Below are positions 1 to 40,771 of a stretch of DNA of 40,771 nucleotides, in pieces; the first letter of the stretch is position 1, and the number at the start of each line of letters is the position of its first letter. A model generated the notes under the pieces. It was not told where the DNA came from. It made no database searches and worked only from the letters and a program-made list of their open reading frames with translations. Source of the DNA: a virus (lineage: Duplodnaviria; Caudoviricetes); the IMG/VR virus record IMGVR_UViG_3300049135_000080, positions 1 to 40,771 of that record, one strand, 5' to 3'. Position numbers and translations under genes: made by a program.

Positions 1-425
1 TGCACCCAGACCCCGGCGCGCACCATGGCGGTGAGCAGCTCGCTCATCTCGGCGACGAGCTGCTCGCTGGCCTCCCCGGGCCGGATGAGCCACACGTGCC
101 AGCCACGCTCCTCGATGGGCATGCACAGCATGTTGGCCGGGAGGGCCCCCGGGCGGGCGATCTCCCACCGGGCTTCGGTCACTCGGTCCTGGCCGGGCTC
201 CGGTTCCTCGCCGGGCGCGAGCCGCAGCCACTGACCGAGAGCGAGCATGGACCGTTGCTGTTCCTCGATGTCAGCGAGCAGCGCCTTGCTGGCGTGGCCC
301 GGCCGTACGACCACGGTCGCAACTCCGGGCTCATCTCTGACGGTTACGACCCGCCCCTGGGGGATCTCGTCCTCGTTGGCGGCGACTCGGTATCGGGCCT
401 CAGTCACCTCATACGTCATCTGCAT
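1..425 (-). CDS. Hypothetical two-repeat protein, putative antirepressor (3' truncated at window edge)
   Basis: Not in the ORF track because it runs off the edge. ATG at 425 with GAGGGG upstream. 141 open codons, MQMTYEVTEARYRVAANEDE...AMVRAGVWV. Internal duplication. Confidence 0.75.
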   Translation of the reverse strand, partial: MQMTYEVTEARYRVAANEDEIPQGRVVTVRDEPGVATVVVRPGHASKALLADIEEQQRSMLALGQWLRLAPGEEPEPGQDRVTEARWEIARPGALPANMLCMPIEERGWHVWLIRPGEASEQLVAEMSELLTAMVRAGVWV

Positions 426-453
426 TGCCACCCCTCTGGATCCGCTGCCGCTC

Positions 454-491
454 TCGAACCGTACGCCAGTTCGAATCGAACATGCAGCGGA
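454..491. promoter_or_regulatory. Putative actinobacterial LexA (SOS) boxes
   Basis: TCGAAC (454-459), CCGTAC-GCCA-GTTCGA (459-474) and TCGAAC-ATGC-AGCGGA (476-491), compared with consensus TCGAAC-N4-GTTCGA. They lie just upstream of the 425 start. Confidence 0.55.
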
Positions 492-597
492 ATGCCTACT
501 TCCACCCCCCAGGCGGATCACCATCATGCATCCCGCCTGGGGGTTTTCACTAGGTGGTGAGACAGGGTTACTCAGGGTGGGAAAGGGGTAAGGCCCG

Positions 598-1008
598 TTA
601 CCCCTGCCGGTACGCCTCGATCAGGGCGTTGACTCGCCGACGGTCCTCGGGGCTCATCTCCTCAAGGTGATGAACCATCGCCCGGACCTCACCGTCGGGG
701 CTGTAAACGGCGTCCATCCCGAAGAACTGCGCGGCCGCGGCCTCTTGGATCGCGCGCAACGGGACCTCGAACCCCACAGCCATGCCACGGAGGGCCGGCG
801 GGTCAGGCGGGATGACGTTCTGGAAGGTCGCCGCGCGGTGGAGCCAGCTTCCCTTCACGGTCTGCATCCCGGTCTCGGGGTCGACACACCGCTCCGCCAG
901 CGTCTCGTAGCTCAGGCGCAGCGCAGTCTTCCGCTCGAGGACCAGCTCCCCAAATGGGTATCGCTCGGTGGGCGCAGGCGCGCCCTTCTCAGCCGCCATG
1001 AGGCTCAT
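598..1008 (-). CDS. Immunity repressor, XRE-like HTH
   Basis: HTH-like segment LRLSYETLAERC...SWLHR. GGAG 7 nt before ATG 1008. Divergent from the Cro-like gene. No S24 peptidase domain. Confidence 0.75.
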   Translation of the reverse strand: MSLMAAEKGAPAPTERYPFGELVLERKTALRLSYETLAERCVDPETGMQTVKGSWLHRAATFQNVIPPDPPALRGMAVGFEVPLRAIQEAAAAQFFGMDAVYSPDGEVRAMVHHLEEMSPEDRRRVNALIEAYRQG

Positions 1009-1109
1009 CCTGCCACTCCGTGTCATGTCATGGGCTGTGGGGTGTCCATGTGACCAACGGGGCGTGAGTCGCTTCCCCCCTGGTAGCGCGCTTAGGTCAT
1101 CGCACGCAC

Positions 1110-1124
1110 TGGACAGAGTGTCCA
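1110..1124. promoter_or_regulatory. Operator O1, TGGACAGAGTGTCCA
   Basis: 15-bp palindrome TGGAC-N5-GTCCA in the switch region. Confidence 0.65.
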
Positions 1125-1193
1125 TGTAGATGGATGCCCCACGCCAGACCGCACCCGGGTTTTGACCGAAACACCACACTCGATTGCAACCGC

Positions 1194-1208
1194 TGGACGA
1201 ACCGTCCA
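1194..1208. promoter_or_regulatory. Operator O2, TGGACGAACCGTCCA
   Basis: Second copy of TGGAC-N5-GTCCA in the switch region. Confidence 0.65.
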
Positions 1209-1224
1209 AGCTGTGCAATGCTCT

Positions 1225-1248
1225 GCTCATTGCAGCAGTGCAATGAGC
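1225..1248. promoter_or_regulatory. Inverted repeat GCTCATTGCA-GCAG-TGCAATGAGC
   Basis: Perfect 10-bp arms just before the RBS of the Cro-like gene. Confidence 0.5.
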
Positions 1249-1265
1249 GATTGAACGAGGTGGAC

Positions 1266-1553
1266 GTGAGCACACCTGCCCTCTACAAGCTGGTCAGCGC
1301 AGACCTCCTGCGGACCCTGATGCAGCGCACCGGCACCGGTGCCGCAGTCAGCGTCCGGAAACTGGCCGACAAGGCCGGCGTACCGCACGGCACTATCGGC
1401 AACCTCCTTACGGGAGATCAGGAATCGGTCATCGAGCCGACCGCGCGCCGCATCGCCGGCGTCATCGGCGTCGACGTCCTCGTCCTCTTCATCCCGATGG
1501 AGCGCGCCGAGGCCGCCACGGCTTCCCGCCCGACGCTGGCGGTGACCGCATGA
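1266..1553 (+). CDS. Cro-like XRE HTH regulator
   Basis: SVRKLADKAGVPHGTIGNLLTG helix-turn-helix. GAGG before GTG 1266. First gene of the rightward early operon. Confidence 0.8.
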   Translation: MSTPALYKLVSADLLRTLMQRTGTGAAVSVRKLADKAGVPHGTIGNLLTGDQESVIEPTARRIAGVIGVDVLVLFIPMERAEAATASRPTLAVTA

Positions 1554-1816
1554 ACCGCCGCTACACGTACCCGGAAGCCGCAGCCGAGCTGCGCGTCGAG
1601 GAGTCGTGGCTCCGCCGGCACATCAAGCGCCTGCCGCACACGAAGAAGGGACGCGTCGTCACCTTCTCCGACGCGGACCTGGAGCGCATCGACCAGATGC
1701 ACCACCACGAGCCGACGACCGGCCCTCTGGCCGTTGTCCCCGCGCCCGCCCCGGGCGCCCATCCACTGGCGAACCTGCGCCCGCTGCCCGCCCGCAGCGC
1801 CCGCCGCGCCAGCTAA
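1550..1816 (+). CDS. xis: Excisionase-like HTH protein
   Basis: YTYPEAAAELRVEESWLRR...KKGRVVTFSDADL, a MerR/HTH_17-type pattern. ATGA overlap. Confidence 0.7.
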   Translation: MNRRYTYPEAAAELRVEESWLRRHIKRLPHTKKGRVVTFSDADLERIDQMHHHEPTTGPLAVVPAPAPGAHPLANLRPLPARSARRAS

Positions 1817-1888
1817 CGCACAAGGGGCCGCCCCGCAGCCACGGGACGACCCCACCGGCACACCTCAACCCACAGGAATCGAGGGACC

Positions 1889-2362
1889 GTGAACACCATC
1901 ATCGCACCACCGGCCACCGAGCCGACGAACTACCCGACGGGAACCCGGCGCACCACGCTCGTGGCCGGCGTCCACGTCCAACCCACCACCGTGGTCGGCG
2001 TGTTCCGCGCCGCCGCCCGCATCCTCGCCGCGAACGGGCACTACCAGGGCGACTACCTGCCGGACCCGTTCGACCGGGAGATCAGCCCGACCGAGTTCCC
2101 GCACCGCCTGCGGCCGCTGTCGATCGTCGCGGCGCTGCGCTGCGCGGTGACCGGAGACCCGCACCGCAACTCGATCCTGGCGGACAACGCGATCGCTGTC
2201 CTGGCCGTGCGGCTGGAGGTCGACGGAGAGGGCCCGTTCTGGGGCGACATCTTCTCGCTGGAGTTCCACATCGCGGCGTGGGGTGACGTCGAGGGGCGGA
2301 CGACCGAGTCCGCCGTGGCGGTGCTCGAGGCGGCTGCTGACGCCTGCGAGGTGTCGGTATGA
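1889..2362 (+). CDS. Hypothetical protein (DUF6197-like)
   Basis: RBS GAGGGA. Motif AARILAANGHYQG...SIVAAL...WGDVEGRT. Confidence 0.7.
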   Translation: MNTIIAPPATEPTNYPTGTRRTTLVAGVHVQPTTVVGVFRAAARILAANGHYQGDYLPDPFDREISPTEFPHRLRPLSIVAALRCAVTGDPHRNSILADNAIAVLAVRLEVDGEGPFWGDIFSLEFHIAAWGDVEGRTTESAVAVLEAAADACEVSV

Positions 2363-3045
2363 ACGCGAAGCGTGTGGGCGCCGCTGAGGTCGTCCTCTTC
2401 CGTGCGATGCCGACGAGGCGGACGGCCGCCGGGCTTGCGATGGCGCTGGAGTCGGCGGCTCTGCTCAATGACGAGGACATCGCGGCCGAACTGGTGGAGC
2501 TGCGGAAACTGCCCGCCGAGGTGGAGGCGCTTCGCAAGGACCGGGACGCGTTCCGGGACCAGCGGAACGCGGTCTTCGCAACGAACAAGGAGCTGCTCGC
2601 TCGGGTCGATCGGGTCTCGCTGGAGCGTATCCAGGCACAGAACCGGTCCTTTGCCCTGGCTCGCGAGGTGGACCGGCTGCGGGCTCGCGTCGCCGAGCTG
2701 GAGGCCGCGGCCGGTGACGGCAGCACGCGCACGGTCGATGAGGACCCGATCGCGTACTCGCTGACCGAGCAGGTCGCCGACCAGGATCAGGAGGCGGGCC
2801 AGGACGGACCGCCGTGCCAGCGGTGCGGGGCTCCAGCGGTGTCGCACGTCGCATGGGCGAGTGGACACCTGTACGTCGCCCCCAGCACCCCGTCGGCCGT
2901 GGAGGCGCTGCACGCCTCGTCGGGCGCGGTCATCGAGATCCCGGCCCGGCAGCGTGTCGCCGTCGAGGAGCCGCACGACGACCCGGTCGGCCTGCACCAC
3001 GACTACCGCGTCCCGCACGACCTGCCCCCGGCGGTGACGTCGTGA
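2359..3045 (+). CDS. Hypothetical coiled-coil protein
   Basis: ATGA overlap, heptad region LRARVAELEAA, CxxC motif. Confidence 0.7.
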   Translation: MNAKRVGAAEVVLFRAMPTRRTAAGLAMALESAALLNDEDIAAELVELRKLPAEVEALRKDRDAFRDQRNAVFATNKELLARVDRVSLERIQAQNRSFALAREVDRLRARVAELEAAAGDGSTRTVDEDPIAYSLTEQVADQDQEAGQDGPPCQRCGAPAVSHVAWASGHLYVAPSTPSAVEALHASSGAVIEIPARQRVAVEEPHDDPVGLHHDYRVPHDLPPAVTS

Positions 3046-3182
3046 CCGTGCTCGCCATCCTCGCCGCCGCCTGCCTCGCCTGGGGCCTGTGCGCCGCCCT
3101 CGTCGTCGCCCTCGCCGACCGCGACGGCACCCTCCACCACCTCCTCGCCCTCCTGCACCACATCGGAGACCACCGTGGCTGA
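3042..3182 (+). CDS. Small membrane protein
   Basis: GTGA overlap. Single hydrophobic helix VLAILAAACLAWGLCAALVVALA. Confidence 0.6.
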   Translation: MTVLAILAAACLAWGLCAALVVALADRDGTLHHLLALLHHIGDHRG

Positions 3183-3522
3183 CCAGACCCCCATCGACGG
3201 ACCCATCCGCATCAACGTCGTCACCACCCCGGCCGGCCCCGCCCTCGAACTGTCCGCGTTCACCGCGCTGGTCGTCGGCGACGTCCTCGACGCTCTCCTC
3301 CACCCGGAGGACACCACCGCATGGGACCGGCTGCACGACCTGGCCGAGACCACCCGCACCCCGAACGAGGGGCGCCTGCCGTACGAGGAGCTGGTGGCCG
3401 ACCTGGTCGACCGGGCGTCGTCGCGGGTGCCGCTGTACGGCGGTGCCGCGCTGGAGTTGACGCGTCGGCTGCGTGACGCGGCGGCCCCGAAGGCAGTGCC
3501 GCAGCAGAGGCGGACCGCGTGA
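3175..3522 (+). CDS. Hypothetical protein
   Basis: GGAG RBS, coupled to neighbouring genes, high GC3. Confidence 0.7.
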   Translation: MADQTPIDGPIRINVVTTPAGPALELSAFTALVVGDVLDALLHPEDTTAWDRLHDLAETTRTPNEGRLPYEELVADLVDRASSRVPLYGGAALELTRRLRDAAAPKAVPQQRRTA

Positions 3523-4349
3523 CCAACCCCAAGCACGCGCAGGAAACCCCGCGGGGCCGGTACTACACCGACCCCGCGGGGGGCCCGGCCCTCGTCTCCG
3601 TCACCAACGTCCTCGACACCGCCGTCTCGAAGCCTGCCCTCGTCCCGTGGGGCGTCAAGCTCACCGTCGAGTACGTCCTCGACAACATCACCACCATCGC
3701 CCGACGCGTCCTCATCGACCGAACTGGCCTCACCAAAGAGATCAAGGCCATCCACCGCGACGCCCGGGACCGGGCCGCCGACCTCGGCGACCGGATCCAC
3801 TCCGCAGCCGAGGCCTACCTCCTCGGCGCACCCATCCCCGACGACTCCGAAGTCGACCCCTACCTGGCCCAGTTCAAGCGCTGGCTCGCCTCGTGGGGTG
3901 TCGACCTCGACGAGCACGTCGTCGCCACCGAGATCACCGTCTTCCACCGCCGCCTCGGCTACGCCGGCACCGCAGACCTGCTGATCCTGCTGCCGACCGG
4001 CCCCGACGGCGCGATGGAGCTGTGGCTCATCGACTTCAAGACGTCGGCCACCCGGCCCGCCTCCTCGGTCTACCCGGAAAACACGCTCCAGCTCGCCGCC
4101 CTCCGGTACGCCGAGGTCGTCATCCTCCCCGACGACACCGAGCAGCAGATGCCCAAGGTGCAGCGCACCGGTGTCCTCAACCTCCGCGCCAAGAGCCACG
4201 CCCTCGTTCCGATGCCCGCCGACCGGGCCGCGCACCGCGCGTTCCGCGGCGCCCTCGAAGAGACGAAGTGGCTGCACGTCGCGCCCACCTCGTACGCCGC
4301 GCTCCAGCCGACCCCGGCCGGGCTGCGCTCGAACCGAAAGGCAGCCTGA
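3519..4349 (+). CDS. PD-(D/E)xK exonuclease (RecE/YqaJ-like)
   Basis: SVTNVL, GDRIH, E...YAGTAD...LIDFKTS, LQLAA motifs. Confidence 0.85.
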   Translation: MTNPKHAQETPRGRYYTDPAGGPALVSVTNVLDTAVSKPALVPWGVKLTVEYVLDNITTIARRVLIDRTGLTKEIKAIHRDARDRAADLGDRIHSAAEAYLLGAPIPDDSEVDPYLAQFKRWLASWGVDLDEHVVATEITVFHRRLGYAGTADLLILLPTGPDGAMELWLIDFKTSATRPASSVYPENTLQLAALRYAEVVILPDDTEQQMPKVQRTGVLNLRAKSHALVPMPADRAAHRAFRGALEETKWLHVAPTSYAALQPTPAGLRSNRKAA

Positions 4350-4351
4350 CC

Positions 4352-5398
4352 ATGGGCTCCCGACTCAAGAACATCCAAGCGAAGGCTGCCGAACACGGCC
4401 GGCTGCGCACCGGCTACACCCAGGGCAACCGGCCGATGCGGTCGGCGACGTGGGTCATCACCTCCCACTCCGAGGAGCACGTCCGCACCGCCGCCGAACT
4501 GTGGGGCGGCGACCCGCAGCAGTGGACGCCCCTCAACTCGAACATCGCCCAGTGGCGGGTCATCACCAAGGCGTCCGCGATCGAGGCCCTGATCACCCCC
4601 GGTGATCCGCTGAACCAGTACAACGAGATGTGGTCCAAGGGCGGCTGCGCCCGCCGCTGCGACGGCGAGACCGAGCTCCTGACGCGCCAGCCCTGCATCT
4701 GCCTGCGGCAGTTCGGCGAGGACTGGCACCAGCAGCGCAAGGGCACCGTCTGCTCCGCCACCTCGCGCCTGAACGTGATGCTGCCGGACCTCTCCGGGAT
4801 GGGCATGTGGCGCGCGGAGACGCACTCGTTCTACGCCGCGTCCGAGTGGGGCGGCATGGTCGACATGGTCCTCGCCGGGACGAACGGCGAAGGGTTCGTG
4901 CCGGTGACGCTGCGGATCGAGCCGCGGCAGCGGGTCGCGAGCGGGGAGACGAAGAAGTTCCCCGTCGTCGTTGTGGAGCTGAGGGGCGTGACCCCGCGGC
5001 AGGCGCTGGCCGGGCCGCTGTCGACGGCGCAGGCGCTGGACCCGTCCGGCACTCGCGCGGTCGCAGCGATCGAGGCCCCACGCCCGGACTACCTCGCCCT
5101 GGCCGAGGCAGCGCTCAACTCGGACGACGTCCGCGATGTGTGGCGGCAGGCGTCCGCCGCCGGGCACGTCCACCCGAAGGGGCAGGACGACCTGTCCAAG
5201 CAGCTCATGGAGATCGCCGAGCGGAAGGACGTCGAGGAGACGACGGACGCCGCCGGTGAGTCCAACCGGGCCCCGGAGATCGGACGGCAGGAGCCGGACG
5301 AGGACGGCGCCATCGACGCCGAGATCGTCGAGGACTCGACGGAGCAAGCCGGGGCCTGGCCGGCGGTCGCAGCTCCCGGATCGGGGGCCCGCTCATGA
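4352..5398 (+). CDS. Gp3-like ('recombination directionality factor-like') protein, probable recombination/annealing partner
   Basis: Real start is ATG 4352. GRLRTG, RRCDG, CxC and KFPVVV motifs, acidic tail. Follows the exonuclease. Confidence 0.65.
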   Translation: MGSRLKNIQAKAAEHGRLRTGYTQGNRPMRSATWVITSHSEEHVRTAAELWGGDPQQWTPLNSNIAQWRVITKASAIEALITPGDPLNQYNEMWSKGGCARRCDGETELLTRQPCICLRQFGEDWHQQRKGTVCSATSRLNVMLPDLSGMGMWRAETHSFYAASEWGGMVDMVLAGTNGEGFVPVTLRIEPRQRVASGETKKFPVVVVELRGVTPRQALAGPLSTAQALDPSGTRAVAAIEAPRPDYLALAEAALNSDDVRDVWRQASAAGHVHPKGQDDLSKQLMEIAERKDVEETTDAAGESNRAPEIGRQEPDEDGAIDAEIVEDSTEQAGAWPAVAAPGSGARS

Positions 5399-5928
5399 GC
5401 CCTCAACCGCGCAGCATCCCCCCTGGGGAGCGATACGGCCGCCTCGTCGTCACCGCCCAGCGCAACCCGGGCGAGCCGCGCGTTCAGGCCCGCTGCGACT
5501 GCGGCAACAGCCACTCCCTCCCGCTCACCCAGTGGGGCAAGACGAAGTCCTGCGGCTGTCTGCGCACCGAACAGCTCGTCGCCCGCAGCACCACCCACGG
5601 CCACGCTCGCACGTCCATCTATGCCACGTGGGGCGACATGATCAACCGCTGCACGAACTCCACGCACCCCCGGTGGGCGTCCTACGGCGGCCGCGGCATC
5701 ACCGTCTGCGACCGCTGGCGCAAATTCGAGAACTTCCTCGCCGACATGGGCGAGCGCCCCGCCGGCATGACCCTCGACCGCATCGACAACGACCGCGGTT
5801 ACGAGCCGGACAACTGCCGGTGGGCCGACCTCTCCACCCAGGCCAGGAATCGTCGGCCGTCGGCGTACGCGGGCAGCGTGCACGACCCGGTCACCGGCCG
5901 CTTTGTTCCGAAGGAGCGTGCCGCATGA
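5395..5928 (+). CDS. Free-standing HNH homing endonuclease
   Basis: YGRLVV, CDCG, SCGC, YGGRGITVCDRW, TLDRIDNDRGYEPDNCRW. Confidence 0.85.
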   Translation: MSPQPRSIPPGERYGRLVVTAQRNPGEPRVQARCDCGNSHSLPLTQWGKTKSCGCLRTEQLVARSTTHGHARTSIYATWGDMINRCTNSTHPRWASYGGRGITVCDRWRKFENFLADMGERPAGMTLDRIDNDRGYEPDNCRWADLSTQARNRRPSAYAGSVHDPVTGRFVPKERAA

Positions 5929-6644
5929 GCTGGCACCTTGATCGACTTTGTGGCTTTGACTTGGAAACTACGGGCATCGACGTCGAGGCCGACCGCATCG
6001 TCACCGCCTGCGTCGTCCAGTGCGGCGGCGGCCAGCCCGTCCAGTCCGGCACATGGATGGCCGACCCCGGCATCGACATCCCCGAGGGCGCCGCAAAGGT
6101 CCACGGCATCACGACCGAGCAGGCCCGCGCCGAGGGCAGGCCGGCCGCCGAGGTCGTCGAGCAGGTGATTGCCGCCCTGGCGCAGGTCGCCCGCGACGGC
6201 ATCCCCATCGTGGCCATGAACGGCTCGTTCGACTTCACCATCCTGGACCGCGAGGCCCGCCGCCACGACGTCCAGCCGCTGTTCGACATCTGCGATCCGC
6301 TGATCGTAGACGTCCGCGTCCTCGACAAAAAGGTCAGCCGCCGCAAGGGGCGCCGCACCTTGTCGGACCTGTGCGAGCACTACCGCGTGCCGCTGGACGG
6401 TGCGCACTCAGCGGACGCCGACGCGATCGCCGCGTGCCGCGTCGCGTGGCGGATCGCCTCCACCCACCAGCGGATCGGCAGCACGCCGCTTGAGCAGCTG
6501 CACGAGCAGCAAGTCGATTGGGCCCGCGAGCAGGGCGAGTCGCTGGCCGCCTACTTCCGCCGCACGCCCGGCAAAGAGGACTGGGCCGACGGCGTCCGCA
6601 CCGACTGGCCGTTCATCCCACACCAGCGAGGAGAGAGCGCATGA
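5925..6644 (+). CDS. DEDDh 3'-5' exonuclease (DnaQ-like)
   Basis: FDLETTG, HGIT, NGSFD, AHSADADA. ATGA overlap at 5925. Confidence 0.9.
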   Translation: MSWHLDRLCGFDLETTGIDVEADRIVTACVVQCGGGQPVQSGTWMADPGIDIPEGAAKVHGITTEQARAEGRPAAEVVEQVIAALAQVARDGIPIVAMNGSFDFTILDREARRHDVQPLFDICDPLIVDVRVLDKKVSRRKGRRTLSDLCEHYRVPLDGAHSADADAIAACRVAWRIASTHQRIGSTPLEQLHEQQVDWAREQGESLAAYFRRTPGKEDWADGVRTDWPFIPHQRGESA

Positions 6645-6997
6645 AGCTCACCGACTGGCTGTTCACCCAGCGCCGCACCGCCGAGGCCCGCGCCTCCCTG
6701 TACGCGGACTGGCTCCAAGAGGAGCGCGAGGAGAAGGAATCCGCGCTGCGGAACTGCGCCCGTCTGGTCGTGCAGTTGGAGGCCAAGGACCAGACGATCG
6801 CCGCCCTCCGCGCCCAGCTCGCCGCACGCCAGCCCGCGCAGGCATCCATCACCCGCCTTCGCGAGGAGCTGGACAAGCAGAAGCGGGTCAACAACGAGCT
6901 GTCGAACCAGCTGCTCGACGCGACCGGCCACAACGGCAAGCCGCTCACCCCGGAGCAGCGCGACAAGCTCGGCCTGACGGGCGTGGTGAAGCCGTGA
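6641..6997 (+). CDS. Hypothetical coiled-coil protein
   Basis: RBS GAGGAG, ATGA overlap. Confidence 0.7.
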   Translation: MKLTDWLFTQRRTAEARASLYADWLQEEREEKESALRNCARLVVQLEAKDQTIAALRAQLAARQPAQASITRLREELDKQKRVNNELSNQLLDATGHNGKPLTPEQRDKLGLTGVVKP

Positions 6998-7581
6998 CCC
7001 AACTCGCCCTCACTGAGACCCCCGCGGCCGGGCTGACCCCCCGCCCGGCCGCGGCCGGGGCCCCACTCGTCATCGGCCTCGACCTGTCCCTCACCTGCAC
7101 CGGCGTGGCCGGCGTCGGCTGGACCGACCACGTTCGCACCAAGACCCGCAGCGACGCCCGACTCGACTACCTCGTCACCACGATCGGCACCTTCATCAAG
7201 GCCGCCGACATGGTCGTGATGGAGGGCCCGTCCTACGGCCACGCCGGGCAGGGCGGACACGAGGAACTGGCCGGCCTGCGCTGCGCCGTGCGCCTGTGGT
7301 GCTACCGGCACCGCATCCCGTACGGCATCGTCCCGCCCTCCTCGCTGAAGCTGTACGCCACCGGCAACGGGCGGGCCACCAAGGGTGAGATCCGCTCGGC
7401 GGTGGCCGACCGGTACGGGCACCACACCGAAGGTGCCGGGCGGTACGACGAGGCCGACGCGTACGTCGCGATGGCGATGGGGCTGCACCACCTCGGCTAC
7501 CCGCTCGCCGCGCCGCCGGAGCGCGCGTTGAAGGCGCTCGACGGCTGCGTCTGGCCCGAGCTCGTGGCGGTGGCCCGATGA
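6994..7581 (+). CDS. RuvC-like Holliday junction resolvase
   Basis: IGLDLSLTCTG, VVMEG, KLYATGNGRATK, DEADA. Confidence 0.85.
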   Translation: MTQLALTETPAAGLTPRPAAAGAPLVIGLDLSLTCTGVAGVGWTDHVRTKTRSDARLDYLVTTIGTFIKAADMVVMEGPSYGHAGQGGHEELAGLRCAVRLWCYRHRIPYGIVPPSSLKLYATGNGRATKGEIRSAVADRYGHHTEGAGRYDEADAYVAMAMGLHHLGYPLAAPPERALKALDGCVWPELVAVAR

Positions 7582-8015
7582 GGATCCGCGCCGACATCGC
7601 CGAACTCATGCGCGCCGGACACTCCGACGCCGAAGTCTGCCGCCGATTCCACATCGACCACCGCACCGCTGCCCGCATCCGTGAGGCCCTCGAACTGCCG
7701 AAGGCCAAGCGAGGCATCCGGCCGGCCGCCAGCGCCGAGGACCTGTTCCGGCGCCGCGTCCAGCCCGTCGACGGCGGCCACCTGCTGTGGACCGGCCACG
7801 TCAACAACACCGGCGCCCCATGCTTCAGGCACGGCGGGAAGATGCTGACCGCCTACCGGGTCGCGTTCCGGATCCAGTACGGGCGGGAGCCCGTCGGCAA
7901 GGTAACCAGCGCCTGCGACCGGAAGCTGTGCGTCGCCCCGCAGTGCGTCGAGGACCGGCTCATTCGGGAGCGGACGAAGGCGACGTTCGCCGCGATCTTC
8001 GGCGGCACGTCGTGA
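7578..8015 (+). CDS. HTH fused to a degenerate HNH/His-Cys-like domain
   Basis: N-terminal HTH (SDAEVCRRFHIDHRTAARIR), then LLWTG...AYRVAF...CDRKLCVAP. Confidence 0.7.
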   Translation: MRIRADIAELMRAGHSDAEVCRRFHIDHRTAARIREALELPKAKRGIRPAASAEDLFRRRVQPVDGGHLLWTGHVNNTGAPCFRHGGKMLTAYRVAFRIQYGREPVGKVTSACDRKLCVAPQCVEDRLIRERTKATFAAIFGGTS

Positions 8016-8239
8016 CCGGCCAGCAGCGCCTCACCGGCGCCCTGTTCGTCGACTGTGGCACCCCGCGCCGCGGCGGCGGATGGCTCCGCCACCCCCGCGC
8101 GAAGTACGAGTGCCTGCTCTGCCGCACCGTCGACGGCCCCGTCGAGGGCGCCGAGGCAGTCACCGCGTTCGTCGACACCATCCGCGCCCAACACCACCAG
8201 ACCCACCACACCAACCAGCAAGGAGCACAAGCCGCATGA
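8012..8239 (+). CDS. Small putative zinc-binding protein
   Basis: YECLLC plus C-terminal His residues. GTGA overlap. Confidence 0.6.
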   Translation: MTGQQRLTGALFVDCGTPRRGGGWLRHPRAKYECLLCRTVDGPVEGAEAVTAFVDTIRAQHHQTHHTNQQGAQAA

Positions 8240-8556
8240 GCCTCCACATCGACGCCGACATCAAGTTCGACTCCAAAGTCCTCACCGACGTCGCCGAAGC
8301 CCTCGAACCCCACGCCACCAACATGTTCAAGCAGCGCCAGGGCCGCTGGATGGCCGTCGTCGAGCTGGCCCACGTCGAGCGCACCGAGCCCGGCCCCGAA
8401 GAGGACAAGGCCCCGTCCGTGAAGGTCCGCGTGGTCGGCATCGAGGTGGCCGCCGACGAGATCACCGGCGGCCGGCTCCGCGGCCTCCAGCGGGAGATGT
8501 ACGACCGGCGCACCAGCGGCGGCACCCTCTTTGAGAACGAGGACGAGGTCGCGTGA
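8236..8556 (+). CDS. Hypothetical protein
   Basis: AAGGAG RBS, ATGA overlap. Confidence 0.7.
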   Translation: MSLHIDADIKFDSKVLTDVAEALEPHATNMFKQRQGRWMAVVELAHVERTEPGPEEDKAPSVKVRVVGIEVAADEITGGRLRGLQREMYDRRTSGGTLFENEDEVA

Positions 8557-8852
8557 TGGCGTACATCGGACACCGCTGCGACTGCGGACACAGCGACCTT
8601 CAGCACACCGGCGACGGCACCGGAAAGCTCGGCGCCTGCCAGGCCAGCTACGGATACTCCTGCGGCCGCGGCTGCGGCCCGACGCCGGAGCCCGAGGTGA
8701 TCTCCACCTTTGACTCCAAGGGCCGGCCCATCGAGCGGATCATCCCGCCCGGCGACGGACTGAAGTCGGAGAGCGGAGCGCCGATCGTGCGGACCTGCCC
8801 GTGTGACGCGTGCACCGCACTGCACAGCGAGCTGGCCGGGACGCCGGCCTGA
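8553..8852 (+). CDS. Cys-rich hypothetical protein
   Basis: CDCGH...C...C...C and CPCDAC motifs. Confidence 0.6.
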   Translation: MMAYIGHRCDCGHSDLQHTGDGTGKLGACQASYGYSCGRGCGPTPEPEVISTFDSKGRPIERIIPPGDGLKSESGAPIVRTCPCDACTALHSELAGTPA

Positions 8853-9154
8853 TGAGCAGGCGATGGGGCAGGCAGGGGAGCGCCGACTCCCGTTGCCCTG
8901 CCTGCTCCGTCGCCGTCATCACCCAGTGGGTCGGCACCGTGGCCGCCGTCAAGGTCACCGCCGAACTCACCCCGCTCACGCCCGCCGAGCAGACGGCAGC
9001 ACGCACGCCCAACCGGCTCATCTGGTGCCACTACCAGGCCAGCCCGCACACCACGGCGCGGCTCCGCTGGATCCACTCCAGCCACCCGCCCGACTGCCCG
9101 CACCCGCACCTGGCCGAGCACCAGTGCAACCCCGAGCCCACCACACTGTTCTAG
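8852..9154 (+). CDS. Cys/His-rich hypothetical protein
   Basis: CPAC...CPHPHLAEHQC. Coupled start. Confidence 0.6.
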   Translation: MSRRWGRQGSADSRCPACSVAVITQWVGTVAAVKVTAELTPLTPAEQTAARTPNRLIWCHYQASPHTTARLRWIHSSHPPDCPHPHLAEHQCNPEPTTLF

Positions 9155-9162
9155 GAGAGCCC

Positions 9163-10944
9163 GTGGACAACGTCCGCCCCCTGCCGCGCGACCAGGCGGA
9201 CCACGACGGCCTCAACATGCGCGCCCCCCACGACGCCGAGGCCGAACAACTGGTCATCGGCGCCGTCATGCACGACGCGAACGCCTACCAGGCCTGCGCC
9301 GCCATCATCGACCGCGGCGACTTCTACGTCCCCGCCCACCGGCTCCTGTGGGACACCGTCGCCGGGCTCGTCGCCGCCGGCACACCACCACACCCCGTCC
9401 TCGTCCGCGCCGAGATCGAAAAGCAGGGCAGGCTCCGCGAAGTCGACGGCGGCCAGCTCATCATCCGCCTCGGCTCCGACTACCTGCCAGCCGCCAGCGC
9501 CCCCCACTTCGCCGAGCAGATCTACGAGACCGCCCGGCAGCGCCGCTACGACCAGCACGCCAACGAACTCAAGGCCGCCATCCTCCGCGGCACCGACGGC
9601 GACGAACTCGAAGCGCTCGTCCACCAGTTCAACCAGGGCGAGCAGCTCCGCGAAACCACCGGCCGCGGCCCCGCCCACCTCGTCGCCGCGCTCCTCAACT
9701 GGGGCACCTTCTTCGCCACCGACTTCGGCGCCATCCAGCTCCTGCCCGGCAAGCTCATGGGCCCCGGCCAGCAGATCACCGTCGTCGGCGACGGCAAGGC
9801 CGGCAAGTCCCTGTTCGTGCAGGAGTGGGCCTGGCGCATGGCCACCGGCCAGTCGTTCCTCGGGGACAAGCCGCAGGACCCGGTGCGGATCCTGTACTTG
9901 GACGCCGAGAACGGGCAGGAGCAGGTCCAAGAGCGGTTCCTGTCGTTCGGTGCCGGACCGCTGTCCATGGGCGAGCTGCGGTACGCCTCGTTCCCGCCCG
10001 TGCGCCCCCTCGACACCGCGGGCGGCGGCGCGGACCTGATCGCCCTCGCCAAGGCCACCGACGCCGAGTTGGTCGTCATCGACACCGTCTCCCGGTTCAT
10101 CTCCGGCCCCGAGAACGACGCCGACACCTGGCTGGGCCTCTACCGGCACACCCTCCTGCCCCTCAAGCGCGACCGCATCGCCTCCATCCGCCTCGACCAC
10201 TTCGGCAAGGACAAGGAACGCGGCGGCCGCGGCTCGTCCGCCAAGACCCAGGACGTCGACCACGTCTGGGAGCTCGCCGCACAGGGCGGCGGTGCCCTCA
10301 CCCTCAAGCGCACCCACACCCGCACCGGCATCGGCCCCGACCACTTCAGCCTCCTGCGCCAGGCCCGCCGCGACGGCGACAACTGGGCTATCGGCGGCAC
10401 CCGCCACGTCGTCATGACGTACGAGCAGGAGGCCACCGGACTTGCCGCCGTCCCCGGCACCGTCGAGCACATCATCGCCACCCTCGACGCTGCTGGCCTG
10501 CCCAACGACGCCGGCAACCGCGTCGCCCGCCAGGCCCTCGCGGACCGCCAGGTCCCCGGCGGCAGCGACAAGATCGCCGAGGCTGTCCGACGCCGCAAAG
10601 CCCGCCCGATTCAGCCCGGTATCGACGTTTCCGGAAACCGTTCCGGAGACCCCTCCCAAACACCGTTCCCGGAAACGTTTCCCGGAACGCACCCCGGAAC
10701 GGGCGAAACCGCAGGTCAAACGTTTCCCGGAAACGTCGCGGAACACCCCGGAACGCCCCCCGTTCCCCACGTTCCCCCCTCGAAGAGGGGGAACGGGGAG
10801 GGAACACGCGGAACAGCAGGCACCGAAAAGCCCCTCTGCACCGTCTGCCACGGCCCCCTTGCACCCGAACTCACCGCACAGGGATACGCCACCCACATCG
10901 GCTGCGACCCCACCACCGGCAGCCACCCCGACACCGCCGCATAA
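9163..10944 (+). CDS. Replication protein: DnaB N-terminal domain + RecA/AAA_25-type helicase + C-terminal zinc knuckle
   Basis: PHDAEAEQLVIGAV...DFYVPAHRLLW (DnaB-N), Walker A GDGKAGKS, Walker B LVVID, H...K...RGSSA, C-terminal CTVC...HIGC. AGGAG before GTG 9163. Confidence 0.85.
   Translation: MDNVRPLPRDQADHDGLNMRAPHDAEAEQLVIGAVMHDANAYQACAAIIDRGDFYVPAHRLLWDTVAGLVAAGTPPHPVLVRAEIEKQGRLREVDGGQLIIRLGSDYLPAASAPHFAEQIYETARQRRYDQHANELKAAILRGTDGDELEALVHQFNQGEQLRETTGRGPAHLVAALLNWGTFFATDFGAIQLLPGKLMGPGQQITVVGDGKAGKSLFVQEWAWRMATGQSFLGDKPQDPVRILYLDAENGQEQVQERFLSFGAGPLSMGELRYASFPPVRPLDTAGGGADLIALAKATDAELVVIDTVSRFISGPENDADTWLGLYRHTLLPLKRDRIASIRLDHFGKDKERGGRGSSAKTQDVDHVWELAAQGGGALTLKRTHTRTGIGPDHFSLLRQARRDGDNWAIGGTRHVVMTYEQEATGLAAVPGTVEHIIATLDAAGLPNDAGNRVARQALADRQVPGGSDKIAEAVRRRKARPIQPGIDVSGNRSGDPSQTPFPETFPGTHPGTGETAGQTFPGNVAEHPGTPPVPHVPPSKRGNGEGTRGTAGTEKPLCTVCHGPLAPELTAQGYATHIGCDPTTGSHPDTAA
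10627..10814. repeat. Iteron-like GGAA(A)C/GTT(T)CC cluster, putative replication origin
   Basis: Palindrome GTTTCCGGAAAC (10627-38), AAACGTTTCCCGGAA x2 (10673, 10718), CACCCCGGAACG x2 (10690, 10744), GTTCCCCC...GGGGGAAC (10771-94). Confidence 0.65.
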
Positions 10945-10960
10945 CCAACAGGAGACCCAC

Positions 10961-11287
10961 ATGTATCCCGCCCTCTTCACCACCCCCGGCGTGAAGGCCT
11001 TCGCCGAAGCCGTCGACACCGAACGCCAGGCACAGATCGCCAAGTTCGGCGACCAGAAGCACCCCGACTGCACAGGGGCCGAGTACTACGTCGGCATGGC
11101 CGACCAGGCCCGCGACGACGTCGAGCACGCCGCCGAATCCCTCACCGGCCCCCGCTGGTCGCTGATCCTCCTCGAAGAGGTCTACGAAGCGCTCGCCGAA
11201 TCGGACCCAGCCAAGCTGCGCACCGAGCTGATCCAAGTCGCCGCCGTCTGCGCCGCATGGATCCACGACCTCGACACCCGCGCCTGA
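10961..11287 (+). CDS. MazG-like nucleotide pyrophosphohydrolase fold protein
   Basis: ILLEEVYEA...ELIQVAAVCAAW. AGGAG RBS. Confidence 0.6.
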   Translation: MYPALFTTPGVKAFAEAVDTERQAQIAKFGDQKHPDCTGAEYYVGMADQARDDVEHAAESLTGPRWSLILLEEVYEALAESDPAKLRTELIQVAAVCAAWIHDLDTRA

Positions 11288-11331
11288 CCAACGCCCCCTC
11301 TGCCAACCACCCTCCCGAGAGGACGGCCACG

Positions 11332-11886
11332 ATGATCCCGCTGCCCGACTTCCTCACCACCGGCCGCGCCTCCTGCACCCCCACCAGCGCCGGTCTCTTC
11401 CAATCCCGCGACCGCGCCGACGAGCAGCAGGCCAAGGCCATCTGCGCCACCTGCCCGCTGCTCCTCGCCTGCCAGGCCTGGGCCCTCGACACCGACGAAC
11501 GGTGGGGCACCTGGGGTGGACTGTCGGCCAACGACCGGGTACGGCTCCGTCACGGCCGCGGACTGTGGGTCGATGACGAGGGACGTCTCCGGCAGCCCTG
11601 CGGTAGTTCTGCCGCGCTCGGAGCTCACCACGGATACGGCGAGACATGCGAGCCGTGCGAGACCGCCGAGCGGGCGCGTGTGACGGCGCAGCGTCAGGTT
11701 GCGCTCGAGCGGGAGCACAACCGGCCGAGGGGCGGCAGCCGTCGCGGGTACGAGCTGCACCAGCTGCTCGGCGAGGAGCCGTGCGTGCCGTGCACGAAGG
11801 GTGCGCGGATGTCGGCTGCGATCCGGGCGGCGAGGTCGCGGGGGAAGACGTCGCGCCCGGCCCCCGGTCTGGCGCTCGCGTCATGA
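11332..11886 (+). CDS. whiB: WhiB-family regulator with C-terminal Cys/His extension
   Basis: C...AKAICATCPLLLAC...GTWGGLS. Confidence 0.85.
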   Translation: MIPLPDFLTTGRASCTPTSAGLFQSRDRADEQQAKAICATCPLLLACQAWALDTDERWGTWGGLSANDRVRLRHGRGLWVDDEGRLRQPCGSSAALGAHHGYGETCEPCETAERARVTAQRQVALEREHNRPRGGSRRGYELHQLLGEEPCVPCTKGARMSAAIRAARSRGKTSRPAPGLALAS

Positions 11887-11950
11887 CCGCCCTGGCGCTC
11901 CTCGGCGCGCTCCTCGGGGCTCTCGCCCTCCCACCACGAAAGGCACGCCG

Positions 11951-12172
11951 ATGACCACGGCCCGCATCATCACCGCCCTGCCAGCCGTCTGCGTCCTCGG
12001 CGCGCTCCTCGTCCTCGCCGTCCTGCTGCTCGCCGAGGCCCGCCGCCTCCGCCGCGCAGCCCGTACTGCTGAGCGTGCCGCCCGCCCACACTCCGTCCAC
12101 GCCGCCACTGCCGCACAGGACGCCGCCGCCCTGATGACCGCCCGACTCCGAGAGGAGCAGCACCGGCCATGA
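11951..12172 (+). CDS. Small membrane protein
   Basis: One TM helix followed by a basic tail. GAAAGG RBS. Confidence 0.6.
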   Translation: MTTARIITALPAVCVLGALLVLAVLLLAEARRLRRAARTAERAARPHSVHAATAAQDAAALMTARLREEQHRP

Positions 12173-12489
12173 ACACCGAACTGCTCACCCTGTTCGACCT
12201 CCTCCCGGACAGTCCGCCCGCGCCGGACGTCGAGCCGTGCATGTGGCACCTCAAGGAAGCCCCACAGGCCACCCACCGGGTGGTCAAGGCCGCCGACCTC
12301 CTCGACCCCACATGGTGGCGGTGGGGCAGCCTCCCCGACGGAGCCATCGCCGGCGGCAACGGCCACCCCATGCAGCTGTACGTCGTGGGAGCTGGCTACT
12401 GCGACGCCTGCATCGCCCGTGATGCCGGGGCCTGGCTGACCCCAGGAACGGTCCGCCACTTCATCCCCATTGCTGGCGGTGCTTCATGA
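12169..12489 (+). CDS. Hypothetical protein
   Basis: GAGGAG RBS, ATGA overlap, CxxC motif. Confidence 0.6.
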   Translation: MNTELLTLFDLLPDSPPAPDVEPCMWHLKEAPQATHRVVKAADLLDPTWWRWGSLPDGAIAGGNGHPMQLYVVGAGYCDACIARDAGAWLTPGTVRHFIPIAGGAS

Positions 12490-12671
12490 CCGGCCCTTCG
12501 TCCACCCCGCGCGGCGAACACCCCGGCCGGCCCGGCACCACATGGGAGACCCGCCTCGTCGTCGTCGAGACCGTCATCCCCGACGACGCAGACGACGACG
12601 CCCCGACGACGCCCCCACCGAACCGCGCCACCCGCCGCGCCCTCGCCAGAAGGAAGCCCCGCCGTGCCTGA
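12486..12671 (+). CDS. Hypothetical protein
   Basis: Coupled on both sides. NRATRRA basic end. Confidence 0.55.
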   Translation: MTGPSSTPRGEHPGRPGTTWETRLVVVETVIPDDADDDAPTTPPPNRATRRALARRKPRRA

Positions 12672-13437
12672 CCACTACGCCAAACTCACCCGCGCCGTCG
12701 TCGAGATCGGGACGCAGCTCCGACGCCTCGCCGACGCCAACACGACGCCCGTCGGCACCTGCGACACCTCCCTCGCCGAAGGCATCGCTGGTCCGCTCGG
12801 CCCGTGCATCCTGCGCTTCGAGCACGACGGGCCCGTCCACCAGGACGCCGACGGCCGACGCTGGTCGACGGCCGTCTCCGACGCCCCGACGACGACGCCC
12901 TACGACGACCCGCGTTGCGTCTGTGGCGACCCCATCGTCCTCAGTGGTGACCCGGCCCGCTGGATCCACGGTCCTGGAGCGGGCACGCCCGCCCTCGACG
13001 CCCACACTGTTCGGCCCGTCCCGGCCGCTGACCATGCCCCGTACCTGCTCCGCGTCCTCGCCGACCGTGCGGCGCGCGGTGCTCTCTCCCTGCCTGGGGA
13101 AGGTGAGGCCCTGCGCCGCCGAGTCGAGCAGGCCATCGACCGCGGCGACCAGCTGCGTGCCCAGCGGGACCAGGTCGAGGAGCTCCTCCGCGTAGCGCAC
13201 GAGACGTCCAACCGGTCGGAAGCCGAACGCGCCCGCGCGGTGCAGCGGGCCGAGCGGGCCGAGGAGCAGCGCGACCAGCTGCGCGTCACCCTCGACGAGG
13301 TGCTCCGCCACTTCGTACGCAAGGGCCACCCAGGCGCGCCGTGCCTCGAGTCCGGATGGGTCCACGAGGACACCGTCGCCCGGTGGCGCGCCGTCCTCCA
13401 CCCGCCGGCCGCCGAGGAGCAGTCCTCCCAGCGCTAG
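12664..13437 (+). CDS. Hypothetical coiled-coil protein
   Basis: AAGGAAG RBS, coiled-coil C-terminal half. Last gene of the early operon. Confidence 0.65.
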   Translation: MPDHYAKLTRAVVEIGTQLRRLADANTTPVGTCDTSLAEGIAGPLGPCILRFEHDGPVHQDADGRRWSTAVSDAPTTTPYDDPRCVCGDPIVLSGDPARWIHGPGAGTPALDAHTVRPVPAADHAPYLLRVLADRAARGALSLPGEGEALRRRVEQAIDRGDQLRAQRDQVEELLRVAHETSNRSEAERARAVQRAERAEEQRDQLRVTLDEVLRHFVRKGHPGAPCLESGWVHEDTVARWRAVLHPPAAEEQSSQR

Positions 13438-13667
13438 TCACATGGGATACGGCGTGCGAGCGCACTGGCGAGATGGAAGGCAATCTCATGCCCCTCGCTG
13501 TCCCCCGACGCCAGCGTCTGCAACAGGTACATGGCCGCTCGCGCCTCTCCCAGGGTCACGAGCGGCAGCCGCTCCCCGCCCTCTTCAGCCCAGGTCCAGA
13601 GCTTCTCTTCCATCTCGGTCTCGGGTGGGGCCAGAAGCTGGGCCCGACCGTCGTTCCATGAGTGCAT
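13434..13667 (-). CDS. Hypothetical protein
   Basis: 77-aa ORF with globular-looking composition, converging on the early operon. Confidence 0.55.
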   Translation of the reverse strand: MHSWNDGRAQLLAPPETEMEEKLWTWAEEGGERLPLVTLGEARAAMYLLQTLASGDSEGHEIAFHLASALARRIPCD

Positions 13668-13751
13668 GCCCTATCAACGTTGGCACCCTCACGGGGGTCA
13701 CGACGCAGGCCAGCCGCCCCGCCGCCCACACCGGACGACGGGGCGTCGCCG

Positions 13752-14027
13752 TCAGCTCATGCCCTTCCAAATCCGCCACGCCCGCGACCGATCCACCCCG
13801 ATCGCCTCACCAATCTCCGGGAAATCCATCCCACCCCGATACAGCGTGTCGACCGCGGCCTGCCGGATCGCCGCCGGCAACCCCTGCTCCGCCTTCCACT
13901 CCCGCAGCACCAGGCCAGCCGCCCGCGCCCGGACAGCCGCATCGGGGATCGCCTCCAGTTGGCGCAGCGCAGCGCGTACCGCCTCCAGTGCCCGGTCCGC
14001 TGCCGCGCGTGCCTCGTCTTCTGCCAC
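13752..14027 (-). CDS. Small HTH regulator (Kor-like position)
   Basis: GGGAGG RBS before GTG 14027. C-terminal HTH MDFPEIGEAIGVDRSRAWRI. Confidence 0.8.
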   Translation of the reverse strand: MAEDEARAAADRALEAVRAALRQLEAIPDAAVRARAAGLVLREWKAEQGLPAAIRQAAVDTLYRGGMDFPEIGEAIGVDRSRAWRIWKGMS

Positions 14028-14070
14028 GGTCCACCTCCCGCCCGGAGCGTAGGTCTGCACACAGCGTCCC

Positions 14071-14108
14071 GTGTCGGGTACCCTCAACGCGTGTCGGGTA
14101 TCCGACAC
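14071..14108. promoter_or_regulatory. Tandem operator GTGTCGGGTA x2
   Basis: Direct repeats 20 bp apart. The second copy forms the palindrome GTGTCGG-GTAT-CCGACAC. Lies between the divergent HTH and DUF2637-like genes. Confidence 0.65.
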
Positions 14109-14214
14109 CGCGTCACGACGGGCCCGACGGCCCCGACGACGCCCCACAACTGAACGACCCCCGCAGGCGCTGCGAACGCCGAACGGGGGTCTGACCACAG
14201 GAGCGTGCACTCCC

Positions 14215-15066
14215 ATGGCTGACCAGCAGCCTACCCGCGCCCGCCGTATTAGCGCCCCCATCCGCATCGCCTGGGCCCTCGTCCTCGTCATGATGCTCGC
14301 CGCGGCCGCATGGTCCATCAGCGGCAAGCTCATCGCCTGGGGCATGACCCCGAAACTCGCCTGGGCCCTCAGCTTGATGTTCGACCTGGCCGGCCTGATC
14401 TGCGCCGAGTACGCCCGCCGCGCCATCGAGCGCGGCTCCCCCGCCGGTCTGGCCCGGCTGGCGATCTTTGGGTTCGTCGTCGTGTCCGGCGCCCTGAACT
14501 TCGACCACGGCCGCGAGATCGGCGGAACAGTCGCCGGGTGCGGCCTCGCCTCGATTTCCGCTGCCGTGGAGCTGCTGTTCGAGCTGCACCGCCGCGACAT
14601 TCGCGACGAGCAGCGCTCCGCCCGTGGCCTCATCGCCGAGCGCCTGCCGCACATCCCGCTGTTGGGCTGGGTGATGTACCCGGTCCGGTCGTTCCTCACG
14701 CTGCGCGGTGCGGTCGGTGCGCGGCTCGACGTGCTGGACCCGGTGCAGCGCCCGGTGCCGACGCCCGTCGTCGAGCGCGTCGCCCCGCCGTCGGTCCCGG
14801 TCCCGCCCGTCACGCCGAAGGCCCCGGCCCCCGAGCTCCCGCCCGCGCCGATCGCCTACCGCGACCCCCGGTGCGCCGTGATCCGCCCCCTCTACGACCT
14901 CGGCACCCGGCCCGGCACCGTCGCCATGCGGGAAGCGCTCCTCGAAACCGGCCACGGCCGCGTCGCCGACTCCACCATCCGCGGCGTCCTCCGCAAGGAA
15001 GTCGAGGAGCACGAGCCGCACCTCGCGCAGCTGCCGCCCTTGATCGGCATGGGGATGAGCGGCTGA
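14215..15066 (+). CDS. DUF2637/SpdB-like multi-pass membrane protein
   Basis: About four TM helices with W...FD and S...N..H motifs, Pro-rich linker, small C-terminal domain. AGGAG RBS. Confidence 0.7.
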   Translation: MADQQPTRARRISAPIRIAWALVLVMMLAAAAWSISGKLIAWGMTPKLAWALSLMFDLAGLICAEYARRAIERGSPAGLARLAIFGFVVVSGALNFDHGREIGGTVAGCGLASISAAVELLFELHRRDIRDEQRSARGLIAERLPHIPLLGWVMYPVRSFLTLRGAVGARLDVLDPVQRPVPTPVVERVAPPSVPVPPVTPKAPAPELPPAPIAYRDPRCAVIRPLYDLGTRPGTVAMREALLETGHGRVADSTIRGVLRKEVEEHEPHLAQLPPLIGMGMSG

Positions 15067-15206
15067 TGTGGCCCGTGTTCGTGCTCGCCATGGTCGGCGG
15101 GTTCTGTGGCCTGACCCTCATCTCCTGGCGCGAAGTGCCGCTCCACGTCGGCACCGCCGCGCTCGTCCTGACCCTCGCCGCGCTCGGCGTGGCCATCCTC
15201 CACTGA
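15066..15206 (+). CDS. Small 2-TM membrane protein
   Basis: TGATG coupling. MWPVFVLAMVGG...LAALGVAILH. Confidence 0.7.
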   Translation: MWPVFVLAMVGGFCGLTLISWREVPLHVGTAALVLTLAALGVAILH

Positions 15207-15214
15207 GGACCCCC

Positions 15215-15727
15215 GTGAACATCACCACGTACAACGTGCTCTCCCTCGGCGGCGTCACCGTCGGCCTGTCCATCCTCGGCTGGGTCATCACCCAGTGGTG
15301 GATGAGCAACAAGAAGAAGAACCTGAAGGCGTTCCTGAAGCTGGTCCCCTTCCTGCTCTGCGCCTCCTACGGCATGGTCCTCGTCCTCTCGGCCGGCGGT
15401 CTCCTCGGCGCCGGGGCCGACTGGACCATGTGGGGCACCAGCGAGATCGGGAACGCTGCCCTCCAGTACGGCGTGGGCGGCGGCACGCCAGCCGTCACTC
15501 GCGGCTCGAACCTCGTCCTGTCCGACGGCGGGCATGCGGTCGTCATCATCGCCACCGTCTGTCTCATCGCCGCGTGGACGTTGCGCCGCGGCTTCCGGTG
15601 GGACCTGTTTGCTGCGGTTGTCTGCGGCATCAGCTTGGGCCTGTCGTCCGGCATCGCGGGCGCTGCGGGGTACGTCCTCTCTCCGGTCGTGTCCGGCGCT
15701 GGTGACGCTGTGGTGGGTCTGCTGTGA
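15215..15727 (+). CDS. Multi-pass Gly-rich membrane protein
   Basis: GAGG RBS, about 4 hydrophobic segments, GxxxG motifs. Confidence 0.75.
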   Translation: MNITTYNVLSLGGVTVGLSILGWVITQWWMSNKKKNLKAFLKLVPFLLCASYGMVLVLSAGGLLGAGADWTMWGTSEIGNAALQYGVGGGTPAVTRGSNLVLSDGGHAVVIIATVCLIAAWTLRRGFRWDLFAAVVCGISLGLSSGIAGAAGYVLSPVVSGAGDAVVGLL

Positions 15728-16098
15728 AGGCGCGGATCGTGGCCGTGTGGGGGCGGCTGTGCCTCGGCACCGGACTGATGTTCAACCGGCTGGAGGACGC
15801 GCTCGACGCGTCGTCCGGGTGGGGCCTGCTGGGCCGGATCGGTGGCGGGGTCGGTGGGGTGTGGCTCCTCGATGGGGTCGTGTCTCGTCAACCGGCGCTG
15901 GTGTACGGGCTGCCGGTCGTGTGGCTGTTCGCGGCGTGGCGGGTGTCCGATTCGTCCGCCACTCCCCCACCGAGAGGGGTTGCCGCCCGATCGGACGTTG
16001 ATGCAGATCAGGCGCGTAAAGCGGCGAGAGTGGCTACGGACCCGAACGGGGTTATGTGCATCCTCCATCCGGTTGGGGAGGAGGTGACTGAGCGATGA
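15724..16098 (+). CDS. Membrane protein
   Basis: GTGA overlap. Hydrophobic segments ending in WLFAAWR. Confidence 0.65.
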   Translation: MKARIVAVWGRLCLGTGLMFNRLEDALDASSGWGLLGRIGGGVGGVWLLDGVVSRQPALVYGLPVVWLFAAWRVSDSSATPPPRGVAARSDVDADQARKAARVATDPNGVMCILHPVGEEVTER

Positions 16099-16190
16099 TG
16101 CTGCGTCTCCTCTCCGCCCTGCGGATCGAGTTCCCGCCGCTGCCGTACTGCGCCCGCTGCGGCGGCCACTACCCGCCCCACAGCCACTGA
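16095..16190 (+). CDS. 31-aa CxxC peptide
   Basis: GGAGG RBS, ATGA overlap. MMLRLLSALRIEFPPLPYCARCGGHYPPHSH. Confidence 0.5.
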   Translation: MMLRLLSALRIEFPPLPYCARCGGHYPPHSH

Positions 16191-16205
16191 CGAGAGGATG
16201 AACCC

Positions 16206-16643
16206 ATGAGCGACGACCTGGTGGCGTTCCTGCGGGCCCGCCTCGACGACGATGAGCAGGCGGCGCGGGCATGCGCGAGTGCGCCATGGGAGGTCGAGAT
16301 CCCGCCCATGGTCCACGTCAGCGTGCAGGCGAGGCGTGACAACAAGTGGAAGTGGGGAAGGCTCGGCTACGTCGCCACGGTTGAGAGAGACGAGGACCGT
16401 GCGCACATCGCCCGCCACGACCCGGCCCGCGTCCTTGCCGACGTCGAGGCGAAGCGGCAGATCGTTGAGCAGCACAAGCCGGCCAAACTGAGCTACCTGC
16501 CGAGCCGAGAGCGAGGCTGCGTGACCTGCTCAACTGCTCAGACGTGGGACGCACAGGCGAACGAGGCGAACTGTCAGACGCTGCGCCTGCTCGCCCTGCC
16601 CTACGCCGACCACCCGGACTACCGGGACGAGTGGCGGCCATGA
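16206..16643 (+). CDS. DUF6221-like protein
   Basis: DLVAFLRARLDDDE...HIARHDPARVLADVEAKR...LALPYADHPDYRDEW. Confidence 0.8.
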   Translation: MSDDLVAFLRARLDDDEQAARACASAPWEVEIPPMVHVSVQARRDNKWKWGRLGYVATVERDEDRAHIARHDPARVLADVEAKRQIVEQHKPAKLSYLPSRERGCVTCSTAQTWDAQANEANCQTLRLLALPYADHPDYRDEWRP

Positions 16644-16789
16644 ACGACACGATGCAGATCATCTTTGGAGTGGCTGGCCTCCTCGGCGGCCTGTCCGGCA
16701 TCGCGGGCGCACTGGTGGTCTGGCGCGGACAGCGCAGCACTGTCACCCCTTCACCGAGGCCCGTCCCCGGCGTCCCGCAGAAGGGATGA
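16640..16789 (+). CDS. Small membrane protein
   Basis: ATGA overlap, one TM helix. Confidence 0.55.
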   Translation: MNDTMQIIFGVAGLLGGLSGIAGALVVWRGQRSTVTPSPRPVPGVPQKG

Positions 16790-16796
16790 TGTGGCA

Positions 16797-17177
16797 ATGA
16801 CTGCGCACCGGATGTTCCCGTTGGCCGACGTCCTCAGCGTCACCACGCCCAAGCTCCTGTCCCGCCGCAAGATGGACGGCCTCACTGACCTCCTCAACTG
16901 GATGACCGGTGACCAGCTGGAGATGTGGCAGCTGCAGCGGGCCGCAGACGAGTGCGCGCCTGCGCTGCTGCAGCAACACTCCGCGCTCGAAGGCGTCACC
17001 CCGCCCGATGGGGTGGCAGGTGCGGACCTGTACGCGTGGCTGGTGCGGGCGGAAGCGCAGTACAGCGAGGAGGTGAGCGTGCGCCCGCTCGCCGAGTGGG
17101 CGCACCAGGACCCCATACAGGAACTGGCCGACCGCGTGGAGTTGGCGCGCCTGCCCGTTGTCACACCCCCGCAGTAG
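16797..17177 (+). CDS. Hypothetical protein
   Basis: FPLADVLSVTT...LLNWMTG. In-operon position. Confidence 0.65.
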   Translation: MTAHRMFPLADVLSVTTPKLLSRRKMDGLTDLLNWMTGDQLEMWQLQRAADECAPALLQQHSALEGVTPPDGVAGADLYAWLVRAEAQYSEEVSVRPLAEWAHQDPIQELADRVELARLPVVTPPQ

Positions 17178-17225
17178 CCTGACCGCATCCCACCCGCGCT
17201 CGCTGGCTGCGGCGCTGCTGAGAGT

Positions 17226-17263
17226 GAAGCCCCTGCCGAACGGTCCCCCGTCGCAGGGGCTTC
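17226..17263 (+). terminator. Putative terminator hairpin
   Basis: GAAGCCCCTGC...GCAGGGGCTTC, 11-bp arms. Confidence 0.6.
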
Positions 17264-17308
17264 GCCATACCCTGGCCCCCTCTCATCACCCGTGTCCTTG
17301 GGGGGACC

Positions 17309-17764
17309 ATGCGCCACACCACCACCGCCGCGGCCGCCGCCGTGCTGCTCCTCGCCCTCACCGCCTGCTCGACCGAGGCCGACAACCCGCCGAGCAGCGC
17401 GTCGCCGAAGGCCGGCCAGAACGCGTCCACCGAGCAGCCCGCCGACGACGGCAAGGAGCAGCTGGAGAAGTCCGTACGCGACTACACCGCCGCCCTCTTC
17501 AGCGGCGACGAGAGCGGCTACGACCTGCTCTCGGGCCGCTGCCAGAAGCAGATGCCCAAGGCCACATGGGTCACGATGGCCAAGACCGCCCACCAGCAGT
17601 ACGGCGCGCAGAAGGCCACAGGCATCACGGTCGACCAACTGTCTGGGGACCTGGCGCGCGTCAGCTACGGCGCCGGCAACATCCCGCAGTTCGAGCGTGA
17701 GGGACAGTCGTGGTTGCGTGAGGACGGTACGTGGCGTTGGGACGCGTGCCCGTCGACCAACTGA
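17309..17764 (+). CDS. Lipoprotein
   Basis: Signal peptide with lipobox LTAC. GGGGGA RBS. Confidence 0.8.
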   Translation: MRHTTTAAAAAVLLLALTACSTEADNPPSSASPKAGQNASTEQPADDGKEQLEKSVRDYTAALFSGDESGYDLLSGRCQKQMPKATWVTMAKTAHQQYGAQKATGITVDQLSGDLARVSYGAGNIPQFEREGQSWLREDGTWRWDACPSTN

Positions 17765-17848
17765 CGCCCGTCGTCGGGGGGTGTCACCGCACCCCCCAAG
17801 ATCCTGGCCGCCCGATTTTTCGTACCTTCCCACCAGGGAGGTACGGGC

Positions 17849-18265
17849 ATGGCGACCAAGACCAACGAGGACATCGGGCGCGAGCGGGAAGACGTCGTCG
17901 TCGTCATGCGCACCCGCGACAGGCTGACGTTCCGCGAGATCGCGGCCGCCCTCGAATGCGACGTCAAGAACGTCTACGAGGCGTGGAAGCGCGGCCGGGC
18001 CCGCCAGCATAAGGAAGCAGCCGAGGCGTTCGGCGCGTACGTCGGCGAGCAGCTCGCCACCTGCCAGACGCTGATTGACGGCCTCATGCCCGTCGTCCTG
18101 CGCGGTGACGCCAACTCGGCGAAGGCGGGTGAGGCGATCGTCCGCGCGATGGACCACGAGGCCAAGCTGTTGGGCCTCTACGCCCCCGTCCGCGCCTCGG
18201 TCACGGTCACCGACGAGATGACCGAGCGGGTCAAGGCCCTCGCCGCCGAGCTGGCCGAGCTGTGA
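17849..18265 (+). CDS. terS: Terminase small subunit (HTH)
   Basis: LTFREIAAALECDVKNVY HTH, AKLLGL motif. Directly precedes and overlaps terL. Confidence 0.7.
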   Translation: MATKTNEDIGREREDVVVVMRTRDRLTFREIAAALECDVKNVYEAWKRGRARQHKEAAEAFGAYVGEQLATCQTLIDGLMPVVLRGDANSAKAGEAIVRAMDHEAKLLGLYAPVRASVTVTDEMTERVKALAAELAEL

Positions 18266-19602
18266 CCGCCACGGACTTGGACGCGCGCCTGGCCGCCATG
18301 TCGCCGGCCGAACTGGAGCTCCTCGAGCAGGAGCTGCGGGCGCGCCTGTGGCAGAAACGCTGGGACCGGTGGACGCCGTACCCGTGGCAGGTCCCGCCCG
18401 ACGAGATCCCCACCATGGGCTGGTGGCTCCAACTCGGTGGCCGCGGCACCGGGAAAACCGACGGCTGCGCCCGCTACATGGTCGAGCACGTCAACGGGCC
18501 GCCCTGCGACCCGCGTCTACGCGGCGGGCACCGCATGGCGATCGTCGCCCCGACACAGGGCGACGCCGTCGAGGCCTGCGTCAACGGCCCGTCCGGGCTG
18601 AAGGCTCACGACCCGCGCGTCGTACTGCGCACCACGGCCGGCGGCACGTTCGCCAAGTGGCCGTCCGGCGCCGAGGCCAAGCTGTTCGGGGCCCACTCCC
18701 CCGACGACATCGAACGCCTCCGCGCCGGTGGCAACCGGTGCCTCGTATGGATGGAGGAAGCCGCAGCGCAGCGACGGCTGAAGGAGGCAATCACCCACTC
18801 CGAGATGGGCCTCCGCATCGGCCCGAACCCCCACTACATCGCCAGCACCACACCCAAACCGCGCACCGAGATCATCGAGCTGACGAAACGCGCGGACGTC
18901 ATCATGACCAAGGGCCGCACCCGCGACGCCATCCACCTGCCCCAGGACATGCGCAACTTCCTCGTCCAGAAATACGCCGGCACCCGGCTGGAAAAGCAGG
19001 AACTCGACGGCGACCTCCTCACCGACATCGAAGGCGCCCTGTGGAACCGGGCGCGGCTGGACGCCACCCGCGTTGGTGCGGCCCCGCCGATGGTGCGCAT
19101 CGTCGTCGCGATCGACCCGGCCGCGAAGGGCGGCGACGAGTCGGACGAAATGGGCATCGTCGTGGCCGGCCTCGGCCAGTCGTACATCCCCGACCGGAAC
19201 GGGTTCGCCCGCCGCCATGCGTACGTCCTCGATGACCTGTCGGGGCGCATGTCGCCGGAGGAGTGCATGCGCAAGGCGGCGCAGGCGTTCCACGCGTGGA
19301 AGGCGGACGCGGTCATTGCCGAGGTGAACAACGGCGGCGACTGGATCGGGACGACGCTGCGGCAGATCGACCGCACGGTCAACTACCGCACCGTGACCGC
19401 CACCAGGGGCAAGCAGACCAGGGCCGAGCCTGTGGCCGCCGTGTTCGACCAGCTCGCCGCGCACATCGTCACCAGCCTGCCCGAGCTCGAGGAGCAGCTC
19501 GTGACGTGGGTGCCCGGCGACGACTCCCCCGACCGGCTCGACGCCATGGTGTGGGCCCTCACTGATCTCATGCTCGCCCCTGCGGGCAACATGGCCGGAT
19601 AG
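18262..19602 (+). CDS. terL: Terminase large subunit
   Basis: PWQ, GGRGTGKT (Walker A), WMEE (Walker B), TTP, nuclease motifs AIDPA...EVNNGG...DRLDA. Confidence 0.95.
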   Translation: MTATDLDARLAAMSPAELELLEQELRARLWQKRWDRWTPYPWQVPPDEIPTMGWWLQLGGRGTGKTDGCARYMVEHVNGPPCDPRLRGGHRMAIVAPTQGDAVEACVNGPSGLKAHDPRVVLRTTAGGTFAKWPSGAEAKLFGAHSPDDIERLRAGGNRCLVWMEEAAAQRRLKEAITHSEMGLRIGPNPHYIASTTPKPRTEIIELTKRADVIMTKGRTRDAIHLPQDMRNFLVQKYAGTRLEKQELDGDLLTDIEGALWNRARLDATRVGAAPPMVRIVVAIDPAAKGGDESDEMGIVVAGLGQSYIPDRNGFARRHAYVLDDLSGRMSPEECMRKAAQAFHAWKADAVIAEVNNGGDWIGTTLRQIDRTVNYRTVTATRGKQTRAEPVAAVFDQLAAHIVTSLPELEEQLVTWVPGDDSPDRLDAMVWALTDLMLAPAGNMAG

Positions 19603-19614
19603 GAGACGACGCAG

Positions 19615-21948
19615 ATGGGACGCCTTGCCGACGCATGGGCAGGACTGACGAAACGGTCCGCGCTCGACAGCGTGCGCGAGCAGCGGCCGGTGACCTTCGC
19701 CTCCGCCGACTACGCCCGCAGCCTCACCCTCGACCTCGACGCCGAGTCCCGCGGCTGGACACATTCCGCCGTGGCGTACCGGTGCGTGGCGCAGATCGCC
19801 GACAACGGCTCCAGCGTGAACCTGGAGATCACCCGCCCAGACGGGTCGGTGATCGACGGGCACCCGATCGCGCACCTGTTCAACAAGCGGCCGAACCCGC
19901 AAATGTCGTCGGCTCGTTCGCTGAAGTCGGTCATCCTCCAGCAGCTCCAGCTCTCCGGGAAGTCGTTCGCGTTCTGCTACCGCGGTGAGTCGCTCGACCC
20001 GGCCGCCCACGTGCAGGCCATCTACCCCGTCTATGACGACGTGCAGGTCTTCGTGGCCCGCCGGAAGGACGACGACCCGCGGCCGCCAGACGTCATCGGG
20101 TTCGTCATCAACCGGGCCGACGGCGTCCGAGTGCCAGTCCTGCCGGACGAGATGCTCTGGTTCAAGTACCCGCACCCGTTCGACCCGCTGCTCTCCGTCG
20201 CCCCGTGGAAGGCCGCGCGGCATGCGGTCGATGTGGACGCGTTCGCCCGCGAGTGGCAGCGCTCCAGCCTGGAGAACGGGGCGCAGCCCGGCGGTGTGGT
20301 CTACCTCGGCGAGATGGAGCCGGAGGCGTTCGCCAAGGCCAAGGCATCGTTCCGCTCCACAGTGGAGGGCCCGGCGAACGCGCGCCGGCACCTGCTCGTC
20401 GCGTCGCCGCCCGGGTCGTCCGGGAAGCCGATCGAGTACGCGCGCCTGGGCCTGACCGCCGAGGAAGTGTCGTACCTGGAGACCCGGGTGCAGTCGGCCG
20501 AGGAGGTCATGCTGGCGTTCGGTGTGCCGCGTGACCTGCTCATGGGCGGTGCGACGTATGAGAACCGGGCCGCGTCCAAGACCGCCTTGTGGTCGGACAA
20601 GATCGTGTCCGACCTGGAGATCATGTCGTCAGAGATCGACCGGGTCCTCCTCCCCTCCGACGCCGAGAACGCAGGCTTTGACCTGTCCGGTGTCGAGGCC
20701 CTGCAAGAGGCGCAGGACTCAGTGGCGCAGCGGCTGCGGTCCCTGGTGTACGCCGACATTGCGATGATCGACGAGGCGCGTGCCGCTGTGGGCTGGGATC
20801 CGCTCCCGGGCGGGATCGGCGAGCAGACCCTCACCCCGTACCGGTCGCAGTGGGCGCCGGTACCGGGTGCACCGTCCGGTGACGAGGAGCGGTCGTGGCT
20901 GGCCGACTTCTCTCGCATCCCCGCCCCGCAGCCGGACGTGGCCACCCTGGTGCGGCAGGCCGTCGCCGAGGCCGTGCCCGCCGTCGTCGCCGCGTTGACG
21001 CAGGCAGACGCCCGCACGACGCCTCGTCGTCTGGAGCTGACGCGCGCCGACGACGCCCCGTCGTCGCCGTCGGTGGACGAGATCAACCAGACGTATGACG
21101 AGCTGGAGGCCGTCGGCCGCCGCGCCGTGCAGGCCCTCGCGAAGGAGCAGTCCGCCCGGGTGCTCAGGGACTTTGACCGGCTGATGAACAAGCCCGAACG
21201 ATCCGCGGCGTGGCTCGGTGAGGTGCGGGACCAGTCGGCCGCTCTCGCCCGCGAGCAGCTGCTCACCCTCGCCCCGCCCGACCTCGACGTCGTACCGGCC
21301 GCCCGCGCCACAGGCATGGACATCGCTTCGGGCCCCGACGGCTGGGAGCAGCGCATCCGGCTGCGGGAGATCTTCGACGGCGGGTACTGGCGCCGCCAGA
21401 CCGCGAAGGTGCTGCGGCCGTTCGTCGAGCGGGCATGGCGCCGCGGCGGCGTGTCCATCACCCCCTCGTTCGACCTCGACGAGCCGGACGTGTCCCGCGC
21501 CCTCCGGCAGCGGGTCGAGGAGCTGGCCGGGCAAGTGACCGCGACGACCGAGCAGGTGCTCCGCTCGCAGCTGCTGGCGCACGGCGTCGCCGAGGGCGAG
21601 TCCGTGCCGGAGCTACGCGCCCGGATCCAGCGGGTGTTCGCCGAGCTGGGCGACTACCGCGCGACGATGATCGCCCGCACCGAGACGGTTGGCGGGTACA
21701 GCGCCGCCAGCCACATGGCCGCCGCCGAGGCCGGGGCCGTCCGCAAGACATGGCTGTCGACGGACGACACCCGCACCCGCCGCACCCACCGAGCCGCGCA
21801 GGGCCACTCAGTGCCCATGGACCAGCGGTTCGCCCTCACCGAGTCACGCTGGCCGGCAGACGCCACGGCCCCGGCGAACCAGTCCATTCAGTGCCGGTGC
21901 GCGTTGACCTATGAGTTCGACCCGGTCCCCGACGACGAGGAGTCCTGA
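19615..21948 (+). CDS. Portal protein fused to a MuF/gp7-like minor head domain
   Basis: HK97-type portal (AVAYRCV, PNPQMS, NGAQPGG, FGVP, DEAR) continuous with IARTE...KTW...RTRRTH...IQCRC. Confidence 0.85.
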   Translation: MGRLADAWAGLTKRSALDSVREQRPVTFASADYARSLTLDLDAESRGWTHSAVAYRCVAQIADNGSSVNLEITRPDGSVIDGHPIAHLFNKRPNPQMSSARSLKSVILQQLQLSGKSFAFCYRGESLDPAAHVQAIYPVYDDVQVFVARRKDDDPRPPDVIGFVINRADGVRVPVLPDEMLWFKYPHPFDPLLSVAPWKAARHAVDVDAFAREWQRSSLENGAQPGGVVYLGEMEPEAFAKAKASFRSTVEGPANARRHLLVASPPGSSGKPIEYARLGLTAEEVSYLETRVQSAEEVMLAFGVPRDLLMGGATYENRAASKTALWSDKIVSDLEIMSSEIDRVLLPSDAENAGFDLSGVEALQEAQDSVAQRLRSLVYADIAMIDEARAAVGWDPLPGGIGEQTLTPYRSQWAPVPGAPSGDEERSWLADFSRIPAPQPDVATLVRQAVAEAVPAVVAALTQADARTTPRRLELTRADDAPSSPSVDEINQTYDELEAVGRRAVQALAKEQSARVLRDFDRLMNKPERSAAWLGEVRDQSAALAREQLLTLAPPDLDVVPAARATGMDIASGPDGWEQRIRLREIFDGGYWRRQTAKVLRPFVERAWRRGGVSITPSFDLDEPDVSRALRQRVEELAGQVTATTEQVLRSQLLAHGVAEGESVPELRARIQRVFAELGDYRATMIARTETVGGYSAASHMAAAEAGAVRKTWLSTDDTRTRRTHRAAQGHSVPMDQRFALTESRWPADATAPANQSIQCRCALTYEFDPVPDDEES

Positions 21949-21950
21949 CC

Positions 21951-22283
21951 ATGCCCGCCCTCATGTCCGGCGAGATGCCGTGCGTCCTTCAGGCCGCCGA
22001 GGAGGAGCAGTACACCGGCGCCTACCAGCCCACGGGCGTGCCGCTGCACGAGGTGCGCCGCGGCCCCTACGACGGCACCCGCGCCGCAGTGCTCCTCACC
22101 AACGGAGAGCCGCCCAAGACGCTCACCTTCAAGGGCGGCAGGTTCGCCTACGTCCTCGCGACCATCACGGACGGCATCGCCACGTACCGGTACGCCCCCA
22201 AGCTCTCCCCGCTGCACCGCCAGTTGATGGACAGCGTCGCCGAGGCCTACGCCGAGCACGCGCTCACGAAGGGAACCCCGTGA
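21951..22283 (+). CDS. Hypothetical protein
   Basis: GAGGAG RBS. Lies between portal and protease. Confidence 0.7.
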   Translation: MPALMSGEMPCVLQAAEEEQYTGAYQPTGVPLHEVRRGPYDGTRAAVLLTNGEPPKTLTFKGGRFAYVLATITDGIATYRYAPKLSPLHRQLMDSVAEAYAEHALTKGTP

Positions 22284-22936
22284 TGGAGATCGAGTTCCGC
22301 GTTTTCGAGACGCACGAGTTCCGCGTCGATGAGGACCAGGACGGCACCTTCAACGGCGTCGCCTGCCAGTACGGGAAGAAGGACAGCTACGGCACCACCT
22401 TCCACCCGGGAGTCTTCAAGCGCGGCATCGACAAGGGCAGCTACGCCTACCTGTGGATGCACAGCCCGTACACGCCGATCGGCACCTTCCGCGCGGACGA
22501 GCAGTCCAACCTGCTCCACATCGACGGCCGGTACGACGACACGGTCGACGGCCGCGATAAGCGCGCCATGGCCCGCAGCGGCTCGGCACGGGAGCTGTCC
22601 GTCGGGTTCGTGCGCACCGACCTGCCTGCGTGGGAGAAGCTCGCCAAGATGACCGACGAGGAGCGCCGCGACGTCCTCGACAACATCCGCAGCGCCCGCC
22701 TCGTGGAGGTCTCCCAGATCACGGCGCGCATGGCGGCCGTGCCCGGCTCGAAGTTGAAGACTGTGCGGACCGCGCTCGGTGACCTCTACACCGAGGCAGG
22801 GGAGCCGACCCTCGTGGAGCGGCTGGCCGAGTACGACCGCGAGCACGGGCGGGACACGGAGATCCTGCACAGGCAGGAGCAGAGGCGGAAGCGGGCGGCT
22901 GCGCTGCTGCGTCTGGTGTCGGCGGGAGGCGCGTGA
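22283..22936 (+). CDS. HK97-type prohead protease
   Basis: FNGVA...DSYG...LWMH...PIG...LSVGF...LVEVS. Confidence 0.85.
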   Translation: MEIEFRVFETHEFRVDEDQDGTFNGVACQYGKKDSYGTTFHPGVFKRGIDKGSYAYLWMHSPYTPIGTFRADEQSNLLHIDGRYDDTVDGRDKRAMARSGSARELSVGFVRTDLPAWEKLAKMTDEERRDVLDNIRSARLVEVSQITARMAAVPGSKLKTVRTALGDLYTEAGEPTLVERLAEYDREHGRDTEILHRQEQRRKRAAALLRLVSAGGA

Positions 22937-23082
22937 TGGGCCGCTTCCGCAGCCGTGCGCAGTGGCGGTGGGCGTTCGCGAACCGGATGCCGTGGGCCCG
23001 GAAGTGGGCGCACCGCAACCAGAACTCGCAGCCGTACCGGGCCCTTCCGCGCCGGTCCCGTCGCGGCCGACGACGCAGCTAG
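22936..23082 (+). CDS. 48-aa Arg/Trp-rich basic peptide
   Basis: GGGAGG RBS, TGATG coupling. MGRFRSRAQWRWAFANRMPWARKWAH...RRSRRGRRRS. Not in the ORF track. Confidence 0.65.
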   Translation: MGRFRSRAQWRWAFANRMPWARKWAHRNQNSQPYRALPRRSRRGRRRS

Positions 23083-23272
23083 ACGGGCGTCACCGCACCC
23101 CCTGACGACACGCCCCACATCATTCGATCTACCCTCGCCGCATCCGGGGCACTGACCGGACGTAAAAGCCCAGCGCACTTGCCGGGCGCGCTCCACCGGC
23201 CGTGACAGACGGACGCAGACACCCAGACATCTGGGCGGCTGCGAGCCGTCCACGGACCGGAAGGACGCCGCG

Positions 23273-24571
23273 ATGAACACCTCCTCGCTCCCGCGTCACC
23301 CCCGGACCGGCGTTCGCGCCGTCGGCATCGTCGGCGGACGCCCGGTCTGGCCCATCAAGGGTGGAGCCCCCACCCTGCTCGAGCAGCGCGACGAGATCGA
23401 AGCGCAGCTCGCCAACCCGGACTTCGACGGCGACGAGGACGAACTCCTCGCCCGCGCCGCCGACATCACCGAGAAGATCAAGAAGGCGAACCAGCGGCAG
23501 GAAGCGCGCCGCAACCTGCTCGCCGCCAACCCCCCGGAGCCCGGTGGCGAGCAGCCGCAGGCACGGCAGGAGCGTCCGGGCGAGCAGCCCGAGCAGCGCG
23601 GTGGGCATGTGCCCGTCCTCGACATGGCCGAGCGTTTCGTCAAGGCCGACGGGCTCGCCTCGTTCCGGTCCAAGCTGTCCGGTCAGGTCCGCGTAGAGGC
23701 GACCGACCTCGACACCCGCGCGCTGGTCACCACGACCACCTACCCGGTCACCACAACCCGCGTCCCCGGCGTCATCCGCGAGCCCGAGCGCACGTTCCGT
23801 GTCGCCGACCTCCTCGACCGGCAGACCACCAGCGGCGGCGCGATCGAGTACGTCCGCGAACTGCTGTTCACGAACAACGCCGCGGTTGTTGCTGAAGGTG
23901 CGGTCAAGCCCGAGTCGAGCATCACGTTCGACACGGTCAGCACCACCACCAAGACGGTGGCGCACTGGCTCAACATCACCCGCCAGGCCGCCGACGACGA
24001 CGGCCAGCTCATGGGCTACATCCGCGGCCGGCTCACCACGGGCCTGGAACTGAAGATCGACGGCCAAGTCCTCAACGGCGACGGCTCCGGCTCGCAGCTC
24101 CAGGGCATCATGACCGCCACCGGCGTCCAGGTGTACAGCCCGGCCGCGGCCGAAGAGGCGGACTCGAACCTCATCCGGCTCCGCAAGGCGCGCACGCTGG
24201 TCGAGCTGTCGGAGCGCACCCCCGACGGCGTCATCCTCCACCCGATCGACTGGCAGAACGTCGAGCTCGACACCGACGACACCGCGCGTTTCCGCGTCGT
24301 CAGCAACGTGCAGGAAGTGGCGCCCGCCCGCATCTGGGGCATGCGCGTCATCTCCACCACCGCAATGACGCAGAACAACTTCCTCGTCGGCGGGTTCCGC
24401 GAGGGCGCCACCCTCTGGGAGCGGCAGGGGATCACGATCCTCATGACCGATTCCCACGCGAGCAATTTCACCAGCAACATCCTCACGCTGCTGGTCGAGG
24501 CCCGCCTCGAAGTGGCCGTCCACACCCCGCGCGCCTTCGTGAAGGGCACGTTCGGCGACCCGACCCCGTAA
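23273..24571 (+). CDS. Major capsid protein (HK97 fold, N-terminal delta/scaffold region)
   Basis: VAEGAVKPES, QVLNGDG, ILHPIDW, IWGMRV, AFVKG motifs. Confidence 0.92.
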   Translation: MNTSSLPRHPRTGVRAVGIVGGRPVWPIKGGAPTLLEQRDEIEAQLANPDFDGDEDELLARAADITEKIKKANQRQEARRNLLAANPPEPGGEQPQARQERPGEQPEQRGGHVPVLDMAERFVKADGLASFRSKLSGQVRVEATDLDTRALVTTTTYPVTTTRVPGVIREPERTFRVADLLDRQTTSGGAIEYVRELLFTNNAAVVAEGAVKPESSITFDTVSTTTKTVAHWLNITRQAADDDGQLMGYIRGRLTTGLELKIDGQVLNGDGSGSQLQGIMTATGVQVYSPAAAEEADSNLIRLRKARTLVELSERTPDGVILHPIDWQNVELDTDDTARFRVVSNVQEVAPARIWGMRVISTTAMTQNNFLVGGFREGATLWERQGITILMTDSHASNFTSNILTLLVEARLEVAVHTPRAFVKGTFGDPTP

Positions 24572-24616
24572 CCCGGGCGCCCCCTATCCACGACGAGCAG
24601 ACGGGAGACAGCAGTC

Positions 24617-24898
24617 ATGGCAACACGCAGCAGCAAGAGCACCGACGAGCAGCCCCAGGCCACCGTCCGGCCGCAGCAGTACAGCGGCGGCGAGGGCTGG
24701 GAACTCGGCCAGACCGCGCCCGAGGACAGGTTCCGGCAGATCGACGACGACGGCCAGTTCATCGGTGAGGCCACCACGTCCACCAAGGGCGGCGGCCGGT
24801 GGGTGCAGGTCGTCACCAAGGGCTCGCCCATCACCCGCGACGTCCTGCGCGGCCTGGCGCAGGCCGACAACGAGCAGCCCGCCGAGGGCGGTGCGTGA
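24617..24898 (+). CDS. Small head-region protein (paralog A)
   Basis: GGGAG RBS. Follows the capsid gene. Confidence 0.7.
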   Translation: MATRSSKSTDEQPQATVRPQQYSGGEGWELGQTAPEDRFRQIDDDGQFIGEATTSTKGGGRWVQVVTKGSPITRDVLRGLAQADNEQPAEGGA

Positions 24899-25152
24899 TG
24901 GCCGGCCGCCGCTTCACGGCCGCTGATGGGTGGAAGGAAGGCGACCCGGCCCCGGCCGACGCCTTCCGCGCCCTCGGTGACGACCGGGCTACGCCGGTCG
25001 GGCCGGTCCTCGAGACCCACCCGGGCGGGTACGCGCGTCGTGTCGTCGCCCGGGGGGAGACCGTGACGGCCGAGACGCTGGCCGAGCTGCGCTCCGCTCC
25101 GGCCGCTGAGCCGGACGAGCAGGCCGCGCCCTCCTCGAAGGACGAGGGCTGA
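24898..25152 (+). CDS. Small head-region protein (paralog B)
   Basis: TGATG coupling. Similar to the preceding ORF. Confidence 0.7.
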   Translation: MAGRRFTAADGWKEGDPAPADAFRALGDDRATPVGPVLETHPGGYARRVVARGETVTAETLAELRSAPAAEPDEQAAPSSKDEG

Positions 25153-25155
25153 CCC

Positions 25156-25833
25156 ATGGCGTACTGCACCGTGGCAGAGGCGAGAGAGGCGGGCTGCACC
25201 GGCACCGATGCCGAGGTGGGCGCGTGGATCGCTGCTGCCACGGAGCGGATCACCGCCTACACGCAGCAACTCTTCGAGCCAACCCCCCTGGTGGTGGTGG
25301 CGGACGTCGGCGCGGATGGACTGGTCATCCTTCCGCGCCGCGTCCGCTCGGTCACCGCCGTGACGCCCGTCGGCGACGGCGACGACGCCCCGTCGCTCCC
25401 GTCGTCGGCATGGCGTGTCACCTCGGCCGACGTCCTCGGCCAGATCGATGCGGTGCGCGTCGCTGTCGGTGGCTATGACGATCTGATCGCCGGGGCCGAG
25501 TCGTACAACGGCGGCTGGGCTGGCCTGTTCGGCTCGTACTGGAGCCAGCAGGTGAAGGTCACCGGCACGTTCGGGTACGAGGCTGTGCCGCTGCTGGTGG
25601 GTAAGGCGTGCGCGCTGCTCGCGGCGCATATGCAGGCCAGCGTTACCCCGTCCGATGCCGACGCCGTACAGGACCCGGGCCTGGACGTGGACGACGAGGG
25701 CAACAACGTCCGCATCGAGGACGACGCGTCGTCGGAGCCCGTCGCCCCGTCGTCGTCGACCGGATCGACGCAGGTCGACGCCCTCCTCGTCGGCTATATG
25801 AACACCGCCTACGCGCTGATCGGCGGTGTGTGA
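25156..25833 (+). CDS. Head-tail adaptor
   Basis: MAYCTVAE...AATERITAYT...VKVTGTFGY..VP..V..AC. Confidence 0.8.
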   Translation: MAYCTVAEAREAGCTGTDAEVGAWIAAATERITAYTQQLFEPTPLVVVADVGADGLVILPRRVRSVTAVTPVGDGDDAPSLPSSAWRVTSADVLGQIDAVRVAVGGYDDLIAGAESYNGGWAGLFGSYWSQQVKVTGTFGYEAVPLLVGKACALLAAHMQASVTPSDADAVQDPGLDVDDEGNNVRIEDDASSEPVAPSSSTGSTQVDALLVGYMNTAYALIGGV

Positions 25834-26282
25834 TGGCAGGCATCTCCGGCAGCTTCTCGATGGACGCCCGCGAGTTCGAGCGCGGCCTGCGCCGCTGGGC
25901 CGGCCGTCTGTCCCGCGAGTCGAAGGAAGCCACCCGCCGTACCGGCATCCGCGTCCAGAACGAGGCCAGGCGCTTGGCGCCGGTCGACACCGGCCGGCTG
26001 CGCTCCAGCATCGTGCACCGCGTAGAGGAGCGGGGCGCCCGGTTCTACGACGTGTCGGTGGGCACGAACGTCAACTACGCGGAGGACGTGGAGAAGGGCA
26101 CCCGCCCGCACCGCATCTACCCGCGCAAGAAGAAGGCCCTGTACTGGCCGGGCGCGATGCACCCAGTCGCGTACGTCGACCACCCGGGCACCCGGCCACA
26201 GCCGTTCCTCGAGCCCGCCATCGCGATGGCCGATGCGTGGCTGCGCGAGGAGCTGGCCCGCGCCGGACGGCGGGTCCGCTGA
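25833..26282 (+). CDS. HK97 gp10-like tail completion protein
   Basis: APVDTGRLRSSI, YAEDVEKGT, HPGTRPQPFL. Confidence 0.88.
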   Translation: MAGISGSFSMDAREFERGLRRWAGRLSRESKEATRRTGIRVQNEARRLAPVDTGRLRSSIVHRVEERGARFYDVSVGTNVNYAEDVEKGTRPHRIYPRKKKALYWPGAMHPVAYVDHPGTRPQPFLEPAIAMADAWLREELARAGRRVR

Positions 26283-26731
26283 TGGCCGCCACCAGCGAAG
26301 GCGCCATCAAGGCGTACCTGGAATCCCTCAACAGCGGCGTTCCGTTCTTCCGCGACGGCCCCCGCCCCGGGCAGGCCACGCCGTACGGCCTCATCGAGCA
26401 GCAGGACATCACCGTCAACCGGGCCGCGAACGGCGACTTCGGCGACCAGACGGCCGAGGTCAACGTCACCGAGATCCTCACCGTCGACATCGTCCAGACC
26501 GCACGCATCAAGACCGGCCCCACCACCACGAAGAACGCCGAACGCTACGGCCTCGCTGAAGTCCTCGCGAAGGCCCTCCACGGCTGCCAACTGCCCGCTG
26601 CGCCGTTCCCTGTGACCGCCGTCAAGGTCCGCGACATCGACCGCTTCCCCATCACCGACAACCGGATCCGGCACTCGATCACCGTCGAGGTGCACCGGCC
26701 GCTGCGACTCACCGAGGTGATCCCCGCATGA
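26282..26731 (+). CDS. Tail terminator-like protein
   Basis: Position, size, and a P..ATPYG motif. Confidence 0.6.
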   Translation: MAATSEGAIKAYLESLNSGVPFFRDGPRPGQATPYGLIEQQDITVNRAANGDFGDQTAEVNVTEILTVDIVQTARIKTGPTTTKNAERYGLAEVLAKALHGCQLPAAPFPVTAVKVRDIDRFPITDNRIRHSITVEVHRPLRLTEVIPA

Positions 26732-27096
26732 CCGACGTCGTCTACGTCCAGCTCGACCGCGACCAGGCCATCCAGAACCTGGGCTCTCACTGGCCGGTGC
26801 CGGCCGACGCCACCGTCCTGCGCTGCCCCGCACCGGGTGGTGTCACCGACGGCGCGGTCGTCATCTACGAGCGGCCGGGACGCCCGGGTGTGACGTGGTG
26901 GCTGGTCGACTCGATCCTCCCGCCGCAGGGCGCGGGGACGCCGGATGAGCACCTGGCGTCGCTGGTCCCCGAGTCGGAGCTGATCGTCCCGGAGCCCGTC
27001 GAGGACCCGCTCCCGCCCGACCAGGACGGCATGTCCGCCATGGACACCCCGTCTGACCGCCCGTCCGGGCCGAACCCCGGCACCAGGAAGGAATGA
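26728..27096 (+). CDS. Hypothetical protein
   Basis: ATGA overlaps on both sides. Confidence 0.6.
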   Translation: MTDVVYVQLDRDQAIQNLGSHWPVPADATVLRCPAPGGVTDGAVVIYERPGRPGVTWWLVDSILPPQGAGTPDEHLASLVPESELIVPEPVEDPLPPDQDGMSAMDTPSDRPSGPNPGTRKE

Positions 27097-27680
27097 GCCC
27101 CATGCCTATCTCGCGAGTGACAAAGCTGTACGCGGTGGAGGACGCCAAGATTGCGCCCCTCCTCGCCGACCCGGAGGGCGGCACCCCGGCCTACGGCGCG
27201 GCCATCGACGTACCCGGCATCAAGGCCATGGAGATCTCCGGCGACGTCGAAGTGAAGGAGCTCCGGGGGGATAACGGGCTGCTCGACTCCGACGCGGTCA
27301 TCTCCAACGTGACCGTGGCATTCCCCCACGCCAAGTTGAGCCTGGACGTGCTGGCCGCGCTGGTGTCCTCGACCGTCACTGACTCGGGGACGACACCCGC
27401 GCAGAAGACCCGCTGGTCACTCAAGCAAGGCGCGCGGCCGCTGCCCTTCAAGCTCATCGGCAAGACGCCCACAGGCGGCGGCGACATCATCGGCGGCGAC
27501 GTTCACTTCATCCTCAACAAGTGCGTGATGTCCACCTTCCCGGGCCTCGGCCTGGCCGAGGAGGACTACCGCACGATCGAGAACGAGGCGCGCTGCCTGC
27601 CCCTGATCTCCACCGGTGAGTGGATCGACGTCGACATCAACGAGACCGCCGTAGCGATCCCGACCGCAGCCACCCCGTGA
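27093..27680 (+). CDS. Major tail (tube) protein
   Basis: TPAYG..IDVPG...ELRGD. 195 aa. Precedes the chaperone and tape measure genes. Confidence 0.8.
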   Translation: MSPMPISRVTKLYAVEDAKIAPLLADPEGGTPAYGAAIDVPGIKAMEISGDVEVKELRGDNGLLDSDAVISNVTVAFPHAKLSLDVLAALVSSTVTDSGTTPAQKTRWSLKQGARPLPFKLIGKTPTGGGDIIGGDVHFILNKCVMSTFPGLGLAEEDYRTIENEARCLPLISTGEWIDVDINETAVAIPTAATP

Positions 27681-27683
27681 TCC

Positions 27684-27720
27684 CCGGGCGGGCGCGGCTC
27701 CTCGCTCGCCGCCCGCCCGG
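27684..27720 (+). terminator. Hairpin after the major tail gene
   Basis: CCGGGCGGGC...GCCCGCCCGG. Confidence 0.5.
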
Positions 27721-27766
27721 CCCCCCATTCGCAGGCCGAAACCCGGCACTCACGTAGGGACCAACC

Positions 27767-28330
27767 ATGACCACTGCCACACCCCTGACCGCGCTCGGCC
27801 AGGAAATCCGCTTCGCCGACGGCACCACCGGCCGCCTCCGCTTCAGCCTCGGCTCGATGGCCCTCCTCGAGCAGCGCTACGGCGGACTCGGCGGCATCAT
27901 CGGCATGTTCGAGAACCTCGACGGCGAAGCCCTCAACTCCGTCATCGTCGGCCCGCTGATCGAGGTCATCGGCGCCGGCCTCACGGGATCCGGCGGGTTC
28001 GTCCCGCACGTCACCGAGCGCGTGACGACCGTCCGCGAGGAAACCCCCGACGGCCGCAAGACATCGCGGGACGTGCGGGAGGTCACGGCCGTGCGCTACG
28101 TCCGCCAGAAGGACCGCGCCGAGCTCGGCGACCTCCTCGACTTCCGCGACATCAACAGCCTGATCGACGCCTTCCAGGCCGCGTTCGCGGAGGCGTTCCC
28201 GCAGGGGGAAGGAATGGCCCCGGCGGGGCCGTACACGGACGTGACACTGCCGGACACCTTCCGTGGGACGAGCTCTACTACGTCGGCACCGTCACCCTCC
28301 ACCGCACAGACGCCGCCTTCTGGGAGCTGA
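27767..28330 (+). CDS. Tail assembly chaperone (G-like)
   Basis: Lies between tube and tape measure genes. Contains a slippery site. Confidence 0.8.
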   Translation: MTTATPLTALGQEIRFADGTTGRLRFSLGSMALLEQRYGGLGGIIGMFENLDGEALNSVIVGPLIEVIGAGLTGSGGFVPHVTERVTTVREETPDGRKTSRDVREVTAVRYVRQKDRAELGDLLDFRDINSLIDAFQAAFAEAFPQGEGMAPAGPYTDVTLPDTFRGTSSTTSAPSPSTAQTPPSGS

Positions 28331-28455
28331 CCCTCGCCCAGCTCATGACCCTCGTCGCGCAACACCGCATCGCCCAAGGCGGCGAGACCGCGAAACCGGC
28401 CGAACCTGCCGACGGGGCCAGCCTGCTCAGCTTCGCCGCGATGCGCCGCACCTGA
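28204..28455 (+). CDS. -1 frameshift extension of the chaperone (GT-like)
   Basis: G GGG GAA at 28204-28210. The -1 frame is open to TGA 28455 and encodes LPWDELYY...FWELTLAQL. Confidence 0.8.
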   Translation, partial: GGRNGPGGAVHGRDTAGHLPWDELYYVGTVTLHRTDAAFWELTLAQLMTLVAQHRIAQGGETAKPAEPADGASLLSFAAMRRT

Positions 28456-28468
28456 AAGGAGGTGACCG

Positions 28469-30613
28469 ATGTCGACACCCTCCGGAGACCCGGACCTCAC
28501 CGGACGGCTACGCCTCGACCTGTCCGGCCTCATCTCCGGCCTCCAGCGGGCACGCACCACCACCCGCCGACAGATCGACGGCCTCGTCCGCGACGCCAAC
28601 GGCCGCCTGCGCGACGCCAACGGCCGGTTCGTCTCCGAAGTCCAACGGAACACGCGCACCGTCGGCAGCTTGTTCTCGTCACTCGGTACGGGGATCCGGC
28701 AGATCGCCACGACGATCGTGTCTGTCGGCGCGCGGATGGCCGGCAGCTTCGCCCTCGCCGGGGCCGCGATCGGCGGCGTCCTACCGATCGTCGCCGGGCT
28801 GGTCGCCGCCCTCTCCAACATCGCGCCCGCGGCCGCCGTCGGCGTGTCCGCGATGCTCGCCCTTCAGCTGGCCACAAACACGCTGAAGTTGGCGATGGTC
28901 GGCGTCGAGGATGCGATCGCTGCGGCGCTGGATCCGGAGGGCGCGGAAGCCTACGCCGAGGCGATCAAGAAACTGTCGCCGGAGGCCAGGAAGTTCACTG
29001 ACGTCCTGCGCGAGATGGCCCCGGAGCTGGACGAGTTCCGCCGCCAGGTGCAGGACCGGGTGTTCGCCGACTTCAGCACCGAGCTGACGCGGACCGCCAA
29101 GTCGGTACTGCCTGCCCTGAAAACGGCGCTCCTCAACACCGGCGACAGTCTGAACGCGATGGCCAAGGGCGTGGCCGAATCCGCCCGTGACCTCAGCGAC
29201 CGGGGCATCTTTGGACAGGCCCTCGACTCGGCCACCACCTCCCTGGAATCCATGGAGCAGGTGCCCGGCCGGATCACCACGTCGCTCGGCCTGCTGGCCG
29301 CAGCGGCCGGCCCGTCGCTCGAGCGGATCGCGAAGAAGGCTGACGAGGTTAGTGTCCGTATCACCGACTCCCTGGTCCGCTCCTTCGAGTCCGGCGACCT
29401 GGAACGCTCCATCGACGGTGCCGTTGACCTGTTCAAGCAGCTCGGCCGCATCGTCCGCAACATCTTCGACGGCCTGAAGAACATCATCGGCGGCGTCACG
29501 CAAGAAGCGGGCAGCCTGTTCTTCATCCTGGAAAGGCTGTCGGAGGCTTTCGAGCGGCTGACCGCCTCGAAGGAATTCCAATCCATCCTCCGCGAGCTGG
29601 TCCAAACAGCGGATGAGCTGGTGAAAACTGTCCTTCCGCTGCTGAAGGAGGCGTTTGCCCAGCTCGCCCCCGTGATTGAGGAAATCGGGCCGCCGCTGCG
29701 GGACTTCATTCGGGAAGTCGGCCCGGAATTGAAGCCGCTCCTTCAGGAGCTCGGTCCGATTTTGAAAGACCTCGCGATCATCTTCAAGGAACAGCTTCCG
29801 TTCGCGATCGAGTTCACGAAGGCAGCAATCCAGACGCTGACGTTCGTACTCGGCATCGTGCACTGGCTGCTGGAGAACATCGTCATCCCGGCCGTGCGCT
29901 TGGTAGCGAGGGTACTCAACTCTGATTTCGTCAAGGCCCTCGCCTCCGCCTCCCGTGAGGCGTCGGCCAAGATCGGCGCGATTGCCCAGAAGTTCGAGCA
30001 ATTCCGCTCATCGCTGGCCAGCGTCCTACGCACGTCGGCCGGAAGGCTCTGGGATTTCATCGGATCCATCGGCCGGTTCGCCCAGGGAATCGCCAGCTCA
30101 ATGGGCGAAGTCATCAACATTTTCTGGGAAATCCCCGGAGCCATTCGCGCCGCCATCGGCGACCTCGGCAGCCTGCTGTACAACTCCGGCCGGTCACTGA
30201 TCGGCGGATTCATCTCCGGCATCATGTCCCGCATCGGCGAAATCGCGGCCGCCGCATCCGCTGCCGTCAACACCGCCCGCCAGTATTTCCCCTTCTCCCC
30301 CGCCAAGAAGGGACCTTTCTCCGGCCGCGGCTGGACGCTCTACTCCGGCCAGGCCCTCATCCAAGGTCTCAGCGACGGTATCGCCAGCCAGATCCCCCGC
30401 CTACAGGCGCAGCTTGCGCAGCTCCCCGGCCTGCCCGACCTGGCCGGCGTGGTGAGTCGGATCCCGCAGGCAGGCACGGTCAACCCCGGTCCCAGCAGCG
30501 GAACGGCGGGATCGGCCGGGCACACCTTCAACCTGTACGGCGGCGACGCCACCCCGGACAGCATCCTGCGCGCCATGTCCTGGAGCGCACTCGTGGGAGG
30601 CACCAGTGGCTAA
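28469..30613 (+). CDS. Tape measure protein
   Basis: 714 aa, helical and Ala/Leu-rich, with LYNSGRSLIGGF and FPFSPAKKGP motifs. AAAGGAGG RBS. Confidence 0.9.
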   Translation: MSTPSGDPDLTGRLRLDLSGLISGLQRARTTTRRQIDGLVRDANGRLRDANGRFVSEVQRNTRTVGSLFSSLGTGIRQIATTIVSVGARMAGSFALAGAAIGGVLPIVAGLVAALSNIAPAAAVGVSAMLALQLATNTLKLAMVGVEDAIAAALDPEGAEAYAEAIKKLSPEARKFTDVLREMAPELDEFRRQVQDRVFADFSTELTRTAKSVLPALKTALLNTGDSLNAMAKGVAESARDLSDRGIFGQALDSATTSLESMEQVPGRITTSLGLLAAAAGPSLERIAKKADEVSVRITDSLVRSFESGDLERSIDGAVDLFKQLGRIVRNIFDGLKNIIGGVTQEAGSLFFILERLSEAFERLTASKEFQSILRELVQTADELVKTVLPLLKEAFAQLAPVIEEIGPPLRDFIREVGPELKPLLQELGPILKDLAIIFKEQLPFAIEFTKAAIQTLTFVLGIVHWLLENIVIPAVRLVARVLNSDFVKALASASREASAKIGAIAQKFEQFRSSLASVLRTSAGRLWDFIGSIGRFAQGIASSMGEVINIFWEIPGAIRAAIGDLGSLLYNSGRSLIGGFISGIMSRIGEIAAAASAAVNTARQYFPFSPAKKGPFSGRGWTLYSGQALIQGLSDGIASQIPRLQAQLAQLPGLPDLAGVVSRIPQAGTVNPGPSSGTAGSAGHTFNLYGGDATPDSILRAMSWSALVGGTSG

Positions 30614-31460
30614 CGGCAAGTTGGACCGGATCCAGTGGGACGGCCTCCTCTTCGGGCCCGGATCCCAGTACCACGTCACCACGATCGTCGGTCTCGACGA
30701 CATGCCCGACGTCCGCGCCGAGGACGTCGAACGGCCCGGCCAGCACGGGGATTACACGGGCCCGGATTTCACGGGCGCCAGGACGATTCAGCTCGGCCTG
30801 TCGCTGATCGGCGACAGCCCGGACCATCTGCGGGAGCTGGTCCTCGCTCTGCGCGCCGCCACCCAGCCGCAGGCCAGTCCCGCCCCGCTGGCGTTCCTCG
30901 ACCAGGACACCCTGATCTACGGCAAGATCCGGCGCCGCAGCATCCCGTACGACGCCGAATACCTGTGGCGCACCGGCACCGCCGCGATCGAGGTGTACTG
31001 CGCCGACCCGTACCTGTACGGGCTCGACGAGCGCAGCGACTCCACCACCGCCTACAGCCCCGCCGCCGGACGCACCTACCCGATGGTCCACCCCCGCACG
31101 TACGGCAGCGCGGGAGAGTCCGGCCGCATCACCGCCCTCAACGCCGGATCCAGCGACGCCTACCCCGTGCTCCGCATCGACGGGCCCGTCTCCAACCCGA
31201 GCATCGAGCAGGTGACGACCGGACAGTCCCTCGTCATCGACGCCACCCTCCAACTCGGCGAGTACCTCCTCATCGACACCCGCACCCGCGCCGTCCTCTA
31301 CCAGGGCACCAGCCCCCGCCGCTCATGGGTCCGCGCCGGATCCACCTGGCCACTGCTACTGCCCGGCGAAAACGAGATCGCCTACCGCGGCGGCCCCGTC
31401 TCGGGCGGCGCCGGCACCCCATCCCTTCTGACCGTCACCTGGCGCGACACGAGCCTGTGA
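30606..31460 (+). CDS. Distal tail protein (Dit)
   Basis: RPGQHG, CADPYLY, NAG...YP...GP..NP, WPLLLPGEN. Confidence 0.85.
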   Translation: MANGKLDRIQWDGLLFGPGSQYHVTTIVGLDDMPDVRAEDVERPGQHGDYTGPDFTGARTIQLGLSLIGDSPDHLRELVLALRAATQPQASPAPLAFLDQDTLIYGKIRRRSIPYDAEYLWRTGTAAIEVYCADPYLYGLDERSDSTTAYSPAAGRTYPMVHPRTYGSAGESGRITALNAGSSDAYPVLRIDGPVSNPSIEQVTTGQSLVIDATLQLGEYLLIDTRTRAVLYQGTSPRRSWVRAGSTWPLLLPGENEIAYRGGPVSGGAGTPSLLTVTWRDTSL

Positions 31461-31476
31461 GAAAGGAGCCACTCCG

Positions 31477-32580
31477 ATGGCTGTCATCAACCCCCCGCCG
31501 TGGATGCAGGCTGGTTCGTACTCGGCCGCACACGACCGGCTCGTCGTCACCAGCCTGCTCGCCTACCCCGGTTTCCTCGTGGACGAGGCGACCCCGATGC
31601 GGATCCGGCAGGGCGTCCGACCCTCCTACCAAAACCAGCAGCTGAAGGTGAGGGCGGCCGCCACCCCGAACATGACCGTCCTCGTGTCCGCTGGCATGTG
31701 CTTCATCGACAATCATGATTCGGGCGGCCGCGGTACGTACGTGTGCGTCAACGACGCCGATGTCGTCCTCACGATCGCGCCTGCGGGCGGGGCCGGGCAG
31801 TTCCGCAAGGACTGTGTCGTCGCGTCCGTCTACGACGCGGAGACCGCAGGCAGCGTCTCCGAGTGGCGGCTCGAAGTGATCCAGGGCGCGTACGCGGCAT
31901 CGGCTGGTGCGGCTGTGCGGCCGTCGCTGCCGCCGAACGCGCAGATTCTCGCTGATGTGGCGATCGGCCCGTCGCAGACCAGCGTGGCCGCAGCGAACAT
32001 CACCGACATCCGACAGTACAGCGTCGGCCTCGGCGGCATCCTGCCCGTCACGTCCTCGAGCGCGCCGAACCGCCCGCACCCGGGCCAGCTGCTGTATTTG
32101 ATGGACACGGACGAGGTCCGCATCGGCAAGCTGGACGGCACCTCACGGGATATCACCGCGGACCCGCCGATGATGGTCGTCACCGGCGCGCCGAACCTCA
32201 CCGCCCACGCCTCCACCTACTTCACCCTGCCGTTCAACGCGAAGGTCACCTCGTCGGGCGGCACGTCGTGGTCGTCATCGACGAACCCCAGCAGGATCAC
32301 CGTCCCAAAGGCCGGCACGTACGCCGTCAACGGCCGGATCGTGTGGCCGGGAACGCTCACCGCCGAAGGCCGGGCCGAGGTGCGCGTCAACGGCGTGACG
32401 GGCCTGTCCCGGTTCAACACGATGCGCGGCTCGACCGGCAACATGGCCAGCGTCGTGGCGGGCTACGAGGTGCTCCAGGCGGGCGACTACGTCGAGATCG
32501 CAGCGAACCAGAACTCCGGCGCAACGACGGCGCTGCTTACCCAGTTCGGTCTGCACCGTGTGTCGGGGGCGACGTCGTGA
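31477..32580 (+). CDS. Minor tail/baseplate protein, possible receptor-binding protein
   Basis: PNMTVLVSAG, ITDIR motifs, beta-rich C-terminal domain (ITVPKAGTYAVN). Confidence 0.7.
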   Translation: MAVINPPPWMQAGSYSAAHDRLVVTSLLAYPGFLVDEATPMRIRQGVRPSYQNQQLKVRAAATPNMTVLVSAGMCFIDNHDSGGRGTYVCVNDADVVLTIAPAGGAGQFRKDCVVASVYDAETAGSVSEWRLEVIQGAYAASAGAAVRPSLPPNAQILADVAIGPSQTSVAAANITDIRQYSVGLGGILPVTSSSAPNRPHPGQLLYLMDTDEVRIGKLDGTSRDITADPPMMVVTGAPNLTAHASTYFTLPFNAKVTSSGGTSWSSSTNPSRITVPKAGTYAVNGRIVWPGTLTAEGRAEVRVNGVTGLSRFNTMRGSTGNMASVVAGYEVLQAGDYVEIAANQNSGATTALLTQFGLHRVSGATS

Positions 32581-33782
32581 CGACCGCGCTGGAGTCGCTT
32601 TTCGCGCAGCCGCAGGGCCTCAGCCAGAACTCGGTCCGGCACACGTACACGTACCTGTTCTGCGACCTGAAGACAGACACCCTGCTCGCCGAACTGCCGC
32701 TGTCCGGGGTGCGATACGGCACCATCCTCAACGGCATCGGAACCCTCACCGCACACGTCCCGTACGCCGCCGAGACCCTGCCGCTGGACCCTGAAGCGGC
32801 GACCGTCCCCGGCCGCACAGCGGTCTACGTGGACCGGGACGGCGTCATCGTGTGGGGCGGCATCCTGTGGACCCGCACCATCGCAGGCTCCGGCCGGGAC
32901 ATCGGGTGCTTGGAGTTCCCCTCCTACTACCAGCACCGCTACATCAAGCAAACCCTGTCGACCGAAGCGGGGCAGGTCACCGATCAAGATTTCGTACCGG
33001 ACGGGCAGCGGATCTGGCACGACCTGAAGCACCAGGTGTGGGCGCTGCTGAGGTGGGCGCACGTCCAGCCGTACGGCGACATCGGCATCGACACCAACGC
33101 GCTCACGGGCGCCGGGAGCGGTGTCTCCCGCTCGGCCACGTACTACGGGTACGAGCGGCCCGAGATCTACAAGACCATCCACGACCTGTCGCAGGCAGAG
33201 GACGGATTCGACTACGCCGTCGAAGTCGGCTGGACAGCGGCCGCCAACAACCAGCCGCCCGTACGGTACCGGCGGTGGAAACTCTGGTTCCCGCGCCGTG
33301 GCCGCCCGGCCTCCGAGTCCGGCCTCGTGTTCGCCCACGGCGGGCCCGCGAGCTCGATCGTGGACTACACCTGGCCGGAGCCCGGCACCGAGCTGGCGAC
33401 CGAGACGTCCGGCATCGGTGAGGGCGACGGCGAATCCACCCTCGTCCGTACAGCGCAGGCAACGGACCTGCTCGCCTCCGGCTGGCCGCTGCTCGAGGCC
33501 GTGACGAAGTACGACGGCGTCACGTCGGCCGCGTCCCTTCAGGCGCTGGCGAACGCCGACCTCAACGCCCGCAGCCAGGCCCAGACCCAGCCGACGTTCA
33601 CCGTGGAGGCCGACGCCGATCCGCCCTACGGCAGCTACCAGCTGGGAGACGAGGCGCTGTTCGTCATCGACCCGAGCGTCCGTATGCCCCACGGCCGCGA
33701 AGGCGTGCTCCGCATCATCGGCATCGACGCCGAACCGTCCACCGGTCCGGAGCGCGTCACCCTCACCTGCGCGGCGGTGTGA
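32577..33782 (+). CDS. Baseplate hub / Tal-like minor tail protein
   Basis: YLFCDLKT..LAELPL, VDRDG..VWGG, YQLGD...RIIG. Confidence 0.75.
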   Translation: MTTALESLFAQPQGLSQNSVRHTYTYLFCDLKTDTLLAELPLSGVRYGTILNGIGTLTAHVPYAAETLPLDPEAATVPGRTAVYVDRDGVIVWGGILWTRTIAGSGRDIGCLEFPSYYQHRYIKQTLSTEAGQVTDQDFVPDGQRIWHDLKHQVWALLRWAHVQPYGDIGIDTNALTGAGSGVSRSATYYGYERPEIYKTIHDLSQAEDGFDYAVEVGWTAAANNQPPVRYRRWKLWFPRRGRPASESGLVFAHGGPASSIVDYTWPEPGTELATETSGIGEGDGESTLVRTAQATDLLASGWPLLEAVTKYDGVTSAASLQALANADLNARSQAQTQPTFTVEADADPPYGSYQLGDEALFVIDPSVRMPHGREGVLRIIGIDAEPSTGPERVTLTCAAV

Positions 33783-33783
33783 C

Positions 33784-34272
33784 ATGCCCGCCTACGCATC
33801 GACCCCGAACCTGGTGCAGCGCATCGTTCGCCTGGAAGAGGAACTCGCCCAGCTACGGCGCCGCTCGGCGCCGGTCCGCGACGAAGTGCCCGTGTTCCCG
33901 ACGTCCGTGCAGGGGATGCCCGCGATGGACGACACCAGCTTCACGACGGCGTGGGAAACGATCCTCGCCCCCCGCACCGCGACGCTCAGCGTGGGTCTGG
34001 TGTTCATCGGCGACCAGGCCGGCAGTCCGCTGGTGAACACGGGCGGCCAGTGGCAGGTATTGCTCGGCAGCACGGTCGTCATGTCGGGCACGGTCGCCGC
34101 GACCTACTCCTATCAGTTCGCCGCTCAGGATCTGTCCCTCGCCGCCTACGCCAACGATTCCCAGTTGCAGCTCCAGATCCAGACCAGGCGCACCAGCGGC
34201 GCAACGACCGGCGGCCGGTGGGGTTTCGGCGGCTCGATCCTGATCGCCCCTCGCTACATCCGGCTCCTCTGA
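33784..34272 (+). CDS. Minor tail protein
   Basis: N-terminal short coiled coil LVQRIVRLEEEL, then beta-rich. Confidence 0.65.
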   Translation: MPAYASTPNLVQRIVRLEEELAQLRRRSAPVRDEVPVFPTSVQGMPAMDDTSFTTAWETILAPRTATLSVGLVFIGDQAGSPLVNTGGQWQVLLGSTVVMSGTVAATYSYQFAAQDLSLAAYANDSQLQLQIQTRRTSGATTGGRWGFGGSILIAPRYIRLL

Positions 34273-34282
34273 AAGGACCCTC

Positions 34283-35152
34283 ATGGCCACACCACTGTCC
34301 GCCGACCGGCTGCTCAGCGCGCTACGCAACGAGGGCCTGCGCGTTGTCGAGCACCGCTCGTGGCGGACGCACAACCGCAACCACAAGGGCCCGTGGGGGC
34401 CGGTGCACGGCGTGATGATCCACCACACCGTCACCGAGGGCACACAGTCCTCGGTCGAGCTCTGCTACAACGGCCACTCCTCGCTCCCCGGCCCGCTCTG
34501 CCACGGCGTCATCGCCAAGGACGGCACCGTCTACCTCGTCGGCAACGGCCGGGCCAACCATGCCGGCCTCGGCGACGGCGACGTCCTCCAGGCCGTCATC
34601 GACGAGCGGCCGCTGCCCGCCGACAACGAGGCCAACACCGACGGCAACCGCCACTTCTACGGCTTCGAGTGCATCAACCTCGGCGATGGCAAAGACCCCT
34701 GGCCGGCGGCTCAGCTGGAGGCGATTGAGCGGGTGTCCGCTGCGATCTGCCGCGCGCATGGCTGGGGCTACCGCTCTGTGATCCGCCATCTCGACTGGCA
34801 GCCCGGGAAGGTCGACCCGCGCGGCGTCGACTGGCCCGCCATGCAGGCCCGCATCACGGCCCGTCTGGGCAACACCACCCCCGCACCGTCCGAGGAGGAC
34901 GACATGACCCCTGAAGAGCGAAAGCTGCTCACCGACACGGCCGCCGCGGTCAAGCGCATCGAAGCCGCCCTGGCCCGCCAGCCGTGGACCTACAAGCAGC
35001 CCGGCGTGGACGACACCCGGGACATGAACCAGATCGTTCGCGACATCGACACGGGCGTGAAGGCCATCAGCTCCACCGGCTCCAGCCCCGCTCAGACCGA
35101 CGCCCTCGCCGACAAGGTGGCGGACAAGCTCGCCGCCCGACTCGCCGACTGA
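34283..35152 (+). CDS. Endolysin, N-acetylmuramoyl-L-alanine amidase (Amidase_2)
   Basis: VMIHHT, GPLCH, ANHAG, YGFEC, IRH...KVDP. Confidence 0.92.
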   Translation: MATPLSADRLLSALRNEGLRVVEHRSWRTHNRNHKGPWGPVHGVMIHHTVTEGTQSSVELCYNGHSSLPGPLCHGVIAKDGTVYLVGNGRANHAGLGDGDVLQAVIDERPLPADNEANTDGNRHFYGFECINLGDGKDPWPAAQLEAIERVSAAICRAHGWGYRSVIRHLDWQPGKVDPRGVDWPAMQARITARLGNTTPAPSEEDDMTPEERKLLTDTAAAVKRIEAALARQPWTYKQPGVDDTRDMNQIVRDIDTGVKAISSTGSSPAQTDALADKVADKLAARLAD

Positions 35153-35165
35153 TCGGGCGCGCGCC

Positions 35166-35510
35166 GTGATCCTCAACCTGACGCCGCACCCGATCCGCCT
35201 GTACAGCAACGACCGCGAGGACGGCATCGACGACCTCGAACCGCACCTGCGGTACGTCATCGACCCTGAGCCCGAGCCTGCCCGGCTGTCCACCATCGAA
35301 CTCGGCACCTGCGACGGCGTCGAGATGGTCGAGTTCGGCCACCGCGCGAACGTGCCACGCAAGCAGGACGGCGTCCGGTACGTCGTGTCTCTCGTCGTCG
35401 CCCTGGCCCTCGTGCCGCAAGGACGGAACGACCTCCTCGTCCCGTACCGCGAGGTCCGCAACAGCAGCGGAACCGTCATCGGCTGCCGCCAACTCGCGCA
35501 GCCCGTCTGA
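35166..35510 (+). CDS. NLTPH-motif protein (candidate Crn4-like ring nuclease)
   Basis: ILNLTPHPI...AR...YVVS...RNDLLVP...VRNSSGTVIGCRQL. Confidence 0.6.
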   Translation: MILNLTPHPIRLYSNDREDGIDDLEPHLRYVIDPEPEPARLSTIELGTCDGVEMVEFGHRANVPRKQDGVRYVVSLVVALALVPQGRNDLLVPYREVRNSSGTVIGCRQLAQPV

Positions 35511-35527
35511 ACAGAACGGAGTACCAC

Positions 35528-35755
35528 ATGTCCACTGCCCACCCCGTCGAAGCGAAGGTCAAGGCGTCGACCACGACCACCTTCCTCGCAAGCCTCGTCG
35601 TCGCCGTACTCAACGCGGTTGCCGCTGACAGCAGCCTCCTCGGCCCGCTGCCGGTGTGGCTCCAGGCCATCGTCATAGCCCTCGTCCCCACGGCCCTCAC
35701 CTTCCTGGCTGGATACCAGGCACGGCACACCCCGCGCGGCCCGTACAGCAGCTGA
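35528..35755 (+). CDS. Holin
   Basis: 75 aa, two TM helices, PVEAKVKA...GYQARHTPR. Downstream of the endolysin. Confidence 0.8.
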   Translation: MSTAHPVEAKVKASTTTTFLASLVVAVLNAVAADSSLLGPLPVWLQAIVIALVPTALTFLAGYQARHTPRGPYSS

Positions 35756-35778
35756 GCACAGCACAACCGGAGGAACCT

Positions 35779-36102
35779 GTGGACGCTGCGACGTTCGGCG
35801 CGGTCGGCACCATCCTCGTCGGGCTCGCAGCGGCCACGGGCGCATGGATAGGGAAGCGCGGCGAGAACCGCGCGAACCACCAGGGCGTGGTCATGACCGG
35901 TTACGGCGGGCTCGTCAATGAGCTCCAGGAGGAACGCGCCGACCTGCGGGAGAAGTTGACCGCCGCCTACGCCGAACTTGCCGCCGAACGCGCCGACAAG
36001 GCCCAACACCTCGCGACCATCGCACGCCTGGAAGCCGAGATTGCCACCCGCGACCGGCAGATCGCCGAACTCACCGCCGCCCGAGGAGGGCCGACACCGT
36101 GA
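35779..36102 (+). CDS. TM + coiled-coil lysis-cassette protein
   Basis: GGAGG RBS, N-terminal [10 protein letters not shown] heptads. Confidence 0.7.
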
Positions 36103-36818
36103 CCCCCAGCCACCGCACAGAAGGGATACTGACGCGCCGCTGGCGCTCGCTCGCTGTCGCCGCCTTCCTTACGGTCCTGTCCGGCGCGGTCGTGCTGGTG
36201 TGGCTGCGTATCGACGCGGCCGACCAGCGCGCGCAGCAGTTCGCCGCAGCGGCCAACGAGCGCGCGCAGGCGTTCGCCGCGGAGTCCAACAAGCGCGGTG
36301 AGGCTGTCTCCACGCTGGCCGGTGACGTAAGGATCCTGCGGGCGCAGATCGAAGCGAAGGGCGACACCCCGGCAGCGCCGGACCCGGAGGCAGCGGTCGA
36401 CGACCTGCCCGACCGGGCAAAGGTACCGGTGCCGATCCCGGGACCGCAGGGTCCGGCCGGAGAACCGGGCCAGGACGGCGCAGACGGAGACACGGGGCCG
36501 TCCGGCGCACCGGGGGCGGACGGGGCGCCCGGCCAGGACGGCACCGACGGCGAGCCGGGGGCCGACGGACAGCAGGGCCCGGCCGGACCGGAAGGACCGC
36601 AGGGGCCACAAGGTCCGCCGGGTGAGCAGGGCGAGCAGGGCGAGCAGGGCCCGCCCGGTCCGGCTGGCCAGTCCTGCCCGGAGGGCTACTCGTGGCAGAC
36701 ACCGGAGTACGACCCGGACGCGAAGATCTGCCGCCGCGACGGCGCGCCACCACCCGACAACAAGCCAGGCGCACCGTTGAACATCGCCCTCGACCCGCAG
36801 CGCCGCCAGTACCCCTGA
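36099..36818 (+). CDS. Membrane-anchored collagen-like protein
   Basis: TM helix, coiled coil, 26 Gly-X-Y triplets (36441-36674), C-terminal Cys pair. Confidence 0.85.
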
Positions 36819-37583
36819 TCAGTCCTCGGGCTGGTCAATCCCGATCTCGTAAGCGATCTCCCACCGAACATCCGCGACCGTGATGTCCGCCGTCTCCACC
36901 GGCCGGCCGCCGCGGTCGTAGTACGTCCGCTCAATCTCGGTGATCAGGTCACCGACGCTGATGCCGAGCAGGTTCGCCTGCTCCTGGGTGGCGCGGGCAG
37001 GGCGCGGCACCTCGACGGCCGTCTCGATCAGGACCCCGATGGACCGCATTCGCTCCACGACACCGGCGCCCGCGTACGGGCCCATCTCGGGCAGCACGAC
37101 CGGCGTATCGCCGGTGATGGCCATCGGCTCCCACGACTCGGAGAGTTGCACGGGCAGGCCGTCCGCCAGGAACTCGTACCGGGTGCGGACGCACAGGTCA
37201 CCGGGATCGATCGCGAGCCGCTCCGCGATGTGCTCCGGCGCCGGGGTACGCGCTTCGCTGCGGGACTCCCAAGTGCCCGCCTTGCCGCGCTCTTTCATGT
37301 CGGCACGGAACGGGCTGCCGCCGCGACGCTCACGGTGGCGGGAGCGAACCATCCGCATCCGTTCGCGCGGCCGGCGTACGTAGGTGCCGGATCCGGCGCG
37401 GCCCTCGAGGAGGCCCTCGACGATGAGCCGCTCCATGGCGCGCTGCGCGACGGACTGGCCGACGCCGTACTCCTCGGCGAAGCGGGCGCGGGACGGCAGC
37501 TTGTCGCCGACCTGCCATTCACCTGCCTCGATGCGGGCACGCAGAGCGTCGGCCACCTGAAGGTAAGGCGTTTCGCGTGGCAT
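36819..37583 (-). CDS. GntR/HutC-family regulator with UTRA domain
   Basis: PYLQVADALR...LPS...GVG...AM..L..EG....GSGTYV, then UTRA. GGAG before ATG 37583. Confidence 0.92.
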   Translation of the reverse strand: MPRETPYLQVADALRARIEAGEWQVGDKLPSRARFAEEYGVGQSVAQRAMERLIVEGLLEGRAGSGTYVRRPRERMRMVRSRHRERRGGSPFRADMKERGKAGTWESRSEARTPAPEHIAERLAIDPGDLCVRTRYEFLADGLPVQLSESWEPMAITGDTPVVLPEMGPYAGAGVVERMRSIGVLIETAVEVPRPARATQEQANLLGISVGDLITEIERTYYDRGGRPVETADITVADVRWEIAYEIGIDQPED

Positions 37584-37691
37584 ATGCGCAGCTCCGGGGG
37601 TTGTACGTCGACATTGACAAGCTAACCCATCAGGTTGAAGCTGAATACTCAGCATCACGAAAAGTGACAGGCTGATCACCAGGGGAGAGCT

Positions 37692-37952
37692 GTGTCCACT
37701 GTGCCTCCGCATGCCGTCGCCCTTGCGGGCATGCTCGCCGCCGCGACCAGCAGCGAGCCCAGGATCTCGGTGACGCCCGGCGCCATCCGGATCGAGGTCG
37801 ACCTCCCCGACGAACTCTCCAGCGTCACCCGCACCACCATCCTGACCAACCTCGGCACCGCTGACCGCTACGGCCACGACCGCACCGAGGACCGCGACAG
37901 CGTGTGGGCCGAAATCGACCTACACCACCGGCCGCCACGCCTCGCCCCATGA
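37692..37952 (+). CDS. Hypothetical protein
   Basis: AGGGGAG RBS. Divergent from the GntR gene. Confidence 0.65.
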   Translation: MSTVPPHAVALAGMLAAATSSEPRISVTPGAIRIEVDLPDELSSVTRTTILTNLGTADRYGHDRTEDRDSVWAEIDLHHRPPRLAP

Positions 37953-38030
37953 CCCCCGCTCCGGCCGACCTCCCTGGCAGGACCGCGGCCGGAGCGGGCC
38001 CCGCACCACCAACCAGCGAGAGGACCGACC

Positions 38031-38534
38031 ATGTCTCATCCCGTACCCGACCCGCCCGGCACCCCCATCCCCGTCCTCAACTCGCCCCGCGCCCTGCTGA
38101 CCGACCCCGAGTTCAACAGCGTCCGCATGACCATCCTCAACAACAACTACGGCATGGCCCCGGAGATGGCCGGCGCCATCCTCGAGGACGCGCTCGCGTT
38201 CGTCGCCACGGCGGCCAGCTCACCCGGCCAGGCGCTCGTACCGAGCCGCGTGGTGGACGAGGGATGGCACGCCCTGATCCTGCACACCGCCATCTACTGG
38301 AACCTCTGCGCACAGTTCGGGAACTTCGTGCACCACATCCCGGAGCCGCCGAACATCGGCCGGTGGGACGAGGCCGTCATCCGCCGCACCATCAAGCACA
38401 TCGAGGCCGCCGGGTACCCGGTGCACCACTCCTTGTGGCGCGGCCCGGAGGACAGCACCGTGCCGGTGGCTGCCAGCTGCCAGCACGGCGACCAGTCCGG
38501 GCCGATCGTCATCATCCCCAAGCCCAAGGGCTGA
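38031..38534 (+). CDS. Glycine-rich-domain-protein (GRDP)-like His-rich protein
   Basis: PSRVVDEGWHALILHT..Y..LC...G.FVHH.P. Confidence 0.75.
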   Translation: MSHPVPDPPGTPIPVLNSPRALLTDPEFNSVRMTILNNNYGMAPEMAGAILEDALAFVATAASSPGQALVPSRVVDEGWHALILHTAIYWNLCAQFGNFVHHIPEPPNIGRWDEAVIRRTIKHIEAAGYPVHHSLWRGPEDSTVPVAASCQHGDQSGPIVIIPKPKG

Positions 38535-38556
38535 GGGACCGGATAGCGTGAGCGTC

Positions 38557-38685
38557 ATGGCGAAGGAATGGATTGATCCCCGGTACGCCGAGTTGGTGGG
38601 TGCGTGGAAGCGCGCGCAGCTGCCGACGTCGCGCGACCCGGAGCCCAGGCCGCGGCGGGCGTTCATCGTCCCGCCGAAGCCCTGA
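38557..38685 (+). CDS. 42-aa hypothetical peptide
   Basis: MAKEWIDPRYAELVGAWKR...FIVPPKP. Ends before the terminator. Weak RBS. Confidence 0.45.
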   Translation: MAKEWIDPRYAELVGAWKRAQLPTSRDPEPRPRRAFIVPPKP

Positions 38686-38698
38686 CGCTCGTCTTACC

Positions 38699-38740
38699 GC
38701 CCCGGTCGGTCTGCGCCCCCCGTCGCAGGCCGGCCGGGGC
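38699..38740. terminator. Bidirectional terminator hairpin
   Basis: GCCCCGGTCGGTCTGCG...CGCAGGCCGGCCGGGGC between converging genes. Confidence 0.65.
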
Positions 38741-38980
38741 TTACTCGTGCACGAGGTCGGCGAGCGGGACGCCGATCGCCAGGGAGATCCGGATCAGGGT
38801 GTCCAGCTTGGGTGAGGCGTGGCCCTGCTCGATGCGGCTGTAGGTGGCGACGTCGATCCCGGATCGGCCGCACACGTCGAGCTGGGTGAGGTTGTGGTGT
38901 TCGCGCACATGCCGGATCCGCTCGCCGACGGCGCGGCGGATCGCCAGCACGTCATCGGTCGGTGGGGTGGGGCGCGGCAC
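38741..38980 (-). CDS. Small XRE HTH regulator
   Basis: GERIRHVRE..NLTQ..V....GI....YSRIEQG..SPKLDTL..I...IGV. Confidence 0.85.
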   Translation of the reverse strand: MPRPTPPTDDVLAIRRAVGERIRHVREHHNLTQLDVCGRSGIDVATYSRIEQGHASPKLDTLIRISLAIGVPLADLVHE

Positions 38981-38999
38981 TCGTCCACGCTCCCGACAC

Positions 39000-39044
39000 C
39001 ATGATCGCAAAGGATTAGGGTGGACCCTAATTCGTGTGATCATG
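39000..39044. promoter_or_regulatory. Nested palindromic operator
   Basis: ATTAGGGT-GG-ACCCTAAT (39014-31) inside CATGATC...GATCATG. Confidence 0.65.
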
Positions 39045-39130
39045 AAGGGGCCGGGTACCTGCCCCCGTGCGGCACATACCCCCATAGACCGGCCCTCCGG
39101 TCCCTACCCCCAGGCGTTCGGAGTGGTCGG

Positions 39131-39165
39131 CGGCGCCCCTGCCTTCGGGTGGGGGCGTCGTTGTT
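39131..39165 (+). terminator. Intrinsic terminator with cUUCGg loop
   Basis: CGGCGCCCCTGCC-TTCG-GGTGGGGGCGTCG followed by TTGTT. The G-U pairs favour the + strand. Confidence 0.7.
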
Positions 39166-39363
39166 CCCGGGTGTCTCGGTCAGGGCGACTTCTACTCACC
39201 TGCTGGGTGGTGTGCGCGATCTTCGTTCCCGCCTGTTCCCACGGGAACACGGCCCCGCATTCGCCTGCGTTTTGCTGCACCGAGCGTCATTGAGCGACAT
39301 CGAAAGGCGCCCGAATGTCCCGATTTCAGGGATCACCGCAGGTCACAAGTAGGTCAAAAAACT

Positions 39364-39386
39364 GGTTCGAGTCCCGTTACTCACCC
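39364..39386 (+). other. attP core = 3' end of a tRNA (probably tRNA-His)
   Basis: GGTTCGAGTCCCGTTACTCACCC is a T-arm plus 3' acceptor strand, with no D or anticodon arm upstream. The His identity is from recall only. Confidence 0.8.
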
Positions 39387-39395
39387 TTAATGATC

Positions 39396-39430
39396 AAGGC
39401 CCGGCCTGCACAAACAGGCCGGGCCTTCTT
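39396..39430 (+). terminator. Terminator for the reconstituted tRNA
   Basis: AAGGCCCGGCCTG-CACAAA-CAGGCCGGGCCTT-CTT, perfect 13-bp stem. Confidence 0.8.
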
Positions 39431-39495
39431 CATGTCCAGAACTTTGGGAACACGATGGGAACACAAGGCCCCTGCACCGGTCGTATCGTCTGCCC

Positions 39496-40749
39496 ATGGC
39501 GAGCATCGTGGAACGACCCAAGAAGGACGGCAGCAGCACCTTCCAGGTGAAGTGGCGCCAGGACGGCGAATGGCAGTCGGAGAAGTTCGCCGAGCGCCCC
39601 GCCGCCGACCAGTTCAAAGCCCTCGTCGAAGCGCACGGCGGCCAGTGGCCCCACGGCTGGATCCGCGGCATGGGCTTCGTCGAACCCGACGAGCAGCCCG
39701 GCGACATGTCCCTCGTGAAGTGGGCCACACGCTACGTCGACCGCCTCACCGGCATCGACCACCGCACCCGCGACGACTACCACCGTGAGATCCGCCTCCA
39801 CCTCTCCCACCTCGTCCACACCCGCACCGACGGACTCGAGGTCCCGGCCACCATCTGCAACCTCACACAGGACGACGTCACCGACTGGGTCCGCCGCGAG
39901 CAGGACGGGCTTCCCGACGAGGGCGACCCGGAGAAGTGGCAGCGCAGGCCGGCCGATCCAAAGTCCATCCGTAACCGCCATGGGTTGCTGTACTGCGTTG
40001 TACAGGCCGCCGTGGACGCCGAGCCCCAGCTGCGCGCCAAGAACTGCTGCACGCGCACGGACCTGCCGCGCGTGGACGACAACATCGAGGACGACATGAC
40101 GTTCCTCGAGCGTGACGAGTACGCCCGCATCGCCCAGGAGATCGCCGACCCGGACGCCCGGGACCTGGCGGACTGGCTCGTCGGCACCGGCATGCGCTTC
40201 AGCGAGGCCACCGCCCTGAAGGTCAGCGACCTGGCCCTGACCGCCGACCGGCCCACCGTCAATGTCCAGCGCGCGTGGAAGAAGGCAAAGAAGGGCAGCG
40301 AGAAGGCTTTCTACCTCGGGCCGCCGAAGACGAAGAAGGCCCGCCGCCTGCTGGGCCTGTCCCCCGCGCAGGTCGACATGGCGCGGCGCCTGGTGGCCGG
40401 TCGCAAGCCGGACGACTACGTGTTCCGTGCGGCCATGGGTGGCCCGTGGCGGCACGCGAACTACTACAACCGCAAGTGGATGCCCGCGGTGAAGGCAGCC
40501 GTCGAGAAGGGTCTGCCGAAGCGTCCCCGGATCCATGACCTGCGGCACACGCACGTCTCATGGCTCATCGCTGCGCGCATTCCGCTGCCCGCGATCCAGA
40601 TCCGGCTGGGGCACGAGTCGATCCAGACCACGGTCGACCGGTATGGGCACCTCGAGCGGACCCTTGACGACGACATCACGGCCGCCGTCGAGGCCGCCAT
40701 GGGTGTGCCGGCACCCAGGGCGGCCTTCGAAGTCGTACGGGCAGGCTAG
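39496..40749 (+). CDS. int: Tyrosine integrase
   Basis: TGMRFSEA (R), PKT (K), IHDLRH (H-x-x-R), LGH, DRYGH (Y). N-terminal arm-binding domain. Confidence 0.96.
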   Translation: MASIVERPKKDGSSTFQVKWRQDGEWQSEKFAERPAADQFKALVEAHGGQWPHGWIRGMGFVEPDEQPGDMSLVKWATRYVDRLTGIDHRTRDDYHREIRLHLSHLVHTRTDGLEVPATICNLTQDDVTDWVRREQDGLPDEGDPEKWQRRPADPKSIRNRHGLLYCVVQAAVDAEPQLRAKNCCTRTDLPRVDDNIEDDMTFLERDEYARIAQEIADPDARDLADWLVGTGMRFSEATALKVSDLALTADRPTVNVQRAWKKAKKGSEKAFYLGPPKTKKARRLLGLSPAQVDMARRLVAGRKPDDYVFRAAMGGPWRHANYYNRKWMPAVKAAVEKGLPKRPRIHDLRHTHVSWLIAARIPLPAIQIRLGHESIQTTVDRYGHLERTLDDDITAAVEAAMGVPAPRAAFEVVRAG

Positions 40750-40771
40750 CGCGGGGTGGGGCGGGTCACGG

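Follow-up and report, generated by a model that had tools for sequence, protein, structure and literature searches.

A membrane-gene cassette of temperate Streptomyces phages as a probable motor-less descendant of plasmid TraB transfer operons

A cassette of four coupled membrane genes (g1 to g4) found in temperate Streptomyces phages probably derives from the transfer operon carried by TraB plasmids of Streptomyces, domesticated by the phages and without its motor. The new element is the origin to which sequence comparison points: relatives of g3 lie directly before traB on plasmids, g4 stands in the place of traB, and the ATPase is absent; by parsimony, the cassette would have passed from plasmid to phage. 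The original prediction had interpreted the cassette of a 40.8-kb soil phage as a plasmid-spread (spd)-like membrane operon with its own divergent repressor. Of that interpretation, the conserved unit, the repressor-operator pair and the tra/spd origin are supported; direct Spd homology and a GntR-type Kor are not, and the use of a borrowed TraB is weakened. Overall, the cassette appears to work like a remnant tra/spd membrane operon. No description of a motor-less cassette in Streptomyces phages was found in the open-licence literature, judged by titles and the beginnings of abstracts.

These results bear on how phages move inside a multicellular bacterium. The marker gene g3 is present in about one in six sampled Streptomyces genomes, mostly in prophages, and on large plasmids it also emerges as a neighbour of TraB that had escaped notice. 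The series from full TraB through motor-less g4 with a repeat array to short g4 with neither winged helix nor array offers a natural dissection of pump-less Spd-type proteins, and several unnamed families receive a first assignment. Since three cultured phages carry the cassette, a deletion test is within reach.

The phage, its cassette and the repressor

The stretch of DNA analyzed (hereafter the window) is IMG/VR record IMGVR_UViG_3300049135_000080, 40,771 bases in length, with a completeness rating of 100% and no end repeats. It encodes a tyrosine integrase, helicase, terminase, portal, capsid, tape measure and endolysin, and represents a complete temperate tailed phage. The cassette is located at the end of the early genes, approximately 2 kb upstream of the terminase, and the best matches of this region among cultured phages are the Streptomyces phages OnionKnight and Kromp. 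Elsewhere in the window, CGACG is enriched within two small genes (12500-12950, 14-15 copies per 250 nt), and five TGCAA words by the repressor/excisionase region (1000-1400) are candidate immunity operators. A 31-aa gene with a CxxC..H motif (16095-16190) is coupled to g4 and retained in close relatives, and a lipoprotein gene conserved in the phage group (17309-17764), in the interval between cassette and terminase, is itself a candidate exclusion protein.

All five predicted genes and the operator are present. On the plus strand, g1 (14215-15066, 283 aa) and g2 (15066-15206, 46 aa) overlap by 1 nt, g2 and g3 (15215-15727, 170 aa) are separated by 8 nt, and g3 and g4 (15724-16098, 124 aa) overlap by 4 nt, in agreement with the tight coupling claimed for the four genes. 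Small hydrophobic genes coupled in a transfer-operon layout, as expected of an spd operon, are thus found. The product of g1 contains a DUF2637 domain with three hydrophobic segments (PF10935, E 4e-6, 27.2 bits versus a cut-off of 22.8), followed by a Pro-rich linker and a small helical C-terminal domain; this last part, which gave no match in a PDB search, is a putative DNA binder. No word array was found within g1 of the 40.8-kb phage. In one clade of relatives, the g1 linker carries GGACA/CGGAC arrays (loci L002, L021, L026, L032, L041 and L050-L052), and a GGACA array was observed in 8 of the 10 g1 loci scored. As predicted, g2 is a two-TM peptide with two hydrophobic segments and g3 is a Gly-rich (15.8% Gly) four-TM protein with four; in other phages, the counterpart of g2 is a larger membrane protein of the Kromp gp83 type. 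g4 occupies the position of traB and is a short allele of a protein built from a TM hairpin and a winged helix, the latter missing here. A hydropathy scan of its 124 residues gave no 19-residue window above 1.6, so its label as a TM protein holds through the family alignment and not through the phage's own sequence. An NCBIfam search of the cassette yielded nothing useful.

The divergent gene (13752-14027, minus strand) encodes a small HTH protein of 91 aa, a probable repressor and one of three alleles in the phage group, with weak HTH matches only (Pfam HTH_23, E 0.05; phrog_686, E 5e-4) and no match to GntR. Its kor-like character lies in a divergent candidate repressor with an allele-matched operator, not in membership of the GntR-type Kor proteins. 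A GntR-UTRA regulator resembling plasmid KorA/TraR is encoded elsewhere in the window (36819-37550, minus strand; match to pIJ101 KorA, E 3e-20), near the integrase and 21 kb from the cassette, and is possibly a second piece from a conjugative element. In the HTH/g1 intergenic region, the predicted tandem operator corresponds to a 14-nt direct repeat, which is better read as one palindrome plus an upstream half site (14071-14108). The palindrome, GTGTCGG-N4-CCGACAC, is perfect (14091-14108), and its 7-4-7 pattern has no other match in the genome when up to 2 mismatches are allowed. The half site at 14071 overlaps a candidate rightward promoter (TGCACA-17 nt-TACCCT, 14056-14084, plus strand), identified by eye against a Streptomyces consensus; a sigma-70 scan of the region found nothing. 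The overlap with this promoter-like site is what makes the HTH protein a probable repressor. Among the listed loci that have both parts, each of three HTH alleles goes with its own palindrome (GTGTCGG, GTGATGG or CCAAGGG type) in 14 of 14 cases, although these loci are related and amount to three groups rather than 14 events. This is good evidence that HTH allele and palindrome form a cognate repressor-operator pair, and the claim that the cassette has its own repressor is upheld at the sequence level. An adjacent divergent HTH gene occurs in 15 of 71 loci and is specific to this phage group, while one lies within 3.6 kb in 35 of 69. The leader contains a conserved hairpin (14156-14191, plus strand) with compensatory stem changes; it was found in 28 loci, duplicates included, and matched no family in an Rfam search.

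Distribution and origin of the cassette

The synteny survey supports the view of the cassette as a unit. A g3 profile matched 50 of 301 sampled Streptomyces genomes, with intact reading frames in 51 of 51 matches. By reading of the loci, a terminase lies within 15 kb of g3 in 34 of the 50; nine others are phage- or satellite-like without a terminase in the fetched stretch, two have g3 before a TraB-like gene, one resembles the TraB-linked pair at a contig edge, and four were left unclassified. TraB-linked copies are undercounted in this survey because four later finds had been missed by the g3 profile search. Among 84 distinct non-TraB loci, several of which are near-copies from one soil series, 56 of 71 have g1 on the upstream side and 65 of 71 have either g2 or a gene of the gp83 type, while g4 follows in 71 of 83; the position of the cassette is fixed in unrelated phage types. 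It is also present in the cultured phages VWB (gp24-gp26; order DUF2637, gp83-type, g3, g4), Kromp (gp82-85) and OnionKnight (gp56-60), where the annotations go no further than hypothetical protein, membrane protein or DNA-binding protein. The cassette may also extend to satellites, as four satellite-like elements (L090, L091, L095 and L102) carry g2 and g3 alongside genes for a capsid and for a primase, regulator or integrase, and no terminase in the fetched stretch. DUF2637 relatives with approximately 30% identity occur in about 90 records of 120-135 kb lytic Streptomyces phages and the satellites MiniFlayer and Mulchroom, none of which had g3 matches.

The 1.84-billion search returned 142 g3 relatives, nearly all of about 170 aa or fragments, and the Atlas search returned unnamed actinobacterial clusters only. 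Single-sequence g3 searches of plasmids and phages gave no match and were evidently too weak, since profiles later found g3 in both. For the predicted g3 fold (pLDDT 76.6), Foldseek found nothing in the PDB at E 0.001, and the best PDB alignment (Z 5.3, rmsd 4.3, 99 aligned) was not counted as a match.

Estimates of dN/dS, by simple count, are about 0.3 for g1, 0.1-0.24 for g3, 0.15 for short g4 (three close relatives) and 0.46-0.56 for two more distant g4 genes, with few changes available for g2 and for close g4 pairs. These values indicate that the cassette genes are under purifying selection and have kept a function. Alleles are exchanged freely among close phages. Exchange at each of the four genes is nearly independent of the others (Spearman 0.09-0.35), a looser association than an obligate complex would lead one to expect, and the cassette of the 40.8-kb phage is itself a mosaic, with g1-g2 resembling one set of relatives and g3-g4 another.

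As predicted, no TraB/FtsK is encoded in the 40.8-kb genome, in which two different families (PF01580 and phrog_12531) gave no match. A TraB motor was likewise absent from all five whole related genomes and, by a custom motor profile that matched all TraB controls, from the 84 loci (68 of them at least 10 kb long). Since the ATPase, the winged helix and a clt array are all missing from the 40.8-kb phage, it falls outside the TraB conjugation systems. Plasmid-phages such as pZL12 similarly combine virion and conjugation-operon genes, but are reported to keep the pump that is absent from the 40.8-kb phage and its five related genomes (PMC3583192).

Evidence for an origin in tra/spd operons comes from g3 and g4. 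One TraB subfamily has 23 chromosomal loci, and in 6 of them a g3 relative is directly upstream of TraB (an FtsK-like gene matching phrog_12531 at E 1e-55 or better), and a profile built from phage g3 alone matches these elements at E 1e-28 to 2e-5; the other 17 TraB genes of the subfamily have no g3 in front. On plasmids, g3 stands directly before the pump gene in all five records opened (NZ_CP107888.1, NZ_CP129916.1, CP108176.1, NZ_CP134606.1 and NZ_CP108311.1; E 2e-36 to 2e-6), which are the top matches of 39 with such a TraB and not a random sample. The linear plasmid NZ_CP107888.1 has the order GntR / DUF2637, 180-aa gene, g3, TraB, that is, the VWB/Kromp layout with TraB replacing g4. 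Unlike the phage cassette, the five plasmid operons encode a full TraB of 680-780 aa, lack the 46-aa g2 and have a GntR regulator where one was seen; a DUF2637 gene lies upstream in NZ_CP107888.1, and a repeat element follows the stop codon in three of the five. A third small family, 'ESAS', is common to the phage and g3-TraB operons (three elements, E 2e-15 to 5e-10). A candidate match between the gp83-type gene and the gene before g3 in TraB elements was borderline (probability 31, E 5e-4) and was not counted.

The position of g4 in phages is that of traB in plasmids, and g4 is likely a remnant of traB itself that had been overlooked in the first reading. Most g4 alleles are about 200 aa long, with a membrane hairpin followed by three predicted helices and a wing. 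This winged helix is present in 60 of 83 loci, is kept in VWB and Kromp, and is absent from 11 of the 83, among them the 40.8-kb phage, in which the hairpin joins the tail directly. In a profile comparison, it matched the C-termini of TraB (probability 95.8, E 7e-9, score 49), against control scores of 14 for the reversed profile, 9.8 for the best of 30 shuffles and 11.5 for GntR. The match weakened to E 1e-5 when one TraB, that of locus L180, was left out, and to a probability of 45 and E 2e-4 with the 11 g3-adjacent TraBs alone; no match was obtained to TraB of pIJ101, pJV1 or pSN22, and the membrane part at the N-terminus of g4 is not homologous to the corresponding end of TraB (E 0.54). 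A helicase origin of the winged helix was also tried and rejected (E 0.011 with two sequences; E at least 0.08 with four larger control sets). The predicted fold of a long g4 allele (pLDDT 87) gave weak winged-helix-type PDB alignments (best Z 6.4, rmsd 3.7, 80 aligned), and the sole strong match of such an allele was VWB. The intact TraB of L180 (2353-4926) has an N-terminal FtsK-gamma domain and a phage-g4-like C-terminal winged helix, with a TrwC relaxase on the same contig. Its winged helix is the closest to that of phage g4 (E 1e-6), is accompanied by a TCTAC-type array like that of one phage clade, and sits on a long branch among phage sequences in a tree that gives no direction (98 columns, 31 of 85 forks open). 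No longer fused g4 form was found among 7991 candidates, a weak test because L180 was found later.

In TraB, a winged helix at the C-terminus recognizes the clt repeats, which may overlap the end of a tra gene (PMC3583192). In the phages, 38 of 60 g4 winged helices have a 5-mer array behind them (p<1e-5) versus 0 of 60 control stretches, and the array word tracks the winged-helix clade, of TCTAC or CAAC type, among the matches listed. A motif, GCAGGTCA/TGACCTGC, lies 3' of 41 of the 60 g4 winged helices and of 20 of 28 traB stops, where a private 5-mer array accompanies it. It was selected after the sequences had been viewed, recurs at the 3' ends of helicase genes (8 of 45 P-loop genes) and is missing in pJV1, and is therefore supporting rather than defining. 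The 40.8-kb phage retains a one-base variant, GCAGATCA (16003-16010, plus strand), of the motif that anchors the array in relatives, with no repeat array at 15.9-16.3 kb (best 5-mer log10 p -2.4 to -3.5); short-allele g4 loci have an array in 0 of 11 cases. Separately, GGAAC/GAAAC words in both orientations surround GCAGGTCA (10711) at the 3' end of the DnaB/AAA_25 helicase gene (10627-10814), an array with a layout like clt-like elements and likely the replication origin.

The relationship to Spd proteins themselves is more distant. Neither a profile of phage g1 alone (E 0.3) nor Pfam DUF2637 matched the SpdB-type proteins of pIJ101, pJV1 and pSN22. When the profile was broadened to 118 DUF2637 domains from phages and AICEs, it matched the N-terminal TM domain in SpdB of pIJ101 and in the product of the second gene downstream of traB in pJV1 and pSN22 (17-24 bits, compared with 7.7 for the best of 300 shuffles); these pJV1 and pSN22 genes are annotated as hypothetical and are presumably spdB2. 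As only the broadened profile reaches the SpdB proteins, g1 is a distant relative at best. pSAM2-like elements have a 224-aa DUF2637 gene right after traB, which we take to be SpdA. No match was found between g2-g4 and the Spd proteins of pIJ101, pJV1 and pSN22, and candidate homology of the cassette to pIJ101 SpdA, KilB, orf66, orf56 or an 80-aa protein, the last assumed here to be KorB, was rejected. In operon organization, the likeness is closer: the traR-spdB3-spd79-spdB2-traB operon of pSVH1 has a divergent repressor, intergenic repeats and translationally coupled membrane genes, with traB at the end where g4 ends the cassette, whereas the cassette belongs to a phage, lacks the ATPase and has a 91-aa HTH protein instead of GntR (PMC4447253).

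Possible functions

In order of probability, the candidate functions are spread of phage DNA, interference or exclusion, membrane tethering, use of a borrowed pump, lysis or toxicity, and decay. The foremost, held tentatively and at somewhat less than even probability, is that g1-g4 form a membrane complex helping replicating phage DNA to spread along hyphae and between compartments without a pump of its own. As the HTH protein would repress the operon, the complex would appear as a burst once the phage has entered a cell lacking that repressor allele, as in kor-controlled plasmid operons; with a private repressor and switching operator alleles, the burst could occur even in a cell holding a related prophage, a logic supported by the allele-operator matches. 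g1-g4 would then assemble in the membrane, where in most relatives g4 may tie phage DNA to the complex via its own array, while in the 40.8-kb phage only g1 could do so, and DNA might pass passively through an SpdB2-like pore. SpdB2 of pSVH1 is a DNA-binding oligomer that forms pores, and spread requires spdB3, spd79 and spdB2, in a complex with TraB (PMC4447253); reviews of AICEs describe kor repression and cross-wall spread (PMC2440964, PMC9513070). Motor-independent spread is placed first because every version of the cassette keeps the membrane part, SpdB2 forms pores and the entry burst fits. Against it, no motor is present, whereas spreading of pSVH1 involves TraB itself (PMC4447253); moreover, the N-terminal part of g4 is unlike TraB, and the adjacent repressor occurs in only 15 of 71 loci. 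A stronger form, in which a large class of temperate Streptomyces phages would have remade conjugation machinery as a motor-less cell-to-cell conduit that lets genomes cross hyphal cross-walls without lysis or virions, is rather unlikely, as is the analogy by which such a conduit, its burst set by an allele-specific repressor, would be comparable to the movement proteins of plant viruses.

The absence of the winged helix in 11 of 83 loci indicates that DNA tethering by g4 is dispensable, which counts against the spread explanation and would suit interference or exclusion, whereby a motor-less decoy would jam the TraB machines of rival plasmids or keep the DNA of other phages from entering a lysogen or infected hypha. 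A motor-less pump subunit could act as a natural dominant negative, alleles are swapped freely as with conflict genes, g2-g3 occur in satellite-like elements, and Streptomyces genomes contain 4-16 FtsK-family matches each. This explanation is nonetheless on the unlikely side, considering that a dedicated repressor would suit a transient function better than steady protection, that most relatives retain a matched winged helix and array needless for a decoy, and that the N-termini of g4 and TraB differ.

Two membrane proteins with small helical C-terminal domains, together with arrays inside their own genes (GGACA in g1, and those of g4) and the lytic phage and satellite DUF2637 relatives without g3, might instead suggest a tether in which phage DNA is anchored by g1 and g4 to the membrane or the tip of the hypha for replication or segregation, with no passage of the wall. 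We consider this improbable, as it leaves g2 and g3 unexplained and the 40.8-kb phage has an array in neither g1 nor g4. About equally improbable is a borrowed pump, in which accessory proteins and a loading site were kept and either host FtsK or the TraB encoded by a resident plasmid or AICE does the moving. The persistence of a clt-like element in most relatives and the likeness of the L180 TraB, in winged helix and array, to one phage clade would fit; however, the array words follow the phages' own winged-helix clade, making g4 a likelier reader than a foreign pump, and short-allele loci have no array. With winged helix and array lost in the 40.8-kb phage, the predicted borrowing of a resident TraB is weakened and unlikely here.

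A role in aiding lysis, or as a toxic membrane module of the kil/kor or holin kind, would agree with small coupled membrane proteins and with the toxicity of SpdB3 and the admission of lysozyme by SpdB2 in E. coli (PMC4447253), but is very unlikely, as the endolysin region is separate (near 34.3-36.1 kb) and the cassette closes the early genes, ahead of the terminase. Least probable by far is a decaying passenger without function, which the stepwise loss of motor, winged helix and array might suggest and against which stand purifying selection, a fixed position in unrelated phage types and the uniformly intact g3 frames.
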